A stretch of 64,000 nt of DNA, taken from contig JBEKFP010000001.1 of the NCBI GenBank assembly GCA_050013255.1, positions 32,001 through 96,000 on the forward strand, given 5' to 3'. This document shows, piece after piece, positions 1 to 64,000 of this stretch (the stretch's first letter is position 1; each line of letters begins with the position of its first letter). Under the pieces are notes generated by a model. It was given only the letters and a program-made list of their open reading frames with translations, did no database searches and was not told the origin of the DNA. The DNA is from Candidatus Bathyarchaeia archaeon. GTDB taxonomy: Archaea; Thermoproteota; Bathyarchaeia; 40CM-2-53-6. The position numbers were made by a program, and so were the translations under genes.

Positions 1-18
1 AAACGCCTAGTCAGATAC

Positions 19-627
19 ATGATTAACCTCGCTCTCTTCGCCCTCCTATTCTTCCTGATAACATGGTACGGATCATTGTACGCAAACTACTTGCCTTCCT
101 TCGTGACCTCGACAAGCTGGGGCTGGCTCCTCGTCAGCCTCCTAGGGGCCGTTGGATTAGGGCTTCTGATCTACAAGGCGAAGGGGGCACTGCATTTGCT
201 TGGCATAGTTCTGATCGGCGGACTCACTGGGACATTTCTCGGCGTGTCCATACCCACATTAACGGCGGTCGTGCTCTTGCTAGCCTTAGCGGGCTATGAC
301 CTCTTCGCAGTCTACAAGGGCCCAATAGGGAAGATGGCTGAATCAACCAACCTCGAAGAATTCACGGGCGCCGTTTTTACGTACGGTGATTTGACGGTGG
401 GGATGGGGGATATGGTGTTCTACTCTATGCTCGCGAGCAACTCAATGATGAATTTTGGGCCGATCCCATTCCTCGCCGCGGCTGTTGGTTTGGTAATTGG
501 TGCTTACCTTGGGTTCAAGATGCTTGAAGGGCGGGACATGTTTCCAGGCCTGCCGTTCGCCATAATTCTCGGATTAGTGTTCATGTATGTTGCTTCACAA
601 ATCTTGATCATGCTAAAACCAACCTGA
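19..627 (+). CDS. Presenilin/GxGD-family intramembrane aspartyl protease (probably 5'-truncated by window edge)
   Basis: Multi-TM protein with YD (AGYDLFAV), GxGD (GMGDMVFY) and PAL-like (FPGLP) motifs. Confidence 0.85.
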   Translation: MINLALFALLFFLITWYGSLYANYLPSFVTSTSWGWLLVSLLGAVGLGLLIYKAKGALHLLGIVLIGGLTGTFLGVSIPTLTAVVLLLALAGYDLFAVYKGPIGKMAESTNLEEFTGAVFTYGDLTVGMGDMVFYSMLASNSMMNFGPIPFLAAAVGLVIGAYLGFKMLEGRDMFPGLPFAIILGLVFMYVASQILIMLKPT

Positions 628-986
628 GCGAACACATTCTCCATTACCAGTAGGAATGGGTTACATATTCTCGTTGCAGAGGAAAAGCAACACGATTTAA
701 GCCAAGGTCAGGTCGGAAATCGGAGCTTCCTCCCACCAAATCGGCCCAAAAGAGGGTTCTGTTGGGTTCTAGGGGCTTAGGCTAGGGTGGATAGGTTAGG
801 GTGGTGCCACCCTTCGAGGGGTGGTGCCAAACGGTGCCAAGCGAAGGTAAATCAACCTCTCTTGACCCCAAAAAATGCACCACCCCCCTGGGGGGTCCCT
901 CCAAGCGTGCGCGCACTCTTCTCCGCCTACTATCCCATAAAACTACACCACCCACCCCCCCGCCGCCAAAAACCCGCATTATTGGC

Positions 987-1244
987 CTATCTTCCGGCCT
1001 TGATCTTTTGCCTGAGCTTAATATTCGCAAGCCTGTCCCAGTTTCGAACAATTCGGGGAATATCGTACCCGCATACCTCAACTATGCCTGGGTAAGGGTC
1101 GGTAGTTGGGGCCGTTCTGATTCCAAGGAATTTGGAACAAACAAAGAAGAAGTACGCCCTGCTCTTCGTTGTTACCGCGAATAGAATTCCCGTCCTTTCA
1201 ATGAGCAGTTTGAGCATTGTTCGCTCGTAGATCAGCTTCCTCAT
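987..1244 (-). CDS. Small hypothetical protein (85 aa), last gene of the glycosylation operon
   Basis: ATG (MRKLIYER...) overlaps the TGA of the upstream GT gene as ATGA, typical of translational coupling; no recognisable motif. Confidence 0.5.
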   Translation of the reverse strand: MRKLIYERTMLKLLIERTGILFAVTTKSRAYFFFVCSKFLGIRTAPTTDPYPGIVEVCGYDIPRIVRNWDRLANIKLRQKIKAGR

Positions 1245-1999
1245 CCTTCGCCACTCACGCCTCTTTTCATTCGAAGCCAAGGCTCAGGTTTCACGAAACC
1301 GTATAGAAATTTCAGGTAGAACACTGGTACGTATAGGATGTTCTTCACGTTCCTACTGTTGAGGCTTAGCAGTAGGATCACTTTGAGGGCAAACAAGAGT
1401 TCTCTAGGCTTCGAGTCAGGTAGCACCCTCGTGTTCGCTCCTTCCCACTCGGGTTTGAATTCTCTAAATTGCGAACGATGAACCATCGAATCAAGAACGT
1501 AGTACGTTTTGAGTTTCTGCTCGTCGAGGCGCCTTTGAATGAAATAAGTCTCCCGAGCATCGATATAATCCGGCACAACCTTACCCAAGAAATTGTTCCT
1601 ACGCAGGACAAGTAGACTTGCAGGTAGTCCATACCGAAAACGGTGCCCCATAGCCATCCCCACTACCGCACCATACCCCCTATCCCGAAGGATACTCAGC
1701 GCCAGATCAAAGAAATCGGCTCTCACAATCTCGACGTCACTGTCAACGAAAACGATGTATTCGGTGGTCGCTAATTCAAAACAAAGCTGTCTTGCTCGCC
1801 CCAACCCCTCTCGCTCGGAAAATATCTCCGCATTGAATCTTCTTGCGATCTGAATTGTTCCATCGTCGCTATGGTGATCGACAACTAGGAGCCGTGAATC
1901 AGGAGTGAGCCTTCTGATACTTCCTAGACATTGTTCCAGCGTCTTTGCTGAATTGTAGCTGCAGACACAGAAAGTGAGTCCTTTCACCTCCTTCAACAT
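1241..1999 (-). CDS. Glycosyltransferase family 2
   Basis: GT-A N-terminus (VCSYNS...LLVVDHHSDDGT, GLGRARQ, FVDSD DxD); start placed at ATG 1999, overlapping the upstream stop. Confidence 0.88.
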   Translation of the reverse strand: MLKEVKGLTFCVCSYNSAKTLEQCLGSIRRLTPDSRLLVVDHHSDDGTIQIARRFNAEIFSEREGLGRARQLCFELATTEYIVFVDSDVEIVRADFFDLALSILRDRGYGAVVGMAMGHRFRYGLPASLLVLRRNNFLGKVVPDYIDARETYFIQRRLDEQKLKTYYVLDSMVHRSQFREFKPEWEGANTRVLPDSKPRELLFALKVILLLSLNSRNVKNILYVPVFYLKFLYGFVKPEPWLRMKRGVSGEG

Positions 2000-3237
2000 G
2001 CCGCTCTCCGCCTGTACACAGCTAGAAAATGGTCGCCCAAACGGTTCATCGGGAATATTGTCCCGAGCTTGAAATCTACTGATTTCCACAACCCAAACAG
2101 CTTTCCAGGTGGCAGAAACTTTGTTAGGTTCGAAGGCGGAAGCGTAATCACAACGCCATAGACTTTCTTCAGCTCGAAATATGGGTCAACGATTTTTCCA
2201 AGTGATGCCACGGAGAACGCGTTTGTTGCAACACAAAACCTAGACTTGCCTACAGGTACGGGGTTGCGTAGCCTCGCGAACGCAAGTCTCGGCTTCAACT
2301 TGAACGTGTAGCCAAGAATCTCGTAGAGGCAGTATTTGTTCCAAACACCGAGAATCAGGGGCGCCTCCTCCTTCAGAATATCGTTGAGAACACGTACCGA
2401 TTGATGCAATCGAGGCTCTGTGTTTATCGCGCCATAGGTCGAATAGGCCCCATCGATTCTTGAGAAGCCAAGGTTCGCTATTTTGTCTTTCAGATCGACT
2501 GGCCTTGACCAGACGCATAACACATTATCCGAGAGCCCTGCCTTTTCCGCCTTTGATTTGAGTACCTCGACCATTTTGCTGGAAATGTCTGTCGCAATTA
2601 CTCTTACCCCGGCCTTTGCAAGGCTCAATGTCTCCGTGCCGGTACCGCATCCAATTTCCAGGACTGTATCCCCCGGTTTGAAGAACTCCATCATAACTGA
2701 GACGGAGACGTTACGGAGCCATGTGTTGATTGGGTTTCCGAATATGTGCCTGTCATAATCCTCTGCGACGGCGTCGAAGGCCGCTTCGAGGTCGCCGTAA
2801 ATTATTTCATCAAAACTAGTGGAGGCCCACTCGTTGACGAAAAGTTCAACGTAACTATGCTGGCCCTTGTAATATTGATTCACAACTGCTTTTCCGTATT
2901 TTCGGGTGAATATTGCAAGTAGCGGGTCGTCAAGTCCCGTTATTTGCTTTATGTGTCCTTCGCAATTGAAGATCCGGTTCTGGAAGAACAGCCTTGCTTT
3001 CACATTCCCTTGCAGATTCAGAAACCAGGCGTGCTTCCCTGACCTTCCTGGAAAAACAATGATCCTAACTCCCACTGAAACATACCTGAGCAGAACCTGA
3101 TGTGGCTTTCCACTCTTGCGACCAATGGTTTCAAGTCGGATGTACTGATTCTGGCCGGGTGAGGAATCTATGCCCGATTTAGATGATATCCACGGTTCCC
3201 GCGTTCTTTGAATTTCGCTTTCTCTAAGCTTCTCCAT
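1993..3237 (-). CDS. Fusion of deazaflavin-dependent nitroreductase-like split-barrel domain and class I SAM methyltransferase
   Basis: N-terminal LETIGRKSGKP...WFLNL (DDN/FDOR-A-like signature); C-terminal VLEIGCGTG...ATDISSKM SAM motifs. Confidence 0.75.
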   Translation of the reverse strand: MEKLRESEIQRTREPWISSKSGIDSSPGQNQYIRLETIGRKSGKPHQVLLRYVSVGVRIIVFPGRSGKHAWFLNLQGNVKARLFFQNRIFNCEGHIKQITGLDDPLLAIFTRKYGKAVVNQYYKGQHSYVELFVNEWASTSFDEIIYGDLEAAFDAVAEDYDRHIFGNPINTWLRNVSVSVMMEFFKPGDTVLEIGCGTGTETLSLAKAGVRVIATDISSKMVEVLKSKAEKAGLSDNVLCVWSRPVDLKDKIANLGFSRIDGAYSTYGAINTEPRLHQSVRVLNDILKEEAPLILGVWNKYCLYEILGYTFKLKPRLAFARLRNPVPVGKSRFCVATNAFSVASLGKIVDPYFELKKVYGVVITLPPSNLTKFLPPGKLFGLWKSVDFKLGTIFPMNRLGDHFLAVYRRRAAC

Positions 3238-3331
3238 CTAGCCCTCGACCTCTGTAACTTTCAGCTCAATTTCCGGCTCAGTTCCCACAGAATGCTAAGT
3301 TCATCACAGCTGATAAGAGATATTGACTTGC

Positions 3332-4288
3332 CTAGGATTTAGTTCCGTACCTCTTCCACAAGGCGTGCTTCCTTGTCGACCCGACATTGTCTAGCATTGC
3401 GAGGAACACCGACACCACTTCACCAATCATTGATACAGGTAAGGCGATAATCAACCTCGGATTGTCTGACAGGGTTCTAATGAGGATTGATAAACTGAGA
3501 ACTGGATTTGAGGCTAGCATTGACTCTAGGGTCTTTGGTGATTTGCCGACCTTTTTCCAAATCTGAAGGTGGCCGTAAACGATTCTGCGACGCTGGCGGA
3601 TGACATCCACGAAGTTCTTAGGAACATCGATCTTGACCTTAGCAGTTTGGCAAAACCCAATTGTGTAGCCGGCGAGGTATGCCGTTCCTGCCAGGTACGC
3701 GCCGTCGTTTACCGTATCCGGTGGCAGTTCATGAAGGGCTTCTCCTCGAAGCACCAAGAGTTCGTCACAGCACCGATTGTTAAGATCGTCGACATTTAGC
3801 TCTCGCAAGAACTCGTTATGTACTCCCCACATCAGTTCCAGCACACTACCGGCGAGCCCCGCTCCACCACTCACGATTGGGAGGCCGGAAACCATCCCTA
3901 TCTTCTCGTCCCGCATTATTTCATTCAGCAACCTAGAAATCGCACCTCTCTCAGGGAGAGCGTCGGAATTTACTAGAACCAAGAACTGGCCGTCGAAATT
4001 CTGAATGATCTGATTTATCGCAACGGATTTTCCCCTCCGTATGGGTTCCTCAATCAGCACGAAACGCCGGTCTCGCCGCGCTAGCTCCCGGGCGAAAAGA
4101 AGCGCGCTGGCGTCACAGCCACTTGCAACCAGAACCACCTTCTTTAGCATTAGGCCAGAGGGGTATGATTCAGTCTCGATGAGATCTAGAAGCCTCTCCA
4201 AATTTGCAGCCGAATCCGCAGCACAGATGCCAATCGAAAAACCCACGTCAAGCCTGATATTTTCAGGTAGCACAACACTCTGGCTCAT
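3332..4288 (-). CDS. Glycosyltransferase family 2 (processive-type motifs)
   Basis: RRGKSVAIN, LVNSDA (DxD-like), VND and RQRRRI (QxxRW-like) motifs; C-terminal hydrophobic segments. Confidence 0.8.
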   Translation of the reverse strand: MSQSVVLPENIRLDVGFSIGICAADSAANLERLLDLIETESYPSGLMLKKVVLVASGCDASALLFARELARRDRRFVLIEEPIRRGKSVAINQIIQNFDGQFLVLVNSDALPERGAISRLLNEIMRDEKIGMVSGLPIVSGGAGLAGSVLELMWGVHNEFLRELNVDDLNNRCCDELLVLRGEALHELPPDTVNDGAYLAGTAYLAGYTIGFCQTAKVKIDVPKNFVDVIRQRRRIVYGHLQIWKKVGKSPKTLESMLASNPVLSLSILIRTLSDNPRLIIALPVSMIGEVVSVFLAMLDNVGSTRKHALWKRYGTKS

Positions 4289-4321
4289 AGCACCAAACCA
4301 AACCGCCTGTCCGAGAACAGG

Positions 4322-5278
4322 TTATTCTTCCCACATCGCGCGGAGCCATTCATAGAAATTTGATGTATAGACACACGAGACTGCGCTTATCTTTGGTTCA
4401 AATACACGGAAGTTTTGCCCCTGCGATTTTAGTCTTAAGTTGGTCAGGTATGCCCTGATGCGTAGATATCGGCTCAGGAAAACGTAAGCCATGGCTTCGG
4501 CCCAGTCTAGTGGGAAAGAAAACCACTTTGACCTGTCCCTGGTCTCTACCCTCCGCTCATCAGTCCCATCCTTCAACTCTATGAGCTTCGCAGCGTAGGG
4601 TACCGAATAGAAAACTCCGACCCAGTCGTTACTTTCTAAAATCTTCTTGTATTGATCCACGCCCGCAACAGGTCTTGCTTTGAGAAGTTCGCGGGCAAAT
4701 AGTGGGTTCCTCCTGTTCATTTGAGATTCATGTTCGAAACCTTCCTCGTCGTGGACGTAGCTCAAACAAAAGGGCGACAGGTGAGGAGGCCGCAGGTCTA
4801 GGAGCTTGTTCAACCTAACAAGGACCAATGTCATGAATGCGCTGAGCCAGAGCCTATTTCGCCTTGTGACGATGAACAGGTCGATGTCATCCCATTTATC
4901 GGCGCTCCCGTACGCTACGCTGCCAGTAACAGCAACGGTTCGAATGAAAGGAACCGCCCGTCTCAAAACTCCAGCAAAGCTTGCCGCAGAACCTAACTTT
5001 GCAGCGGACATCTTCTCCCTTTCCAAGCGGGAGGAGTCTAACTGGTTCGGGTTTGTGAGCAAGTATCCATCTTTGATATAGAAGTGAATATCAGGAAATT
5101 TTGTTCCGGCTAATATAGACCGAAGTTGTTCCGCCGTGAGGTTTCTCCTTGGGAGAAAGTAGTTCGCTACCTCGTCCAATGTGAACGGAAACTTGAGGTA
5201 CTCGGATACTCTGAACACCTTCCACAGCCCATCGTAAATGTCGTCTGCTTGATCTTGCACTGGGAAGGTTTCTTGCAA
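4322..5278 (-). CDS. Nucleotidyltransferase (pol-beta superfamily) domain protein
   Basis: TGSVAYG...DDIDLFIV (GS...DxD) catalytic motif; N-terminal helical region (FPFTLDEV). Confidence 0.75.
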   Translation of the reverse strand: MQETFPVQDQADDIYDGLWKVFRVSEYLKFPFTLDEVANYFLPRRNLTAEQLRSILAGTKFPDIHFYIKDGYLLTNPNQLDSSRLEREKMSAAKLGSAASFAGVLRRAVPFIRTVAVTGSVAYGSADKWDDIDLFIVTRRNRLWLSAFMTLVLVRLNKLLDLRPPHLSPFCLSYVHDEEGFEHESQMNRRNPLFARELLKARPVAGVDQYKKILESNDWVGVFYSVPYAAKLIELKDGTDERRVETRDRSKWFSFPLDWAEAMAYVFLSRYLRIRAYLTNLRLKSQGQNFRVFEPKISAVSCVYTSNFYEWLRAMWEE

Positions 5279-5492
5279 CTTAGTTCATCCTCAAGGAATG
5301 GTTCTTGCCTGCGCTAACTCGGGCGCGTTCGCTTGGCACGATATAAAAGAATTACTACTACAATCGTAGTACCTTGGTTGTTCAATCGCACAAGCGGTGC
5401 TGGCTGATTTTGATTGATGAAAACTCATAGAAATTGATTCTTCCATAGAACAAGAATTATTTCCTCAGAAGACTTTCCGTGTCAGAATCACG

Positions 5493-5642
5493 ATGCCATC
5501 ACTCTCATTAAGAAGACTAGGGGCACTTCTAGGAATAATTGACATACTAGAGCTCGGGATACTACTCACCGACCAGATTTTACGAGGAGCAACTGACCAC
5601 TTCTACGCGCTCATTCTCTTCGTTATCATTGACTTCGTCTGA
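5493..5642 (+). pseudogene. Truncated paralog (49 aa) of the membrane protein at 11935-12429
   Basis: My translation MPSLSLRRLGALLGIIDILELGILLTDQILRGATDHFYALILFVIIDFV* aligns with GALLILSAILGIALLALDNVLRTFATLHYYALLAFVVVDIAV; absent from the ORF track. Confidence 0.65.
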
Positions 5643-5851
5643 CTATCCGACTGCTTGGGCAAACCTCGCATCTTTCTACGTATTTGGTTTACGCGGCTCG
5701 TTATTCACGGAAGGTGACGTATACATGTATGCTGCATGGAACTGATAGTGAAGTAGTCGTATGCCTTGCCTACGTCCTTGCGATGCACTACAATAGGTCG
5801 TTCATTCAGACTATTTCGTGAGGCGATTTAGCAAACATTAAGGCTTTTTCC

Positions 5852-5966
5852 TGTGTGTGCGCGCACACACACTAAAACGACGGTTCAAATTCCGTTGCCC
5901 GCACCATTAGAGCGCACACACACTAAACTACGAACGACGACGATTCAAATTACGACGCCCGCACCA
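5852..5966 (+). repeat. Island repeat site A: 20-bp palindrome followed by two tandem units
   Basis: TGTGTGTGCGCGCACACACA (5852-5871) is a perfect palindrome; two units GCGCACACACACTAAA...ACG(G/A)TTCAAATT...GCCCGCACCA with CGCACCA at 5900 and 5960. Confidence 0.9.
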
Positions 5967-6012
5967 TCGATGGCACCCCCAAAAAAACAATTCAAGCTAC
6001 TATTCCGATTAG

Positions 6013-7086
6013 TTACTCTTTCTCAATATCAGCAGCCAGTTTGCGAGTGCCCTGGGCATACATCTTCAGATTCCTCAATTCCTTCTGAGGATGATCTACG
6101 AGTTTCCATTCCTCACCTTCCCGGATGAACGTCCCTAACGATTGACCTGCAAAACTACGTTCAACAGCATAGATTGTTCCTTCACGGAACGTGGCATTTG
6201 GGAATAATTGTTTCAGAGAGGCCTCAGCAATATGATGTTCCGTACTAATCGGCAGTTCTATGAAAGGGGGTGCAAATCCTGATCCCCGCTTCAAGCCACC
6301 GGCCAACTCTGCCATGCTCGATAAGGAGACGGGAAACTTCGCCAGTTCAGCAGCTACCTCACCAGCTTTAATCACATCCTTAAACTCTGGGCGCATTACG
6401 AGATTCCTAATTGCTCGTTCCAGTCTATGCAGTAGGACCGCTGGATGACGAACAAGACCAAGCCTTCCAGAAGTGCTGACCACCGCGGCGTATTCACTTG
6501 AGTCTATGATTCGCCAGAAGAGATTTCGTATGTCTGCCTTTGAAACTTGACCCACTACCTCACTCTTGAACATGAGCGATGGGTCGTATCGCGAAGTGAT
6601 GAAAACAAGTTCAGCAAATCTATACCGTGCTTCACCACTGAATACACTGGTATCTATTTGCGGTGCAAAACACATTACGTGACCTAGCGAGTCGGATGCT
6701 ATTGCCGCTCCATACTTGCATCCGAGCGCTAGATTGTAGAGCATGTCTGAGGCGAAATTTAGAAAAAGGGCCTCATGCGGCTTGCTTGTTTGGTCTTGCC
6801 ACTTGCTTGCTTGATTGCGAATCGGCAACATGAAGTCGTCCACGCGAGACAGTATTTTTCCGTCTCCATCAACCAGCTTGACTAGGTTGCGCCGCGTAGA
6901 CGGCAGCTGATCCAAAACCTCAGCAACTCTATTCCTTTCCGATGCGCTAGGAACAGGAACTATAATCTGATCGGCTCCCAAGGACGTAAGCACAATCGCG
7001 GTCGCATTTAGCATGGACACTCTTACAGGCTGTCCTGACAGCCTACCCACAGCATCGATGTGTTCAAGAACTATCGGGTTCGGCAA
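6013..7086 (-). CDS. Hypothetical protein, paralog of 9071-10153
   Basis: 357-aa ORF with long shared blocks (LTSLGADQI, DGKILSRV, LYNLALGCKYGA, GEARYR, FAPPFIE). Confidence 0.85.
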   Translation of the reverse strand: MPNPIVLEHIDAVGRLSGQPVRVSMLNATAIVLTSLGADQIIVPVPSASERNRVAEVLDQLPSTRRNLVKLVDGDGKILSRVDDFMLPIRNQASKWQDQTSKPHEALFLNFASDMLYNLALGCKYGAAIASDSLGHVMCFAPQIDTSVFSGEARYRFAELVFITSRYDPSLMFKSEVVGQVSKADIRNLFWRIIDSSEYAAVVSTSGRLGLVRHPAVLLHRLERAIRNLVMRPEFKDVIKAGEVAAELAKFPVSLSSMAELAGGLKRGSGFAPPFIELPISTEHHIAEASLKQLFPNATFREGTIYAVERSFAGQSLGTFIREGEEWKLVDHPQKELRNLKMYAQGTRKLAADIEKE

Positions 7087-7191
7087 CTGAACAGGCTCCG
7101 GTTGTCCACAGAGATTTAGTCATCCGAGATTTCAATGAATCGAAATCGGAAGTCTATCGGCGTTGTGAGGTCACTCTAGTCCACGAAGCTT

Positions 7192-7232
7192 TGTGTGGGT
7201 CTAATGGTGCGCACACACACACTTTGAAACGG
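7192..7232 (-). repeat. Island repeat site B (inverted orientation)
   Basis: 7200-7224 is the exact 25-bp reverse complement of 10237-10261; the minus strand reads CCGTTTCAAAGTGTGTGTGTGCGCACCATTAGACCCACACA. Confidence 0.9.
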
Positions 7233-7247
7233 TTGGTGTAGGTGTTT

Positions 7248-7275
7248 GTTGTTAGGGGAGGTGTCCCCTAACAAC
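7248..7275. repeat. Perfect 12-bp inverted repeat (hairpin)
   Basis: GTTGTTAGGGGA-GGTG-TCCCCTAACAAC; a second imperfect GC-rich stem follows at ~7282-7333. Confidence 0.85.
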
Positions 7276-7428
7276 CCCTCCCGGCCCGGTTCCGGGAATC
7301 TGACTACCTAGCATCACTCCCCGGACCCGGCCGCATGTGTCGTTTGAGTGAAATCCGGCCCGGAATCAGACTTTGCGGACTAATGGAACCAACAGGTCGG
7401 AAGAATCAGGAGTTCGAGACTTACGATC

Positions 7429-7980
7429 TTAATTCAATACTTCCCATGCAAACACTCTGACCGCTTGATGAACTGGATGATCTAGCCTTCTGTAGTTCTC
7501 CACCCTCTTCGAAAGTTTGACTCCAATCACTTTTTCACAAATTACCTCGAAGGAATCTATCAACGGGGTGAGGCTGATCTTGGGAGGGGCATGCTCGTAC
7601 CCAATGACTGCGACAGATTTGCGCTCGGAACCTTGAAGCTGCATCAACTTGAGGCAGTCACCTATGCTACTAACGTTTCCCGGATAAGGATGTAGGAGAT
7701 TGACGGACCAGTCTTCTGCTTCCTTCCCGTTGTCTCCGAATGGGCGAACAATCTTGAACTCAACAGCCCAGTCATCTGGGATGAGTAGATCGGGAGTTCT
7801 CTTTGTGACAGCGTTAGCCTTGTACTCTGGAAGATGATTCAGATGAGCAACGATAAGCTTGAGCAGCTGAGGTTCACCGTAGGGTCCCACGCCGGGTTTG
7901 AAAGAACGGAAAGGAATCCGTGACGCATCAACCTCGACGATGGCGTCAGTCACATCGTTCATGAGGTCATAGATATCCAT
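7429..7980 (-). CDS. Putative PD-(D/E)xK restriction-endonuclease-like protein
   Basis: E(PQL)...TPDLLIPDDWAVEFK matches the E...PD...ExK catalytic pattern. Confidence 0.6.
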   Translation of the reverse strand: MDIYDLMNDVTDAIVEVDASRIPFRSFKPGVGPYGEPQLLKLIVAHLNHLPEYKANAVTKRTPDLLIPDDWAVEFKIVRPFGDNGKEAEDWSVNLLHPYPGNVSSIGDCLKLMQLQGSERKSVAVIGYEHAPPKISLTPLIDSFEVICEKVIGVKLSKRVENYRRLDHPVHQAVRVFAWEVLN

Positions 7981-8031
7981 GTACCGGGAATTAGACGGAG
8001 GATTCGTATTAGAGATTTGTTAGCTTGTATC

Positions 8032-8132
8032 TGTGCGCATCTTTAGTACTCTACACACGAGAACTGCGGTTCAAATTTCGTTGCCCGCACCAGCAATACC
8101 ACACACACTTAACGAGGAACAACGGTTCAAAT
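8032..8132 (+). repeat. Island repeat site C
   Basis: CGGTTCAAATTTCGTTGCCCGCACCA (8067-8092) is 25/26 identical to 5881-5906, followed by CCACACACACT...ACGGTTCAAAT (8099-8132). Confidence 0.9.
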
Positions 8133-8175
8133 CGTCGATTTTTTATCCAGTGTTCCACCTCTCTATCCGAGACCC

Positions 8176-8973
8176 TTGCACCCGGCTCACGAAATCCCGC
8201 AACATGGCAACCTCGTTCCGGCCTATTCGCGCTTTATCTTGCTTACCTACCTCAACCAAGTCGCTCAAACCATCTCAGCCAAGTTAACACTCGACCATAC
8301 TAGAGATGAAAGAGGACTGACGGACGATCTCATCGAAGAGCTAGTTCGATGGGATCAAACAACCCTGCCAGAATCATTGCACTATGAGGGATGGAGACTT
8401 GAGTTGCGAATGAGTAAAGTCACACAGAAGTTAGAGAGTCAATTAGGAGCAGATCTCGGCCTTATCACAACCCTTAGCACACGTATGTGTCGCGTCGAAA
8501 AGGCTCTACTTTTCCAATGCAAGCGCCTTCACCCTACAGGACAATCTGAATTCACCCCTGAATCTTGCTACGGAGACCTTATGGAAGAACATGGTCGAAA
8601 GCAGGCGACAGATATGCTTGCTCATACACCCGCGAGTTTCTTCTTATTGTTTAACCCAAGAATCTCTCACGTGCACAATGATTTGGAACTAATCAATAGC
8701 AAGCCATTGAGAGAAGATCATGGAGTCAGTCTGCACGCCGGATTCCAAGATATTCTCATATTGCCTGCTACCACGCGCATTGGAATGCATAGCACGGGAG
8801 GCCTCGAAGATTTGTTTCCATATACAACATGCTTCTCTCAATTCATCGTTCAGGACGTCTTCCAATGTAACGTAGGTGATGCGTCCGCGTTGGCGCTGGC
8901 CACTGCTAGAAACAAGAACGAGGAATTTCGTGTCCGGATTTCTCTCGAAATGGACCTGCTCTTTGAAGACTAG
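8176..8973 (+). CDS. Putative PD-(D/E/Q)xK nuclease-fold protein
   Basis: ESQLGADLGL...ALLFQCKRL matches the E..GAD...QxK variant; start codon uncertain. Confidence 0.55.
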   Translation: MHPAHEIPQHGNLVPAYSRFILLTYLNQVAQTISAKLTLDHTRDERGLTDDLIEELVRWDQTTLPESLHYEGWRLELRMSKVTQKLESQLGADLGLITTLSTRMCRVEKALLFQCKRLHPTGQSEFTPESCYGDLMEEHGRKQATDMLAHTPASFFLLFNPRISHVHNDLELINSKPLREDHGVSLHAGFQDILILPATTRIGMHSTGGLEDLFPYTTCFSQFIVQDVFQCNVGDASALALATARNKNEEFRVRISLEMDLLFED

Positions 8974-8997
8974 ATTTGATTTGACGTCAGGCATTTT

Positions 8998-9034
8998 CTG
9001 GGGGGGTGGGTCAGCTGGTGCGCACACACACAAA
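8998..9034 (-). repeat. Island repeat site D (inverted orientation)
   Basis: Minus strand reads TTTGTGTGTGTGCGCACCAGCTGACCCACCCCCCCAG; core TGGTGCGCACACACACA at 9016-9032. Confidence 0.8.
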
Positions 9035-9070
9035 GCGAGGGACTTGGTCAACGTGGCCGCGGATTTTTTC

Positions 9071-10153
9071 CTACTTTCGATATCCTCGCACGATATTGGT
9101 AGCAGCTATTCGTGAGCGATCCGCGGACCTACGGAGGTGTTCTAGAGTTTCTTGTGGACGATAAGAAAGCTTCGCCTCTTCACCATCATTCAACCACTCA
9201 AGATATGATGCATTATTGAGGGTCGCTTCAGTGGCATAGATAGCTCCTTTTGGAGGGACTGCATCAGGAAATGATTCCGCGAGAGAAGCCATAGCAATCT
9301 GATAATCCGTAGTGATAGGAATTTCGATGAATGGAGGAGCAAATCTGTTTCCTCGTTTCAATCCGTCAACAGCTAACTCTGCCACCTTGGATAGTGGAAC
9401 CGGAAGATTGGCCAGTTCCGCTGCAGTCTCAGCGGCTCTAATTGCCAGTTTGAAATCTTCACGTTTCACAAGGCTTTCAATCGCTCTTTCCATCCTGCGC
9501 AATAACACGTCCGGTTTGCGAACTAAGCCCAGTTTTCCCGAGAGATTAACTACGGTTGAATATTCGCTCGACTCTATGATTTTCCAAAACAGACCGCGTA
9601 TGTTTGCCTCAGAAACTTGTCCAACCACCTCAGTCCCTCCAACAAGAGATGGGTTGTATCTTGATGCAATGAGTGCCAATTCAGCCAATCTGTATCGTGC
9701 CTCACCATGAAACAATCCTGGATCGATTATTGGGATGAACTCCATCATATGGGTCAAGTCATAGCATGCGACAGAGGCTCCGTATTTGCAGCCAAGAGCA
9801 AGGTTGTACAAGGCGTTTAGCGCAAAAGTCACAAAAGTGTCTTCTGGCCACTTCGATGCCTGTTTCCCAATTGGCATTAGGTAATCGCGAACGCGGGACA
9901 GTATTTTTCCATCCTCATCGATCAGTCTTATTCGATTTCGACGAGTGGTTGGTACTTGCTGCAGGGCCTCAGCAACCCTTTCTCTTTCATTTGACCCTGG
10001 AACAGGAACGAGAATCTGATCTGCTCCCAATGATGTAAGTAGGATCGCAGACGAATTGAGGGTGGACGCTTTTACAGGTTTGCCTCCCAATTCTCCCAGA
10101 ACGTCTTTGTGTTCAAGAACTACCGGATTTTCCAACTCCCACGCCCCTCGCAC
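9071..10153 (-). CDS. Hypothetical protein, paralog of 6013-7086
   Basis: 360-aa ORF, colinear with the 357-aa protein and roughly half identical by eye. Confidence 0.85.
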   Translation of the reverse strand: MRGAWELENPVVLEHKDVLGELGGKPVKASTLNSSAILLTSLGADQILVPVPGSNERERVAEALQQVPTTRRNRIRLIDEDGKILSRVRDYLMPIGKQASKWPEDTFVTFALNALYNLALGCKYGASVACYDLTHMMEFIPIIDPGLFHGEARYRLAELALIASRYNPSLVGGTEVVGQVSEANIRGLFWKIIESSEYSTVVNLSGKLGLVRKPDVLLRRMERAIESLVKREDFKLAIRAAETAAELANLPVPLSKVAELAVDGLKRGNRFAPPFIEIPITTDYQIAMASLAESFPDAVPPKGAIYATEATLNNASYLEWLNDGEEAKLSYRPQETLEHLRRSADRSRIAATNIVRGYRK

Positions 10154-10218
10154 TACCCGATATCAAGCTAGGCTCTACTCGTTCTCCTCTGAATAGAGAT
10201 TTCCATTCAGCTCAAATC

Positions 10219-10322
10219 TTGAATCGTCGTCCGTCTAAGTGTGTGTGTGCGCACCATTAGAGCCACACACACAAAATAACGCCTGAACTGACGGTTCAAA
10301 TCACTATCAGTACCACACACAC
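10219..10322 (+). repeat. Island repeat site E
   Basis: AAGTGTGTGTGTGCGCACCATTAGAGCCACACACACA...ACGGTTCAAAT (10291-10301)...CCACACACAC; 10219-10231 is the reverse complement of GACGACGATTCAA in site A. Confidence 0.9.
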
Positions 10323-10459
10323 GAAACGCGCACCTCTTTTGATTGGGAATCAATCATAGGGCTGAAGATTTCGCACTGGTGGTTTGTTTATTCACAGTTG
10401 AGAATTGTTCATCGCGAAATCCGGCTTCGACAAGCCCTCCTGTCGTCGGGGACGTTAGG

Positions 10460-11896
10460 CTATAATCGATCAAGAACTGGGTGGTGCAGCCCCTCGTGAA
10501 GCGTCTTCTCCCAGAATCTTGCACCCCGTAGCATCTGCCAAAGGGCTCTGAGAACCGGTAGACCCCAGAGAATCCAATAGAACATTATCGTGGAAACTGC
10601 GAGTCCGTAGTAATGTACTTTCTCCGTTATTCCATTGACCGTTTTGCCAACCGTTGCGGCAATTCCCCGAACTGTCAGTAAGATGTGCCACAATAATAGA
10701 AGCATGTTGAAAGTGCTGAGGGTGGCAAGCCACGGGTTGTCCACAACGGGGAGGAGTGAAGTTGGCAGCGAAATTCCTGAGGCTAACTGAATTGGCAAAA
10801 GAATAGCGACCAGCAAAGATAGCACCATCAATGGGTAGCCTATTATTGAGAGAAAAGGAACGAAGAAACCGAGCAGATAGTAGAACATAAGAAAACCGAT
10901 TCCAAACCGCCGTCTAAGTGGGAAATCTCTCCAGTACTTTCCTAGTCGCCCCACGGTGTAGAGAGTGCCCCGTATCCAGCGCGTTCGCTGATTAGCCCAT
11001 CCACCTTCGTTCCGTGTCCTCAGCAGCGTCCTAGGTGCCTCTTCATAGGTATCCACGTCGATAATGCCAACCCGATAGCCGTATCCGTAGAGTCGAAGCC
11101 CAAGCTCCAAATCCTCCGTAACGTTCGTTGGGTCCCACCCTCCAAGGGAATTCAAGACATCACGGCGGATGTAGTAGCAGGTTCCCCCAAGAGCCACTGG
11201 AAGACCTCTCATCCGAACCTTTGGAAGAAGCCATGCAAACCAAAATGCATAGTCCCCGACGGACTGAAGCGACAACCAACTGTCCCTGTAATTGATGAAC
11301 CTAAGCCTTCCTTGGACAGCGTCGAACCCATTAACTTGCAGACACTGAGCTGCCTTTCGAAAAACCAAAGGATCACCTTGCACATCCTCAGCATCAACCA
11401 CTGTCACTATCTCGCCTGTGGCCATTGGCAATGCGTAAGTGAGGGCTCGCGGCTTCGAATCAGGCAACTGCTCCGCGTCAATATCAGCCCATTTGGCTCC
11501 TCGTTGTCTGACTTGGGAGATAAGTAGGTTCCATGATGGATCGCTATTGTTTGGAACCACAAGATGGGTCACGCCTAATTCTCGCGACATCCGGTCCGCT
11601 ATTACGCCTGTGTTCATGTCATCAGAATCCGTAACTAGCAATATCTCCTTCTTTTCGACGGGATAATCCAGAGAGGTGAGTGAGAGAAGACTGCGCCTAA
11701 GGACCGATTCTGGCTCATTCCTTGCTGCAAGAATAGCAGTTATTCTTGGCAGGTCCGCCGACCCGTCCGGAAGAGGATTCGCTGCGTCAACGAAAAGTCG
11801 TTCACGGCCTGAACACCCTAAGAAGAAGATCTTGGCGTTCCAAACCAAATAGAGAATCTGTGTTACAACTATGAAAAGGAGTACGTCAGCAGGCAC
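10460..11896 (-). CDS. Processive GT2 glycosyltransferase (cellulose-synthase-like)
   Basis: KPRAL, VVDAED, TEDL and QRTRW (D,D,D,QxxRW) motifs; C-terminal TM helices. Confidence 0.9.
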   Translation of the reverse strand: MPADVLLFIVVTQILYLVWNAKIFFLGCSGRERLFVDAANPLPDGSADLPRITAILAARNEPESVLRRSLLSLTSLDYPVEKKEILLVTDSDDMNTGVIADRMSRELGVTHLVVPNNSDPSWNLLISQVRQRGAKWADIDAEQLPDSKPRALTYALPMATGEIVTVVDAEDVQGDPLVFRKAAQCLQVNGFDAVQGRLRFINYRDSWLSLQSVGDYAFWFAWLLPKVRMRGLPVALGGTCYYIRRDVLNSLGGWDPTNVTEDLELGLRLYGYGYRVGIIDVDTYEEAPRTLLRTRNEGGWANQRTRWIRGTLYTVGRLGKYWRDFPLRRRFGIGFLMFYYLLGFFVPFLSIIGYPLMVLSLLVAILLPIQLASGISLPTSLLPVVDNPWLATLSTFNMLLLLWHILLTVRGIAATVGKTVNGITEKVHYYGLAVSTIMFYWILWGLPVLRALWQMLRGARFWEKTLHEGLHHPVLDRL

Positions 11897-11934
11897 CTAG
11901 GAACAGCTCAACAGAGAATGATCTCAGATTGGTG

Positions 11935-12429
11935 TCATTTTGCTTTGGGGGAGAAGGGATGGCCGAGCTTCCACGCGATGGCTATGACTGCGAGCTCTAG
12001 TATGAGAGTAAGGTCAATAAGTAGCCCTGGGACCCCGGGAGGGTTTCCGAAACTGACGGACAGGCTGCTAGCGGGGTTAAACAGATAGTCGGCAAACTGC
12101 CCATAGCTTGAGAATCGATAAACTGAGGCTTGCGAGACGTCAGCAAATTGCAAAATGACCCTGAGTACGCACCATATGATCGCAATCGAGAAAACCATCT
12201 TCACCGGTCTAGCAAGAACATAGATCCCAACCGCGATGTCAACAACTACGAATGCTAACAGCGCATAGTAGTGTAGGGTCGCAAAAGTTCGCAGAACATT
12301 ATCAAGAGCCAATAGTGCAATTCCCAAGATGGCGCTAAGGATGAGCAACGCCCCACATGCTTTCGAAGCCCTGGGGCCTTGAGGAACTGACAATTCAACC
12401 CACTTTAGCAAGGAAAGCGGGGGCGTCAT
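11935..12429 (-). CDS. Hypothetical membrane protein (about 4 TM)
   Basis: 164-aa hydrophobic ORF directly upstream of the GT2 gene. Confidence 0.75.
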   Translation of the reverse strand: MTPPLSLLKWVELSVPQGPRASKACGALLILSAILGIALLALDNVLRTFATLHYYALLAFVVVDIAVGIYVLARPVKMVFSIAIIWCVLRVILQFADVSQASVYRFSSYGQFADYLFNPASSLSVSFGNPPGVPGLLIDLTLILELAVIAIAWKLGHPFSPKAK

Positions 12430-12507
12430 ATATATTTATTACTACGCTTGTAGTAGCTTTAATGCATAGCATAGTTTATGAAGTGGAAAGTGTGTTGTGG
12501 CAAAATC

Positions 12508-12885
12508 ATGACAGATTCTGAGTTCCTCAAGGCCTTGACATCAACTGAAGCGATAGACCTTACGGTTAAGGATCAGAAAACTGGACGAAGCAGCTCGAGA
12601 CCAGTTTGGTTTGTCATGGAAAGCGAAAAGCTGTATCTTCTCCCAATGACAGGGTCCGACTCAGAATGGTATAAGAATATACTCGTCAACGCTGAAGTGC
12701 AAATCTCTGCCAGGAGTCCATTAAGAGTGTTAGGGATGAAGGGCAGAAAACTAACCGCGAACACCAAACCGATACAAGCCTCAGAAGTAGCGGACGTGGT
12801 TCAGAAGTTCAAATCGAAATATGGAGCAGCAGAAATTAGCAAGACTTACTCCAAACTTGATGCAGCTGTGCAGGTTCTGATCTAG
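12508..12885 (+). CDS. Deazaflavin-dependent nitroreductase-like / split-barrel protein
   Basis: LTVKDQKTGRSSSRPVWFV...SEWYKNI pattern; alternative start at 12478. Confidence 0.7.
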   Translation: MTDSEFLKALTSTEAIDLTVKDQKTGRSSSRPVWFVMESEKLYLLPMTGSDSEWYKNILVNAEVQISARSPLRVLGMKGRKLTANTKPIQASEVADVVQKFKSKYGAAEISKTYSKLDAAVQVLI

Positions 12886-13067
12886 ACGCATACGAAATAA
12901 AAGTCGTCATCCGGTACATAACTCCGAGTTCCCCATGCTGGGGAGTGACAATATTCGAAGCCAAGAGTGAGGAAGCAGTGTTCAACGCACAACTTCTTTT
13001 GGGCACTGAGGGTCAACCGGTCTCGTTGATCGATGGAGGAGACGTCTGTGTATTGGCGCTGAGAAGC

Positions 13068-13247
13068 TTACTTGCTCTTCATGAGGTCGTAGTCGAGACC
13101 TATCCATATCACGCTGGCCACCCCGATAATTACGCCTGCAGCCAGCCATGGCAGGTACGTATAGCTAGTCCAAGTCCACCATAAATCTGCAATGATAATT
13201 ATGATTCCCATCAAGATTGCAAGGTAGGACTTCGCATTAGTAGTCAT
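13068..13247 (-). CDS. Small 2-TM membrane protein (59 aa), missed by the ORF track
   Basis: MTTNAKSYLAILMGIIIIIADLWWTWTSYTYLPWLAAGVIIGVASVIWIGLDYDLMKSK; two clear hydrophobic helices and a basic tail. Confidence 0.6.
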   Translation of the reverse strand: MTTNAKSYLAILMGIIIIIADLWWTWTSYTYLPWLAAGVIIGVASVIWIGLDYDLMKSK

Positions 13248-13929
13248 TCAAAATCCAACAAGTGTGTTTGCTTGATCATCGGCTAAAAAATCTTTGGTTA
13301 AGTTGTCCAGACGATCTTGTTTGCAGTTCAAGTCGACAATCCGTTGGCAATCCGATTTTGGAGACGCATACGATGCAGAATCGGAAATAGTCAGGTTCCT
13401 CGGCCAGAAGGAACTGAAGTCTACTGTCTTTAGAAAGATACCTAGTCTGTCACCATCGAATGCCCGTGCACTGTCGGACTCGCCCAAGGTTACTGGTTCG
13501 ATTCCTCGCATGTATAAATACCATCTGTAAAATTCTCTTTGCAGAAGGACAGATTCCAGCTACACGAATGGGCCATGACTGGCTAAGTCTACCGATTGCT
13601 TGTTCATTTTCGCATGCCCCAAAGAGTTCTACTCCGCGTTCCACAGATAATAGACTTTTCAAACAAAATCCCTCCAGCATAATGTAAAGGAAAGTGGGAC
13701 TCTACTTACTACATACGTGCGCGGTAGCTTTCTGCTCGTTGCAATATGCGATTGAGGTTTGCACTCTAACGGAGAGTAGTTAAGGTGGTTTTCGTAGGTA
13801 TTGGTGCGCGGCATGACGTGGATTGACCTGCACCGAGGCGCCTCACGCCAGATGAGGAGATGCATCTCCGCTGACCGCAATAACCCTTATAGTGAATAGG
13901 TGGTTCTTGCCGTCTCGAACGGTGCCCGA

Positions 13930-14526
13930 ATGTCGGAATCTCGGGAATACGTAGCGCCCAGCTGGGACAAGATCTACGAGATGATGGTTGACCTAGCTGT
14001 AAGAATCAGAAAGTCCGGTTTCAAACCAGACCTTATCGTAGGCGTATCTCGGGGCGGTTGGGCCCCTGGTAGAATCCTGTCCGACCTACTGGAGAACACC
14101 CACACGGCTAATGTCAAGATTGAGTTCTACGTGGGCATCGAGAAGACAGGGCGCAAACCCGTCGTTACTCAACCGATTGCCGAGAACATTTCCAATAAGC
14201 ATGTGCTAGTGGTCGACGACGTGGCGGATACCGGGGAAAGCCTCAAAGTCGCTCTTGATCACGTGCGTGAGAAGGGTGCTGGAGAAGTGAAGACGGTAAC
14301 AGTATACTACAAGCCGCACAGCACATTCAAACCAGACTTTTTCGCAGACACGACGAGGAATTGGATAATTTTCCCATGGGAGAGACTGGAGGCCGCGAAG
14401 TTGTTGCTTGAGGAGGCCAAGGCTGAAGGACGAACCCTAGATTCTGTTCGTGGAATATTGAAGAAGTGTGGGGTAGAGGGCAAACTTGCAGACTCGTTGT
14501 TTGAGCTCGCCAACGGCGGTTCCTAG
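13930..14526 (+). CDS. Purine phosphoribosyltransferase (HGPRT/XGPRT-like, type I PRT)
   Basis: VSRGG and VLVVDDVADTGESL PRPP loop; WIIFPWE. Confidence 0.9.
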   Translation: MSESREYVAPSWDKIYEMMVDLAVRIRKSGFKPDLIVGVSRGGWAPGRILSDLLENTHTANVKIEFYVGIEKTGRKPVVTQPIAENISNKHVLVVDDVADTGESLKVALDHVREKGAGEVKTVTVYYKPHSTFKPDFFADTTRNWIIFPWERLEAAKLLLEEAKAEGRTLDSVRGILKKCGVEGKLADSLFELANGGS

Positions 14527-14529
14527 TCA

Positions 14530-15096
14530 TTGCTATTCGAGATCAAGGACTCAGCAGATTTCGTTTGGATTTCAGCCTTCAACACCAAGCCAGACGGCGT
14601 AGAACGTGTACTACAATCAATCCAGGGGAAGTACCCGGACGTTAGCATTCAGTTAGTAGACTTGGACAACGTGGCAGGATCCCGGTATCTGTTTCTGGCC
14701 ACGTATAATGCCCTCAAATCATTCCGTTCAAAGCAGCCCATCGCGCGCTCGCTCGGCATGGAAATCCTGCTTTACGCCGCTGGAAACAGGCAGATAGGCG
14801 AAGCACTGAAAAACGTTGGCATTACCCCGGCGACTAGAAAGGTTGCCACAATTGCGGTAGGCAAGTCAAGAGTGCAAGTCCTAGAATCTGCTGCCGCTCT
14901 CCGTGATATCCTCAAGAAAGAGGAATCCGACGACTTGATCGACAAGTGGGATCAAGATCGCATTAAGCGCGTTCGATCTGTCTTTGGGATTGGAGACAAG
15001 GAAATTAAGGCATTGCGCCACAAGAATGAAGACGCGGTCAAAGCGCTGGAGCATTTGGCAATTGAAAGGTCCGCTATGCTCGCAATAAAGAAATGA
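14530..15096 (+). CDS. cgi121: KEOPS complex subunit Cgi121
   Basis: IARSLGMEILLYAAGNRQIGEALKNVGI signature; terminal ERSAML. Confidence 0.88.
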   Translation: MLFEIKDSADFVWISAFNTKPDGVERVLQSIQGKYPDVSIQLVDLDNVAGSRYLFLATYNALKSFRSKQPIARSLGMEILLYAAGNRQIGEALKNVGITPATRKVATIAVGKSRVQVLESAAALRDILKKEESDDLIDKWDQDRIKRVRSVFGIGDKEIKALRHKNEDAVKALEHLAIERSAMLAIKK

Positions 15097-15101
15097 AAGC
15101 C

Positions 15102-15629
15102 TCAGGCTTTGTGTTTCTCGCGTTCAATTGAAAGAGTATCATCTGAACTAATTAGGGCAAGTCCTGCCAGGTGGCCGATTACTTCGACCAGGACGATCTT
15201 GTCAGGATTATCCAGATCGACTTTTCGCTCAATACGCTTTGCAATAGTATCGATTATCGTCTTGCTGGATAAATCCGTATGCCGCTTCTCAACCGTAACC
15301 CTGAACTTCTCTCCTGTCCCTATTCCTTCTGCAAGTGCCACAGCAGCTCCAACTATTGCATCGAGGCTACTTTCTACGACTTCTTGAATCGGGACGAGTT
15401 TCAAGGTGTACTTGAATTCCCACGGCCTCTCTTTTAGAAGAACCCGAAGGTCTCGAATTGCTTTGATGGGATCGAGTTTTGTCTCGGCAACGACTAAGCC
15501 TATGACTGAGGTCGTCTCGATTGTTGACCCGCGGTCGCCGACCTCTCCGAGTAGGTACCACATTTCGCTGCACGTGTTCTTCTCGTTGCCCCTGCTGGTC
15601 GAGATGACTAGATCGAAGTCGTTCAGCAA
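15102..15629 (-). CDS. THUMP-domain RNA-binding protein
   Basis: FRVTVEKRH...KVDLDNPDKIVLVEVIG. Confidence 0.88.
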   Translation of the reverse strand: MLNDFDLVISTSRGNEKNTCSEMWYLLGEVGDRGSTIETTSVIGLVVAETKLDPIKAIRDLRVLLKERPWEFKYTLKLVPIQEVVESSLDAIVGAAVALAEGIGTGEKFRVTVEKRHTDLSSKTIIDTIAKRIERKVDLDNPDKIVLVEVIGHLAGLALISSDDTLSIEREKHKA

Positions 15630-15675
15630 CGTGATGCCCCGGTTTCTTGCGAAAGGTAAGCTCGTACCTTAATAG

Positions 15676-16299
15676 CTATCTTGGAGCCATCTCCCGAAGG
15701 CACCGCATTATTTCCGGTTTCCCGATTGGTCCTTCACGTAGAATCGTGAGGTTAGGTTTGGTAAGGTCGACCACCGTTGAGGCTACTCCCAGAGGAGTTG
15801 TACCCCCATCCAAGACTAGGTCAACACGATCTCCAAGTTCCCTAACAACTTGATCTGCAGATACAGCCGGCGAATGCCCGGTGAGATTGGCACTAGTCCC
15901 CACTAAGGCCCCCGAGCACAGGCCGAGGAGGCTCAAGCAGACCGCGTGTTTTGGGGAACGCAAGCCAACTGTCCCAGACGGGACAAGAATTTTCGGGAGA
16001 GCTCCGAGAGCGGGAAGAACAATCGTTAGCGGGCCTGGCCAGAATCTTCGTGCAAGCTTTGTTGCGTGGTCCGAGACTTGGGCGAAGCGTTTCGCGATTT
16101 CTATGTCTTTCACCAATAGGGGCATCGGTTTCGTGCGAGCACCCTTCACTTGCATCGAGCGTTCAACCGCTGAAGCGTCAAACGGGTCGCATCCTAAGCC
16201 GTATACTGTCTCCGTGGGATAACAGATGAGGCCCCCCTTTCGGACCACGTCCGCGGCTGCAGTCAGACCCTCTAGGTCGGCTCTCAAGACACGTACCAA
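15676..16299 (-). CDS. tsaC: L-threonylcarbamoyladenylate synthase (TsaC/YrdC-only type)
   Basis: YPTETVYGLG, FWPGPLTIV, TSANLTG and STVVDL motifs; start moved to TTG 16299 to avoid overlap with the divergent gene. Confidence 0.9.
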   Translation of the reverse strand: MVRVLRADLEGLTAAADVVRKGGLICYPTETVYGLGCDPFDASAVERSMQVKGARTKPMPLLVKDIEIAKRFAQVSDHATKLARRFWPGPLTIVLPALGALPKILVPSGTVGLRSPKHAVCLSLLGLCSGALVGTSANLTGHSPAVSADQVVRELGDRVDLVLDGGTTPLGVASTVVDLTKPNLTILREGPIGKPEIMRCLREMAPR

Positions 16300-16410
16300 T
16301 GAAATCGACGAACCTAACGGAACAACCAAGGCCGCGAACTGCTTAAAGATTAGTTCTCGAGACTCACCCATTCCGTTCGCAGTTATCGCGGAAGATACGA
16401 GGCTACCGAC

Positions 16411-17370
16411 GTGAAGACCAAGCCTAACAAGATCGTTGTTCATGGTGGAGCGGGATTCTGGAAGAGCGATATCAGAAAGGCTTTGATCGGCGTAAGAAAC
16501 GCAGCGTCCTCTGGGTCGAGGGTTCTAATGGAAGGCGGCTCCGCACTCGATGCTGTCGAAACGGCTGTTTCGGTCATGGAAGATGACCCGATATTCAATG
16601 CTGGCAGAGGCTCATCTCTGACCTTCACCGGGGAGGTTGAGATGGATGCAGCCATAATGGATGGAAAGAACCTTTCTGCAGGCGCCGTCGCACTGGTCAG
16701 GAAAATCAAGAACCCAGTCCATCTGGCCCGCTTAGTCATGGAAAAAACCGACCACGTTCTTGTGGCAGGGCGGACGGCTGAGAGGCTTGCAAAGGCCTAC
16801 TCACTTCCTACAACAAATCCGATAACCTCGAAGAGGCGCCAAATGCTTCTGAAACTAAAGAGAAACCCGCTAGTCGTAGGATCACCCTGGGTCCGGAAGA
16901 ACCCTATATTGCTACGAAATCATCCCGAGATCATTAAACATGACACCGTTGGTGCCGTGGCTATGGATGCGGCAGGCAATTTCGCAGCCGCAGCCTCAAC
17001 GGGTGGGACAACAATGAAGTTGCCCGGCAGAATCGGGGATACCCCACAGATCGGTTCAGGCGTCTATTCAGACAACCTGTGTGGAGCAACAACCGTAACT
17101 GGCTGGGGCGAAGTGGCCATCAAGCTGACCCTTTCGAAAGCTGTGTGCATGGCGATGGAAGGAGGGTTGTCAGCATCTAGGGCAGCAGAACTTGCGGTTG
17201 AGACGGCGTCGAAACGTTTGAAGGGCGACGCTGGCGTAATAGCGATCGACCGCCAAGGGCAACTTGCCGCAGTTCACAATACACCATTCATGCCATGGTC
17301 CTTCTGGGCAACTGGGATGGGGCACCCTAGAACGGCTTCGCGGGGAAAAATAGTGGCTCCGTTGCGTTGA
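16411..17370 (+). CDS. Isoaspartyl peptidase/L-asparaginase (Ntn hydrolase)
   Basis: HGGAG, FNAGRGS, DTVGAVA autoproteolysis site, GRIGDTP, TGWGE. Confidence 0.93.
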   Translation: MKTKPNKIVVHGGAGFWKSDIRKALIGVRNAASSGSRVLMEGGSALDAVETAVSVMEDDPIFNAGRGSSLTFTGEVEMDAAIMDGKNLSAGAVALVRKIKNPVHLARLVMEKTDHVLVAGRTAERLAKAYSLPTTNPITSKRRQMLLKLKRNPLVVGSPWVRKNPILLRNHPEIIKHDTVGAVAMDAAGNFAAAASTGGTTMKLPGRIGDTPQIGSGVYSDNLCGATTVTGWGEVAIKLTLSKAVCMAMEGGLSASRAAELAVETASKRLKGDAGVIAIDRQGQLAAVHNTPFMPWSFWATGMGHPRTASRGKIVAPLR

Positions 17371-17497
17371 GTATCGAGGCAACGAGGGTACCATTTGACA
17401 TCCCGAAAGTCTGCTGCAAAGAATCAAGATTGGCCAAAAGTTTTAAAGTCCCACCTTAGGGGGGTTAAACGAGTTCTTGTTACGGGAGTTTCTTCTC

Positions 17498-17596
17498 TTG
17501 AGTGAAGACGAAAATTGGGATGATGGAGAAGAAGACGACTGGACAGATGACGAATGGGGCGAAGATGATGGCTGGGGAGAAGATGAGGAATGGTGA
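17498..17596 (+). CDS. Putative 32-aa acidic Trp-repeat micropeptide
   Basis: TTG start after GGGAG; MSEDENWDDGEEDDWTDDEWGEDDGWGEDEEW*; TTTTAAA box at 17441. Confidence 0.55.
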   Translation: MSEDENWDDGEEDDWTDDEWGEDDGWGEDEEW

Positions 17597-17668
17597 CTGA
17601 GCCCCGCATCAAATCGCACTAATGGTTCAGACACCTCAACTGAAGTTTTCTAGCCAAAACAGAGTTGA

Positions 17669-19453
17669 TTGCGATTGTTACGAGTAGCCACACTAGACAA
17701 GGAGCATTGTAAACCCGACGATTGCGGAATACCTTGCTATCGGTTCTGCCCTGAAGTCTTGAACCGAAGGTACGCAATCAAGTTCATAGCCGGACAGAAA
17801 AAGCCGATCATAGATGAGGACCTCTGCACAGGCTGCGGAATCTGCATCAAGAAATGCCCCTTCGACGCCATCGGCATCGTAAAACTCCCACAGGAACTAG
17901 AGGGGGAATGTATTCATAGCTACGGCGTCAATGAATTCAAACTTTTCAGGCTGCCCGTCCCACAAACAGGGAAAGTCATAGGCCTCATCGGCCGCAACGG
18001 AACAGGCAAGAGTACAGCCCTCAAGATGCTGGCCAGCGAACTCACACCGAACTTCGGTTCGCTAGAAACACCCACCAACTGGGACACAGTCCTAACAAGG
18101 TACCGAGGAACATTACTGCACGAATACTTCAGCAAACTTGCAGCCAAGAAACTGAGAGTAGTTCACAAACCTCAACATGTCGACAAGCTCGCAACGGTTC
18201 TCGAAGGCAGGATCGGTCAACTACTCAAGAAGGTTGACGAGCGCAGTAAACTCCCCGAACTTGCCAAGGACCTTGAACTAGAAACACTCTTCGAGAGAGA
18301 ACCAAGCATGCTTAGTGGCGGCGAGTTGCAACGCGTCGCTATCGCGGCCGCCATTTCACGGGACGCAGATGTATACATTTTCGACGAACCCTCCAGCTAC
18401 CTGGACGTCTACCAAAGAATGCGGGCTGCACGAAGCATAAGGAAACTCGTCGGCGAGGCCAAGTCAGTGATTGTTGCTGAGCACGACCTGGCAATGCTCG
18501 ACTACTTATCTGACGAAGTCTATTTGGTCTATGGGCAACCAAGCTCGTATGGAATCGTCTCGCACGTCCACCCCACGAGGGGCGGAATCAACGACTATCT
18601 AATAGGATTCCTGCCCGATGAGAACATGCGTTTTCGAGACGAACCTATCCGTTTCCACGTAAGGCCACCGAGACAGGTAGACGCCGAATCACAAACCAAA
18701 CTAGAATGGCCACAGGTAAGCAAGACTGTTGGAAAATTCCACCTTCAAGTCGAAACGGGCTCCATAAAGTCGGGAGAAATTGTGGGCATACTGGGGGCCA
18801 ACGGGATTGGAAAAACCACATTCATCAAAGAACTGTTGGATTACTACAGTAGATCAGGCCAAAACCAGCTGCAGGTGAGTTACAAGCCCCAATACATCTC
18901 CTCAGCCTACGACGGAACGGTCGATGGGCTTCTCACAAGTGCCGCCGATGATTATTCCTCGGCCCTCTTTACCGACGAAGTGGTACGACCACTATCCATA
19001 ACGAAATTGCTTGACAGGAAGATCGATGAACTCAGTGGCGGTGAATTGCAGCGTGTTGCAATTGCGGCTTGTCTGGGGAAGTCAGCTCAAGTCTACTTGC
19101 TCGATGAGCCGAGCGCCTTCTTAGATGTCGAAGAAAGGTTGAACGTGGCCAAAGCATTGAGGCATTTGGTAGATTCACGCCAATCTTTCGCTTTCGTGGT
19201 TGAGCATGACATAGTCGCCCAAGATTTCCTTGCAGACCGCATCATGGTCTTCAAGGGTTTACCAAGCATCAGCGGCCAGGGTTCCACTCCAATGCCAATG
19301 CGTGACGCGATGAACGATTTCCTTTGCGAGATGGGTATAACGTTCAGGCGCGACCCCGAAACCAAACGGCCACGCATAAACAAGGTCGATAGCAAGTTGG
19401 ATAAAGAGCAGAAAAATTCTGGCGAGTTCTACTACGCTGCAGCTACTGAATAG
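17669..19453 (+). CDS. rli1: Ribosome recycling ATPase ABCE1 (Rli1)
   Basis: N-terminal 4Fe-4S Cys motifs (CTGCGICIKKCP) and two ABC NBDs (GRNGTGKST, GANGIGKTT, LSGGELQR twice). Confidence 0.97.
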   Translation: MRLLRVATLDKEHCKPDDCGIPCYRFCPEVLNRRYAIKFIAGQKKPIIDEDLCTGCGICIKKCPFDAIGIVKLPQELEGECIHSYGVNEFKLFRLPVPQTGKVIGLIGRNGTGKSTALKMLASELTPNFGSLETPTNWDTVLTRYRGTLLHEYFSKLAAKKLRVVHKPQHVDKLATVLEGRIGQLLKKVDERSKLPELAKDLELETLFEREPSMLSGGELQRVAIAAAISRDADVYIFDEPSSYLDVYQRMRAARSIRKLVGEAKSVIVAEHDLAMLDYLSDEVYLVYGQPSSYGIVSHVHPTRGGINDYLIGFLPDENMRFRDEPIRFHVRPPRQVDAESQTKLEWPQVSKTVGKFHLQVETGSIKSGEIVGILGANGIGKTTFIKELLDYYSRSGQNQLQVSYKPQYISSAYDGTVDGLLTSAADDYSSALFTDEVVRPLSITKLLDRKIDELSGGELQRVAIAACLGKSAQVYLLDEPSAFLDVEERLNVAKALRHLVDSRQSFAFVVEHDIVAQDFLADRIMVFKGLPSISGQGSTPMPMRDAMNDFLCEMGITFRRDPETKRPRINKVDSKLDKEQKNSGEFYYAAATE

Positions 19454-19493
19454 GCTGCTACAGGTTTAACTAGCGCGCTTCCAACCTACTCGC

Positions 19494-19724
19494 ATGGAGA
19501 CCAAACGCCAAGTGACAACGAACTACTGCCTCGAATGTGGTGGAATACTAAGCTACGATACCGCACTCAAGCAGTACACGTGCAAAAGCTGCGGCCTCAC
19601 GGTGAGCGCCCAGCAATTAATGGAAGGCCGACTCAAGATTCGGGAACAAGAATCGCCCGAAGAGCAACGTAGGCGCAAGCAGAACGAGTACTTGAAATGG
19701 TGGCTCTCGAAGAAAGCTGATTAG
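19494..19724 (+). CDS. Small zinc-ribbon protein
   Basis: CLECGG...CKSCG; C-terminal YLKWWLSKK. Confidence 0.75.
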   Translation: METKRQVTTNYCLECGGILSYDTALKQYTCKSCGLTVSAQQLMEGRLKIREQESPEEQRRRKQNEYLKWWLSKKAD

Positions 19725-19827
19725 GATTCAACCATTTCCTGTTACGAACGTAACAGGTCCCCGTGAGTTTTCCAGAAGATATGCTGTTTAATCGGTAATT
19801 CCACACCTCTATTGAGGGTAAATTAGA

Positions 19828-20640
19828 TTGCCCTGCACCGTCGAGATACTCTCCATCGGAAACGAGCTCCTGCTAGGGAATACTGTCAACACTAATGCTT
19901 CGTGGATTGCAACCCAGGTCACAAAGCTTGGAGGGAAGGTGAATCAAATAACGACCGTCGCCGACAACCTGAACGAAATTTCTCGAACAGTACTAGAGGC
20001 GTTGGAAAGGAAACCCAACCTACTAATCCTGACGGGCGGAATCGGTCCCACCTTTGACGATATGACCCTCAGAGGAGTCGCAAGGGCTCTCGGCTTGCGA
20101 ATTAGACTCAACAAGTCCGCTGTTGAGATGATTCGAACGCATTACGCCCGAAGATTTCCAAACCGAAGAATTACTTTATCAAAACCTCGCCTAAAGATGG
20201 CATTAATTCCTGTTACGTCTATGCCTGTGATTAACCCGATTGGAACAGCACCCGCCGTTAGATTGAAGGTACTTGGCACAGAAATTTTCTGTTTACCGGG
20301 CGTACCCAGCGAAGCAAAAGCAATTTTCAAAGGAACTGTTTCGAAAGCCGTCAGCGCAAAGACGCAGGGGATGACATTCGTAGAGAAGTGGATCAGGGTT
20401 CAAGGCATAATGGAGTCCTCGCTGGCACCGATTATTGACCGTGTTATGCGGCAATGGCCTGGTGTCTACGTTAAGTCTCATCCTAGAGGAGTCGAAGCAA
20501 GTGGTCGGCCGAACCTCGAACTCCACTTTTCCATCTCCTCGAAATCACGATTGAAGGCACGGGAATCTGTTGTCGGTGCAGTTAACGATCTGAAGAAGGA
20601 GCTCGAGAATTATGGGGCGCGAGTTACAGATTCTGCATGA
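19828..20640 (+). CDS. CinA N-terminal / molybdopterin-binding domain protein
   Basis: IGNELLLGNTVNTNA, TGGIGPTFDDMT, LPGVPSE. Confidence 0.9.
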   Translation: MPCTVEILSIGNELLLGNTVNTNASWIATQVTKLGGKVNQITTVADNLNEISRTVLEALERKPNLLILTGGIGPTFDDMTLRGVARALGLRIRLNKSAVEMIRTHYARRFPNRRITLSKPRLKMALIPVTSMPVINPIGTAPAVRLKVLGTEIFCLPGVPSEAKAIFKGTVSKAVSAKTQGMTFVEKWIRVQGIMESSLAPIIDRVMRQWPGVYVKSHPRGVEASGRPNLELHFSISSKSRLKARESVVGAVNDLKKELENYGARVTDSA

Positions 20641-20662
20641 AGATTACGAATGAGTTCAGTAG

Positions 20663-22483
20663 TCAGAGCCCCACGTAACGTTGCACGTTTTCTTCTATGA
20701 CCTTTAGGCTGCTCCGCCAGAAATCCGGTTTTTTGAGGTCAATTTCAAACCTCCGCGCAAGTTCCGCTGGCGACGTTTCTCCCGTGCTGGCCAATAGAGC
20801 TTCATAATCCTTCACGAAACGATGACCACGCTCTTTGTAAATTGAATACAACCCTGTTCCAAAAAGCAGGCCGAATGCGTAGGGGTAGTTGTAGAATGAA
20901 AAGGCTGGAATGTAGTAGTGAACTTTCCACGCCCACATGAATTTGTGGAGGAAACGTTCGTCCAGAGCCTCACCGTAAGTAGCCTTTTGGCATCTCAGCA
21001 TAATCTCGCAAAAGTCATCTGCCGACAGTTCGGAGTTAACCCGGCGCTCAAAGACCTCCTTCTCGAAAAGGAATCGTGAAGTTATGTCAACGACCACTTG
21101 TGTCGCTCCTGCTAGTGACGTTTCTAGGATGGCCAGTTCTTCCTCACGATTTGCAGCTTCGGATAAGACGGCGTTCGAGATTATGGTCTCATTCATGATT
21201 GAGGCAGTCTCAGCCAAGGTCATCGGGGTAATTCTTTGCAGTATCGTTTTGCCAACCTGGCATTCATTGTGGAATGCATGCCCCAATTCATGGGCAACGG
21301 TCGAGACCTGTTCGAGTGACCCATCGAAATTGCACAGTATGCGTGACTCTTCTACCCCGGGCACATCCATGCAGAAAGCACCTCCCCGTTTACCGTTGCG
21401 TGGTTCCGCATCAATCCAATGATTATCAAAGGCCTTCTGCGCTAACGTGGCTAGACGGTCACTGAAGCTTCGGAATTGAGTTACGAGGAACTTCTCAGTC
21501 TCCGCCCAACTATAGCGACGTTCGCTTTTGCCGACTGGTGCGAAGAGATCCCACCACGGGAGCTTCTCCCCGCCTAATAACTTCGCTTTGGCGAGAAGAT
21601 ATCGCCGGAAGATAGGAAACGACTCCCGCATTGTCGCCATCATTGTATTGAGAGTCTCACGGTCAATCCTTGAGGTGTCGAGTGACGCATGAAGTGCGTC
21701 GATTCGACCACGTCGCTTGTCCAGCGTGTTTACGCTGCCCTTGACTCCGTTCAGGGCAGCCGCCAATGGTTCACGTACGATCTCCCAGGCTGCCAGCTCA
21801 GCCTCGTATGCGCGGCGGCGAATTTCAGGGTCAGGATGAGTGTTGAGGTTCTGCAATGCTGTAATTGGGAATTTCTGCTTCTTGCCCTCCAATTCAAAAT
21901 CGACGTTAACCTGTGAGCAGACAGTGCCTTGCATTTTCCCCCATGCATTTGACCCGCTGAGCTCAAGGTCTGCCGCGAGAGATTCCTCTGCATCGGTCAT
22001 CAGGAAACGGCTCTGCTCTGCTGTTTCGCGAAGATAGAAGCCATGAGCCTGAGCTACACCTGCCTGGGCCAAGGCTTGAGGTAAGAGCGATGCGATGGTC
22101 CCGACCCATCCTTTGAAGAACACCTCTTGCTTCTGTAATCTGACACCGACCATCTCCAGTTCTGATTGCAGGCGCTTTGCTATGGTATTGTAGGAGTCGG
22201 TCGACACGTACGATCCCACGTATGCGTGGAGAGTTGAGTACAGGCGGAGTGCTGCGTTCGTAAGAGCCAAGTATTCGTCAATAGCGGATTTCACTTCTCC
22301 AGTAGCTGTCTCGGGTTTGTTAGCTGGCGCCCTGGAAATCTTATGGTCGACTATGTAGGCGTCAATCGCGTTGAGTTGGAATTTCAAATCAGCAAATGCC
22401 TTCTTGAACTGCTCTGAATCCAGAGCGGGGTAGACATTAGAAAGGTCCCATCTAGGTAACGTTCCAGGATCGTGATTCACCAA
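20663..22483 (-). CDS. Oligoendopeptidase F (peptidase M3B)
   Basis: HELGHAFH zinc motif, GKRGGAFC, AETAS, FYNYPYAFG. Confidence 0.95.
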   Translation of the reverse strand: MVNHDPGTLPRWDLSNVYPALDSEQFKKAFADLKFQLNAIDAYIVDHKISRAPANKPETATGEVKSAIDEYLALTNAALRLYSTLHAYVGSYVSTDSYNTIAKRLQSELEMVGVRLQKQEVFFKGWVGTIASLLPQALAQAGVAQAHGFYLRETAEQSRFLMTDAEESLAADLELSGSNAWGKMQGTVCSQVNVDFELEGKKQKFPITALQNLNTHPDPEIRRRAYEAELAAWEIVREPLAAALNGVKGSVNTLDKRRGRIDALHASLDTSRIDRETLNTMMATMRESFPIFRRYLLAKAKLLGGEKLPWWDLFAPVGKSERRYSWAETEKFLVTQFRSFSDRLATLAQKAFDNHWIDAEPRNGKRGGAFCMDVPGVEESRILCNFDGSLEQVSTVAHELGHAFHNECQVGKTILQRITPMTLAETASIMNETIISNAVLSEAANREEELAILETSLAGATQVVVDITSRFLFEKEVFERRVNSELSADDFCEIMLRCQKATYGEALDERFLHKFMWAWKVHYYIPAFSFYNYPYAFGLLFGTGLYSIYKERGHRFVKDYEALLASTGETSPAELARRFEIDLKKPDFWRSSLKVIEENVQRYVGL

Positions 22484-22575
22484 ACACTAGTCCTCCTGCA
22501 ATACCTAGAGCCTGACTTTCCTAGTCCCATAAATTTTCCCATAGTACTCCAAATAGCCTTGGGCGTCATCTAGCC

Positions 22576-23361
22576 GTGGTCAGGATGTGTCTGAGGGTGA
22601 CAAACACTGTATTTTTGGTTGGGATGGCTGGTTCTGGGAAATCTTCTCTCACAGCTTCCTATTCGGAATGGTTGAAGAATAGTGATCAGGACGTTCTAGT
22701 TGCCAACTTCGACCCCGGCGCGACGGCTATACCATATAATCCTGACATCGATGCACGGAAGTACGTGGATGTGGAGAACTTAATGCTTGATTACAAGCTC
22801 GGGCCCAATGGTGCCTTAATCATGGCCTCCGATTTGCTAGCCGACCACTTGGAAGAGATTCGGGAGGAAGTTGAGGATGCCAACCCCGACATTCTCCTAG
22901 TAGACACGCCTGGTCAGATAGAGCTGTTCGCATTTAGGGAGGGAGGGCGTTTTATGGCAAACGAGTTAACCGGAGAGAAACGCGCAGTGATTTATTTGAT
23001 GGATGCACCCTTCGTTCGGTTCCCGCTCAACTTTGTCTCAAGCATATACCTCGCGGCCGCTATATCCAGTAGAATCATGCAACCCCAAGTCTATGCCCTT
23101 TCCAAAACTGACCTTGTCACGGATCAGGATGTTGATACGATACTCGAGTGGGCCACTGAGCCCGAAGCCTTCGCCGAATCATTGCGTAGCGTTGAAGAAC
23201 AAAACCTGTCCATGATTTCAATGAATTTGGCGACTGCAGTCTTCGAAAGCGGGTTGTTGTCCGAACCCATCCCGGTATCTTCGAAAGACAACTCAGGAAT
23301 GGTTGAACTCAACGCGGCTGTTACAAGAATTCTAACAGGCGGCGAAGAACAATCCTCGTGA
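22576..23361 (+). CDS. GPN-loop GTPase
   Basis: GMAGSGKS, LGPNGA, DTPGQIE. Confidence 0.93.
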   Translation: MVRMCLRVTNTVFLVGMAGSGKSSLTASYSEWLKNSDQDVLVANFDPGATAIPYNPDIDARKYVDVENLMLDYKLGPNGALIMASDLLADHLEEIREEVEDANPDILLVDTPGQIELFAFREGGRFMANELTGEKRAVIYLMDAPFVRFPLNFVSSIYLAAAISSRIMQPQVYALSKTDLVTDQDVDTILEWATEPEAFAESLRSVEEQNLSMISMNLATAVFESGLLSEPIPVSSKDNSGMVELNAAVTRILTGGEEQSS

Positions 23362-23434
23362 GGGATGATAATCAGACCATGCTTAAGGATCTTGATTGAA
23401 ACTGCACAATTCAGTTCAAGGGTCGATTGAATTT

Positions 23435-24139
23435 ATGCCACCAGCAACGGTTGAACGAATTCTTCAATCTGCGCGGAGCCAAAAGAGAAAGTACCTCCTT
23501 GAACCCGAAGCTAAAGAAATCTGTCTAGCCTACGGTATGCCCACACCTGCCTTTGGCGTCGCGCAAAACCCTTCTGAGGCGAGAGAGCTAGCAAGTGAAA
23601 TTGGGTTCCCTGTCGTCCTGAAGGTTGTTTCCCAAGATGTTTTGCATAAGACCGAAGCTGGAGGTGTCCTTCTTGACCTGAATTCAAAGGAACAGGTTGA
23701 AGATGGGTATAACCAAATTATCTCCAAAGTCCGAGCCTTTGATGATAAGGCTAGAATTTCCGGCGTCCTGGTGCAACACATGGCTCCTAAGGGTATAGAG
23801 GTAATCGTCGGAGGGCTTCGAGATAGCCAGTTCGGCCCGACCGTTTTATTCGGCCTTGGCGGAATCTTTGTTGAAGTTCTCAAGGACGCCAGCTTTAGGG
23901 TATCGCCCCTGAGTGAACTCGACTCCCGCCAGATGATCCGAGAGATTCACGCCTATTCGATTCTGCAGGGCGCCAGGGGCCAACCTGCGTCAGACGAAGA
24001 GGCAATCGTTCGAATTCTACAATCGACTTCGAAGATCATGATGGAAAACCAAGCAATACAACAAATGGACCTCAACCCAGTCATCGTGTACGCGAGAGGC
24101 GCCAACATAGTCGACGCAAGGATCATACTCGGCGAATAA
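23435..24139 (+). CDS. ADP-forming acyl-CoA synthetase beta subunit (ATP-grasp)
   Basis: GFPVVLKVVS...HKTEAGGV, FGLGGIFVEVLKD, DLNPV. Confidence 0.92.
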   Translation: MPPATVERILQSARSQKRKYLLEPEAKEICLAYGMPTPAFGVAQNPSEARELASEIGFPVVLKVVSQDVLHKTEAGGVLLDLNSKEQVEDGYNQIISKVRAFDDKARISGVLVQHMAPKGIEVIVGGLRDSQFGPTVLFGLGGIFVEVLKDASFRVSPLSELDSRQMIREIHAYSILQGARGQPASDEEAIVRILQSTSKIMMENQAIQQMDLNPVIVYARGANIVDARIILGE

Positions 24140-24307
24140 GAACACGGTTACACCACACAACGCATTATATACAGCGCCCAGACTGTTTGCATGCATCCCA
24201 GACCGCGTGTTCACTTTGAAACTTATGTACTCGCGACGGTTTGCTTCACTTCTTGGAGTGCGCCTGTTCAGCAGTGGGAATGAAGTGGCCGCCTAGGTGG
24301 TAGTGGA

Positions 24308-25204
24308 ATGGATTCGGCTACGCTCGAAACACCCGTCGAGAACCTGTACCGAGAACTGGAAACATTGAAGGAAAGAAATGCTGCAAAGAAAGCTAAGATC
24401 AGCCTTCTCAGGGAACAGATCGAAGAGATTGTAAAGAAACGTGACACGCTCAATTCGGAGGTCAAGCGTACATCTGAAGAGACAAGGGAAGTAAAAGGGA
24501 AACGAGATTCACTAAATGCAAAGGTAAAGGAACTCAAAGATAAGCGGGACGCGCTAAGAGTGCTGGCTTCCCAGAAGCGGGAGGCCCTCTCAAAGCTTCT
24601 CGAACAGGCTAGGCGGATATCAGAGCAACTACAAGGGAGCATGTCCGAGCTTTCAAGACAGATAAAGGGCTTAGAATGGTTCATTCAAACCAATCCGCTT
24701 TCCACGAAGGCCGAAAGGAACCTTGTGGCGAAAATCGGTGCTTTGGAAGGTAACCTAGCCAAGCACAAGGGCCTGAGGAATGTGAAAGATAAACTCTTAC
24801 AATTGAGAGTTGAAGTTGGCGCGTTAAGGTTGCAAGCACAAGCCACTCACGAAGAACTCACAAAAGTAGCTGAGGAGAGCGAGAAGATCCATGCAACCAT
24901 GCAAGAACTCGTTAAGATTTTGGTAGCGAAAAGGAAGGAAGCGGACGCGAAGCATTCGGAGTACCTCGAAAAGAACCAAGAACGCCGTGATGTGGTGGCT
25001 GAGCTAAGAGCAAACCTAGAGCGTTTGGACAAGGTTCGAGCTCAGATAGGCGAAGCCAAGACTATTCCAAAGCTCAAGGGAGAGAAGCTGAAATCGAAAT
25101 ACAAGGAAGCAGCGAATGAGAAGCTTCGCACGGGTGGAAAACTATCATTCGAAGAGTTTCAGGCGCTAATGGACGACGGCGGTTCGGAAGATGACGACGA
25201 ATAA
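24308..25204 (+). CDS. Conserved archaeal coiled-coil protein (COG1340-like)
   Basis: Long coiled coil with LEWFIQTNPL and GKLSFEEFQAL motifs. Confidence 0.75.
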   Translation: MDSATLETPVENLYRELETLKERNAAKKAKISLLREQIEEIVKKRDTLNSEVKRTSEETREVKGKRDSLNAKVKELKDKRDALRVLASQKREALSKLLEQARRISEQLQGSMSELSRQIKGLEWFIQTNPLSTKAERNLVAKIGALEGNLAKHKGLRNVKDKLLQLRVEVGALRLQAQATHEELTKVAEESEKIHATMQELVKILVAKRKEADAKHSEYLEKNQERRDVVAELRANLERLDKVRAQIGEAKTIPKLKGEKLKSKYKEAANEKLRTGGKLSFEEFQALMDDGGSEDDDE

Positions 25205-25222
25205 GACCGGTGTTGATAGTTT

Positions 25223-25996
25223 ATGCCCAGAATTGCGGTAATTGGCGGAAGCGGCCTCGAAGGATTACTCCAAGGCTCACAAACAATTCATCTGGAAACA
25301 CCTTACGGACCTGCCCCACCAATAGCAGTTGGTTCGATCGGTAACGAACAAGTCGCATTCTTACCGAGACATGGGCCGAGACATGACCTTCCGCCTCACA
25401 AAGTCAACTATAGGGCCAACCTGTCCGCGCTAAAGCAACTCCGGGTGGAACGCGTCATAGCGACAAATGCGGTCGGTGCTATGAACGCAAGCTACAACCC
25501 AGGCGACATGGCCGTCCCCGAAGACATTTTGGATATGACCAAATCGCGAGTTGCAACATATTTCGAGAGCGCACCGGTAACGCACATCGATGTCTCCCAA
25601 CCGTATTGCCCCGACCTCCGCAAAATCCTGATAGAATCATGCAACGGCGCGGGAGCGAAGACATGGGGCAATGCGATTCTTGCCGCAACTGAGGGGCCGC
25701 GGTATGAGACCCCAGCTGAGATCCGAATGTTGCGAATGCTAGGCGGCGACATTGTTGGAATGACCGGTGCACCCGAAGTTTTTCTGGCCAGGGAACAGGA
25801 GTTGTGTTATTCGACGCTGTGCTTCATTTCAAACCGAGCTGCTGGAATGCAGGAGAGGTTGTCCGCTAGGGAGGTCACGGAAACCGGTAACAAAGTCATG
25901 TCTCAAGTCCTCACCATCATACGTAAAGCCGTGGAGAGCATCCCTGCAGAACGAACGTGCCCGTGCGTAAAGGCGATGGACCAAGCGCGAGCGTGA
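25223..25996 (+). CDS. mtnP: S-methyl-5'-thioadenosine/inosine phosphorylase
   Basis: IGGSG, FLPRHG, PPHKVNYRAN, EGPRYETPAE, VGMT. Confidence 0.92.
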   Translation: MPRIAVIGGSGLEGLLQGSQTIHLETPYGPAPPIAVGSIGNEQVAFLPRHGPRHDLPPHKVNYRANLSALKQLRVERVIATNAVGAMNASYNPGDMAVPEDILDMTKSRVATYFESAPVTHIDVSQPYCPDLRKILIESCNGAGAKTWGNAILAATEGPRYETPAEIRMLRMLGGDIVGMTGAPEVFLAREQELCYSTLCFISNRAAGMQERLSAREVTETGNKVMSQVLTIIRKAVESIPAERTCPCVKAMDQARA

Positions 25997-26000
25997 ACCC

Positions 26001-26783
26001 ATGCTACCAACCTTCCTCAAAACAATTGGCGCCTACACTATCTATGAAAAATGGCTCGGAGATCAAATCGCCTCGAATGAAATGCCGGAGCACGTTGGTA
26101 TCATACTCGACGGCAACAGAAGATGGGGCATCGAGAAATATGGCGATAGACTTGACGGCCACTTATACGGAGCACGAACGGGCGAAGATTTCCTACAATG
26201 GTGCTTAGACCTAGGCATCAAGACAGTAACGCTCTACGTTTTCTCCACTGAGAACTTCCGTAGACCAAGAGAAGAGGTCAACACTATACTCAAACTGATT
26301 GAGAACGAAGCAAGGAAACTCATTACGGACCGGCGAATCCACGAGAACAAGGTGCACGTGAAAGCGATTGGCCGCATTGAACTGCTACCTGAATCACTAA
26401 AAGGGGTTTTGAACGAGGTGGAAAAGGTAACTGCGGCATACGACCAGCATTACCTAAACATTGCCGTCGCCTACGGTGGCCGCGCTGAAATTGTTGATGC
26501 CGCGAAGCGGATCATTGACGAGGTCAAAAGCGGCTCGTTGGATGAAGGGGCAGTAGATGAGGACATGTTTCAGAAGTACCTGTACACATCACACCTTCCG
26601 AACCCCTACCCGGAGTTGATAATTCGTACTTCAGGTGAAGAGCGACTTAGCGGGTTCCTACTTTGGCAGGCTGCTTACAGCGAGTTCGTCTTCTTAGACG
26701 TCTTCTGGCCTGAATTTCGCCGGATAGACCTACTAAGGGCTGTTCGGACATACCAGCGCCGAAGACGCCGGTACGGCAAATAG
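26001..26783 (+). CDS. uppS: cis-prenyltransferase (polyprenyl diphosphate synthase)
   Basis: ILDGNRRW, FSTENFRR, YGGRAEI, IRTSGEERLSGFLLWQ. Confidence 0.96.
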   Translation: MLPTFLKTIGAYTIYEKWLGDQIASNEMPEHVGIILDGNRRWGIEKYGDRLDGHLYGARTGEDFLQWCLDLGIKTVTLYVFSTENFRRPREEVNTILKLIENEARKLITDRRIHENKVHVKAIGRIELLPESLKGVLNEVEKVTAAYDQHYLNIAVAYGGRAEIVDAAKRIIDEVKSGSLDEGAVDEDMFQKYLYTSHLPNPYPELIIRTSGEERLSGFLLWQAAYSEFVFLDVFWPEFRRIDLLRAVRTYQRRRRRYGK

Positions 26784-27067
26784 AATCACGAAACGCGGAC
26801 CCGGTGGGTATCCTCACTTATAGGCTTCCAGAGGGCCCCGTCAACCAATGGCTAGCTATGTGTCAAGCATTCCTTACCTTGAATTTGTCTTTCTTACCTA
26901 CGCTTCGAAAAACAGCCCTATGCCAAAGTTGACACGGCCTAATCCATACAAATCATCATGAAAGTGTAACCAAGCCTTATCTTCGCACTTTCTGAGCAGC
27001 CGATAGCCCACGATAGTTGCTAATGTGACAAGTTTGGTGCATTCCCTGCGGCGAGCATGAACCAACA

Positions 27068-30000
27068 TTGGTGTATATCAAAAGAATCGACCTGAGAGGC
27101 TTCAAGACCTTCGGAAAGAAGGCGACTGTTCACCTCGACCGCGGTCTCACAATCGTAACCGGCCCGAACGGTTCTGGCAAATCGAACATTATTGACTCGG
27201 TAAAGTTCGCCCTTGGGGAACTGAGCGCCAAAGAGCTTAGAGGCGAAACGATAGGCGATTTGATTCACAAGGGAGCGATGGCTGCAACATCCCGCTCGGC
27301 TTGGGTTGCAGTACAATTTGACAATCATGACAGACGAATCCCGATAGATGCTGAAGCAGTCACGATCTCGCGAGAATTCCGCCGCGGGGGCGAGGGCATC
27401 TACCGGCTCAACGGAAGGAAGGTCTCCCGAAAGCAGCTGACGGACATTCTTTCCTCAGCAGACATCCAGGTGTCGGGCTATAACATCGTTCCACAGCACG
27501 CGATTACCCGTCTTGCTGAGGTTACCCCTGAAGAGCGGCGGACGATAATTGAAGATATGATTGGTATCGCCGTCTATGACACTAAGAAAGCCTCGGCACA
27601 AGTTGAACTACAAAAGGCCGATGTAAACCTCCAAGTAGCATCGGCAAAGATTGAGGAAGTCCGGCTCCGAGTTGAATCTCTTGAAAAGGAACGCAACGAC
27701 TACCTGAAGTACAAGCAGATTCAGAACGAGATTAGGGAACTTCAAGCCAAAGCGGTCTCCCATAAGATTAGGAAAGGACAACAAGAAGCCAGCGAGTTCG
27801 AACTGGACCTTCGCCAACATCAACAACAACTTCAGGAATTGAAAACCAGAAGAGATCAGATTATTCAGGAAAAAAGGAAGTTTGAATCCGAAAAGAGAGA
27901 GTACGAAGAAACGATAGCAGATAAGGGCAGCAGCAGGCTCCTCGAAGTTCAACGCAAAATGGGCGACATCAAGGCCACTATGGCGGGCCTAGAGGCACAG
28001 GTAAATGCTGCACAATCGAATACCAAATCGCTCCAAGAACAAAAGAGCGAACTCGAAAGGAACTCAACCGAAATACTCCAGAAAGTTAGCAACTCAAAGA
28101 ATGAACTCGCGGAACTCAGGCCATCCCGCGATGCGCTCATCAAGTCCATAGAGACAAAACAAGCCAACGTCAACGAATCATTCAGAGCGCTTACCGAACT
28201 AAGAGAGAAACTGGGCGCACGCAACAAAGAGGCCGAGGACCTAGAACGCACGATAGATAGCCTGACAAACAGGGTTGCCAGATTCACCTCGCAGATCAAA
28301 GCGAGTGCAACAAAAATTGATTTATTGAATAATCACTTGAAAACACTGCGCGCACGCAAGGAAGAATATGAGAACGCCCTTCAGAACGCCACAACCCATG
28401 TGGGCGAGCTACAGTCCGCAAAAAGTCAAGAGACCGAGAGTACAAATGAAGCGGACAGGAAAATTTCTGAATATGTGAAGATCAAACGTCAACGCGGAGA
28501 AGAGACGGAAAAAGCGAACGATGTCGCGAAACGTTCTGCTCTAGCAATCACGGAGATAGAAACACAGAAGAACATAACAGAGAGCTGGGCTTCTGACGAC
28601 AAAGCGCTCTCCTTAATCGAACAGATGGCTGAGGCGGGCGCTATCTCAGGCGTCTATGGACGGCTGGTCGACCTTGTCAAGGCGAAGGATGGTTACAGCA
28701 AAGCTGCCGAAGCCGCTGCCGCGGGTTGGATGAAAGCTCTTGTTATGAAAAACATTGAGACTGCTGTCTCTTGCATCGAGGTCCTGAAGAAAACGAAAGT
28801 GGGACGGGTCAAGCTCATTCCGCTCCAAGGCCTTACCCAGCCAAAGAACGTACGTGTTCCCAAAGAAATTCGGGGCATAATCGGCCCTATCACAGACAGC
28901 CTTGAATTTGCAGAACGCGTCAGGCCAGCTGTGAACTATGTCTTCGGTGACACTCTGCTAACCTCGAACCAGAAATCCGCATTCCTTGCGTCGCTCAAGG
29001 GCGTTCGAGCAGTCACACCCACAGGAGACCTATATGAGCCAGGCGGCGCGATGGAAACAGGGTACTTCAGGCAGCCTTTGGACGTATCAAAACTACTGTT
29101 GAAGGGCAAGACAATCGATCAGTTAAGAATCACGCTCTCGTCACTTGAGAAATTGGCGGTAAAGGCCAAAGAGGAAATTGCAAGGATAGACCAAGAAATT
29201 CTAGACCAACGCAACAGCAAAGGAAAGAGCCAAAACCTAATTCGGTCAACTGAGAGAGAAATCGCCACCTTCAAAGAAAACCTTGAACGATCCCACAAGG
29301 TAGTCGCAGATACCTCCCTGCGCATTGAGCAGATAACGCACGAAATCGGTACCGAGCAGGCGGTGCTCGAGGCCAGCGTATCCCAGAAGGAGAAGATTCA
29401 TGCCAAATTGGCGGAGTATGAGCAGACACGCAACTCTCTAAAGATCCGGTCACAGTCTGCTTTCCTCCTTGAGAGGGAAAACGAGCACTCAAAACTGGCT
29501 AGCGAACTCAGTGAACTCGTCCGAATGAAGATTGAAGCTGAGAGTCGGATTGAGTCCCTAACATCAACCGTGACGGCAATAGAGCCAACCGCTGAACAAA
29601 CGAAGATTCAATCCACGGGTATTGACAGGCAACTGGAAAAACTCAAGTCAGAACTGACATTCGCCCAAGCTGAGCTCACGAAATATGAAGAAGGATTGAA
29701 GCAGCTTGAAACAGCGAGGGATCACCTCTCCGGAGAACTCGCTGGGGTCAGAGTCAAACGGGAAGAGTATAATTCACAACTTCGTGAAATGGATACAGAA
29801 ATAAACGAACTCCTCGACAAGCTTGACCCATTGAACACCAAGAGCGCAAACCTAACCGCTTCACTCAAGCATACGCAAATGCAAATCGACTTCTACATGA
29901 ACGAGCTGAAAGAACTAGGATGCACCGAAGCAGTGGAAGTCACCGACGGTGAAATCCAAAAGGTGGAGAGCACACTCCCCGTCCTCAAGAAGGAACTGGC

Positions 30001-30619
30001 TGAGATAGGGGGCGTCAATGAACTCGCCGCTTCACAATACGACGAAGTCAAAGAAAATTACAAGCACCTGGCCACAAGAATTTATGAGCTCGAAAAAGAG
30101 AAAATGTCCATAGTCCAATTCATGAACGAAGTGGACCAACAGAAACTTGAAGCCTTCATGAAAGCGTTCAACCAAGTCAGTGAATCGTTCAACCAAATTT
30201 TCTCAACAGTCACAAGCGGGTTTGGAAGGCTCTTTCTTGAGAAACCCGAAAATCCCTTCGAGGCAGGCGCGGACATAAGACTGCAATTCCCTGGAAAAAC
30301 AGAGATGACGATTGGAAGTGCCAGCGGCGGCGAAAAATCTGTCGGTACGGTTTGTTTCATATTGGCCCTGCAAGCCATCCATCCGATGCCCTTCTACATG
30401 ATGGATGAAATAGACGCTCACCTAGACGTGGTTAATTCGCAGCGGCTTGCGGAATTGCTCAAATCAAAGTCAAAGGGTTCCCAATTCATCATCGTCTCAT
30501 TGAAGGATGTGACCATATCTCGTGGAGATGCGGTCTATGGGGTCTTCATTCAGGAAGGGGTCTCTCAAGTAGTTAGCCTGCCAATGCAGGAGGTAAAGGC
30601 GATTGGAAGAGCTAACTAA
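27068..30619 (+). CDS. smc: Chromosome partition protein Smc
   Basis: GPNGSGKSN Walker A, coiled coils, hinge (GVYGRLVDL), SGGEKS signature, DEIDAHLD. Confidence 0.97.
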   Translation: MVYIKRIDLRGFKTFGKKATVHLDRGLTIVTGPNGSGKSNIIDSVKFALGELSAKELRGETIGDLIHKGAMAATSRSAWVAVQFDNHDRRIPIDAEAVTISREFRRGGEGIYRLNGRKVSRKQLTDILSSADIQVSGYNIVPQHAITRLAEVTPEERRTIIEDMIGIAVYDTKKASAQVELQKADVNLQVASAKIEEVRLRVESLEKERNDYLKYKQIQNEIRELQAKAVSHKIRKGQQEASEFELDLRQHQQQLQELKTRRDQIIQEKRKFESEKREYEETIADKGSSRLLEVQRKMGDIKATMAGLEAQVNAAQSNTKSLQEQKSELERNSTEILQKVSNSKNELAELRPSRDALIKSIETKQANVNESFRALTELREKLGARNKEAEDLERTIDSLTNRVARFTSQIKASATKIDLLNNHLKTLRARKEEYENALQNATTHVGELQSAKSQETESTNEADRKISEYVKIKRQRGEETEKANDVAKRSALAITEIETQKNITESWASDDKALSLIEQMAEAGAISGVYGRLVDLVKAKDGYSKAAEAAAAGWMKALVMKNIETAVSCIEVLKKTKVGRVKLIPLQGLTQPKNVRVPKEIRGIIGPITDSLEFAERVRPAVNYVFGDTLLTSNQKSAFLASLKGVRAVTPTGDLYEPGGAMETGYFRQPLDVSKLLLKGKTIDQLRITLSSLEKLAVKAKEEIARIDQEILDQRNSKGKSQNLIRSTEREIATFKENLERSHKVVADTSLRIEQITHEIGTEQAVLEASVSQKEKIHAKLAEYEQTRNSLKIRSQSAFLLERENEHSKLASELSELVRMKIEAESRIESLTSTVTAIEPTAEQTKIQSTGIDRQLEKLKSELTFAQAELTKYEEGLKQLETARDHLSGELAGVRVKREEYNSQLREMDTEINELLDKLDPLNTKSANLTASLKHTQMQIDFYMNELKELGCTEAVEVTDGEIQKVESTLPVLKKELAEIGGVNELAASQYDEVKENYKHLATRIYELEKEKMSIVQFMNEVDQQKLEAFMKAFNQVSESFNQIFSTVTSGFGRLFLEKPENPFEAGADIRLQFPGKTEMTIGSASGGEKSVGTVCFILALQAIHPMPFYMMDEIDAHLDVVNSQRLAELLKSKSKGSQFIIVSLKDVTISRGDAVYGVFIQEGVSQVVSLPMQEVKAIGRAN

Positions 30620-31274
30620 GCCGTTCTGGCTACGGCCCCCCTACCTCATCCTCTTCGACCTGTTGAGGCTCCACAGAGTCAAACCTTGGGATGTCGACAT
30701 AACCAACCTGCTGAACACGTTCCTAGCTGAAATGAAGAAAAACGGCTATATCGACTTCTCCGCATCAGGCACGGCCCTACTCTCCTCATCAGTCGTTCAC
30801 CGAATGAAATCTGAACTGGTACTGAAAATGGAAGCGCCGCCAAAACCACCGGTCGCTAGACCCGACGTGGAAATTCCGCCACCCCTGCCGTTTCCGCTTC
30901 GGTTTGAATACACCTCCACTTCCGTCGCTGAGATTCTCCGCACGCTGCAGGAGGTTTTGGAGAATGAGAAAGCAGTACTCGCGAAGAAACCATTCATCCT
31001 GAGCCCCCCATCAGTCTTTGAACAATTGGACGTATTTCTGGCGAATATCGAGGAGAACATCGAGAACTTCTTTGCAGAGATCATCAAGCTCAGCATCAGG
31101 GGGTTACCGCTCTCCTTCAAAGATCTAGTAAAGGACCGAACGTTTATCGAAGCAGTTCGAATTTTCATAATGTTACTTTTCTTAGCCAATGAGAAGAAGA
31201 TACTACTCACGCAGGACGAACAAGGTTTGGACCTATTCATCCGATTAGGGGAGGTGTCGCCATCAATTGCTTGA
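30603..31274 (+). CDS. scpA: Kleisin ScpA
   Basis: PWDVDI N-terminus and FIMLLFLA C-terminal wHTH; lies between smc and scpB. Confidence 0.9.
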   Translation: MEELTKPFWLRPPYLILFDLLRLHRVKPWDVDITNLLNTFLAEMKKNGYIDFSASGTALLSSSVVHRMKSELVLKMEAPPKPPVARPDVEIPPPLPFPLRFEYTSTSVAEILRTLQEVLENEKAVLAKKPFILSPPSVFEQLDVFLANIEENIENFFAEIIKLSIRGLPLSFKDLVKDRTFIEAVRIFIMLLFLANEKKILLTQDEQGLDLFIRLGEVSPSIA

Positions 31275-31884
31275 AACACCCCCTGAACCCACTCTGACCG
31301 TCCCGAGAGCAAAAGCAAAGCTAGCCTTGATAGAGGCCGCCCTCTACGTTACGGGCAAACCATTGGACCTTAAGACACTCGGCTCAGTTGTTGGATTTCG
31401 ATCGGAAGACAAGGTAAAAGAACTCGCCCGAACGTTGAAGGACAAGTACGGAAAAGACGAAAGTTCGCTAGAAGTGTTAGAGCTGAGCGACGGCCGCTTT
31501 GTAATGCAACTGAAACCGCAGTACGTGCGGCATGTTAAGCGGCTTGCGACGCGGCAACTTCTCACTCCCGGCCCAATGAGGACGCTATCCTTTATCGCCT
31601 TCAGGCAACCTGTCACTCAATCCTACCTTGCAAAGGTCAGAGGGAGCCTAACCTACTCACACGTTAAGCAGCTTCGAGAAACGGGGCTCATTGCAGAAGA
31701 GAGACTGGGGCGAACGAAGATGCTCCGGACGACTCCAAACTTCTCTGATTACTTCAACCTCAGTCATGACATGCCCGCCATGAAGAAACAGCTGGAAAAA
31801 CTCTTTGAGAACATCAAAACGGAGAAACCGCCGCAGAAGTCCAGCCCGACACCCGAAAAAGAGAAAGTTCTAAGTCCCCAGTAG
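31267..31884 (+). CDS. scpB: SMC-Scp complex subunit ScpB
   Basis: IEAALYVTG, TLSFIAFRQPVTQ, TTPNFSDYFNL. Confidence 0.93.
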   Translation: MLETPPEPTLTVPRAKAKLALIEAALYVTGKPLDLKTLGSVVGFRSEDKVKELARTLKDKYGKDESSLEVLELSDGRFVMQLKPQYVRHVKRLATRQLLTPGPMRTLSFIAFRQPVTQSYLAKVRGSLTYSHVKQLRETGLIAEERLGRTKMLRTTPNFSDYFNLSHDMPAMKKQLEKLFENIKTEKPPQKSSPTPEKEKVLSPQ

Positions 31885-31925
31885 AAATAAGATAGTAATG
31901 CAATATTGGTTTTGAGGCGCCGCGA

Positions 31926-32090
31926 ATGGTTATGGTTGAATTTAACAAGCTGAAAGAAACTGTCGATATCTTCATCCCAAGAACTACGGAGGGTGCGTCA
32001 ATCACATTAACGATGACTGTCGACAAGGCAAAGCAACTCTACCAATTGCTCCAGAAAGTATTGAAAGAAAACGACCAACTGCCTGAATAG
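31926..32090 (+). CDS. Small hypothetical protein (54 aa), missed by the ORF track
   Basis: MVMVEFNKLKETVDIFIPRTTEGASITLTMTVDKAKQLYQLLQKVLKENDQLPE fills the scpB-rps8e gap; beta-beta-beta-alpha pattern. Confidence 0.5.
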   Translation: MVMVEFNKLKETVDIFIPRTTEGASITLTMTVDKAKQLYQLLQKVLKENDQLPE

Positions 32091-32169
32091 CCCCAATTGT
32101 TCATAACAACGCTTAAAAGAACCGCCCCTTGCCTGTCAGTGAAATTCATCTTAGGAGTTGGAACACGAG

Positions 32170-32565
32170 ATGCCCCAATGGCACGGAGACCTTCACAAGC
32201 GCAAGAAGACAGGCGGGAAGAAACATATGTTCCGTGGCAAACGTGCTTTTGAAATGGGAAGCGACCCAGCACAGACCATTGTGGGAGAAAGAAGAGTTTC
32301 AATAAAGCGCGGCCGCGGCGGGAACCTGAAGTTCGCGGCTTTGGCTGTTAACTCAGTCAATGTGACCGACCCTTCAACTGGAAAAAGTCAGAAGACGGAG
32401 ATTCGAAGCGTCGTAAAGAACCCTGCCAACGTTGATTACCAGCGCAGAGGAGTAATCACCAAAGGCGCTGTCGTCGAAACCCCACTGGGACAGGCGATTG
32501 TGACTTCCAGACCAGGCCAGCACGGCATCGTGAACGCTGTTCTCCTACAGGGCAGACAAGAATAA
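32170..32565 (+). CDS. rps8e: 30S ribosomal protein S8e
   Basis: KRKKTGG, RGRGGN, ITKGAVVET, SRPGQHGIVNAVL. Confidence 0.97.
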   Translation: MPQWHGDLHKRKKTGGKKHMFRGKRAFEMGSDPAQTIVGERRVSIKRGRGGNLKFAALAVNSVNVTDPSTGKSQKTEIRSVVKNPANVDYQRRGVITKGAVVETPLGQAIVTSRPGQHGIVNAVLLQGRQE

Positions 32566-32611
32566 CTCCACAACTCCTGCCGTTTTCAGGTAACCCTAGG
32601 CGACGCTCTCC

Positions 32612-32923
32612 TTGAAACTTCAAGGAAAAATGGTCGTCTGGCCAGCTAACCTCGATTCTTCAAAGTCTCGCAAAGCTGGTAGAAAACTCGCAAAGGCTTC
32701 GGGAGTGCAAACGCCAAGACTTGAGGAAATTAACGATGCCATCAAACGGCTTTCTTTGGACGCTGAGGTGGTGCACGGCAAATCACGACCGAGTTCATGG
32801 CGGGAGAAGGGAGGATATGCAATACTTCCAAAAACCGGCCCGAAAAGCAACTCTCTTCGTTCCCTCGCCAGCGAAATCAAGAAGGCTAGGGCCGCGAAAA
32901 CCGGGCAGGAAAGAAAGACGTAA
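32612..32923 (+). CDS. srp19: Signal recognition particle protein Srp19
   Basis: VWPANLDSSKSRKAGRK motif; follows rps8e. Confidence 0.9.
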   Translation: MKLQGKMVVWPANLDSSKSRKAGRKLAKASGVQTPRLEEINDAIKRLSLDAEVVHGKSRPSSWREKGGYAILPKTGPKSNSLRSLASEIKKARAAKTGQERKT

Positions 32924-32928
32924 GAGGC

Positions 32929-34209
32929 TTAGGACAATATTTTCCCGATTAGCATTACTGTTACCGTTTCCCCTCGCTCGATTGCTGTTACTTCCTCAGG
33001 GATAACGACGATCCCATTCGCCCTAACCATGCTCATCAGGACCGAAGAACGCTGCAGTTTGAGCGGTTCGGCAACCAACCCCTGCTCATTCATTTTGATG
33101 ATGACCCTCACATAGGTTCGGTTTCCTGGTGCTCCTGTAATCGTTTCACTCAAGACTGCATTGGCAGTAGGTTCGAACAATTCCTTGACACCCAACATTT
33201 TGGCAATGATAGGGCGTACAAAGGTTCGGAAGGCGAAAAATGCGGAGACCGGGAACCCTGGAAGTGAAAACACAGGCTTGCCATTAACCACCGCCAAGCC
33301 AGTTGGCATCGCGGGACGCATAGCTACTCCATGCACCAACATACCCGGCTTGCCTAGGCTGTTGACACACCTAGGGACGAGATCCCTCCTGCCGACCGAG
33401 GACCCTGCACTGACAATGACCGCATCGCACGTTTTCAACCCCTTCTTCAGAGCGGTCTTAATGCTAGCTTCACGATCCTTGACGATACCCAAATCTACAG
33501 CATCTGCCCCCAATTCCTGAAGCATACAAGATAACATCGCCCTGTTGATGTCGACCACTCTGGCGACGCTGCATCTACTAATTGAATCCACGAGCTCGTT
33601 ACCAGTTGACAGAACTGCCACGCGCGGCTTTCTTGAAACGTAGACCTTTGCCAATCCAAGTGCCTTCAACATGCCAATATCCTGTGGCCGGAGGTGCGCC
33701 CCTTTCCTGAGAACTACTGCACCTGGGGTGACGTCCTCACCTTTCCTCGCTATGCTCTGCCCCGCCGTTGCGGGGGCATGCACCGCGATACTGCTTGAAG
33801 AGAGTCTGGTAGTTCTCTCGACTATCACGACAGTGTCTGCACCGGAGGGAACAAGGCTCCCGGTTGCGACAGCAACAGCGTCACCCTGACCGAGCTGCAT
33901 CCGAGGCATTACGCCTAACCTGCTTTCCCCAATGACCCGGAGGGTTACTGGGTTTTCTTGAGAAGCACTCTTCACGTCTTCAACGCGAACTGCGTATCCG
34001 TCCATAACCGAACGGTCAACCGGTGGCAAGTATTGGTCTGCAACAACATCTTTTCCAAGACACCGTCCCAAAGCCCGTTGCACAGGCAGCAATTCTAGTC
34101 TGACAGCCCGCTCTCCTAAAGCATCAAGAAGAATCCCGAGCGCTGGGTCCACCTTAGTTAGTTTCTGAAACCCCACGGTGTGTAGATGGTCCATGGATTG
34201 AACATTCAC
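32929..34209 (-). CDS. moeA: Molybdopterin molybdotransferase MoeA
   Basis: RSVMDGYAV, STGNEL, GSSVG, LPGFPVS. Confidence 0.93.
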   Translation of the reverse strand: MNVQSMDHLHTVGFQKLTKVDPALGILLDALGERAVRLELLPVQRALGRCLGKDVVADQYLPPVDRSVMDGYAVRVEDVKSASQENPVTLRVIGESRLGVMPRMQLGQGDAVAVATGSLVPSGADTVVIVERTTRLSSSSIAVHAPATAGQSIARKGEDVTPGAVVLRKGAHLRPQDIGMLKALGLAKVYVSRKPRVAVLSTGNELVDSISRCSVARVVDINRAMLSCMLQELGADAVDLGIVKDREASIKTALKKGLKTCDAVIVSAGSSVGRRDLVPRCVNSLGKPGMLVHGVAMRPAMPTGLAVVNGKPVFSLPGFPVSAFFAFRTFVRPIIAKMLGVKELFEPTANAVLSETITGAPGNRTYVRVIIKMNEQGLVAEPLKLQRSSVLMSMVRANGIVVIPEEVTAIERGETVTVMLIGKILS

Positions 34210-34255
34210 TCGACGGGAAGATATTATCTGCGGAGGTATCTAACACAAGCTGACG

Positions 34256-34537
34256 ATGGCCGCCATGGTTGATACGTTGACCGTTTCTATTGCCATTCTT
34301 GCAGTGGTCGTACTAGTTGGCATAATTTTCTGGTTTCAAAGGACTCGCCGAAACGAACTCGGCATACCTGTAATCGAACTTGAAAAGCTGGTCAAATGCA
34401 ATTCCTGCGGTTCTCAAATTCCGGAGGGTGCCCGGAAATGCGCTTTTTGTGGCGCCTGGCAACGCCCACTCGATTCCGGAGAACAAATAAAGGCCTCACA
34501 GCGAAATGGCACGAACGCCGCCGACGGATCACACTAG
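34256..34537 (+). CDS. Membrane-anchored zinc-ribbon protein
   Basis: N-terminal TM helix then CNSCG...CAFCG; stop codon shares its last base with tRNA position 1. Confidence 0.7.
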   Translation: MAAMVDTLTVSIAILAVVVLVGIIFWFQRTRRNELGIPVIELEKLVKCNSCGSQIPEGARKCAFCGAWQRPLDSGEQIKASQRNGTNAADGSH

Positions 34538-34672
34538 CCGCCGTATGCGCATTCTCGCAGACGACAGCTCAGTGGTGGAGCAGCGGACCCTTATTGGAAA
34601 GGGGCTGAAGCTGTTAAGCGGGCAGACGCAGCTACCCGTTGGTCGCAGGTTCGAGCCCTGCCGGCGGCGCCA
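34537..34672 (+). tRNA. tRNA-Asn(GTT) with three BHB introns (8/9, 30/31, 37/38) and encoded CCA
   Basis: Exons 34537-34544, 34566-34586, 34610-34616 and 34634-34672 assemble into a cloverleaf: acceptor GCCGCCG/CGGCGGC, D stem GCTC/GAGC, anticodon stem GCGGG/CCCGT with loop CTGTTAA, T arm GCAGG-TTCGAGC-CCTGC, G73, CCA. Confidence 0.9.
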
Positions 34673-34721
34673 ATAAATTCTAGGCTAACGTGTGTGAACG
34701 AGAGGAGTTGCCTTCAGGCAG

Positions 34722-35138
34722 TTGCATGTCCGCGAATTTCAACTCGCAGATTATGAAGATGTACTAGGTCTTTGGAAGATGGCCGGCCTAATTCTGCGGC
34801 CAGGCGATGAACTTGACGGAATCAAGACGAAGTTACGGAGAGACCCTGATCTATTCTTAGTCGCTGAAGATGGTGGCGAGATCGTTGGGGTTGTCATGGG
34901 CGCTTGGGATGGAAGGCGTGGCTGGATCAATCATCTTGCAGTCACACCCAACCATCAACGAAAAGGAATAGGTCACGCTCTCGTCGAAGAGCTTGAGAAG
35001 CGCCTATTTAGAAAAGGGGCAAAGAAGGTCAACGCGCAAATCTATCGATCGAACACAAAATCATTCGATTTCTTCAAGTCATGTGCTTATGAGGTTCATT
35101 CCGACCTCGTAATGATTGGGAAGCAACTCAAAGGGTAG
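34722..35138 (+). CDS. GNAT N-acetyltransferase (YpeA-like)
   Basis: WDGRRGWINHLAV...QRKGIG acetyl-CoA motif A. Confidence 0.9.
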   Translation: MHVREFQLADYEDVLGLWKMAGLILRPGDELDGIKTKLRRDPDLFLVAEDGGEIVGVVMGAWDGRRGWINHLAVTPNHQRKGIGHALVEELEKRLFRKGAKKVNAQIYRSNTKSFDFFKSCAYEVHSDLVMIGKQLKG

Positions 35139-35153
35139 ATGCCTATCCTGCGG

Positions 35154-36218
35154 CTACGTTACAGCTCCTTCAGGAACGGGCACATAATCGCAGATGCTTG
35201 AAGGCTTTTCAAGGATACGGTTTATTGTGACTTCGCCGACGATGCGGCAATATTTGCCGATTTGGCTAAGGTTCCAGATTATGATTCTTATGCTCGCCGC
35301 TGCAGCGACATCTCTCACGTTCGCGAGAACCTTCTGTGTCAACTTTCTCTCTTCGGCCTCCAGTGTTTCCACCATTTCAACAGCTTCATTGGACATCGAA
35401 ATATCGCCCGTCAGGAGTGCTTTGATGGTGTGATCTGAAGTCTTCATTATTTGGTTGCTGAATTTCGCTATGTCGTTGAGTATAGCTTCGGTCGGTATTG
35501 CTCGATCTTTCAGCACTAGCACTTCGTTGGCGATATTTTCTGCTGAGTCAGCCATCTCTTCGAGGGTCTTGGCGACCACCCTGTTGCCTGGTATGTGAAC
35601 CGGCGACTCGATGCCTATCTTTGTTCCCACACTTCTGTCCCGTATCGCGAGTAGTAGTTGCCTAACGATGAGCCAATAAATGCGATCGGACTCCTCCTCC
35701 ATGTGTGTTACCTCGGCCGCAAGTTCAGGCCTTCTTTCGACAAGTGCCTTGATCGACACGTCGATCATTGAGTTAATTATGATATGCAAACGCCGCATGA
35801 GGCCGTAGATCGGAAACCGGGTAGGGTCAACGAAGCTCTGCAGCGTGACTTGCTTCAAGGTCTGCTCAACAATGCTGAGGCCTGTCAGCCGCTGAGTTGT
35901 GGCCCGAATCTCCTCAAGGTGAACTTTCTTCAACTCATCTTTAGCCACGATTTGTATCGTATCATGGCCGAGAATATAATTCGCCGTTATGACTCTGGTC
36001 AGTATGTTCCGTGAATTGCAGAGGTCTGCATTGACAATACAGTCCTTAATCTCCTCTCTTTTGTGCTCTGTTCCCGGGATGAGTTTCAGTGTTCCGTCGT
36101 CTTCGCGTTTGATTGAGACAATGTCGCCCGCTTTCAGTTTGACGTCTTCAACCCATTCCCGCGGAAGTGAAACGGTTAAGGTGGAATATCCAACTCTCTG
36201 AACTTTGCGAGCTTCCAA
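35154..36218 (-). CDS. AbrB-PhoU family regulator
   Basis: RKVQRVGYSTLTVSLPREW AbrB domain plus two PhoU repeats (EEESDRIY). Confidence 0.9.
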   Translation of the reverse strand: MEARKVQRVGYSTLTVSLPREWVEDVKLKAGDIVSIKREDDGTLKLIPGTEHKREEIKDCIVNADLCNSRNILTRVITANYILGHDTIQIVAKDELKKVHLEEIRATTQRLTGLSIVEQTLKQVTLQSFVDPTRFPIYGLMRRLHIIINSMIDVSIKALVERRPELAAEVTHMEEESDRIYWLIVRQLLLAIRDRSVGTKIGIESPVHIPGNRVVAKTLEEMADSAENIANEVLVLKDRAIPTEAILNDIAKFSNQIMKTSDHTIKALLTGDISMSNEAVEMVETLEAEERKLTQKVLANVRDVAAAASIRIIIWNLSQIGKYCRIVGEVTINRILEKPSSICDYVPVPEGAVT

Positions 36219-36353
36219 ATTTCTGCACAGAATTAACGTTAGGTCACTAGAATATATACTTCAGCATCGTTTGTCATAGCCTGTACTATCGCTTACTACT
36301 ATAGAGATTCATGCCGTGTACGCAGTGCATATTCGGAAGGCTGATTGTAACTA

Positions 36354-37577
36354 CTACCTTGCCACCGAGAAGGCATATGAAAAAACATATTCACCGATGC
36401 GTTTTACACCTTGCTCGATACGTTGCTCGGGCTCACTGACGAATGTCATCCTAACGTGTCCTGCGCCTTTTTCACCGAAGAAAGACCCTGGGATGACGAC
36501 CACTCCCTTCCTGGACATGAGCCGGTTGCAGAACTCCTCTTCGTTTCGTTCCATTGACTTCAGATATCGCCTCATGTCGACGAAGAAATAGAAGGCGCCT
36601 TCTGGCCTGACAGTTCTCGCTTCGGGCAAGGACTCCCTGATCGCTTTCTCCATGCAGTCTCTTCGTTTCATGTATGTCGGAATTACGATGTTTTGCAAGT
36701 ATCGCTCCTTTACCCCATCGCTCAAGAAGCGAATCATTGCATTTTGGCTCAGGGTATTCGGTGCGAGAGTCGTGTACTGCTTTACCTTTTCCATGCCATC
36801 AATCACGTCCGCTGGTCCGAGCGCATACCCCAGCCGCAAGCCCGGCGCTGATGCTTCCTTTGAGAAGCTACCGACGGAGATGACTCTCTCTCGTGCACCC
36901 GGCAGGGTTGTAATTCTAGGCTGATTGTCCTTTCCGTAGATGATATCGCGGTACGTCGAGTCGTTGATGATCCAAAAGTCGTGGTCGACCGCCAAGTCAA
37001 CTAGCCCCTTGACAAAGTCAGGTCGGACTATCCGGCCGGTGGGATTGTCCGGGCTCAGGAGGACAATAGCCTTCGTACGTTTGGTCACCAACGATTTAAG
37101 TAACTCAAGGTTGGGTTGGTACCCGTCTTCTACGCTCACAGGCAGTTTTATCATGCGTGCCCCTGCCAATTGAGCCGATTCTAAGTACCCGAGGTAAGTT
37201 GGGTCGGTTACTATGAGCTCGTCGTTCTTGTTGAAAATGGACAAGTAAGCGGTGAATATGGCTTCAGTGGCACCATCGGCTAGAATAACTTCCTTTTCCG
37301 GAGTATATTTCGTCCCTTGGTGTTTTTCCCAATCAGCAGCAATGAGTTTCCTCAAGTCTAAGTATCCGCGGGTTCCGGTGTAGGCCGAAGTAGCCTGCGG
37401 ATCCTCTGTGATTCTCTTCACAATTTCCTCAGAAACTTCCTTTGGCGGTGGTAGGCTTGGCCCTCCGCCGCCGAAGGAGACTAGCTCCTTTCTCTGGCTT
37501 GCCTCGGCCAAAAGAGCTGTAACGCGGCGGATGGGTGAGATGTGAAGGGCGGTAACACGGTCAGAGAGAGTTACCAT
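36354..37577 (-). CDS. PLP-dependent class I/II aminotransferase
   Basis: SPDNPTG, DSTY, GSFSKEASAPGLRLGY (PLP lysine). Confidence 0.93.
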   Translation of the reverse strand: MVTLSDRVTALHISPIRRVTALLAEASQRKELVSFGGGGPSLPPPKEVSEEIVKRITEDPQATSAYTGTRGYLDLRKLIAADWEKHQGTKYTPEKEVILADGATEAIFTAYLSIFNKNDELIVTDPTYLGYLESAQLAGARMIKLPVSVEDGYQPNLELLKSLVTKRTKAIVLLSPDNPTGRIVRPDFVKGLVDLAVDHDFWIINDSTYRDIIYGKDNQPRITTLPGARERVISVGSFSKEASAPGLRLGYALGPADVIDGMEKVKQYTTLAPNTLSQNAMIRFLSDGVKERYLQNIVIPTYMKRRDCMEKAIRESLPEARTVRPEGAFYFFVDMRRYLKSMERNEEEFCNRLMSRKGVVVIPGSFFGEKGAGHVRMTFVSEPEQRIEQGVKRIGEYVFSYAFSVAR

Positions 37578-37707
37578 CTCACGATGCCTGCATACAAGCG
37601 CGGTTTGACTTAGGCTCACTATAAGCTTTCCAACTTAATGTAATTACACTAAATGCCAAAAATAATAGGACGAAGAGCAACAGGAAAACACGAGGGGAAA
37701 AGAAGCG

Positions 37708-38148
37708 TTGTGCCTAAACTTTGTTGAGGGCGGCGACTGTCACCTGACTGGCGGAAAATGCCTCCTCGGACTGAGCGGAGCTTCAGCAGAGAATCGCAAT
37801 TGCGACTGTGAGTTCCACGGGAATTTTGATGTCTGGGTCACACAGAAGAACCAACTTCTCATAACAGATATGGGTTTTCCATCCGAGGAACCAAAACAAT
37901 GTTTAGCGCTCGGCATCAACGAAACCCTAGCAAGAAAAATCGCGTCGGACAAAGTGGATAAGCTCCGAACATGCATACTAACAACTGAACGCAGATGTTT
38001 GAAATGTAGTCGGCAGTTTTGGATAACTCAGCATACATCCAAGCCTGGCCTTCTCGAAACTGGAAAAGGCTACTTCTGCCCCGACTGCATTGGCGAAGGC
38101 AGAAGTATCGAGGAGAGGCTGGGTGTTCTAGGTTATTGGTGCGGTTAA
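37708..38148 (+). CDS. Cys-rich hypothetical protein
   Basis: 146 aa with 12 Cys including CLKC...CPDC; divergent from the aminotransferase. Confidence 0.6.
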   Translation: MCLNFVEGGDCHLTGGKCLLGLSGASAENRNCDCEFHGNFDVWVTQKNQLLITDMGFPSEEPKQCLALGINETLARKIASDKVDKLRTCILTTERRCLKCSRQFWITQHTSKPGLLETGKGYFCPDCIGEGRSIEERLGVLGYWCG

Positions 38149-38154
38149 TCTGGT

Positions 38155-38787
38155 CTATTGAGCTGCCCACGTTGGGACACAGTGGAACGGCGATTTGGCT
38201 TTGAATTCTGTTGTCGGGTTGTTACGAACGAATTCTCTACCCTTCGTCAGTGCTAGGTGATTCAATGGCATTAGGGTTTCTTTCTTGCCAGCAAGAAAGT
38301 GCTTCAGAGATTCCTTAATGCGATCGTCAGTGACCTGTGGGTGGCACAGTTCGATAAACGCGCCGAACATTACTGCATTGGCGAACATTTTCGTATCTTG
38401 CGTCTCGGTTGGAGAATCATTCTTCAACTCATCTGCTATCTGGGTTGCCGGAATCCCGAATGCTTTGACATCATCACGGTCAATTTCGGTCCCGATCAGC
38501 GTCGTGTTGTAGAGGACTACTCCGTCCGGGCGAAGGTAATTGAGGAAGTCCAGTGAGGGTTGATTCATTATTATCTCAATGTCGGGTTCTTCTGCTATTG
38601 GGTTGTCAACTTCATCGTCTGATATCACGACGTAGCACTTTGCCTTGCCACCCCGCGTCTCGGGGCCGTACGATGGGGTGTACGCAACATGTTTGCCTTC
38701 TAGCATGGCAGTGTAGGCTATGTAATCACTGAGCAGCAGGACGCCCTGGCCACCGTGCCCAGCTATCAGTACCTTAGTTTTTGTCAT
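38155..38787 (-). CDS. 2-oxoacid:ferredoxin oxidoreductase gamma subunit
   Basis: AGHGGQGV, PSYGPETRGG, NAVMFGA. Confidence 0.93.
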   Translation of the reverse strand: MTKTKVLIAGHGGQGVLLLSDYIAYTAMLEGKHVAYTPSYGPETRGGKAKCYVVISDDEVDNPIAEEPDIEIIMNQPSLDFLNYLRPDGVVLYNTTLIGTEIDRDDVKAFGIPATQIADELKNDSPTETQDTKMFANAVMFGAFIELCHPQVTDDRIKESLKHFLAGKKETLMPLNHLALTKGREFVRNNPTTEFKAKSPFHCVPTWAAQ

Positions 38788-39584
38788 TGCTTCTCAACTC
38801 CGAAGGTATCTTTGTAGACACCTAGCGGGAACTTCTTCGCCATGTGCTCGTACACGAAGCGTTTGGCGTCTAGGATGGGCATCTTCCAGTTAATCGAGCA
38901 GGTGCTTAGCAGTTCGACGAAGGCGAAACCGCCCAGGGCTTGGACTTTGAACGCGTTCTCCACCGATTTCTTCGCGTCAAGCAAATTCTTGATCGTATAC
39001 ACCTTGCCCCTCTGGCTTGAGAGCTCTTGAACTGCCAAGCTTGCACGTTTCACGTAGGCTGCACCGTCTATTCCTGAGAGGAGTTTTGAAACATCGAGCT
39101 CAGTCCCTGTCATTGCTGCATTTCTTCCGAATGGCGTGGTAGTAGTTACCTGACCTTCGAGTGTGGTTGGGGCCATTTGGCCGCCGGTCATACCGTAGAT
39201 TGCGTTGTTCACGAGGAAGACTGTGATCGGGGTGTTTCTCTTCGCTGCGTACACCAATTCCAAGAGCCCGATGGAGGCGGCGTCTCCGTCGCCCTGAACT
39301 GTGAAGACGGTAAGTTCAGGCTTAACCCTCTTCAGGCCTGCGGCAACCGCAGGAGCTCTTCCGTGAGGCGCCACGATGTGGTCGCAGTTGAAGTAATTGT
39401 AAGCCAGGACACTGCAGCCTACTGAGTCGATCATAACCGTTTTTTCACGAATTCGTAGTTCATCCATTGCGGCGGCGATCAACCGGGTGAGCGTGCCATG
39501 TTCGCATCCTGCGCAGTAGTGCGTTGGGTTATCGGTCAAAGATTCCAGTTTGCCTATCTTTACTTTGAGAGAAAGTTGACTCAT
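38784..39584 (-). CDS. 2-oxoacid:ferredoxin oxidoreductase beta (TPP-binding) subunit
   Basis: YCAGCEHG, VGCS, HGRA, GDGD...NNAIYGMTGGQMAPTT. Confidence 0.94.
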   Translation of the reverse strand: MSQLSLKVKIGKLESLTDNPTHYCAGCEHGTLTRLIAAAMDELRIREKTVMIDSVGCSVLAYNYFNCDHIVAPHGRAPAVAAGLKRVKPELTVFTVQGDGDAASIGLLELVYAAKRNTPITVFLVNNAIYGMTGGQMAPTTLEGQVTTTTPFGRNAAMTGTELDVSKLLSGIDGAAYVKRASLAVQELSSQRGKVYTIKNLLDAKKSVENAFKVQALGGFAFVELLSTCSINWKMPILDAKRFVYEHMAKKFPLGVYKDTFGVEKQ

Positions 39585-40657
39585 GCCGCTAACACCTCCA
39601 GATGTCGCAGCTTACTTTCTATTTCAGCTTCGGTCGGGACGATTCCGCCCCATTTGCCTAGAAAGTCAACAGTTACACCATCGCCGACTGCGAGCTTCAC
39701 ATCCTCATACATTTGACCGGTGTTCAACTCAACATCCAAGAACTGCTTTCCTTCCGAAGCGAGTTTTCTCAGGGCGAGTTTCGGAAAAGGCCAAAGCGTA
39801 ATTGGCCTGAAGAGGCCGACCTTGACACCCTTCGAACGAAGTTTGTTAATGGCGCCCTTTGCGATTCGTGACACAATACCGAAGGCAACGATCACTTTCT
39901 CAGCATCTTCAGTTAAGTAAGACTCAAACCTAACCTCGTTCGCTTCTGCCAGCTTGTATTTCTCGAAAATTCTGCCCACGTGTTTGTAGTGCTTCTGGTA
40001 GTCGAGTTCTAGCGAGTTGAGTATGTGTGGCCCGCGGCCCTTAGCCCCTGTAGCAGCCCAGGAGGACACATCGTACTTTGGTGGCGTGAACTCCGGGAAC
40101 TCCACGTCCTCTTTCAATTGGCCTGTGAAAGCATCTCCCAAAATCAGTGTTGGGTTTCTGTACTTGAACGCCAAGTCGAATCCAATTCTTGGGAAGAGGG
40201 CCATTTCTTGAACTGAGGCCGGAGCTAAAACGAATAACCGGTAATTGCCGTGCCCGCCTCCTTTGGTCGCCTGGAAGTAATCGCTCTGTTCCGGGCCAAG
40301 GTTGCCTAGGCCTGGCCCCGCTCGGCAAATATCAACCACTAGGAATGGAAGTTCCATCCCAGCCGCATATGACAACCCCTCCTGTTTCAGGCTGAAACCT
40401 GGGCTAGAGGTCGCAGTCATCGCGCGTACCCCGCCGGATGCAGCTCCAAGGACCATGTTGATGGCCTCTAGTTCGCTCGCGGCTTGCAAGAAGTATTTGT
40501 ATTCTGGGTATTTTTTGTTGCCAAACTCCTTTGCTAGGGTTTCTGGGATTTCGCTTGATGGGGTTATTGGGTATGCGAAGTACGCATTGAGGCCTGCTTC
40601 GAGCGCGCCGTATGCCACAGCCTCGTTACCCTTTAGGTAAACTCGTTGTTTCGACAT
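39581..40657 (-). CDS. 2-oxoacid:ferredoxin oxidoreductase alpha subunit (VorB-like)
   Basis: YPITPSSE, TSSPGFSLKQE, RAGPGLG, QATKGGGHG. Confidence 0.94.
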   Translation of the reverse strand: MSKQRVYLKGNEAVAYGALEAGLNAYFAYPITPSSEIPETLAKEFGNKKYPEYKYFLQAASELEAINMVLGAASGGVRAMTATSSPGFSLKQEGLSYAAGMELPFLVVDICRAGPGLGNLGPEQSDYFQATKGGGHGNYRLFVLAPASVQEMALFPRIGFDLAFKYRNPTLILGDAFTGQLKEDVEFPEFTPPKYDVSSWAATGAKGRGPHILNSLELDYQKHYKHVGRIFEKYKLAEANEVRFESYLTEDAEKVIVAFGIVSRIAKGAINKLRSKGVKVGLFRPITLWPFPKLALRKLASEGKQFLDVELNTGQMYEDVKLAVGDGVTVDFLGKWGGIVPTEAEIESKLRHLEVLAA

Positions 40658-40909
40658 CTATGCTTTCACCAGGATCTCACTTATGGCGAAGTCTGGGCAG
40701 ACCCAGTAACATATGGCGCATCCCGTGCACTCTCCCTTCGTTCCTCGATACGTGAATTCCGCTGGGTGGAAGCCAGCATGATTCAGTTTGGTGGAGAGCT
40801 TGAGGTTGCCCTGTGGGCAAACGACGACGCAGAGCTCACAGGCTTTGCACCGCTCATCCAAGATCTTAACTGAAGCCCTAGGTTGAAGGACCGTTGTAGT
40901 TTCGGTCAA
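40658..40909 (-). CDS. 2[4Fe-4S] ferredoxin (oxidoreductase delta subunit)
   Basis: CKACELCVVVCP and CTGCAICYWVCPD. Confidence 0.93.
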   Translation of the reverse strand: MTETTTVLQPRASVKILDERCKACELCVVVCPQGNLKLSTKLNHAGFHPAEFTYRGTKGECTGCAICYWVCPDFAISEILVKA

Positions 40910-41325
40910 GCCTTTACGACCTCCTTTCTCTCAACAAAATTCTCCAATACGTAGCGCAGCATCGCGTAATGCTGCTCTTCGTCTAATGCGAGCATCGTGA
41001 GCAGGGTCTTTAGGTGCGGGTCTCTGACCTGTTCCGTTGCTGAAGTAAATAGGCGTAGGGCATTCTCTTCCATGTCCATAAGTCTCAGCAATTCTTCCCG
41101 GCTTTCATTGACGGGTGCAAGTAGTTCCCACTGGTTTGTGGCGAGGTAGTTGATTGCGCAGTTGATTACATCGGCGTGTTGCATCGTGTCCCGCATGAGT
41201 TTGGCGTAGAGAATCTTAACGACGCTATGCTTGGTTTCCCTGACCTTCTTGGCATATACTTCGGTTTCATGTTCCTCGTGGTCTAGCTGATCCCGTAGTA
41301 ATGTCAAGAGCTCCTGATTTCGCAT
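40906..41325 (-). CDS. Ferritin/rubrerythrin-like four-helix protein
   Basis: Duplicated E...(D/E)xxH pattern (DTMQH, DEEQH). Confidence 0.75.
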   Translation of the reverse strand: MRNQELLTLLRDQLDHEEHETEVYAKKVRETKHSVVKILYAKLMRDTMQHADVINCAINYLATNQWELLAPVNESREELLRLMDMEENALRLFTSATEQVRDPHLKTLLTMLALDEEQHYAMLRYVLENFVERKEVVKA

Positions 41326-41409
41326 ACGCCTGTCGCAAGAAAAAGCCAGGTAATTACTCTTAGCGATTCTGTTGATATTCTATGTATTGTATCGACCCGC
41401 ATGTTGGAA

Positions 41410-42630
41410 TCAGTCTGTTCTTTGGGGCCTGATTAGGAGCACAGCCGAGACCGCCCCAAACAACGCCGCCGCACTCCCGGCCATAAGCGCAAAGAAGAAA
41501 CTCTTCGTAACCTCTAGGATGTAACCCGTCAAAACGGCGACGACGATTCCAGCAACATTTCCTCCAAAATTCTGAACACCCCCCATTGTCCCCGTGAAGC
41601 GTCTAGGAGTCGCCTCAACGAGCGCAACCCAGAGTGACGGGGTCGAAAAGCCGAGTGCGGCTCCTGCCAGGCTCAAGGAAATCAAAGCGAGATAGGGCCC
41701 AGGGGCGTATGCGGTAGCAAACAGCATGATTGAAGCTGCCACCATCCCGACTGCAAAGAGCTTGCTGCGAAGACCAACCGGAGAACCGCCTCTCTTCACA
41801 AGAAAATCCGAAAGCACGCCGCCAACTAGAATCAATGTCACAACCGCGGAAATCAGCGGAAGAGTTGAGAAAAACCCTGCATTGAGAATTGTGAACTTTT
41901 GTTCTCGAACAAGATACGTCGGCAGCCAGAGGTTCAAGTAGTAGGCCACATACCCTTGACCGAAGCTAGCTAAGGTAAGTCCCAATCCCAGGGGGCTGAT
42001 TACTACTGGGAGGCTTTTGCGAATGCTAATTTTCTGTTTCGGTTCTTTTCTTGGTGCGCGGCTTAGAGGGTTGTCCTGAAAGACGAAAAGCCAGACGACA
42101 CACCACAAGAGTCCAAGGAGGCCCGTAGCGAAGAATACCCATGGCCAGCCGTAACTGACGGCCAACCAAGCTGCAAACGGAAAAGCTAGCACGGGACCTA
42201 ATCGGCCTCCTGCGATCCAAATTGATGTTGCTCGCGCTCGCTCTTCCTTCTTGTACCATCCGGAGGAGGTTACTTTTGCCCCAGACACGAAATTGGGTGC
42301 CTGAGTAACACCGAGAGCTGCCCTTAGCGCGAAGAGGGCAAGGAATGAGTTTGCAAAACCTGTGAGTATGGTGATTACCGATGTGGCTAACCCACCCACA
42401 AATAGACTTCGTTTCGCGCCGAACTTGTCTGTAACAAGCCCAGCGACCGGTTGAAGCATCGTGTAGATCCACAAGAATGCGGAGAGCACCAGTCCAAGTT
42501 CGAAATCCGAGAGATGCAAATCGCGCTGAAGGAGTGGTGCGACTGGCGACAAGTTCACTCGGAGAACGAATGTTACGAATATGCCTGCACTTGTGAGAAT
42601 GGCCATGGTCCAACGGTTGCGTAGTGGCAT
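41410..42630 (-). CDS. MFS transporter (ACS-like)
   Basis: About 12 TM; GLVTDKFGAKR motif A; ERARATS. Confidence 0.92.
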   Translation of the reverse strand: MPLRNRWTMAILTSAGIFVTFVLRVNLSPVAPLLQRDLHLSDFELGLVLSAFLWIYTMLQPVAGLVTDKFGAKRSLFVGGLATSVITILTGFANSFLALFALRAALGVTQAPNFVSGAKVTSSGWYKKEERARATSIWIAGGRLGPVLAFPFAAWLAVSYGWPWVFFATGLLGLLWCVVWLFVFQDNPLSRAPRKEPKQKISIRKSLPVVISPLGLGLTLASFGQGYVAYYLNLWLPTYLVREQKFTILNAGFFSTLPLISAVVTLILVGGVLSDFLVKRGGSPVGLRSKLFAVGMVAASIMLFATAYAPGPYLALISLSLAGAALGFSTPSLWVALVEATPRRFTGTMGGVQNFGGNVAGIVVAVLTGYILEVTKSFFFALMAGSAAALFGAVSAVLLIRPQRTD

Positions 42631-42652
42631 TTCGTCCCCTCAAAACGCGAGT

Positions 42653-43444
42653 CTATTGCGGGACAGGAACCATGTTCGCAAGCGCCATATCCGAAAGAGT
42701 GTACTTCCTTAAGTTGGCTACCTGTGTTGGGGTCAGAACGGTACAAGCGAAACCCCAGTGGAAAGATATCCAATCCCCCACCTTAGAGCCGGCCACGAAA
42801 CTGCGGCCTTGCACCTCACCGAGGACGCTTGTCTTAGTTGGAGCCCCTAAGAACAACTTGCCCTCCCGGCGCAACACGGGCTCATACTCGACGCTAAGAT
42901 TTCCCCTACCATCACTTCCGAGTATTTTTCCCCAAGAGATACGGCACTTGTCCATCATTCCACCGACCACATCGTCAGGTCCGCTTGCGTTCGCAAGCGA
43001 ATCCCGCACCGTACCCATCATTGAGAACGCGTTGAAGACATGTAACGCGTGGTGGGGAAAAGCCGCGTATGGCTGCGCGTCGAAAAGTTTCTTTACTTGT
43101 TCTTTCGAGAATTTCGTCTTCAGCCTGTCCCTTAGGTGGTCATAGAATTCCCCGGGTGAAATCTTTTCGAGGAAATCGTTCCCAATCCAGTAGGCTTCGA
43201 CGGCGCGGTAATCGAATGGGTCGCTTGCTCCAACCGATTGAGCGATGAACCGAAGGTAGGGGTAGGCAGCTTGAAAGCCAGTTAAGGCTTTTATCAATTC
43301 CTGGCTTGGTTTGTTGTTCAAACACGCATCGAGCAGTACTTCGTTTTCATCTGGCCCACAGTAGCCCAAGCGGTTAGGCATGAAACTATGGCGCGCCGCT
43401 AGGATCGCTCCGTCAATCCTTGGTGAACTCAAACTCATATCCAC
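42653..43444 (-). CDS. DUF6390-like protein with C-terminal HypC-like domain
   Basis: PNRLGYCGP, VEAYWIGN, PHHALHV, CRISWGK, GDWISFHWG. Confidence 0.75.
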   Translation of the reverse strand: MDMSLSSPRIDGAILAARHSFMPNRLGYCGPDENEVLLDACLNNKPSQELIKALTGFQAAYPYLRFIAQSVGASDPFDYRAVEAYWIGNDFLEKISPGEFYDHLRDRLKTKFSKEQVKKLFDAQPYAAFPHHALHVFNAFSMMGTVRDSLANASGPDDVVGGMMDKCRISWGKILGSDGRGNLSVEYEPVLRREGKLFLGAPTKTSVLGEVQGRSFVAGSKVGDWISFHWGFACTVLTPTQVANLRKYTLSDMALANMVPVPQ

Positions 43445-43447
43445 ACT

Positions 43448-43675
43448 TTAACTTCCTTGGAGTTCACGAATAACCCTCCAAGCTTCCAACGCTTCCTCCG
43501 CCTCTCTGTCGGATAGGACTCTGATTGCGAAACCACCCTGAACAAGAACGTAATTGCCTATCTGAGCTTTTACGAGCGAGAGGTTCACATTGTCTCTAAT
43601 GCCGTCTGCGCCATAATCCACCGATGCAGACCCTCCCCTAATCGCCACGACCTTGCCGGGGAAACTGAGACACAC
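43448..43675 (-). CDS. hypC: Hydrogenase assembly chaperone HypC/HupF
   Basis: Start reset to GTG 43675, giving MCLSFPGKV; GNYVLVQGGFAI. Confidence 0.88.
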   Translation of the reverse strand: MCLSFPGKVVAIRGGSASVDYGADGIRDNVNLSLVKAQIGNYVLVQGGFAIRVLSDREAEEALEAWRVIRELQGS

Positions 43676-43818
43676 GGCGGCACACCCATATCGATACTCG
43701 TTTTCCAATGCTATATGTTTGTGATGCCGTTCCCAAGAGTGGGATAGAGATTTGATAAGGAAACCAGCAACCACCTTCATAACCCAAGGAACCACAGCCC
43801 GATTTAGGTGCGTTCCAC

Positions 43819-44502
43819 TTGACTAGGCCTCCAGAAGTCATAACCTCTGCGGAGGGCGAGGTATTCGACGTGGAACTTGAGATTGACATCCTAAGAGAGA
43901 ACCAACGCCTCGCCGACGAGAACAAGAAAAAGCTAGATGCAAACAAGATCCACGCAATTGATGTCATGGGTTCGGTGGGGTCAGGAAAAACCTCCCTCAT
44001 CAAGGCTATCGTTTCTAGACTGAAGAACAAACACCGGATCGCAGTAATTGAGGGAGACGTAACTACAACGATTGATTCTGAGCTCATCGCCTCTGAGGGA
44101 ATCCCGACCGTTCAGGTCAACACAGGCAAAGAATGCCACCTGGATGCGAACCTCATCAGGAAGGCCTTGGACCGAATGCCATTGGACCGGCTTGACCTGA
44201 TCTTCATTGAGAATGTAGGAAACCTGATTTGCCCAGCCGAGTTTCCGCTTGGGTCCGATAGACGATTGGTCGTGATCAGCGTGACGGAGGGCCCCTACAT
44301 GGTTCTCAAGCACCCGATGATGTTTCTCGGCGCCAAGGTTGTGGCCATAAACAAAGTAGACTTGGCCAAGGCGATGGATGTTGAACCCGAGAAGCTAAGC
44401 GCCGATGTTGCCAAACTGAACCCAAAGGCGGTTACTGTTCCCACAAGTTGCAAGAACGGAAAAGGCATCGAAGAAGTCATCAAAGCACTCGGGTTGAGTT
44501 AG
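43819..44502 (+). CDS. hypB: Hydrogenase nickel incorporation GTPase HypB
   Basis: GSGKT, GKECHLDA, ENVGNLICPA, NKVD. Confidence 0.95.
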   Translation: MTRPPEVITSAEGEVFDVELEIDILRENQRLADENKKKLDANKIHAIDVMGSVGSGKTSLIKAIVSRLKNKHRIAVIEGDVTTTIDSELIASEGIPTVQVNTGKECHLDANLIRKALDRMPLDRLDLIFIENVGNLICPAEFPLGSDRRLVVISVTEGPYMVLKHPMMFLGAKVVAINKVDLAKAMDVEPEKLSADVAKLNPKAVTVPTSCKNGKGIEEVIKALGLS

Positions 44503-44513
44503 TGGTTTAGAGT

Positions 44514-44930
44514 ATGCATGAGTTCTCTTTTGCCACATCAATTGTAGAGTCGCTTCTCGACCTCGCAAATAAGCAGGGGGCGAGTAAGGTGTTGGGGGTT
44601 CACATGAGAATTGGAAAACTCAGAGCTCTATCGACCGAGCAGTTGAGCTTCTCGTATGGCATACTTGCCAAGGGCACCATTCTCGAAGGCTCCAAGTTGA
44701 CGGTAGAGGAATCGGCCGGAAGCCTAAGGTGTACTCACTGCGAGTATCACGGAGAATTCGACCCCGAAGGTGATTTGTCCTTTCACTTTGGAATACCGCC
44801 CCTCATCTGCCCGCAATGCGGTAGCGGTCTGAGTATCGAAGGCGGTGATGAATGCACGATAACAAGCGTTCGGATGCTTCTACCGACAACCATGAAAGAA
44901 AGTGAGCCCGCAGCCGAGACCTCGAATTGA
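44514..44930 (+). CDS. hypA: Hydrogenase nickel metallochaperone HypA
   Basis: MHE N-terminus; CTHC...CPQC zinc site. Confidence 0.95.
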   Translation: MHEFSFATSIVESLLDLANKQGASKVLGVHMRIGKLRALSTEQLSFSYGILAKGTILEGSKLTVEESAGSLRCTHCEYHGEFDPEGDLSFHFGIPPLICPQCGSGLSIEGGDECTITSVRMLLPTTMKESEPAAETSN

Positions 44931-45038
44931 GGAAGCTGGCAGCCACGCGACGCCTATTCTCTATATAGAAAAGCGGCGGAATATATAACTGGCCTCTCCA
45001 GCTGACAGTAGTTTCGATTTCCGCACCACATCAGAGTA

Positions 45039-46154
45039 ATGACCAGAGTGAAAGCAGAATTGGAGATAAGAAAGGTCCAGAGAGTCGGGCATTCGACCTT
45101 AACGGTCTCCCTTCCCAGAGATTGGGTTAGGCAAGTTGGACTAAAGCAGGGGGGCGTAGTCACCCTTCGCCTTTCCGAATTCGGCGAACTCATTGTTACC
45201 CCCGGCAGCGAGATGGAATCTGAAGAGATGACGGTCTGCAAAATAAACGCTGATGCCTGCAGGGACCGAGACTTTCTTTCAAGAATGATTACGGGCAACT
45301 ACATCCTGGGCCGCGACACTATCATAGTGTCATCAACCACAGAACTAAAGGCGGAACAATTGGCTGAAATCCGGGACTCAACACGAAGGTTGAGCGGTCT
45401 AGGTATCGTTGAGCAAACACCAAAGGAGACCGTGATTCAATGCTTTCTTGACCCTTCCAAATTCACGGTCACCGGCCTACTCACACGCCTACACAAAGTA
45501 GCTGTCTCAATGCTCGAGACGGCCATGCAGGCCTTGAAGGACAGAAAGTTTTCCCTAGCCCTAGAAGTGTTAGAACTTGAGAACGAAGCCGACCGCCTAT
45601 ACTGGCTGATCCTGCGGCAAATATTCAGGGCGATTTCGAAGATACCGCTCTCGCGACATGTCGGAATAGAATCAGCAACCCACGCTGTAGGCTATCGGGC
45701 TGTGTCAAAGTACCTCGAAGAGATGGCTGACTGTAGTGAATCGATCGCCAACCTAGTTCTCTCCATGGCCGATGAGAACTGCCTTGAATACTCCTCAGTA
45801 ATAGACGAAGTGTGCAAGTTTGGAGCTGAAACCATCGCTATATCGAAAAGTGGAATGGATTCACTTAGCATGCTGGATGTCGAAATGGCAAACGCAATCG
45901 TGGCCCGCTCAAAACACGCTGAAGAAATGGAAAAAGAGGTCATAGAACTCGTTGTGTCATCGGTTCAAGAACCCAAGCTAGCATTGGCACTAAGGGGCAT
46001 CGTATGGAACCTCGCGGAAGTATCCCGCTCCGCTCAAATGGTCGCTGAGATCGCAATCAACCGCTACCTTGAAAGCAATAGCGACATGTGTCAATTCTGG
46101 AAAGAGCGGAAGAGCGGGGGAGACGTTCAATACCTAAGGAAGGTCGTAGCCTAG
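45039..46154 (+). CDS. AbrB-PhoU family regulator (paralog of 35154-36218)
   Basis: RKVQRVGHSTLTVSLPRDW; ENEADRLYWL. Confidence 0.9.
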   Translation: MTRVKAELEIRKVQRVGHSTLTVSLPRDWVRQVGLKQGGVVTLRLSEFGELIVTPGSEMESEEMTVCKINADACRDRDFLSRMITGNYILGRDTIIVSSTTELKAEQLAEIRDSTRRLSGLGIVEQTPKETVIQCFLDPSKFTVTGLLTRLHKVAVSMLETAMQALKDRKFSLALEVLELENEADRLYWLILRQIFRAISKIPLSRHVGIESATHAVGYRAVSKYLEEMADCSESIANLVLSMADENCLEYSSVIDEVCKFGAETIAISKSGMDSLSMLDVEMANAIVARSKHAEEMEKEVIELVVSSVQEPKLALALRGIVWNLAEVSRSAQMVAEIAINRYLESNSDMCQFWKERKSGGDVQYLRKVVA

Positions 46155-47608
46155 ACTCATTCTTTGACCCCAAATCCCTAGCCATTGTTGGTGCATCGTC
46201 CACACCCCTCCGCATAGGCTACGTCATGGCCCAAAACATGGTGGCCAATCATGCGAGAGGAATTTTCAAAGGCGAAGTTTACCTAGTAAACCCGAACCAC
46301 GACGAAATCCTCGGCCAGAGGAGCTACCCTTCCATCTCGGCGATCAAGAGGCATGTTGAGACAATCGTGGTGGCCATCCCCGCTGCAGGCGTCCCAGATG
46401 TGATCGAAGAAGCTGGAAAAGCCGGGGCTAACGCAGCGATAGTAATATCGTCGGGATTCGCGGAGGTCGGCAACAGAGCATTAGAAGATAAACTCGTAGA
46501 CGTAGCGAGAAGATACGGAATCAGGGTAGTAGGGCCGAACTGCCTGGGAATCTATGACGCCTATACCGGCATGGACACGCTTTTCCTACCGGAAACAAAA
46601 TTCCTCTCGGACGGGCGCGAAGTCGTCGCGACCCCACGGCCGAGACCTGGTTCAGTCTCGTTCCTAACCCAGAGCGGGGCATTCGGTGCAGCGGCGTTAG
46701 ACTACATGGCAGGCCATGGGATGGGCATACGTGGATTCGTTAGTTATGGGAATAGGTGCGACGTGACAGAGGATGAGTTCCTTGAATACTTCACGAACGA
46801 CGGCCAAACCAAAGTAATCCTGATGTACGTTGAAGGCCTCGCCAAAGGAAGAGAATTCCTTGAAAGGGCAAAGGAGGCCACAAGAAAGAAACCGGTCGTT
46901 GCGCTCAAGTCAGGTAGGACAGAGGCGGGAACTAGAGCCGCCGCATCACATACCGCAGCCCTAGCCGGGATCGAGCAGATTTACGAGGGAGCGTTCAAGC
47001 AAGCAGGAATCATAAGGGTGCGAAACGTTGAAGAGCTATTCGACTTCGGGCGTGCGTTAGCCCTTCAACCCCCAGCATATACGCAAAGCGTAGCCGTTCT
47101 GACGAACGCTGGCGGACCAGGAATTATTGCGGCTGACGCACTGGAAGAATCTGGGTTGAAGGTGCACAAGTTTTCTGAACGAATCATGTCGAAATTCGAT
47201 GACTTCAAGGCGAAGAAGCTGCTTCTGCCAGTTCTTTCAGGGTTCAATCCCATGGACCTTTCGGCAGAGGCCACGAGCGAGATGTTTGCGCTCGCCATAT
47301 CAACGATCTTGGACGATCCCGAAATAGGAGGGCTTGTCTTGATTACGTTGCACCACGCTCCGACGATACTTGATGATGCTGTGGATAAGATCGCGAAAAC
47401 TATACCAAAATACGGAAAACCTGTTACAGTATGCGACATGGGCGGAACGGAAATGGCGGAGACAATGAGAATGGCGTTTGAGAAGAGGGGCATACCATCC
47501 TACTCGGTGCCCGAAAGGGCCGCTCGTGCACTCTGGGCATTGTCATACTACGGAACTTATTTGCAAGACCATGGTGTTGTAAGGGCCGCAGGGGAAATCG
47601 CAGCTTAG
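46088..47608 (+). CDS. ADP-forming acyl-CoA synthetase alpha subunit (CoA-binding)
   Basis: AIVGAS, GPNCLG, QSGA, SHTAALAG (phospho-His), TNAGGPG; true start may lie downstream. Confidence 0.92.
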   Translation: MSILERAEERGRRSIPKEGRSLDSFFDPKSLAIVGASSTPLRIGYVMAQNMVANHARGIFKGEVYLVNPNHDEILGQRSYPSISAIKRHVETIVVAIPAAGVPDVIEEAGKAGANAAIVISSGFAEVGNRALEDKLVDVARRYGIRVVGPNCLGIYDAYTGMDTLFLPETKFLSDGREVVATPRPRPGSVSFLTQSGAFGAAALDYMAGHGMGIRGFVSYGNRCDVTEDEFLEYFTNDGQTKVILMYVEGLAKGREFLERAKEATRKKPVVALKSGRTEAGTRAAASHTAALAGIEQIYEGAFKQAGIIRVRNVEELFDFGRALALQPPAYTQSVAVLTNAGGPGIIAADALEESGLKVHKFSERIMSKFDDFKAKKLLLPVLSGFNPMDLSAEATSEMFALAISTILDDPEIGGLVLITLHHAPTILDDAVDKIAKTIPKYGKPVTVCDMGGTEMAETMRMAFEKRGIPSYSVPERAARALWALSYYGTYLQDHGVVRAAGEIAA

Positions 47609-47621
47609 GATAAGACTCCTT

Positions 47622-48785
47622 TTGTTAGTCACAAGTTTGCCCAAGTATGTTGAGGAGCTCAAAAGCCACCCCTTAGATCCACTCGTTTCGAGCCTGGTTG
47701 ACTCCTCAGCCGACAGCAACCTCGCCAAGATAGTAGGCTTGCTGAGGGAACGCGGTGTTTACGAAGTCTTCGTTCCGGAAGGCACTCGGTGCGGAATGAT
47801 ATGCGCGAGGGACGTTTTGAAGACAACTAACATTGAAACTACGAAAACCAGTGCCGTTATGTCATACGTCCCTTCGCTTGAGAGAGATGCGTTAGTCAGC
47901 GAAGCGGCTAGGCTGATGACGGACTACAGAGTAAGAGCCGTGCCCATTTCTGACGGTCGCAAAATCATTGGTCAAGTAAACTGCGGGCGCATCCTCCTGG
48001 AATTGAAAGGTAAGCTCGGTGGTGACCTACGAATCGCTTCTCTTGCGACAAAGGATCCTATAACGGTCGACGACACGGCGCCGGTTGGGAAAGCGAGAGA
48101 ACTCATGGTTCGGAAGCGAATCGACCATCTACCAGTGACTACAAGAGGCAGAATAGCTGGAACCATAACGTCCTTTCAAATCCTCACAAGCATGGCCCCA
48201 CCAGAACGGGTTGGAAGCAAATCGACGAAACCCGAAATCCGGCGCAACCTCGAGTATCTAGTTGGCGATGCGATGGAGCGAGACCCTTTGACCTGTTCCC
48301 CTGAAACTAGCGCCGAACAAGCTTTGGATATGATGCTAAAGAGCCAAAGAACTTGCATTCTCGTCACACAATGGGAGGAACTCCAAGGAATAGCCACCCA
48401 AAGAGATTTCATGGCCCTCCTTGCTGAGGCAGAGCCTGAACCTGAAGTCCCGGTCTTTATGGTTGGACTTCCCGAGGATCCGTTCGAGGCTGAGGCAACG
48501 AAAGCGAAGTTCAAACGAACCATTACTCAGCTCCACCGGAGTTTTCCTGACATTCTCGAAGCGAGGTCTGTCATAAAATCAAAATTCACGAAGCCCGGTA
48601 GGGAGCGAGGTCGGTATGAAGTGACGGTTCATATCAAGACGCCTAGGAACGCTTACAGTTACTCAGAAGGCGGTTATGAACTCCCAGTCATATACGACCT
48701 GATAACGGACAGACTTAAACGCCTACTAACGCAGAAACAAAAACGCCGAAGAACGCGCGAGAGGGAGCGACAAGAAGCAGTCTAG
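47622..48785 (+). CDS. Tandem-CBS protein with C-terminal HPF/RaiA-like domain (putative ribosome hibernation factor)
   Basis: Four CBS-like repeats, then a beta-alpha-beta3-alpha region (RYEVTVHIKTP...YDLITDRLKRLL) and a basic tail. Confidence 0.7.
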   Translation: MLVTSLPKYVEELKSHPLDPLVSSLVDSSADSNLAKIVGLLRERGVYEVFVPEGTRCGMICARDVLKTTNIETTKTSAVMSYVPSLERDALVSEAARLMTDYRVRAVPISDGRKIIGQVNCGRILLELKGKLGGDLRIASLATKDPITVDDTAPVGKARELMVRKRIDHLPVTTRGRIAGTITSFQILTSMAPPERVGSKSTKPEIRRNLEYLVGDAMERDPLTCSPETSAEQALDMMLKSQRTCILVTQWEELQGIATQRDFMALLAEAEPEPEVPVFMVGLPEDPFEAEATKAKFKRTITQLHRSFPDILEARSVIKSKFTKPGRERGRYEVTVHIKTPRNAYSYSEGGYELPVIYDLITDRLKRLLTQKQKRRRTRERERQEAV

Positions 48786-48816
48786 TTCGCTTTGAACTAT
48801 CAGGAGTAATTACTAC

Positions 48817-50841
48817 TTGCTGCTGCCTACCAGAATGAAGAGGGTTGAGATCATTGTCCCGCAAAGAAAGTTCGATGACGTCATGCTCTACCTCCGCGAA
48901 CAGAACGCGATTGAACTCCTTGACGTTAAGGAAATGATCAAGGGGTACGGTGGCGGCGTAACCTCAACAACAGTCTCGGATAGACTCTACCGACTTACGA
49001 CACTTGAATCAAAAATCAATTCAATCATAGCAGCACTCCAACTCACATCGCTGCAATCGAAACAAGTTCAAGTGGACCGAAGAATCTCTGATGAGCAAAT
49101 CGCCGAAATCGAGAAGCGAGTGGCCGAAATCGAACAGCAAGTAACCACACTCACAAACGAATCCCAAGCCATCGAATCATTGATTTCCTACGCAGAGCGA
49201 CAGCTGCACGCCAGCATAGAGGAAATCACGAAAATCGAGAACGTAAATTCACCCGAAGGAAGACATAGGCTCGAAGAAATCGTCGCCGGTATCTTCCAGA
49301 CGCTTAAACCTTCAGAGATTAAGATCACTGGGCAGCTTGAAGAAATAGTCCAAGCTAAGGCATTGGAAGACGCCGTTGTCAAGGACATTTCAGATAATGT
49401 GGCCAAGATCCTAGCCAAAAAGCGTGACGAAAAAGCGATTGCTGACGCCATCACGCAGACGCTAGGCCTCAAACTGAAGGCCGCGGGTCGAGGCAAACGG
49501 TTAGCATATGAGGACACTAGTAGAATTGAAGAGTCGAAGCAGAGACTCAGGGAACTCAAAGAAAAGCTTACTGAAATAAGCCGAACCGATGGCGATTTCC
49601 TTCTAATCAACAGGGAGATTATCGGCGCAGAGAGAGCCTTCGAGCAGGCCAAGGCGTACACAGGCAAAACAGAATCGACTTCTATGATTGAGGGGTGGAT
49701 GCCCGCCTCAAAAATCAACACAATCAGATCCGCGCTTCAAGAGATGTGCGGCGGGGAAGTGATAATGAAGGATTGGGTGAGTAAAGATGCGCCGACTAAT
49801 GTCTCGAAGCCGAAACTCCCAGTGCTTCAGATTTTCGAAAAGCTGACCCTTGGCTTCGGCGTCCCAAACAGTGATGAGGTTGACCCCACGGTATTGTGGC
49901 TCGTCACCTACCCACTCTTTTTCGGATTCATGTTTGGCGATGTGGGTAACGGGTTTGTAGTGATGGTTGTTTCAACAATATTCTGGATCAAGAAGAGGCA
50001 GGGGTTGGTTATTTCGGACAATGCTTACGGCGGTTTAGGAGGAGTATTCAGCATGATAATTCAAGGAGCACCATTACTCGTGCTCAGTGGCGCCTCAGCG
50101 CTCGTTGTAGGATTCCTCTACGGGACGGTTTTCGGCAGCGTCGCATGGTTCCGAATGGTCACGGGCCTCCCGGGACCTCTATGGTTCGAACCTTTCGAGA
50201 ATATTCGGCTGATGCTGAGGCTGTCCATTACTATCGGGGTAATCCATATCATGTCAGGCCTATGCTTGGACATATTCAACAAGGCCTACGCTAGGGAATA
50301 TCACGAACTAGTTTCTGGCCCGCTCGTTTGGCTCTGGTTCTACGGCGCTTTTGGGATTACGTTGCTTCAATACGGGCTGCGATTTCCAAATTACCTCTTC
50401 GACTCCAAGAACACGGTCGACATCTTCCTTAGGATAGGACTCCCGCTCATCGCCATGATGGTGCTGAAGCTTTGGGCAGAAGGGTCCATGGGTCTTATGC
50501 ACGGCTTCGAAAATCTCTTGTCGTCCCTGTCCCACACGATTTCCTATGTTCGAATTTTAGCCATGAAGTTGATCGACGACGTCTTTCTCCGGCTCTTCCT
50601 CGGAGTTCTCGTCTTCTTCATGGCTTGGGGCAATGTTGCTGGGACAGTTCTAGGGTACGTGCTTTTCTCAGCCTTAACGATCGTACTAATTCTGATTTTG
50701 GAAACAGCTTTTGTGTTCATGCAGTCGCTTCGACTTCACTGGGTCGAGTGGTTCATGAAATTCTATGGTGGCAACGGGACAGCCTTCAAACCATACGGCG
50801 CCGAGCGGGCTCACACGAAGGTTCGTACAGGCGCACAGTAG
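48817..50841 (+). CDS. atpI: A/V-type ATP synthase subunit I (a)
   Basis: FFGFMFGDVG, SYVRILA (essential Arg), LRLHWVEWFMKFYGG. Confidence 0.93.
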   Translation: MLLPTRMKRVEIIVPQRKFDDVMLYLREQNAIELLDVKEMIKGYGGGVTSTTVSDRLYRLTTLESKINSIIAALQLTSLQSKQVQVDRRISDEQIAEIEKRVAEIEQQVTTLTNESQAIESLISYAERQLHASIEEITKIENVNSPEGRHRLEEIVAGIFQTLKPSEIKITGQLEEIVQAKALEDAVVKDISDNVAKILAKKRDEKAIADAITQTLGLKLKAAGRGKRLAYEDTSRIEESKQRLRELKEKLTEISRTDGDFLLINREIIGAERAFEQAKAYTGKTESTSMIEGWMPASKINTIRSALQEMCGGEVIMKDWVSKDAPTNVSKPKLPVLQIFEKLTLGFGVPNSDEVDPTVLWLVTYPLFFGFMFGDVGNGFVVMVVSTIFWIKKRQGLVISDNAYGGLGGVFSMIIQGAPLLVLSGASALVVGFLYGTVFGSVAWFRMVTGLPGPLWFEPFENIRLMLRLSITIGVIHIMSGLCLDIFNKAYAREYHELVSGPLVWLWFYGAFGITLLQYGLRFPNYLFDSKNTVDIFLRIGLPLIAMMVLKLWAEGSMGLMHGFENLLSSLSHTISYVRILAMKLIDDVFLRLFLGVLVFFMAWGNVAGTVLGYVLFSALTIVLILILETAFVFMQSLRLHWVEWFMKFYGGNGTAFKPYGAERAHTKVRTGAQ

Positions 50842-50899
50842 GCTATTCTGAAATTGAACTAGCTTCGAAAGTCTGATTCCATGTCGTCGGTCAAACTTT

Positions 50900-52294
50900 T
50901 TGAAGTCTTGGCGCACGGGTTTATATGAGCCTTGTCGCTTCCGTATCAGACAATTCAGGCGAGGCGCACAATCAACGAGCCATACGGCTTCAATCCAAGT
51001 ACAAGCGGTCAACGACATTGTCGCGCAGCTACAGGATTATGGATTAACCCGCAATGAGGCTCGCGTCCTAGTCTTCCTCGCCAAGACCGGGCCCTCAAAA
51101 GCCAGTGAAGTGGCTCGCGCAGTGCAAATCAACCGCACGGAAACTTACAGGACAATACGGAACCTTCAACGCCGTGGACTGGTGGAAGCCACGCTCGAAA
51201 GGCCGGTGCGCTTCCAATCCGTTCCATTTGACAGGTGCCTGCGCATCCTAATCGACGAGAGAAAGGCGAGGTTGAGGATTCTCGAGCAACGCGGCGAAGA
51301 TTTGCGCCGCCAATTCGATGATGTGCGCGTCGAACCTGTCAGTCAAGAAGTTGAACGATTTCAAGTAGTGGGAGGAAGGCTTCGAATTGAGCAACGATTG
51401 CACGGTATGTACACCCAAGCCCAGAAATCGATCATGACTGTTCTATCACCATCGGAAGTGATACGGGCCGATACGTCAGACCTGTTTGACTTGCTTGGAA
51501 ACGCAGCGAAGAATGGCCTTCGCGTCCGTGTGATTACAGCGATCAATCAAAGCAATTTACAAATTGTAGAGAAGTTCCGCGAGAGGATCGAGATAAGGCA
51601 TCTCGACCTAAAGGCGAAACCGATCCCTAGGGTTTCTATAATCGATGATAGTGAAGCCCTCTTCGAAATTACAACTGTCGACGAGAGCCCGAGAACCGAG
51701 GAAGAGGTTGCACTATGGATCAACAGCCGCGCCTTCGTGAGAAACCTCCAAGCCTACTTTGAGGAGATGTGGAATTCAGGCACGCCAGCTGAAGGCCGTT
51801 TAGAGGCAGTGCGAAAAGGAATACCCCCTGACGACCTTAGAATATTCAAAGGAAGACCAGAAGTAAGCGGCAAACTCAACGAGATGATCACATCAGCCAA
51901 CCAGAGCGTTGAGATATGGACGACGATGAGGGGAATCCAGGCTCTCGCGGACTTCCACTTCGGCCAGCTCAAGGAAGCAAAGGCTCGAGGAGCAAAGATA
52001 CGCATCATTGCACCCATCACAAGCGAGAATACAGAAGGTGCACGCAAGCTCGTGCCCGTCTCCGAATTACGTTATTCTGAAGCTCTTGGCCCGGCGGGAA
52101 TTGCGATTGCGGACCAAAGAGAGTTAATGCTGTTCGAGAGACTGCCCGACGACAATAACGCCGAGGTGGGCGCTGACGTGGGTTTCTGGACCAATAGTAC
52201 CCGCTTCATAGAAACTATGAGCAGAGCTTACGATGCGTTGTGGAAAGGCGTATTTGCGATTTACACGCCAAAGCGCCGCGTGCTGCGCAGCTAG
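50900..52294 (+). CDS. TrmB-family transcriptional regulator with duplicated effector domain
   Basis: YGLTRNEARV...RTETYRTIRNLQRRGLV wHTH; two PLD-like effector repeats; start uncertain. Confidence 0.88.
   Translation: MKSWRTGLYEPCRFRIRQFRRGAQSTSHTASIQVQAVNDIVAQLQDYGLTRNEARVLVFLAKTGPSKASEVARAVQINRTETYRTIRNLQRRGLVEATLERPVRFQSVPFDRCLRILIDERKARLRILEQRGEDLRRQFDDVRVEPVSQEVERFQVVGGRLRIEQRLHGMYTQAQKSIMTVLSPSEVIRADTSDLFDLLGNAAKNGLRVRVITAINQSNLQIVEKFRERIEIRHLDLKAKPIPRVSIIDDSEALFEITTVDESPRTEEEVALWINSRAFVRNLQAYFEEMWNSGTPAEGRLEAVRKGIPPDDLRIFKGRPEVSGKLNEMITSANQSVEIWTTMRGIQALADFHFGQLKEAKARGAKIRIIAPITSENTEGARKLVPVSELRYSEALGPAGIAIADQRELMLFERLPDDNNAEVGADVGFWTNSTRFIETMSRAYDALWKGVFAIYTPKRRVLRS
50920..50926 (+). 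promoter_or_regulatory. Candidate TATA box of the trmB gene
   Basis: TTTATAT, immediately followed by GAGCCTTGTCG, which recurs at 52337. Confidence 0.4.
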
Positions 52295-52357
52295 GCCATG
52301 AGCCTGTACTCCTGCGAAACCCAGCAGCTACAATTGGAGCCTTGTCGTTTGCCCAAA

Positions 52358-53218
52358 ATGAGGTTTGGATGCCAGCTTCCCCAAGACCTTGATGACTTTG
52401 ACCGCCTAGTGGACGTGGCGAAAAATTGCGAGAGGCTTGGATATGACAGCCTGTGGACCTATGACCACCTTTCACCTTTCTGGTCGCGCTCCGGCCGAGG
52501 GTTAGAGTGCTGGACCACTCTGTCGGCAATTGCTGGACGCACGGAGACCGTAAAGGTGGGTACCCTAGTTACGAACATTGCCCTACGCAATCCGAGTTTG
52601 CTCGCCAAAATGTCGAGCACCGTCGACAACATCAGCGGCGGCCGGCTCATACTCGGCCTAGGAACTGGAGACAAACTGAGTCGTAAAGAATTGAACTCTT
52701 ATGGCTATGGATTTCCAGGTCTAGATGAACGAATGGAACGCCTAAAGGAAAGCATTCTCATTCTGAAAGCCCTGTGGACAAAGAATGAAGTCACTTTTCA
52801 AGGAAAGTATTACAGGATTACAAAGGCCGTAAACGTTCCTAAGCCAAAGCAACGCCCCCATCCCCCAATCTGGATTGGAGGGAAGCATCTCAGGATTTTG
52901 GATATTGTTGCAGAGTTTGCTGACGGATGGAACCATTGGGGCCTCCGTAAGGATGAGTTGGAACGACGCAGCAGTTATCTCGCTAAGAAGTGCGCCGAAT
53001 TCGGGCGTAATCCACGCAGTATCGTCAAATCATGGTCTGGAACCTATCGGCAACTTGCTCAGCCAACAAGGAACTATTCAGAATTGGTGGAAAAGATGTC
53101 TAGGAACTTGCGGGACCAGACTGACCCGGAGACGAGTTATTTCATTGCATGTTTTGACTCGCGGGCCGAACAAGAGAGTTATCAAGCCTTTGCTGATGCC
53201 GTGAAGAGTTTGGATTAG
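52358..53218 (+). CDS. LLM-class (luciferase-like, probably F420-dependent) oxidoreductase
   Basis: GYDSLWTYDHL, RNPSLLAK, GGRLILGLGTG, PPIWIGG. Confidence 0.92.
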   Translation: MRFGCQLPQDLDDFDRLVDVAKNCERLGYDSLWTYDHLSPFWSRSGRGLECWTTLSAIAGRTETVKVGTLVTNIALRNPSLLAKMSSTVDNISGGRLILGLGTGDKLSRKELNSYGYGFPGLDERMERLKESILILKALWTKNEVTFQGKYYRITKAVNVPKPKQRPHPPIWIGGKHLRILDIVAEFADGWNHWGLRKDELERRSSYLAKKCAEFGRNPRSIVKSWSGTYRQLAQPTRNYSELVEKMSRNLRDQTDPETSYFIACFDSRAEQESYQAFADAVKSLD

Positions 53219-53225
53219 AATACCC

Positions 53226-53945
53226 ATGCACTCCCTCGATCATCATAGAATAAAGACACGTCAAGTTACGTTGGCCGCGTCCTTCGCCGCAGTCTACTTC
53301 GTGCTTCGAACCATTCCCACTTTTCAAATGGTCGGCATATCCGGCCGATTCAGTGCAGCCGATTTCCTGCTGACCACGATTGCCATGCTGTGCGGCTTAT
53401 GGGGCGGCGTACTTTCCGTAGTGATTGGGACGATCTTGGCTTATGGCTTGAGGCCCCCTATTTTCTTCGGCCTCGATTTCCTACCCGCTATCGCGAACGT
53501 AGCTATAGCTGCCCTTCTGCTCAAAGGCCGCTATAGAACAGCGCGGGGCATTTATGTCGCAATCTTTTTCGCGTTTGTACTCAGCCCGTACAGTCTGTTG
53601 TTTGAATATGGGTATGTGCCTTACACGTGGCTTCATATTGTTGCACTAATCGTTCTCCTATCACCAATAGCGGTCAAGGTTCCTGCTTGGTTGAGCGGCT
53701 ATGGTTACCGGCAGATTGTCGCCATAGGCACGTTGGCCTTTGTGGGAACAATGGGACAACACCTTGTAGGAGGACTTCTTTACGAATTAGCCGTCGGAGT
53801 GGTTGGGGGAGTTAGCCCATCAAATTTGGCTCTTACTTGGCGTATCATTTTCTTGGCTTACCCAATCGAACGACTCCTCACCGTGATCCTTTCAACGATC
53901 ATGGCGCTTGCCGTGCAGCGTTCCATCAAGAAATGGATGCCCTAG
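53226..53945 (+). CDS. Membrane protein, ECF S-component-like
   Basis: About 7 TM, N-terminal AxxxA pattern and C-terminal YPIER. Confidence 0.6.
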   Translation: MHSLDHHRIKTRQVTLAASFAAVYFVLRTIPTFQMVGISGRFSAADFLLTTIAMLCGLWGGVLSVVIGTILAYGLRPPIFFGLDFLPAIANVAIAALLLKGRYRTARGIYVAIFFAFVLSPYSLLFEYGYVPYTWLHIVALIVLLSPIAVKVPAWLSGYGYRQIVAIGTLAFVGTMGQHLVGGLLYELAVGVVGGVSPSNLALTWRIIFLAYPIERLLTVILSTIMALAVQRSIKKWMP

Positions 53946-53985
53946 CTTTCTTCGCCTCATAGCGAAAATGGTGATAGCTTGGAGT

Positions 53986-55098
53986 TCAGCCGATTTCTTT
54001 CAGTTTGGCTGGCAAATATTTGTCTACGATGTAGGCCAACCCGTATCGGCTGAAAGCTTCTTGTTCTGCTTTTTTCTTAACTTTCAGGAATGTTGCAATT
54101 TCATCTTTCCATAGCTTTCCGTTGTACCTAGGGTCCTTCTCAAGTTCATAGAGCCTCTTTATGTCGAGGTCTGTTAGAGGGTCGCTTGGAAGTTTGTAAT
54201 CTACGATATCAGAGGCCCACACCCCCGCCCATTTGGCGTCTGGCGTGTTTAGTTCCCGAAGGTGGGCGGCGTTTGCTGAGCCGGATATTATTACATTGGC
54301 GATGTGCATTCCCCAGGGGTCTGCGTCGCAGAAAATGTACACTGGGAGCCCCAATTCTTTGTTCAATCTTCGAAGGAGCGCTCGTGTTGCGCGCGGTGCC
54401 TGGCCTGCAGTGTGAATCAATAAAGCCTTGTACTTCTCGTGAACCCTCTCCTCAATAAAACGTGTGAAGAGCCCGCCTTTCTCGATAGCAATAATCTTGT
54501 CAGCTTTACACTCAGCAAATTCTGCGTTCGTAAGCGCTGGGCCGATCATCATCCCGTCTGGGTGCGACGATAGGTTGAGCTCCTTACCTTCATATCCGCG
54601 AACGGTATACTGGATGGTTAGATCGCCGAAGATTGCGCTACGCTCCTCAGGAAATACGTTAAAGTCCTCTCTAGAATACCCAAGAACTGTTTCAAGGTCA
54701 GTGATTATATCGTCACTTTCCGCTTGATCTGCGAAGCTCATTTCGTAAGCTTGCGCTGAGTAGAATACGTCTCTCAAGGTTGAGGTCTTCCCTTCGCGTG
54801 CCAGTTCGTCGACGAAGGACCCGGTCCAGACGAGCTGCGTTAGTGGCCTGATATGCCTTATGTTTCGGGCGCTACGCCTCACGTAATGTTCGCCGAGCAC
54901 GTATTGCCGGGTTTTTTCATCGTAGCGTATGTTCTTTATCGACCGGCTGGGCATTCGGACCGAGGGCCATTGCTTCTGGGAGAGTTGCGAGTAGATTTGG
55001 TTACCCAAAGTTTTGAGGCTGTCTAATACCAAGCCTCTTCGTTGCTCGACTCGACTAGACCTGCTCTCCTTGGTCGTCTTCACTTTCCTCTTTTTCAT
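53986..55098 (-). CDS. top6A: DNA topoisomerase VI subunit A
   Basis: TLRDVFY (catalytic Tyr), IEK, DADPWG Toprim, KKAEQEA. Confidence 0.97.
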   Translation of the reverse strand: MKKRKVKTTKESRSSRVEQRRGLVLDSLKTLGNQIYSQLSQKQWPSVRMPSRSIKNIRYDEKTRQYVLGEHYVRRSARNIRHIRPLTQLVWTGSFVDELAREGKTSTLRDVFYSAQAYEMSFADQAESDDIITDLETVLGYSREDFNVFPEERSAIFGDLTIQYTVRGYEGKELNLSSHPDGMMIGPALTNAEFAECKADKIIAIEKGGLFTRFIEERVHEKYKALLIHTAGQAPRATRALLRRLNKELGLPVYIFCDADPWGMHIANVIISGSANAAHLRELNTPDAKWAGVWASDIVDYKLPSDPLTDLDIKRLYELEKDPRYNGKLWKDEIATFLKVKKKAEQEAFSRYGLAYIVDKYLPAKLKEIG

Positions 55099-56608
55099 GC
55101 CTCAAAACACTCCTGAGTAAGGGCGAAACATCTGGGGGCTTACCCTTCTTAGCAAGCTTGGCCGAGAAAGAAGCGATCTTTGGAAGGTATTTCTGGAACA
55201 CGTCAAGCCTGTGCTTGTCATGTGCCAAGTGAATCTTTTTCGAAAGGAATAACGAGAGTCTACGTGCGACCTCACGAACTGCGTTAAGCACTTCACGTTC
55301 TACGTCGGGGCGATCGGCGATGAATTCCTTGCCCACAGTTTTGTACGGGACCTTCGTGGAACAAATGTGAACGAAAACCGCTATCGGCATCTCAGGCGAG
55401 GCTTTGTAGTGCCGCCAGTCAACCTCCGTGTTTACAACTTTCCATGATACGTCACTCGCCTCGTCGAAGAGCAACGGAATCTTATTGGCGAATCTGAAAA
55501 GCTTGATTCCTCCACCGGCCTCAATTTGCCCGCCGTAGGCGACGCCCACTTCAACAATGAATGGAAAACCGGAGTAGGCCGATGGTTTTCTTTGATAAAC
55601 GGCTACGAATTCAGGAGCGAGTTCTTTCTTGATTCCGGCTTCAAGCAATTCTTCCCCAAGCGGTGACAGGCAACTTGCATCTGGGGCTAGGAACTTGTAG
55701 TTTTTCATTGCGTTTACGATTTTGACGATCTCTTCAGGTGTCAGTTTCTTCGGGTTTTTCTTGACGGGGAGGTCTACTTGTGTCAGGAATGAGGTGGCGA
55801 TTGTGCGGCCGACTCTGTGAAAGTGAGTTTTCATGAAACCGACGAGCGTATGTTCCTTAGTTAATTCGATAAGGCGCGTGATCGTTTCGACGTCGACGCC
55901 GTACGGGTGTGGTAGGGTTTCTTGCGGCGGTTTCGGCATTTGGACTGTGCCACGATCGAACCTGTAGAGCCTGCCCCTCGGGTCTACGTAGGTTATAGTT
56001 GCGTATGGAGCGACAATCGCGGTTGCCATTAGATAGTCGAGAATCTTGGACATCGCCCGGGTGTAGTCTGCTTCGGTGGAGAATTCGACAACGGCCCCGT
56101 GCCAATGATTATCGTTTGGGTGCGTCTTGTGCTTGATAATGACTGGTTTGTTCTTTTGGATGTCAATCATCAGATCGTATTGGTGTATCTTTGTTCGACC
56201 AGTGCTGGACATGATGGTTGCTGTGCCGTGGGTCGTGACCTGGCCGTAAAGTATGGCCATCTTGCCGCCCAACCCGAAGGTTCCTCGGGTCTGTCGAAGC
56301 TTGTATTTGGATCCGTAGAGAACTTGGCCGAAGGCGGAGGGTATGATATCGTGAGGTATCCCAATGCCGTTGTCTTCAATGTGGACCCTGTAGACACCAG
56401 GCCCATCTGTCGGACCCGATTCGTGCGACACTCGCAGATAGATGTCAGGAGGAATTTCACGTGTTTCGCAGGCGTCGAGTGAATTTTCGACTAACTCACG
56501 GATAGTAGAGTAGATAGCCCTCGTTGGGTTCGTGAATCCTGCGATGTCCCGGTTACGGTAGAAGAAATCTGCCGCCGATATTTCCTGGAATACTTCTTGG
56601 AGGGCCAT
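55055..56608 (-). CDS. top6B: DNA topoisomerase VI subunit B
   Basis: ELVENSLDA, DNGIG, RGTFGLG GHKL motifs; RFANKIPL. Confidence 0.97.
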   Translation of the reverse strand: MALQEVFQEISAADFFYRNRDIAGFTNPTRAIYSTIRELVENSLDACETREIPPDIYLRVSHESGPTDGPGVYRVHIEDNGIGIPHDIIPSAFGQVLYGSKYKLRQTRGTFGLGGKMAILYGQVTTHGTATIMSSTGRTKIHQYDLMIDIQKNKPVIIKHKTHPNDNHWHGAVVEFSTEADYTRAMSKILDYLMATAIVAPYATITYVDPRGRLYRFDRGTVQMPKPPQETLPHPYGVDVETITRLIELTKEHTLVGFMKTHFHRVGRTIATSFLTQVDLPVKKNPKKLTPEEIVKIVNAMKNYKFLAPDASCLSPLGEELLEAGIKKELAPEFVAVYQRKPSAYSGFPFIVEVGVAYGGQIEAGGGIKLFRFANKIPLLFDEASDVSWKVVNTEVDWRHYKASPEMPIAVFVHICSTKVPYKTVGKEFIADRPDVEREVLNAVREVARRLSLFLSKKIHLAHDKHRLDVFQKYLPKIASFSAKLAKKGKPPDVSPLLRSVLRHEKEESEDDQGEQV

Positions 56609-56665
56609 CAGGGTTCGCCTATCTTGTTGAAGGTGGGGCATAAAGCTGATGATGGTTGCTCCTCG

Positions 56666-57238
56666 TCACGTAGGCGGTTTCTCCCATAGCTCAAGGGTTT
56701 CTCTTTTCTTGCTCTCGCTCTTTATCTTTCTAAGCAGTTTGTACACGGTGGAATGCTGTTTACCTTTGAGTAATAGTTCAATTGCTTCCCTCGCAGCAGT
56801 CACGTCCTCATATTCGCCGATCGTAGAAATAGTATGGCCGTAGACCGAAACTTTCGCATCAGTCATTTCCTCTATTAACCTGCGAATCTTCCCCTCACGC
56901 CCAATCACCCGGCCCTTTAACCTCGCAATATCGTTTTCGTTTCTTCCGAACGTTTCCCTTAGGTCGATGATATCGAGAACGATGTCGTCATCGACAAGTT
57001 CCATAGCTCGTTCTGGCGAAAAGCCACGGCCAATCGCGAGAACCACATCGCGGGCGCGAAGGATTGTGGTCGGGTCGTCCGAATCTCCTCTGGGAACGAT
57101 TTCTACGACGCCGCCTTGGCTTTGGATTAGCAGGCGTGCTTTGAACGCGTGTTCAATCTTTCTTTTGGTGGAACCTTCCTTTCCGATAAGCACACCCATG
57201 CGCTCGAAGGGGATTGTTGTGCTAATTCGTGTCGACAT
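56666..57238 (-). CDS. KH-domain pre-rRNA processing protein (Dim2/Pno1)
   Basis: LIGKEG, GRGFSPE, GRVIGREG. Confidence 0.92.
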   Translation of the reverse strand: MSTRISTTIPFERMGVLIGKEGSTKRKIEHAFKARLLIQSQGGVVEIVPRGDSDDPTTILRARDVVLAIGRGFSPERAMELVDDDIVLDIIDLRETFGRNENDIARLKGRVIGREGKIRRLIEEMTDAKVSVYGHTISTIGEYEDVTAAREAIELLLKGKQHSTVYKLLRKIKSESKKRETLELWEKPPT

Positions 57239-58019
57239 CTTCACCGGTCACCCACTTCGTCAATCTCTCGATGGGGGGTACGGTCACACCGATTCGTGAG
57301 AAATATGTGTTCATGCGAACCAAGTCCCTCTCAAGAAAGCTATGGGCCATTGGGTGTTCCGGAGGAACGGCTTGGGCAAAGTCAAAGATTACCGGTTCGA
57401 GGTCAACTAGCATTATGTTATATTCACTTAGGTCGCCGTGTACGAGTCGCGCCTTTTGGTAGAGCGTTTTTACGGCTCCAACAATCTTGTCGTAGACCAG
57501 GGCTGGGTGGTCGAGGGGGGTTTCCCTTAACAGCGGAGCGGGGGTTCCGTTTCTACCGATAAATTCCATTAGCAGCACGTTTCCCTCAACCTTCAATGCG
57601 ACCGGCACTCGGACGCCCGCGTCTCGCGCCTGTTGCAGGTTCCTGAATTCCTTCAGGGCCCAAAGGTTGACGAGCGACCTTGTATCCTTTCTAGTGTTCT
57701 TGAACCTTTCATCGCCTTTTATGTACTTCATCCTCCCGCCGACGAATTCCGCTGATGTTGTCAAGAAAATCTTAATCGCCACTAATTTTTTTCTTCGACC
57801 TACGCCCCAATACAGGCGCGATTCTTTGCCCGAGCGCACTACCCCATTGATGTTTGAGATATATCCACGGTTTAAGAGGCGATATACTATCATCAGCGTC
57901 GATTTGTCGAAGACTTCTTCGAGAGATTCCATTTCCTCGCTACGTTTATTCCTCATTAGCCGTTTTTCCTCGTAGCGTGCAACCTTACGGCGTAGCTTCT
58001 GCTCGGCTAAGGACTCCAC
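57222..58019 (-). CDS. rio1: RIO1 serine kinase
   Basis: SGKES, LVHGDLSEYNI, IFDFAQAV. Confidence 0.95.
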   Translation of the reverse strand: MESLAEQKLRRKVARYEEKRLMRNKRSEEMESLEEVFDKSTLMIVYRLLNRGYISNINGVVRSGKESRLYWGVGRRKKLVAIKIFLTTSAEFVGGRMKYIKGDERFKNTRKDTRSLVNLWALKEFRNLQQARDAGVRVPVALKVEGNVLLMEFIGRNGTPAPLLRETPLDHPALVYDKIVGAVKTLYQKARLVHGDLSEYNIMLVDLEPVIFDFAQAVPPEHPMAHSFLERDLVRMNTYFSRIGVTVPPIERLTKWVTGEDVDTN

Positions 58020-58051
58020 CTATATCACCAAACAAGCTCATCTAATGATGG

Positions 58052-58357
58052 CTAAGCAACCAGACGGCCCTGGTTTCTTAGCCAGTTTGATTGGCTTTCC
58101 GTGTACCGCCAGAGGATGTCGCCCCTCGAGTCGGTTTGGAAATCCCATGGGGCGACCAAGACCGTGTCGCCGACTTTGATCCAGACTCGGCGCTTCATCT
58201 TGCCGCGGATACGGCACACTCTTTCGTGGCCATCTCCACATTTGACCATAAGCCGATCGTAGCCCAGCATCTGGGTTACGATTCCGAGCAGTTGCCCCTC
58301 GTCAGGCATGACCATTTCCCGGAGATCCCCTTCACTCAGAACCTTCTTTTTACCCAC
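58052..58357 (-). CDS. eif1a: Translation initiation factor aIF-1A
   Basis: CRIRGKMKRRVWIKVGDTVLVAPWDFQ. Confidence 0.96.
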   Translation of the reverse strand: MGKKKVLSEGDLREMVMPDEGQLLGIVTQMLGYDRLMVKCGDGHERVCRIRGKMKRRVWIKVGDTVLVAPWDFQTDSRGDILWRYTESQSNWLRNQGRLVA

Positions 58358-58448
58358 ACTCTTCCACCGAGGTTACGGCGCGATAATAATTCGGCCAGCC
58401 TAAATAAGGCTATTAGACTTTTGCCAGCGTTTCCCCTTTCAGCGTAAT

Positions 58449-58748
58449 TCACATGCGAACTATTTGGACGTGCGGAACGCCGCCGATATGGACGATTGCG
58501 GAAGGACTTACGAATCCCTTCTGAACTGCAGCTTCGACTATGCCCTCGCCGACTAGGTTGGCTATGTCAGCCGCACCGATCGCCTGAAGAGCGTCGTGGA
58601 TATTGGTGGAAACGCCCCTGTAGAAATCTACCTTTACCTCTAGCTTCAACTTTCCCTCGCGAAAGATTGCCCCGAGTAGTTCGGAATCGCAGGCGGCTAC
58701 GAGAGTATACTTTGTGTCCTTGAAAACACGGAGATAAACCTGATTCAA
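58449..58748 (-). CDS. DUF424 family protein
   Basis: LVAACDSELLG, FYRG, IANLVGE, GVPHVQ; start reset to TTG 58748. Confidence 0.85.
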   Translation of the reverse strand: MNQVYLRVFKDTKYTLVAACDSELLGAIFREGKLKLEVKVDFYRGVSTNIHDALQAIGAADIANLVGEGIVEAAVQKGFVSPSAIVHIGGVPHVQIVRM

Positions 58749-58764
58749 GTAGGGGTACACTTTC

Positions 58765-59175
58765 TCAGACGGGAAGTATGGAAGACTTCGCGCCGCAGGC
58801 TTCACAGCGGAGGAAAAGGTACCGCCCCTCTTTCTCAATCTTCGTGTCAGGCCGATTGCATATGGGGCAGATTACATACCGCTGGGCGTAAATGTTGAGA
58901 AGCCGCGTAACGGTTCCAACATCGAACCTGCCCTGGAATATCGCCCTCGCCCCATCCAGGGATGCAGCAGTCGCGAGTTCTCTGGATAGAAACTTGAGCA
59001 AATGGTGAGGCTCACGGTTGATCTTGTTGCTTATATCACCAAAATTCTGAATAATAGTTCTCCTACCCATCCGTATACCAACGACTCTCGGTATCTCGAA
59101 CCTTTCCCCCGTTCCAGCTGCCTTAGGCAGGTTGGCATAGGCTCGTTCAAGTAGCTTGTTGTAATCTCCGCTCAA
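58765..59175 (-). CDS. eif2b: Translation initiation factor aIF-2 beta
   Basis: ERFEIP, TIIQNF, CPICNRPDT...CEACGA. Confidence 0.96.
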   Translation of the reverse strand: MSGDYNKLLERAYANLPKAAGTGERFEIPRVVGIRMGRRTIIQNFGDISNKINREPHHLLKFLSRELATAASLDGARAIFQGRFDVGTVTRLLNIYAQRYVICPICNRPDTKIEKEGRYLFLRCEACGAKSSILPV

Positions 59176-59375
59176 GGTTGATTTCCAGCGGTAGATTATG
59201 AACAGCCATATTTCTTCGTTCCCCTTTGGGAAAGATATGTTAATGTGGTTACGGGGAGGCTAGCTTGAGGAAGCTGTCGGAGGGGCCGCATCTAAAGGTC
59301 ATCACAAAAAGGCACGAGAAGAACTCACTGCTTTCGAGTTCTTTGGAATGCGGGGCCGGCTGGAGATGGTCATGA

Positions 59376-61010
59376 ATGGGTAAATGGATTATCAACTCTG
59401 CTTGGCCTTACGTAAATTCAGTTCCCCACCTTGGAACATTCATCCACCTCCTCAGCGCGGACGTCTACACCAGATACCTCCGCCTCAAAGGCGAAGAAGT
59501 TATAGCAGTAACTGGCTCGGACGAGCATGGAACACCGATTGAGGTAGAAGCGATAAGCAAAGGTGTCCCACCGAAGCAGTTGACGGATGAAATTCACAAG
59601 CAAATCTGCAACTTGTTAGATGTGTACAATATACGATTTGACAATTACACAAGGACCGAAAACCCCGTCCACATCCGGTATACCCAAGACCTCTACCGAA
59701 AAGTATACGCGAATGGTTATGTGTATACGGAAAATGTCAACCTACCTTACTGTGAAAGGGACCAAAGATTCCTCCCCGACCGCTTTGTTGAAGGCACGTG
59801 CCCCCACTGCGCGTACGAACAAGCTAGGGGAGACCAATGCGAATCATGCGGCCGCGTACTAGACCCACTTGAATTAATCCGCCCAAAATGCGTTTTTTGC
59901 GGCTCAACGCCTACCGTTAAGTCGTCAACACACTGGTTCTTTGACCTCCCGAAGTTCCGGGATAAGCTCCTAAGACTAGTCCAAGAAAACAAACAGCTCC
60001 CGGAGAACGCCCGCAACTTCTCACTAAAATGGCTCGAAGAAGGACTCAAACCTCGAGCATTAACTAGAGACAACAAGTGGGGGATTCCAGCACCGTTTCC
60101 TGGAGCGGAAGGAAAAACCATCTACGTCTGGTTGGAAGCCGTCCTAGGCTACGTTTCAGCATCGATAGAATGGGCGGAAAAATCAGGAAAGCCCGATGCT
60201 TGGAAGGAATTTTGGTTCGACAAGCAGACCAAAAACGTGCATTTCATCGGGAAGGATAACATACCCTTCCACGTGATCATTTTTCCAAGCCTCCTCCTAG
60301 CCACGCATGAGGACTATGTGCTGCCATGGCAAGTCTCCTCAACCGAATTCATCTTGTTTGAGGGGCAGAAATTCTCGAAGAGCAAGAAGGTAGGAGTCTG
60401 GATTGATGAAGCGTTGAAAGTTGCCCCGGCCGAGTATTGGCGCTACATACTCATCGCTATACGACCGGAAGCTCGAGACGCAAACTTCACGTGGCGTGAC
60501 TTCGAAGCCCATATCAACAGCGAACTAAACGATGTACTCGGAAACTTCGTTCACCGCACCCTCACATTCGTCAACAACCAGTTCGATTCAAAAATCCCCG
60601 AGCCGCACGAGCTGGACGAGAAGGATGAGGCTTTGAAGAATCGAATAGAGTCATCACCGTTGAAGGTTGGCTCACTGTTCGACCAATTCCAGTTGAGGAG
60701 TGCCCTTGGAGAAATCATTGAACTTGCCCGGGCAGGTAATCAATACCTTAGTGAACGGGAACCCTGGCACCTCATAAAGAAGGACAAAGACAAAGCGTCT
60801 ACAACGCTTTACTTCGCCACGCAACTCGTCGGATCGATTAGCATCCTAATTTCCCCCGTCCTTCCGGAAACGGCCCAGCACATACGCGATCAACTCAACT
60901 TGACACATGATGTGAAGTGGTCGGACGCGGGAAAACTTGAGTTGGAAGTCGGCCACATCATAGGGAAAGCCACACCGCTCTTTCACAAGGTTTCAGCTCC
61001 AGCCCAGTGA
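59376..61010 (+). CDS. metG: Methionyl-tRNA synthetase (no C-terminal OB domain)
   Basis: SAWPYVNSVPHLG, GSDEHG, zinc knuckles, GKDNIPFH, KFSKS. Confidence 0.96.
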   Translation: MGKWIINSAWPYVNSVPHLGTFIHLLSADVYTRYLRLKGEEVIAVTGSDEHGTPIEVEAISKGVPPKQLTDEIHKQICNLLDVYNIRFDNYTRTENPVHIRYTQDLYRKVYANGYVYTENVNLPYCERDQRFLPDRFVEGTCPHCAYEQARGDQCESCGRVLDPLELIRPKCVFCGSTPTVKSSTHWFFDLPKFRDKLLRLVQENKQLPENARNFSLKWLEEGLKPRALTRDNKWGIPAPFPGAEGKTIYVWLEAVLGYVSASIEWAEKSGKPDAWKEFWFDKQTKNVHFIGKDNIPFHVIIFPSLLLATHEDYVLPWQVSSTEFILFEGQKFSKSKKVGVWIDEALKVAPAEYWRYILIAIRPEARDANFTWRDFEAHINSELNDVLGNFVHRTLTFVNNQFDSKIPEPHELDEKDEALKNRIESSPLKVGSLFDQFQLRSALGEIIELARAGNQYLSEREPWHLIKKDKDKASTTLYFATQLVGSISILISPVLPETAQHIRDQLNLTHDVKWSDAGKLELEVGHIIGKATPLFHKVSAPAQ

Positions 61011-61025
61011 TGGTGGCCCTAAAAG

Positions 61026-61655
61026 ATGCCTTCACTCAAGTTCGATTTGCATGTCCACACGGTCGGCTCGTACGACGGCCACACAAAACGCGAAGACTTG
61101 CCCCAGATTATTAGGAGCAGAGGGCTGGATGGCGTGGCGATCACAGAGCACGATGTTTTCGACCCGCCAAAACTTCAGAACGCATTGCTCTTGCCTGCAA
61201 TCGAGGTTTCTTCGGAGGAAGGGCATGTGTTAGGTCTTGGTGTTCGTGAACTTATCCCTGCAGGGCTTCCTGCGGATGAAACAATTCGCAGGATCCATGA
61301 TCAAGCTGGAGTGGCGATAATTCCCCACCCGTACGACCCCGTCTGTGAATGCGTGAAGCTTGCCCGATTGAAGGTCAGGCCGGACGCTGTGGAGACTGTA
61401 AACGCTGACGCCCTGTCGTTCTACGTTTCAAAGTGGTTGGCGCATAAAGACGCGCGCAGGTTCAACCTTCCAGAGGTCGGCGGTAGCGACTCTCATATCC
61501 CCCAGACTATCGGCGACGCCTACACCGTCATCGACGCTGCTTCCAGCGACCTCAAGGATATCATTGATGCCATTAAGTCTGGGAAGGTTCGCGCGGAAGG
61601 ACGCCCCACATCCGTGAGAAACAAGTTACGTAAACTAAGTTACAAGTTCAAGTGA
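61026..61655 (+). CDS. PHP-domain metal-dependent hydrolase
   Basis: DLHVHT, AITEHD, PHP, GGSDSH. Confidence 0.92.
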   Translation: MPSLKFDLHVHTVGSYDGHTKREDLPQIIRSRGLDGVAITEHDVFDPPKLQNALLLPAIEVSSEEGHVLGLGVRELIPAGLPADETIRRIHDQAGVAIIPHPYDPVCECVKLARLKVRPDAVETVNADALSFYVSKWLAHKDARRFNLPEVGGSDSHIPQTIGDAYTVIDAASSDLKDIIDAIKSGKVRAEGRPTSVRNKLRKLSYKFK

Positions 61656-62016
61656 GCTTAGGTTCGATCTGGTCGAGGCCTAGGTTTAGGTTAAGATGTT
61701 CCTCATCCGCGGATTCCGGCTCCATTTCGAACAAGTCGAAGGAACGGAGCATGTCCCGGAGGGAAAAGACTTGAGTCAACTTATCACCTGAGGTTGCTGA
61801 AACATTTCTCCTGGAGACCGGTCGGACTATATTTGGAAGGAGGTCTCATCGGTGGGCGTTTTGGCCATCATGAAGGTTGGTCGAAGGGCCCAAATCACGT
61901 TTAGGCCCTCGATATTTCTCCATGAATCAGGAAAGATTCCCTGTCCGAACATCAGAGTTTGCACTGTGTGTGCCTAGTTTTGGTTACAGGAGATTGGCCA
62001 TATTCACGGATAACCT

Positions 62017-62301
62017 TCAGCCTCCGCCGACGGGGGGTATGATTGCGAGGGTGCTCCCCTCCCTTAACAGTGTGAAGAATCCGTCAGTTTGGGAGATTGA
62101 TTTCTCGTTCAGAAGGAATTGGAGGTATTCACGCGGGTTTCCAGTGTCATCGAGGAGGTATTCCTTCAGTTTGTCTCCATGCTTTGCGGTCAAAAGGTCG
62201 AGGAGGTTTCGCACGTTCGCCCCAGCTGGAACGTCGATCGTCTCTTCACGTAGGTTAACTAATTCTCGAACTGAAGCAAAGTATTGGATTTTCACTTTCA
62301 A
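62017..62301 (-). CDS. MoaD/SAMP ubiquitin-like sulfur carrier
   Basis: Beta-grasp pattern (YFASVRE) and C-terminal PPVGGG. Confidence 0.92.
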   Translation of the reverse strand: MKVKIQYFASVRELVNLREETIDVPAGANVRNLLDLLTAKHGDKLKEYLLDDTGNPREYLQFLLNEKSISQTDGFFTLLREGSTLAIIPPVGGG

Positions 62302-62334
62302 AGGTTCTCACGTAATCGAATCCTGGTTCGGGAG

Positions 62335-63852
62335 TTACTTGCGTTTGGATATGTTCTTCTTCCATGTCAATTGCATCGACTTTGGCCTGTTGGCCTTGGC
62401 TTCGTCTATTCTTGTCACACTCGTTGCATGTGGGCTTGTTGCAGGTTGGTCGGAATTTGAGTAAGCTTCCTCGCTAATCTTGGCGAAGCCGTCGATCATT
62501 GCGTCAAGTTCCTCTTTGGCTACGGTTTCGGTTGGCTCAGCCATCATGGCCTCCTCTATGATTAAGGGGAAGTAGACCGTTGGCGGGTGTACTCCAAAAT
62601 CCAGCAACCTCTTTGCTACCTGAAGTGCTGTGACGCCCGTTTCCTTTGCGAGTGCTGACGCGGACAGGACGAATTCATGTTTCCTAGGAATCCCTTCTCC
62701 GTACGGAAGCGAGAAACCTTTGATTTTTCGAAGTTTTTCTGCCATGTAATTGGCGTTGAGAACAGCAATCTCCGACGCTGTTTCTAGGCCTTCCTTTCCA
62801 TGAAGAAGAATGTAGGTGTAAGCACGAAGGACTACGGCGGCGCTGCCGTGAAACGCTCTGACCTTCCCGATACTTTTCGGCCTGTTGTAGTCAAGGTAGT
62901 ACCTCTCTCCGTCAAATTCGACAGTCGGTACGGGCAAGTAGTCCTCGAGACGGCTCGTGACCCCAACTGGGCCGGCGCCCGGCCCACCTCCCCCGTGCGG
63001 TGTTGCGAAGGTTTTGTGCAGGTTGATGTGAACAATATCGAAGCCCATGTCGCCTGGTTTAGCCTTCCCCATGATCGCGTTGAGGTTTGCGCCGTCGTAG
63101 TAGAGCAGCCCGCCAGAATCATGAACTATGCCTGCGATTTCGAGGATCTTCCGTTCGAAAATCCCAAGTGTGTTTGGGTTTGTTACCATTAGGCCGGCCG
63201 TATTCGGTCCGACGGCGCTCTTTAGCGCCTCCGTATCCACGCAGCCCTCTGAATCTGAAGGAACCTCAACCACTTTGTAACCAGCCATTGCTGCGCTGGC
63301 AGGGTTCGTCCCATGGGCTGAATCAGGAACGATTATCTCATCACGCTTTGTGTCAGCCTTGTCGCGATGGTACGCTCGCATCAGCATGACACCAGTGTAT
63401 TCCCCGTGTGCTCCGGCCGCGGGTTGCAACGTTATCTTCTGCATCCCAACAATGTTCGCTAGAAAGTTCGCAGCCTCATAGAGGATTTGAAGAATGCCCT
63501 GTACGGTCCTCAGGTCTTGGTATGGGTGTAACTCTTGGATTTTATGTGAAGCAGCTACGAGATCACAAAGTTTCGGGTTGTATTTCATTGTGCAGCTTCC
63601 GAGCGGATAAAGGCCGAGGTCGACGCCGAAGTTTTCTTGCGAGAGTCGGGTGAAGTGACGAACTACTTCAATCTCCGAGACCTCAGGCAGCGATAATGGT
63701 GCAACGCGCCGAAGCTTCAGTGGGACACTTTCTAGGGCTGCATCGCGCTCCTTAGTGGAGGAGAGCGTATGGAAGCCGACTTTTCCTGGTCGGGACAATT
63801 CGATGATGGGGGGTTCGTCCCATTTCGCTTGACCATAGCCCATTAGTCTCAA
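62335..63852 (-). CDS. gcvPB: Glycine dehydrogenase (decarboxylating) subunit 2
   Basis: YPLGSCTMKYNP, AHGTNPASA, NLHKTFATPHGGGGPG. Confidence 0.96.
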   Translation of the reverse strand: MRLMGYGQAKWDEPPIIELSRPGKVGFHTLSSTKERDAALESVPLKLRRVAPLSLPEVSEIEVVRHFTRLSQENFGVDLGLYPLGSCTMKYNPKLCDLVAASHKIQELHPYQDLRTVQGILQILYEAANFLANIVGMQKITLQPAAGAHGEYTGVMLMRAYHRDKADTKRDEIIVPDSAHGTNPASAAMAGYKVVEVPSDSEGCVDTEALKSAVGPNTAGLMVTNPNTLGIFERKILEIAGIVHDSGGLLYYDGANLNAIMGKAKPGDMGFDIVHINLHKTFATPHGGGGPGAGPVGVTSRLEDYLPVPTVEFDGERYYLDYNRPKSIGKVRAFHGSAAVVLRAYTYILLHGKEGLETASEIAVLNANYMAEKLRKIKGFSLPYGEGIPRKHEFVLSASALAKETGVTALQVAKRLLDFGVHPPTVYFPLIIEEAMMAEPTETVAKEELDAMIDGFAKISEEAYSNSDQPATSPHATSVTRIDEAKANRPKSMQLTWKKNISKRK

Positions 63853-64000
63853 GCCCCCACGGTTTGCCGAAGCTTATCGGCGAGCATCTCGATGTCTCCG
63901 TGCGCGTGAACTTCCGTAAAGCAGTAAAGTGCTGTCTGGCCTAATTCCGGAAAATAAGCGCTCACGTCTAATCCGCCTTGGATCCCTGCCTTCAACAAGG
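63849..64000 (-). CDS. gcvPA: Glycine dehydrogenase subunit 1, C-terminal fragment (runs off the window)
   Basis: My translation ...LLKAGIQGGLDVSAYFPELGQTALYCFTEVHAHGDIEMLADKLRQTVGA*; stop overlaps the gcvPB start. Confidence 0.85.
   Translation of the reverse strand, partial: LLKAGIQGGLDVSAYFPELGQTALYCFTEVHAHGDIEMLADKLRQTVGA

Follow-up and report, generated by a model that had tools for sequence, protein, structure and literature searches.

The locus considered here raises a question of unit and of agent: when four genes lie between copies of one repeat, do they move singly, do they move as a block, or do they not move at all, and which enzyme would be responsible? The genes occupy an island within a stretch of 64,000 nucleotides from a Candidatus Bathyarchaeia archaeon (hereafter, the window). 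The original prediction saw in this island a mobile, gene-carrying platform of one-gene modules, akin to pdif/Xer modules and served by an enzyme acting in trans.

The repeat itself, its coordinates and the alternating orientation of its CGCACCA core are real and far above chance. The core lies on the plus strand at 5900, 5960, 8086 and 10250, and its complement TGGTGCG at 7205-7211 and 9016-9022, where the full 14-mers span 7198-7211 and 9009-9022. Upon recomputation, 7200-7224 and 10237-10261 form an exact 25-bp inverted repeat, and 5881-5906 agrees with 8067-8092 at 25 of 26 positions, both as previously claimed. The pattern CGCACCA-N7-CACAC, with at most one mismatch, has five matches in the window, every one inside the island; shuffled sequence yields 0.28 on average, and none of 100 shuffles reaches five. 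Beyond the sites already noted there is a sixth, degenerate one at 8036-8049 (plus) and a truncated one at 10302-10313.

Each site is built from three modules: a 14-bp site S (CGCACCA followed by seven nucleotides), element tips of the form (CA)n or (TG)n, and a leader resembling a tRNA 3' end (GGTTCAAAT...GCC). The register of this T-arm-like leader is that of tRNA positions ~52-72, and the real tRNAs of the genome end in GGTTCAAATCCCGGCGGCCGCA-CCA; a search of the window for tRNA genes and Rfam families found none. The repeat was said to be absent from 14 kb onwards, which is true of the window and untrue of the genome, where there are about 89 sites in at least 15 clusters with mixed S-site orientations. 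A motif scattered genome-wide had been named as grounds for rejecting mobility, and such scatter is literally what we find; mobility nevertheless stands, because an empty site exists.

That empty site occurs in three metagenome contigs (L069, L070 and L071) of a ~99%-identical strain, which match the window at 99% over 1-5927 and at 100% over 10250-10318, lack 5914-10249, and carry a single copy of CGCACCATTAGAGC. The SNPs of the empty-site haplotype are also present in run X19, at a depth of 37 versus 23-28 for the island. In the window, by comparison, CGCACCATTAGAGC flanks the island as a perfect 14-bp target-site duplication, at 5900-5913 and 10250-10263 (both plus), and these two are the only representatives of the TTAGAGC variant among the 89 S sites. 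The duplication is abutted by terminal inverted repeats (TIRs), which are imperfect and ~35 bp long, with a score of 20 versus a background 95th percentile of 14. The left TIR (5914-5959, plus) consists of G, a (CA)4C tip, a spacer and a T-arm-like module, and it aligns over ~35 nt with the reverse complement of the right TIR (10215-10249, minus), which ends in (TG)5G. Thus, window 5914-10249, 4,336 bp with all four genes, is a single insertion.

What has been shown to be mobile is the whole 4.3-kb block, which bears a target-site duplication and TIRs, both hallmarks of a transposon. The prediction of a mobile platform whose enzyme is encoded elsewhere is thereby upheld, except that mobility is shown for the block and not for the single gene. 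Likewise the sites are recombination or transposition sites and not attC, and the window contains neither a recombinase gene nor a Cas1 gene. The four single-gene segments, when checked for inverted repeats of their own, have none beyond tips of 5-11 nt. No two of the inner 14-mers are identical, and the proposed inner pair at 7198 and 9009 matches at only 11 of 14 positions.

The surroundings of the insertion are themselves made of such modules. On the left, the (TG)4 right tip of a leftward remnant is followed by CGCG at the expected place of a 14-mer (5852-5863; the empty-site strain has (TG)5), and then by a mini-module (5864-5899, plus) with a (CA)4C tip, a spacer and the tRNA T-arm/acceptor-like leader immediately upstream of the landing site. 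On the right lies the next mini-module (10264-10322, plus), with a (CA)5 tip, a spacer, a T-arm-like module, the truncated S and a (CA)4C tip. In the population this junction is a hot spot, and three haplotypes occur to its right: that of the window, that of the empty-site strain, which has another cassette family after 10318, and that of contigs L050 and L054, which diverge from the window after 10301.

Inside the island, the inner edge of the left TIR is an S site, CGCACCATCGATGG (5960-5973, plus), and g1 (6013-7086, minus; 357 aa, function not assigned) lies beyond it. A tip-S-tip junction follows at 7192-7222 (minus), in which TGTGTG precedes the S site GGTCTAATGGTGCG and (CA)5C succeeds it; adjoining this S site, 7212-7370 (plus) is a solo copy of the long TIR of the Cas1-bearing casposon of the same genome. 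After g2 (7429-7980, minus; 183 aa) comes the degenerate tip-S-tip junction at 8026-8058 (plus; S, CGCATCTTTAGTAC), 73% identical to 10240-10272, and then, at 8059-8132 (plus), a T-arm-like module, the S site CGCACCAGCAATAC (8086-8099), a (CA)4C tip, a spacer and a truncated second T-arm-like module. Between g3 (8176-8973, plus; 265 aa) and g4 (9071-10153, minus; 360 aa) is a tip-S-tip junction at 8999-9032 (minus), composed of TGGGGGGGTG, the S site GGTCAGCTGGTGCG and (CA)5, which over 27 nt is 89% identical to the junction at 7195-7221.

The cargo is rare. None of the island's four proteins has a Pfam match, and hence no family B DNA polymerase was found among them; g1 also lacks any NCBIfam or PADLOC match. 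Paralogs at 58% identity, g1 and g4 belong to a family of 9 proteins among 5.8 billion. Homologs of g1 in other places also adjoin S sites, one of them near a Cas1 gene fragment, and the 3' flank of g4, GTTGACYAAGTCMCTCGCTT(T)GTGTGTGTG and then S, is conserved with a homolog in contig L037. As for g2, it probably has a PD-(D/E)xK-type nuclease fold: in an alignment of 32 sequences, each of D64, E74 and K76 is retained by 90% or more, and the structure model (pLDDT 94.8) gives middling fold matches (Z 5-6.8) to CinB, Hjc, BglII, BamHI and SwaI. Its closest homologs are bacterial and stand in housekeeping contexts. An alignment of g3 with its relatives, of which only 7 were found, suggests a possible nuclease-type motif (E87, D93, Q114-x-K116); the closest of these, P0011 in contig L068, is a lone gene between two S sites and adjoins a Cas1 gene fragment. 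In line with the prediction, g1/g4 and g2 were sought in 22 other species of the genus and found in none.

Which enzyme, then, might move the block? The genome has only two Cas1 genes (G000:C1:1333417-1334640 and C3:231179-232393), both inside repeat clusters. The first belongs to a 16.3-kb element (G000:C1:1330273-1346555) with TIRs of 130-190 bp that begin with (CA)n and a direct 14-bp duplication, GGTCTAATGGTGCG. Its 407-aa Cas1 is closest to the casposase of Methanosarcina mazei (6OPM), which it matches end to end (E = 4e-74); a check of the ten largest ORFs of the element revealed no PolB. Aligned with the ends of this element, window 7212-7370 agrees at 58 of the initial 60 bases, and similarity can still be recognised out to ~160 nt. 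Tips, 14-bp duplication length and CGCACCA core are common to island and element, and the resident casposase is therefore the most likely mover. A clean 2.4-kb single-gene element without Cas1 (G000:C1:1352982-1355396), flanked by a perfect 14-bp duplication, shares the layout of the island's left end: its TIRs of ~50 bp contain inner S-like sites, and its cargo therefore lies between inverted sites.

The motif and Cas1 are also distributed together at the level of genera. Junction motifs are present in 20/22 genomes of genus g1 and 8/10 of genus g15, and Cas1 in 11/22 and 4/10, respectively; neither was found in 26 genomes from three further genera of this family, so that within the family both are confined to the same two genera. 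Against the casposase reading, junctions are numerous in several congeners where Cas1 was not detected; G011, for example, has 16 junctions.

We consider it likely that the island is a composite cassette element that derives from a casposon, is non-autonomous and relies on a casposase acting in trans for its movement, and judging from sequence comparison, the family-2-type casposase of the 16.3-kb element is the best candidate. The island sits in a target S, 5'-CGCA CCA plus 7 nt, in which the final 7 nt of a tRNA-like 3' end are followed by 7 nt of trailer, with the T-arm-like leader just upstream; its insertion duplicated the 14-mer, and its ends are the (CA)n/(TG)n tips within ~35-bp inverted repeats. 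Inner S sites would either mark the junctions of earlier insertions, nested or in tandem, or be sites carried within element ends, and they would point either way because a composite can land either way round. The order + [ + g1 - [ g2 + + g3 ] - g4 ] + is thus probably one of nested same-oriented site pairs, not a designed alternation.

Direct arrays of S sites occur as well. In 9/10 abutting direct pairs with identical 14-mers (an eleventh, which merely spans two of the ten, is left out) a T-arm-like anchor starts the array, and in two arrays elsewhere in the genome three consecutive S sites, all identical, stand behind one leader-like anchor. Some modules are gene-less, ~46 nt between S sites ~60 nt apart; the unit shown to be mobile carries four genes. 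Gene-sized neighbouring sites across the genome are inverted about twice as frequently as direct (about 30 versus 14), an excess that random orientation of composite elements does not predict.

A more tentative possibility is that S sites are substrates of the casposase for recombination as well as for integration, which would make the leader-anchored arrays true Cas1-built gene-cassette arrays. Modules between same-oriented S sites would then be excised and re-inserted, whereas those between inverted sites would be inverted or locked in place; such action would account for the inverted-neighbour excess. If so, the system would represent an extant intermediate linking casposons with integron-like gene capture and CRISPR arrays.

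It is unlikely that the repeat is a REP- or MITE-like intergenic sequence with a structural or regulatory role, which does not move the genes beside it. The ~89 intergenic sites, their ordinary-looking neighbours (including KaiC-like ATPases, TauE and a solute-binding protein) and the capacity of tip-S-tip junctions to form hairpins all agree with such a role. But strains either have the island whole, with its perfect duplication, or lack it altogether; the Cas1 element and the single-gene element bear the same hallmarks, the cargo belongs to rare families, congeners yielded neither g1/g4 nor g2, and homologs in other genomes have the same ends.

Exchange of each gene between alternating sites by site-specific recombination, through pdif/Xer-like or other tyrosine-recombinase modules, seems to us quite unlikely. 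A pdif/Xer site is 28 bp long, with two 11-bp recombinase arms around a 6-bp spacer. Here an asymmetric core of 14 bp has (TG)n/(CA)n tips on either side; the sites lack this 11-6-11 architecture, the core is too long for a crossover spacer, and the pdif/Xer analogy is not supported, although the core orientation does alternate. The 14-bp direct repeat and empty site are also compatible with a site-specific integrase, the one remaining core copy being suited to an attB/attL/attR scheme as well. The genome does encode three tyrosine recombinases, but none is in a repeat cluster and two have ordinary tRNA genes no more than ~1 kb away, as is common for tRNA-targeting integrases; it is instead both Cas1 genes that are inside clusters. 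More broadly, tyrosine, serine and HUH recombinase genes were sought in and adjoining the repeat clusters, and none was found at any cluster. Finally, the inverted-repeat ends of the island abut the duplication, and identical 14-mers bracket the whole block, not single genes.

The sites might also be stacked and rearranged scars, attR-type tRNA 3' fragments, of integrase-type elements that target tRNA genes. Here the T-arm-like module and CGCACCA do stand in exact tRNA 3'-end register, and other integrase-type repeats of tRNA fragments exist in the genome, for example the 49-nt copies of a tRNA 3' end at C1:211590, C1:524981 and C1:1244126. We regard this as very unlikely, given that the (CA)n tips and inverted ends are left unexplained, the duplicated stretch is exactly 14 bp instead of a whole tRNA fragment, and no integrase lies in or adjoining the clusters. 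Split or permuted tRNA gene halves, whose (CA)n/(TG)n runs would be the leaders that pair for trans-splicing, are scarcely credible: nearly all tRNA genes of the genome have introns, only 19-30 tRNA genes were found and the repeat mimics a tRNA 3' half, but the T-stem is unpaired in most copies, matching 5' halves were not seen, there are dozens of copies with variable 'acceptor' sequences, and the block behaves as an insertion.

To our knowledge, casposons have so far been known as large self-replicating elements with their own Cas1 and polymerase, and they are thought to be ancestral to the CRISPR adaptation machinery. A natural element without Cas1 and polymerase that keeps the casposon signature, carries ordinary cargo genes, one of them with its closest kin in bacteria, and varies in presence among wild strains would extend this picture. 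Arrays laid out as leader, repeat, insert and repeat, as in this genome, open to direct test the proposed path by which casposon target duplications and solo ends gave rise to CRISPR arrays, and point to a new way for uncultured archaea to capture genes. The literature searched contained no account of casposon derivatives that lack Cas1 and carry cargo, nor of such arrays.

How does the island compare with known systems? Like the Xer-dependent pdif modules of Acinetobacter plasmids, it has one or few genes between sites of alternating orientation and an enzyme encoded elsewhere; unlike them, its junctions consist of (TG)n, a 14-nt asymmetric core and (CA)n, not a 28-bp two-arm site, it has a duplication and inverted ends, the enzyme class differs and no Xer-type gene is associated. 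With integron cassette arrays, including those reported in Archaea, it shares promoter-less accessory genes between short recombination sites and cross-domain cargo (the kin of g2 being bacterial). An integron has IntI and attI by an array of uniform attC sites; here there is no IntI or other tyrosine recombinase in or near the clusters, no attC symmetry or GTTRRRY core, site orientation is mixed and insertion duplicates the target. CRISPR arrays have the same leader-repeat-insert-repeat layout, apparently built by a Cas1-family integrase, in contrast to which the inserts here are kilobase-sized elements that bring genes and ends of their own, the repeats measure 14 bp and there is no Cas2 or effector context.

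The closest parallels are among casposons. In M. mazei, family-2 casposons make 14-bp duplications starting with a conserved CGCA, require about 30 bp of upstream tRNA sequence, and can stand in tandem with a single duplication in common; solo TIRs are also left behind by them (PMC4779613, PMC6977970). A further report (NAR 2023, PMC10359463) describes excision after which a single clean copy of the target remains, and a mini-casposon of M. mazei, made in the laboratory, that moves in vivo. That construct resembles the elements here in being a cut-down casposon, excised and integrated in vivo; as described there, it is man-made and carries a marker, whereas ours are natural, numerous, nested and gene-carrying. 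Unlike a casposon in the sense of Krupovic et al., and unlike family 2 (for example MetMaz1FA1A3-C2; casposase PDB 6OPM), the island is without Cas1 and PolB of its own and carries four unrelated cargo genes; its ends include the tRNA-like target copy, and inner sites partition the cargo. It does have what casposon-type transposition entails: a target-site duplication of fixed length with a single-copy empty site, abutting TIRs, a family-2-type target (CGCACCA+N7 after a T-arm-like module) and, in the same genome, a casposase whose element shares its tips and duplication. Like family 2, it combines a CGCA-starting 14-bp duplication that overlaps a tRNA 3' end with an upstream tRNA(-like) sequence, TIRs, tandem arrays with a shared duplication, solo TIRs and a clean single-copy empty site.

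All of the repeat copies that the original prediction placed in the window are found in its sequence: CGCACCA on the + strand at 5900, 5960, 8086 and 10250, and its complement at 7205-7211 and 9016-9022. The predicted 25-bp inverted repeat between 7200-7224 and 10237-10261 is likewise exact, and 5881-5906 agrees with 8067-8092 at 25 of 26 positions. Allowing at most one mismatch, the pattern CGCACCA-N7-CACAC has five matches in the 64-kb window, all of them in the island (5914-10249, with genes g1 to g4), as compared with an expectation of 0.28 from shuffled sequences. Two sites can be added to those first listed, a sixth, degenerate one (+) spanning 8036-8049 and a truncated one spanning 10302-10313. 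Scans of the window for tRNA genes and Rfam families called none.

The host genome, G000, comprises 2.46 Mb in three contigs, with the window at C1:32001-96000, and nearly all of its tRNA genes contain introns. A census of the repeat family in this genome yields about 89 sites, grouped into 15 clusters or more. Genome-wide scatter of this kind had been named beforehand as evidence against mobility; since it is literally what we observe, the question shifts to what the repeat family is. Its members are assembled from three modules. The site proper, S, consists of CGCACCA and seven further nucleotides, most commonly TTAGACC or GCTGACC, and is bordered by tips, (CA)n on its right and (TG)n on its left. 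The leader module, T, has the form GGTTCAAAT-N9; read on into CGCACCA, it keeps exact register with tRNA positions ~52-76.

The two 14-mers that bound the island, at 5900-5913 and 10250-10263, are identical (CGCACCATTAGAGC) and same-oriented, and no other of the 89 sites has their TTAGAGC variant. The DNA that they enclose starts with G(CA)4C and ends with (TG)5G, and its ends align as an imperfect inverted repeat of ~35 nt, which scores 20 where the 95th percentile of the background is 14. Because of these identical 14-mers and inverted-repeat ends, we looked in a metagenome collection for the empty site to be expected, with a pattern running from TTCCGTTGCC through the 14-mer to AAATAACGCCTGAAC. 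The pattern matches three contigs from three samples. These contigs follow the window at 99% identity over 1-5927 and at 100% over 10250-10318, contain the 14-mer once, and are missing precisely 5914-10249. All three, one of them 312 kb long, end ~136 nt past the site. Collapse during assembly is unlikely, because the repeat common to both junctions is only 14 nt. The empty-site haplotype also has private changes (5784 T>A, 5796 G>A and an extra TG after 5851), which recur in an independent run at a depth of 37, versus 23-28 for the island. More than twenty other contigs contain the island with the same four-gene order, and the contigs encoding identical g1, g4 and GT2 proteins show that one order, except for two (L050 and L054). 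Thus, the four genes are present or absent as one block of 4,336 bp, with a perfect 14-bp target duplication. In the 23 listed sequencing runs, all of them Logan contigs, no excision or inversion junction is demonstrated, nor is the inverted form of the 7192-7222 junction seen; the joints that are reported show neither event, because their sides span 20-35 nt and their depths fit other copies of the repeat.

The surroundings of the island vary as well. In three congeners (G014, G018 and G004) the flanks 3516-5375 and 13674-onward are adjacent, so that the whole of 5376-13655 is extra in G000. This 8.3-kb stretch contains a small ORF, the island, a GT2 glycosyltransferase gene, and ORFs of 164 and 135 aa; neither duplication nor inverted ends are seen at its borders. 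Both borders lie beside ATATA-rich boxes, followed by TACTAC...GTAGTA palindromes (5340-5372 and 12430-12460). In two further congeners, G008 and G019, sequences corresponding to 5401-5532 and 12459-12949 (89-95% identical) are adjacent and divergent, joined 12459-to-5401, which implies inversion or transfer of 5401-12448 in the G000 lineage. In G008, the pair is ~130 nt away from the 3' end of a tRNA with an intron; the ortholog of this tRNA in G000 is at C1:211590-211724. At the junction 10301-10322 the population shows three right-hand haplotypes, one of which is that of the window. In the second, represented by the three empty-site contigs, the DNA after 10318 is replaced by a cassette beginning CACACCTATGAAAAGTCT, whose family also occurs at three S sites of G000 (C1:197649, C1:633266 and C2:746104). 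The third, in L050 and L054, diverges directly after TTCAAAT at 10301.

The original prediction regarded each gene as a module that could be shuffled singly between inverted sites. The order in the island is + (5900), + (5960), g1, - (7198), g2, + (8036), + (8086), g3, - (9009), g4, + (10250), and inverted orientation prevails about twofold among gene-sized neighboring sites throughout the genome (about 30 inverted, 14 direct). Shuffling of single genes is unsupported: the four single-gene segments have no terminal inverted repeats beyond the tips, and no two inner S sites of the island share an identical 14-mer. One may speculate that the inverted excess arises because excision removes segments between same-oriented sites, whereas those between inverted sites stay locked in. 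Elsewhere in the genome, between paired 14-mers that are identical and same-oriented, at distances of 0.6-16 kb, lie inner sites that differ from them in sequence and point either way. Among ten abutting pairs of this kind (an eleventh, which merely spans two others, is left out of the count) the array starts at a T module in nine, and in two arrays of G000 three identical S sites follow in succession. For the island, the outer pair at 5900 and 10250 is proven. The sites at 7198 and 9009 may form an inner pair: they point the same way, agree at 11 of 14 positions and lie in 27-nt surroundings that are 89% identical; those at 8036 and 8086 form the center of the pattern. We infer, with the reservation that no two inner 14-mers are identical, that the S sites of the island are nested pairs. 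A composite element could land either way round, in which case the orientation of the inner sites would not be fixed.

Elements of the same construction occur elsewhere in G000, which has two Cas1 genes, both inside repeat clusters. The Cas1 encoded at C1:1333417-1334640 has 407 aa, of which residues 4-402 align with the Methanosarcina mazei casposase (structure 6OPM) at E = 3.9e-74. The Cas1-bearing element, C1:1330273-1346555, is 16.3 kb long, with inverted-repeat ends of 130-190 bp starting (CA)n; it is flanked by a direct 14-bp duplication, GGTCTAATGGTGCG, which is the commonest S variant, and has a T module upstream. Its cargo includes AIPR, N6/N4 DNA methylase, DndB-like and HATPase-like genes, and none of its ten largest ORFs matches PolB. 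A copy of its terminal inverted repeat is found in the window at 7212-7370, identical at 58 of the first 60 aligned bases. At C1:1352982-1355396 (L002:8982-11396), a 2.4-kb element without Cas1 contains one gene, for a 697-aa KaiC-TPR protein, within a perfect 14-bp duplication, CGCACCAGCTGACC. Each of its ~50-bp terminal inverted repeats has a T-arm-like hairpin and an inner S-like site, so that the cargo lies between inverted sites and the whole element between same-oriented ones. The commonest neighbor of S sites is a 22-member family of KaiC-like ATPases. The second Cas1 gene segment (C3:228060-237140) lies between two outward-facing GCGGCGGCGGGGGCGG-CGCACCA-N7-(CA)n modules, and is therefore flanked by inverted, not same-oriented, S sites.

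Which enzyme would move these elements? The architecture had been likened to pdif/Xer modules. Two of the three tyrosine recombinase genes in G000 are found ~1 kb or less from ordinary tRNA genes, and all three are outside the repeat clusters, which leaves the analogy without support. No serine recombinase passes threshold in G000, and no HUH Y1 transposase is found there. In a comparison of 59 genomes from the taxonomic family, the junction motif GTGTGCGCACCA-N7-CACAC is present in 20/22 genomes of the genus labeled g1 and 8/10 of that labeled g15, Cas1 occurs in 11/22 and 4/10, and both are absent from 26 genomes of three other genera; as these genomes are kin, the comparison amounts to roughly two lineages versus three. 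The reversed control pattern is never found. Some family genomes have the motif without Cas1, as expected of non-autonomous elements, but this is also a weakness of the casposase reading. The original prediction is partly right, in that the island is a mobile gene platform relying on an enzyme in trans, and we infer, with good support, that the casposase acts on it in trans.

Searches of the four island proteins against Pfam, NCBIfam and PADLOC give nothing significant. The paralogs g1 and g4 are 58% identical and belong to a family of 9 proteins among 5.8 billion, with none found in 22 congeners. Their homologs elsewhere also adjoin S sites, with a TIR-domain protein, PLD-like and Mrr-like genes and a Cas1 gene fragment as neighbors; the end sequence beside g4 is conserved in one of these homologs. 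Because the structure model of g1 is poor (pLDDT 52.6) and ESM Atlas offers no usable match, we make no claim about its fold. The prediction of two nuclease-like genes is plausible for g2 and weak for g3. In g2, residues D64, E74 and K76 are each kept in at least 90% of 32 aligned sequences. Its model is confident (pLDDT 94.8); Foldseek finds no PDB match at E ≤ 0.001, and middling matches to PD-(D/E)xK nucleases (VIA-align Z 5-6.8) are suggestive at most. Since the closest relatives of g2 lie in bacterial housekeeping neighborhoods and it is not found in congeners, its sequence was probably acquired across domains. The candidacy of g3 rests on an E...D...QxK motif; it has few relatives, the closest being a lone gene between two S sites, beside a Cas1 gene fragment. 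A defense role for the cargo is a guess.

The genuine tRNAs of G000 end in GGTTCAAATCCCGGCGGCCGCA-CCA; in one, the 14-mer is directly followed by a tip-like remnant. Split or permuted tRNA halves, considered since ARAGORN finds few tRNAs, are rejected: the T-stems of most copies are unpaired, there are dozens of copies, and the block behaves as an insertion. The Rfam model detects only 19 tRNAs, and ARAGORN with introns allowed about 30; several of the calls to which ARAGORN assigns kilobase 'introns' terminate in CCCGCACCA, and probably represent 3' fragments of tRNAs, not genes. At one tRNA 3' end, CCCGCACCA occurs twice in the same orientation, 4.9 kb apart (C1:206721 and C1:211598, both minus); the arrangement resembles an integrated element of the integrase type, separate from the family with (CA)n tips.

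A literature search for natural Cas1-less, cargo-carrying casposon derivatives, or arrays of them, found no description. A laboratory mini-casposon is mobile in vivo, and when a casposon excises in vivo, one clean copy of the target remains (PMC10359463). In the family-2 casposons of M. mazei, the duplication is 14 bp long and always begins with CGCA, four bases that overlap the end of tRNA-Leu; targeted integration of these elements needs ~30 bp of upstream tRNA, and they form tandem arrays with one common duplication, leaving solo terminal inverted repeats (PMC4779613, PMC6977970). The G000 repeats match them in S (CGCA-CCA...), in the T module and in the empty site, and the island is best read as a composite element derived from a casposon, without Cas1 and lying in a leader-anchored array.

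Follow-up and report, generated by a model that had tools for sequence, protein, structure and literature searches.

Copies of a tRNA 3′ end as probable casposase targets bounding gene arrays in a Bathyarchaeia genome

Introduction

Casposons are thought to be ancestral to CRISPR adaptation. To our knowledge, the described casposons are few, large and self-contained, and occupy one or a few chromosomal sites. The family-2 casposons of M. mazei generate a 14-bp duplication at the 3′ end of a tRNA gene (PMC6977970, PMC4779613). The first four bases of this duplication, CGCA, are also the last four of tRNA-Leu and are both invariant and essential, and the target consists of the duplication together with about 30 bp of upstream tRNA sequence, in which mutation of bp 12–17 abolished activity (PMC6977970). 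Tandem M. mazei casposons share one duplication, and solo terminal repeats are found adjoining CGCA (PMC6977970, PMC4779613).

Here, we describe an array of genes within a 64,000-nucleotide stretch (the window; G000:C1:32001-96000) of a 2.46-Mb Bathyarchaeia genome (G000), the tRNA genes of which bear introns and encode CCA. The metagenome runs containing the window stretch stem from peat and wetland. As in M. mazei, Cas1 is present as a solo protein with a C-terminal extension, and integration is seen at the 3′ end of tRNA sequence with a 14-bp CGCA duplication and apparent involvement of about 30 bp upstream. Terminal inverted repeats, tandem units with one shared duplication and solo repeats beside CGCA are likewise common to both. 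Unlike in M. mazei, however, the targets are mostly about 40–70 dispersed decoys, many of which reside within the end modules of the units themselves, and the majority of units contain no Cas1 but one or a few unrelated genes as cargo. Moreover, the two Cas1 units have no family-B polymerase and, in contrast to described casposons, carry defence-type cargo, and the CGCA-reading arginines are unconserved in the alignment. Because the tRNA genes of this genome encode CCA, the duplication starts 7 nt, and not 4 nt, before the gene end. Casposase integration at tRNA 3′ ends is known; portable decoy targets and Cas1-less cargo units forming arrays are the new element, and no description of this combination was found in the searchable literature.

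Results and Discussion

A repeat in register with tRNA 3′ ends

The repeat in question is an exact 25-mer, GGTTCAAATTCCGTTGCCCGCACCA, at window positions 5882–5906, and its first 18 nt form a leader (GGTTCAAATTCCGTTGCC, 5882–5899) that mimics the T-loop and the 3′ strand of the acceptor. An earlier note on the letters of the window had listed this 25-mer with a near and a decayed copy, and all three were located: the near copy at 8068–8092 has 1 mismatch, where chance would yield no copy (0/100 shuffles), and the decayed copy at 5942–5966 retains 21/25 identity (4 mismatches). The exact tRNA register that had been claimed was confirmed by comparison with the intron-bearing tRNA at window 34557–34672 and with 35 tRNA 3′ ends, all CCA-encoding, as the span of 25 nt from GGTTC to CCA equals positions 52–76 of the real tRNA genes of this genome. 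When the 25-mer was aligned to the 35 canonical tRNA 3′ ends (found by pattern), as the same note had proposed, identity ranged from 15 to 21 of 25, with two tRNAs tying at 21. The first is a Leu-type tRNA ending at C1:310426, in which 11/12 of the final nt match. The second lies at C1:1132371-1132501, has the acceptor GCGGCCG/CGGCCGC-A-CCA, and is probably a tRNA-Gly(GCC) with two introns (the anticodon loop was read by eye as CU-GCC-AC), the Gln call by ARAGORN being doubtful. The CGC-A-CCA end that had been ascribed to tRNA-Leu and tRNA-Gly is carried by the Leu-type and the probable Gly tRNA of the host itself. Directly 3′ of the tRNA at C1:1132371-1132501 comes CGCACCACAACCCT, followed by a decayed casposon terminal repeat. 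Since this tRNA adjoins both a 14-mer and a decayed terminal repeat, a real tRNA end has served as a site just as the decoys have.

The tRNA that had served for comparison in the earlier note is a real one (34557–34672; Rfam tRNA, 28.3 bits vs. a cut-off of 29), and is missed by ARAGORN in its default mode because of its introns. Spanning window 34539–34672, it has at least two introns and is probably tRNA-Asn(GUU), with the 5′ acceptor strand GCCGCCG apparently located at 34539–34545, upstream of the Rfam match.

Genome-wide, the family comprises about 40–70 copies (about 40 full and about 30 partial) with the consensus ACGACGG-TTCAAATT-CCGTTG-CCCGCACCA-TTAGACC-(CA)n. The spacer between TTCAAWTT and CYCGCACCA measured 6 nt in 26/26 exact matches, with 0 matches for spacers of 2–5 or 7–11 nt, so the spacing from TTCAAA to CCA that had been singled out as a check is kept in further copies. 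Within the genus, copies were present in 23/23 genomes searched, at 1 to 60 per genome. Outside the genus, the pattern mostly matched real tRNA ends where matches were listed, and one genome from another family yielded 13 matches.

Identical 14-mers flank a composite element in the window

The array in the window is made up of the following features:

5852–5872, no strand: perfect palindrome (GT)n-CGCG-(CA)n, two termini head to head without a 14-bp core
5882–5906, plus strand: 25-mer, consisting of the tRNA-like leader (5882–5899) and CGCACCA, the first 7 nt of the duplicated target
5900–5913, plus strand: target-site duplication copy 1, CGCACCATTAGAGC, 14 bp, starting with CGCA
5914–10249, no strand: non-autonomous composite of 4.3 kb that has inverted (CA)n ends and holds four cassettes of one gene each
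5942–5966, plus strand: decayed 25-mer copy, located in the terminal module at the left end of the composite
6013–7086, minus strand: cargo gene 1 (357 aa), which has cargo gene 4 as a paralogue
7198–7211, minus strand: inner 14-bp core, inverted, reading CGCACCATTAGACC on the minus strand, between GTGTG and (CA)n termini
7212–7420, plus strand: terminal repeat (roughly 200 bp) of the element G000:C1:1330273-1346555, which carries Cas1, here as a solo copy
7429–7980, minus strand: cargo gene 2, 183 aa
8068–8092, plus strand: near 25-mer copy with core CGCACCAGCAATAC (8086–8099), then a (CA)n terminus at 8100
8124–8133 and 10293–10302: GGTTCAAATC remnants
8176–8973, plus strand: cargo gene 3, 265 aa
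9009–9022, minus strand: inner 14-bp core, inverted, reading CGCACCAGCTGACC on the minus strand, with a (CA)n terminus at 9023
9071–10153, minus strand: cargo gene 4 (360 aa), sharing 57% identity with cargo gene 1
10250–10263, plus strand: target-site duplication copy 2, CGCACCATTAGAGC, identical to 5900–5913
10264–10326, plus strand: decayed terminal module of older origin, located 3′ of duplication copy 2, with a (CA)n terminus, the GGTTCAAATC remnant at 10293–10302 and a second (CA)n run

The copy at 5882–5906 was used as an integration site, with a 4.3-kb block lying between the identical 14-mers at 5900–5913 and 10250–10263. The last seven bases of this 14-mer, TTAGAGC, are rare among the ~77 sites, and the exact 14-mer occurs at these two positions only. 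The composite begins with GCACACACACTAAAC... and ends with ...CTAAGTGTGTGTGTG, and its inverted ends of about 27–40 bp, which contain ACGACGATTCAA.ATT, belong to an inverted repeat of 5901–5940 vs. 10224–10263 (i.e., CACACACAC-TAAAC...ACGACGA vs. its complement). Since the window units encode no Cas1, they are non-autonomous.

Inside the composite, the cores alternate in orientation (5900+, 7198–, 8086+, 9009–, 10250+), and no matching duplications of the inner cassettes were found within it. A simple single-insertion model for these cassettes was discarded, as the cores alternate in orientation and differ in their last seven bases. The scrambling is assumed to reflect either paired units that were co-mobilised and reinserted in reverse, or inversions between identical termini. 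The (CA)n half of the palindrome at 5852–5872 is the terminus of the module carrying the 25-mer, and the palindrome itself may have arisen by deletion or be a scar resembling a circle junction. Following the 14-mer of the decayed copy (CGCACCATCGATGG, 5960–5973), no clear element terminus was identified, which indicates that this site is either unoccupied or decayed.

The paralogous cargo genes 1 and 4 each reside in their own unit of the array. None of the four cargo genes matched a family in Pfam, PADLOC or NCBIfam, the structure search with a cargo protein relied on a poor Atlas model that gave no usable neighbour, and a query with cargo gene 1 returned nothing from 22 other genomes of the genus. 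In three relatives (G014, G018 and G004; DNA identity with G014 92%), synteny jumps from window ~5281 to ~13727, marking window ~5356–13650 as a lineage-specific 8.3-kb island. In the empty site of these relatives, the flanking genes are 130–250 bp apart and no tRNA gene is present.

At the outer borders of the island (5356–13650), no casposon-type site was seen, and a short segment near 12438–12455 is inverted relative to the empty-site sequence of G018. Window 1–5278 and 10460–11896, around the island, encode family-2 glycosyltransferases, a methyltransferase fusion and a nucleotidyltransferase, so that the surroundings look like a surface-glycan locus, which is a typical hot spot for accessory DNA.

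Cas1 elements occupy the same type of site

The genome harbors two Cas1 genes, and no Cas2 was found in it. Both Cas1 genes lie within segments bounded by the leader, a perfect 14-mer, the element and an identical 14-mer:

C1:1330273-1346555, 16.3 kb: Cas1 element 1, with 14-mer CGCACCATTAGACC and about 200-bp inverted ends starting with CACACACACACTTTGAAACGG
C3:228079-239043, 11 kb: Cas1 element 2, with 14-mer CGCACCAGCATACC and ends CCGCCCCCGCCGCC
C1:1333417-1334640 and C3:231179-232393: Cas1 genes

This architecture is the same as that of the window composite, and it also bounds several other units here and in relatives. The Cas1 protein encoded on C1 matched the M. mazei casposase structure 6OPM with an E-value of 4e-74 over residues 4–402, the C-terminal extension included, vs. 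6e-24 for the best CRISPR Cas1 and weaker values for the others. In M. mazei, CGCA is read by two arginines (R191/R192), and in the alignment with 6OPM these correspond to H and Q. Window 7212–7420 aligned with the two ends of the C1 element at 80% mean column identity (three copies), the first ~145 columns being mostly invariant across the three copies. As a solo terminal repeat of the C1 Cas1 element, this segment ties the sites of the window directly to a Cas1-bearing element.

The copies of this terminal repeat (window 7212–7420; G000:C1:1330273-1330480 and 1346350-1346555) contain conserved hairpins, e.g., GTTAGGGGA...TCCCCTAAC and CCGG...CCGG. The repeat ends in the tRNA-like leader, and a possible 5′ acceptor strand (GCGCAC/GTCCGC) is located about 55 nt upstream. 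It gave no match in Rfam, and may represent either a structured RNA or a pseudo-tRNA that has degenerated.

The cargo of the Cas1 elements (C1:1331656-1346372, C3:232395-233159) is of defence type and includes AIPR, a DndB-like protein, an N6/N4 DNA methylase and a TIR-domain protein. No family-B polymerase was detected in the 19 ORFs tested of both elements, the remaining ORFs all being under 230 aa. All PF00136 matches of the genome are on contig C2, and PF03175 (protein-primed PolB) gave no match in the genome, with a model that barely matched the control genomes either. Lacking a family-B polymerase, the Cas1 elements are not canonical casposons. Across the genus, Cas1 was found in 12/23 genomes and the repeats in 23/23; Cas1 matches and repeat counts were only weakly and not significantly correlated (rho 0.24, p=0.27), and G011, which is 99% complete, has 44 repeat copies and no Cas1.

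Anatomy of the sites and a proposed mode of integration

Each site consists of a 14-mer CGCACCA+N7 followed by an element terminus, mostly (CA)n. On its left side, the 14-mer is preceded by the tRNA-like leader, by a (GT)n terminus forming the right end of another unit, or by GGCGGCGGGGGCGG, with which the second Cas1 element ends on its right. The terminus begins exactly 14 bp after CGCA in four unrelated types, namely (CA)n, CCGCCCCCGCC, GGGGATATTACATAAGG and CACACCTATGAAAAGTC (in short form (CA)n, CCG, GGGG and CACACCTATG). A GGGG-type unit of 5.2 kb (C1:716105-721311) has inverted ends of >40 bp and flanking 14-mers that are 13/14 identical.

Two further element families with the same tRNA-like target and 14-bp offset were observed, with termini GGGGATATTACATAAGGCTCAT... 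and CACACCTATGAAAAGTCT... (C1:716105-721311; C1:197649, 633267 and 1153263; C2:746092). The family with the GGGGATATTACATAAGGCTCAT terminus is the 5.2-kb unit with long perfect inverted ends, and no Cas1 was seen in either family.

Identical last seven bases were shared by 11/86 nearby core pairs of the same orientation, vs. 96/2632 distant pairs (Fisher p=4e-4) and 2/87 nearby pairs of opposite orientation (p=0.008 vs. the same-orientation pairs). Besides the pair in the window, ten perfect 14-mer pairs occur genome-wide, which is an enrichment over controls. Perfect pairs were also present in another species that lacks Cas1, e.g., one with the same layout at G011 locus L046 (7006/8047). In all 8/8 identical pairs with a leader-bearing site, the leader was located upstream of the inserted DNA, as expected if it directs integration, and distal copies of the duplication share the 14-mer only and not the leader. 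Within the leader, the conserved GGTTCAAATT lies 9–18 bp upstream of CGCA.

Taken together, the 25-mer is probably a portable copy of a family-2-type casposase target, corresponding to the terminal ~25 nt of tRNA genes that end in ...CGCACCA. By analogy with M. mazei, the casposase, for which Cas1 is the likely candidate, would read the upstream leader (GGTTCAAATT-N6-CC, a mimic of the T-loop and acceptor strand) as its recognised feature, and would then cut the strands 14 bp apart, starting from CGCA. After repair, the inserted unit would be flanked by two 14-mers CGCACCA+N7. Since the mimic is carried inside the terminal module of the units, each insertion would bring along a new landing pad, and units could in this way accumulate as repeat-gene-repeat arrays that require no real tRNA gene. 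The presence of 14-bp duplications starting with CGCA (14–15 bp being typical of family 2), of Cas1 without Cas2 but with a C-terminal HTH extension inside the element and of terminal inverted repeats, all of them family-2 hallmarks, argues for this reading, as do the absence of the island from three relatives and the fixed 6-nt spacer, which, without covariation in a stem, fits a protein site on double-stranded DNA. On the other hand, the alternating inner cores (+ – + – +), the core-less junction at 5852–5872, the unconserved arginines, the imbalance between Cas1 and repeats across the genus and the missing element-encoded family-B DNA polymerase, a further family-2 hallmark that denotes self-synthesising elements, speak against it.

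We further propose, tentatively and with slightly less than even confidence, that the arrays represent a natural Cas1-driven gene-cassette system which, as a living intermediate, stands between casposons and CRISPR arrays. In such a system, the decoy in the end module of non-autonomous units would recreate the leader with the 14-bp repeat, so that each insertion would plant the next landing pad, several terminus families would share one casposase in trans, and accessory genes that are partly of defence type would be gathered at many loci without real tRNA genes.

Alternative roles for the tRNA-like motif

A casposase might also have made the sites while the tRNA-like motif itself is either a part of the terminal repeat to which the ends are bound or a fossil of the original tRNA target, so that the arrays would mostly be relics shaped by recombination. 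The leader motif ACGACGGTTCAA.ATT is indeed found in left-end modules and, inverted, in right-end modules, 15–30 nt from the terminus, and part of its conservation may therefore stem from a role in end binding and not from one as a target. In addition, half of the repeat-bearing genomes of the genus have no Cas1, the inner cores are scrambled in orientation, and no structural variants were seen in metagenome contigs from 2017–2020, in which the repeats reach 10–100x the depth of unique parts and contigs break at repeats. The 'joints' listed from these metagenomes have sides of 20–35 nt that lie within repeats, and are not readable as excisions. Nevertheless, we consider the relic scenario unlikely, given that leader sites are occupied even where no (CA)n terminus lies upstream of them (e.g., C1:716075), that the four unrelated terminus types share both the site and the 14-bp offset, that the leader-upstream polarity holds for every identical pair with a leader-bearing site, and that several duplications are perfect although the terminal repeats differ by about 20%.

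A different possibility is that the motif works in RNA, as a tRNA-like minihelix serving as a processing, 3′-end or terminator signal between cassette transcripts. tRNA-like elements are known as processing signals in archaea, and the copy at 5882–5906 can be drawn as a 6-bp hairpin followed by CCCGCACCA. The hairpin CGACGG/CCGTTG described in the earlier note does form in this copy upon folding (–7.8 kcal/mol), with a z-score of only –0.69 vs. shuffles, but it fails to form in the other two window copies. Over 40 genomic copies, pairing in this stem was 0.55 vs. 0.54 in shuffled controls, pairing in the T-stem of the tRNA register was 0.475 vs. 0.512, and only 0–3 of the 40 copies were fully paired. 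Furthermore, the sites are on one strand while the adjoining genes are on both, and Rfam gave no match. With neither stem conservation nor covariation, the suggested tRNA-like RNA processing signal finds no support, and a function in RNA is considered very unlikely. Because the primary sequence and the fixed spacer are conserved and the stem is not, the motif is better understood as a double-stranded DNA site; it is retained at the level of primary sequence, as a site at which a protein binds duplex DNA would be. The motif likewise does not represent a tRNA gene or the 3′ half of a split tRNA, as ARAGORN and Rfam detected no cloverleaf or 5′ half at the sites and pairing in the T-stem (G53-C61) did not exceed that of shuffles; the statement that no 5′ tRNA half is adjacent was correct.

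Archaeal integrases commonly target tRNA 3′ ends, and the earlier note had accordingly suggested tRNA-derived att sites, reused as cassette boundaries and recombined by an SSV1/pNOB8-type tyrosine integrase. The first half of this suggestion stands, in that the repeat is derived from a tRNA 3′ end, in register, located at boundaries and acting as an integration site; the latter follows from the identical 14-bp direct repeats starting at CGCA that flank the inserted blocks, with the leader always upstream. The enzyme, however, is probably a casposase. Three tyrosine recombinases are encoded elsewhere in the genome:

C3:28755, tyrosine recombinase
C3:131514, tyrosine recombinase
C2:259232, tyrosine recombinase

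Although 2/3 of these are found beside tRNA genes, 0/3 adjoin an array. The units, moreover, have terminal inverted repeats, their direct repeat measures only 14 bp and starts just inside the 3′ end at CGCA, and the leader is absent at the distal end, which is typical of a transposase-type duplication and not of an att core. An integrase of this type is thus highly improbable as the source of the sites.

Inverted ends are absent from IS200/IS605 elements, and their insertion generates no duplication. An ordinary MITE family that is moved by an IS transposase (e.g., of the TnpB/IS605 type) and unrelated to Cas1 can hardly account for the array, because even though the units are short, intergenic and numerous with inverted ends, and TnpB genes are present (one beside two copies at C1:855564-855651), the genome has no Y1 transposase, a 14-bp duplication initiated by CGCA at a tRNA-like site is a trait specific for casposases of family 2 (PMC6977970), and both the termini and the duplication are found in the Cas1 elements as well. 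A Y1/REP-type transposase was accordingly rejected as the mover, and a link to TnpB was dropped as well, since the two TnpB genes, one of which is near two copies, show no general association with the repeats. At the locus of that gene (C1:854941-855651), the TnpB-type gene precedes a tRNA-like match that is weak (26.8 bits, 855328-855462), after which come two decoy-like sites (855564-855587, 855627-855651) in which the CCA end is missing.

Comparison with other array-forming systems

The arrays share several traits with CRISPR arrays, in which a leader-like sequence likewise precedes a short duplicated repeat. By analogy, entry at the leader-proximal repeat through Cas1 chemistry would generate polar repeat-insert-repeat arrays in both cases. 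In contrast to CRISPR arrays, the repeat is 14 bp (vs. 24–47 bp), and the inserts are irregularly spaced, 0.05–16 kb long and equipped with their own inverted ends and genes, whereas CRISPR spacers are regular and 26–72 bp long. Furthermore, Cas2 and effector genes are lacking, and the arrays are scrambled in orientation.

Like integron cassettes (attC/attI, IntI), which have also been reported in Archaea, the units consist of single accessory genes, promoter-less or self-contained, between short sites in strain-specific islands. Unlike integrons, they have no conserved imperfect hairpin of the attC type (R''-L''/L'-R'), as assessed by the pairing and folding tests, and no adjacent tyrosine recombinase, while their target duplications and terminal inverted repeats point to chemistry of the transposase type. 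A third parallel exists with Tn7-like transposons at attTn7 or tRNA genes, where one conserved site is reused, resulting in islands of stacked and partly defective elements; an analogy between Tn7 and casposons has been drawn before (PMC4779613). The enzyme is a different one, however, and in the present case the elements take copies of the site along as they disperse.

The target found here (i.e., the tRNA-like leader with the 14-bp repeat) is portable and multi-copy, and apparently used by many Cas1-less cargo units throughout the genus. If confirmed, this would mean that leader-repeat-insert arrays can result from the activity of a Cas1 integrase at a stage when no immune function yet exists, and it would add a third route of gene-cassette assembly in prokaryotes to those of integrons and tyrosine-integrase islands. 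It would also provide a defined DNA substrate of about 45 bp with which to probe what the HTH domain of the casposase recognises.

Finally, GTATAACATATGCTAGAC had been considered as a fifth terminus downstream of tRNA-Leu genes, and was rejected since this 19-mer is present at 13 unrelated intergenic places. Its loci, with the sequence GTATAACATATGCTAGAC(A/G), include C1:524969, 829989, 413575 and 421746 as well as C2:487936, and two of the 13 are directly 3′ of tRNA genes. The 19-mer looks like a promoter element.
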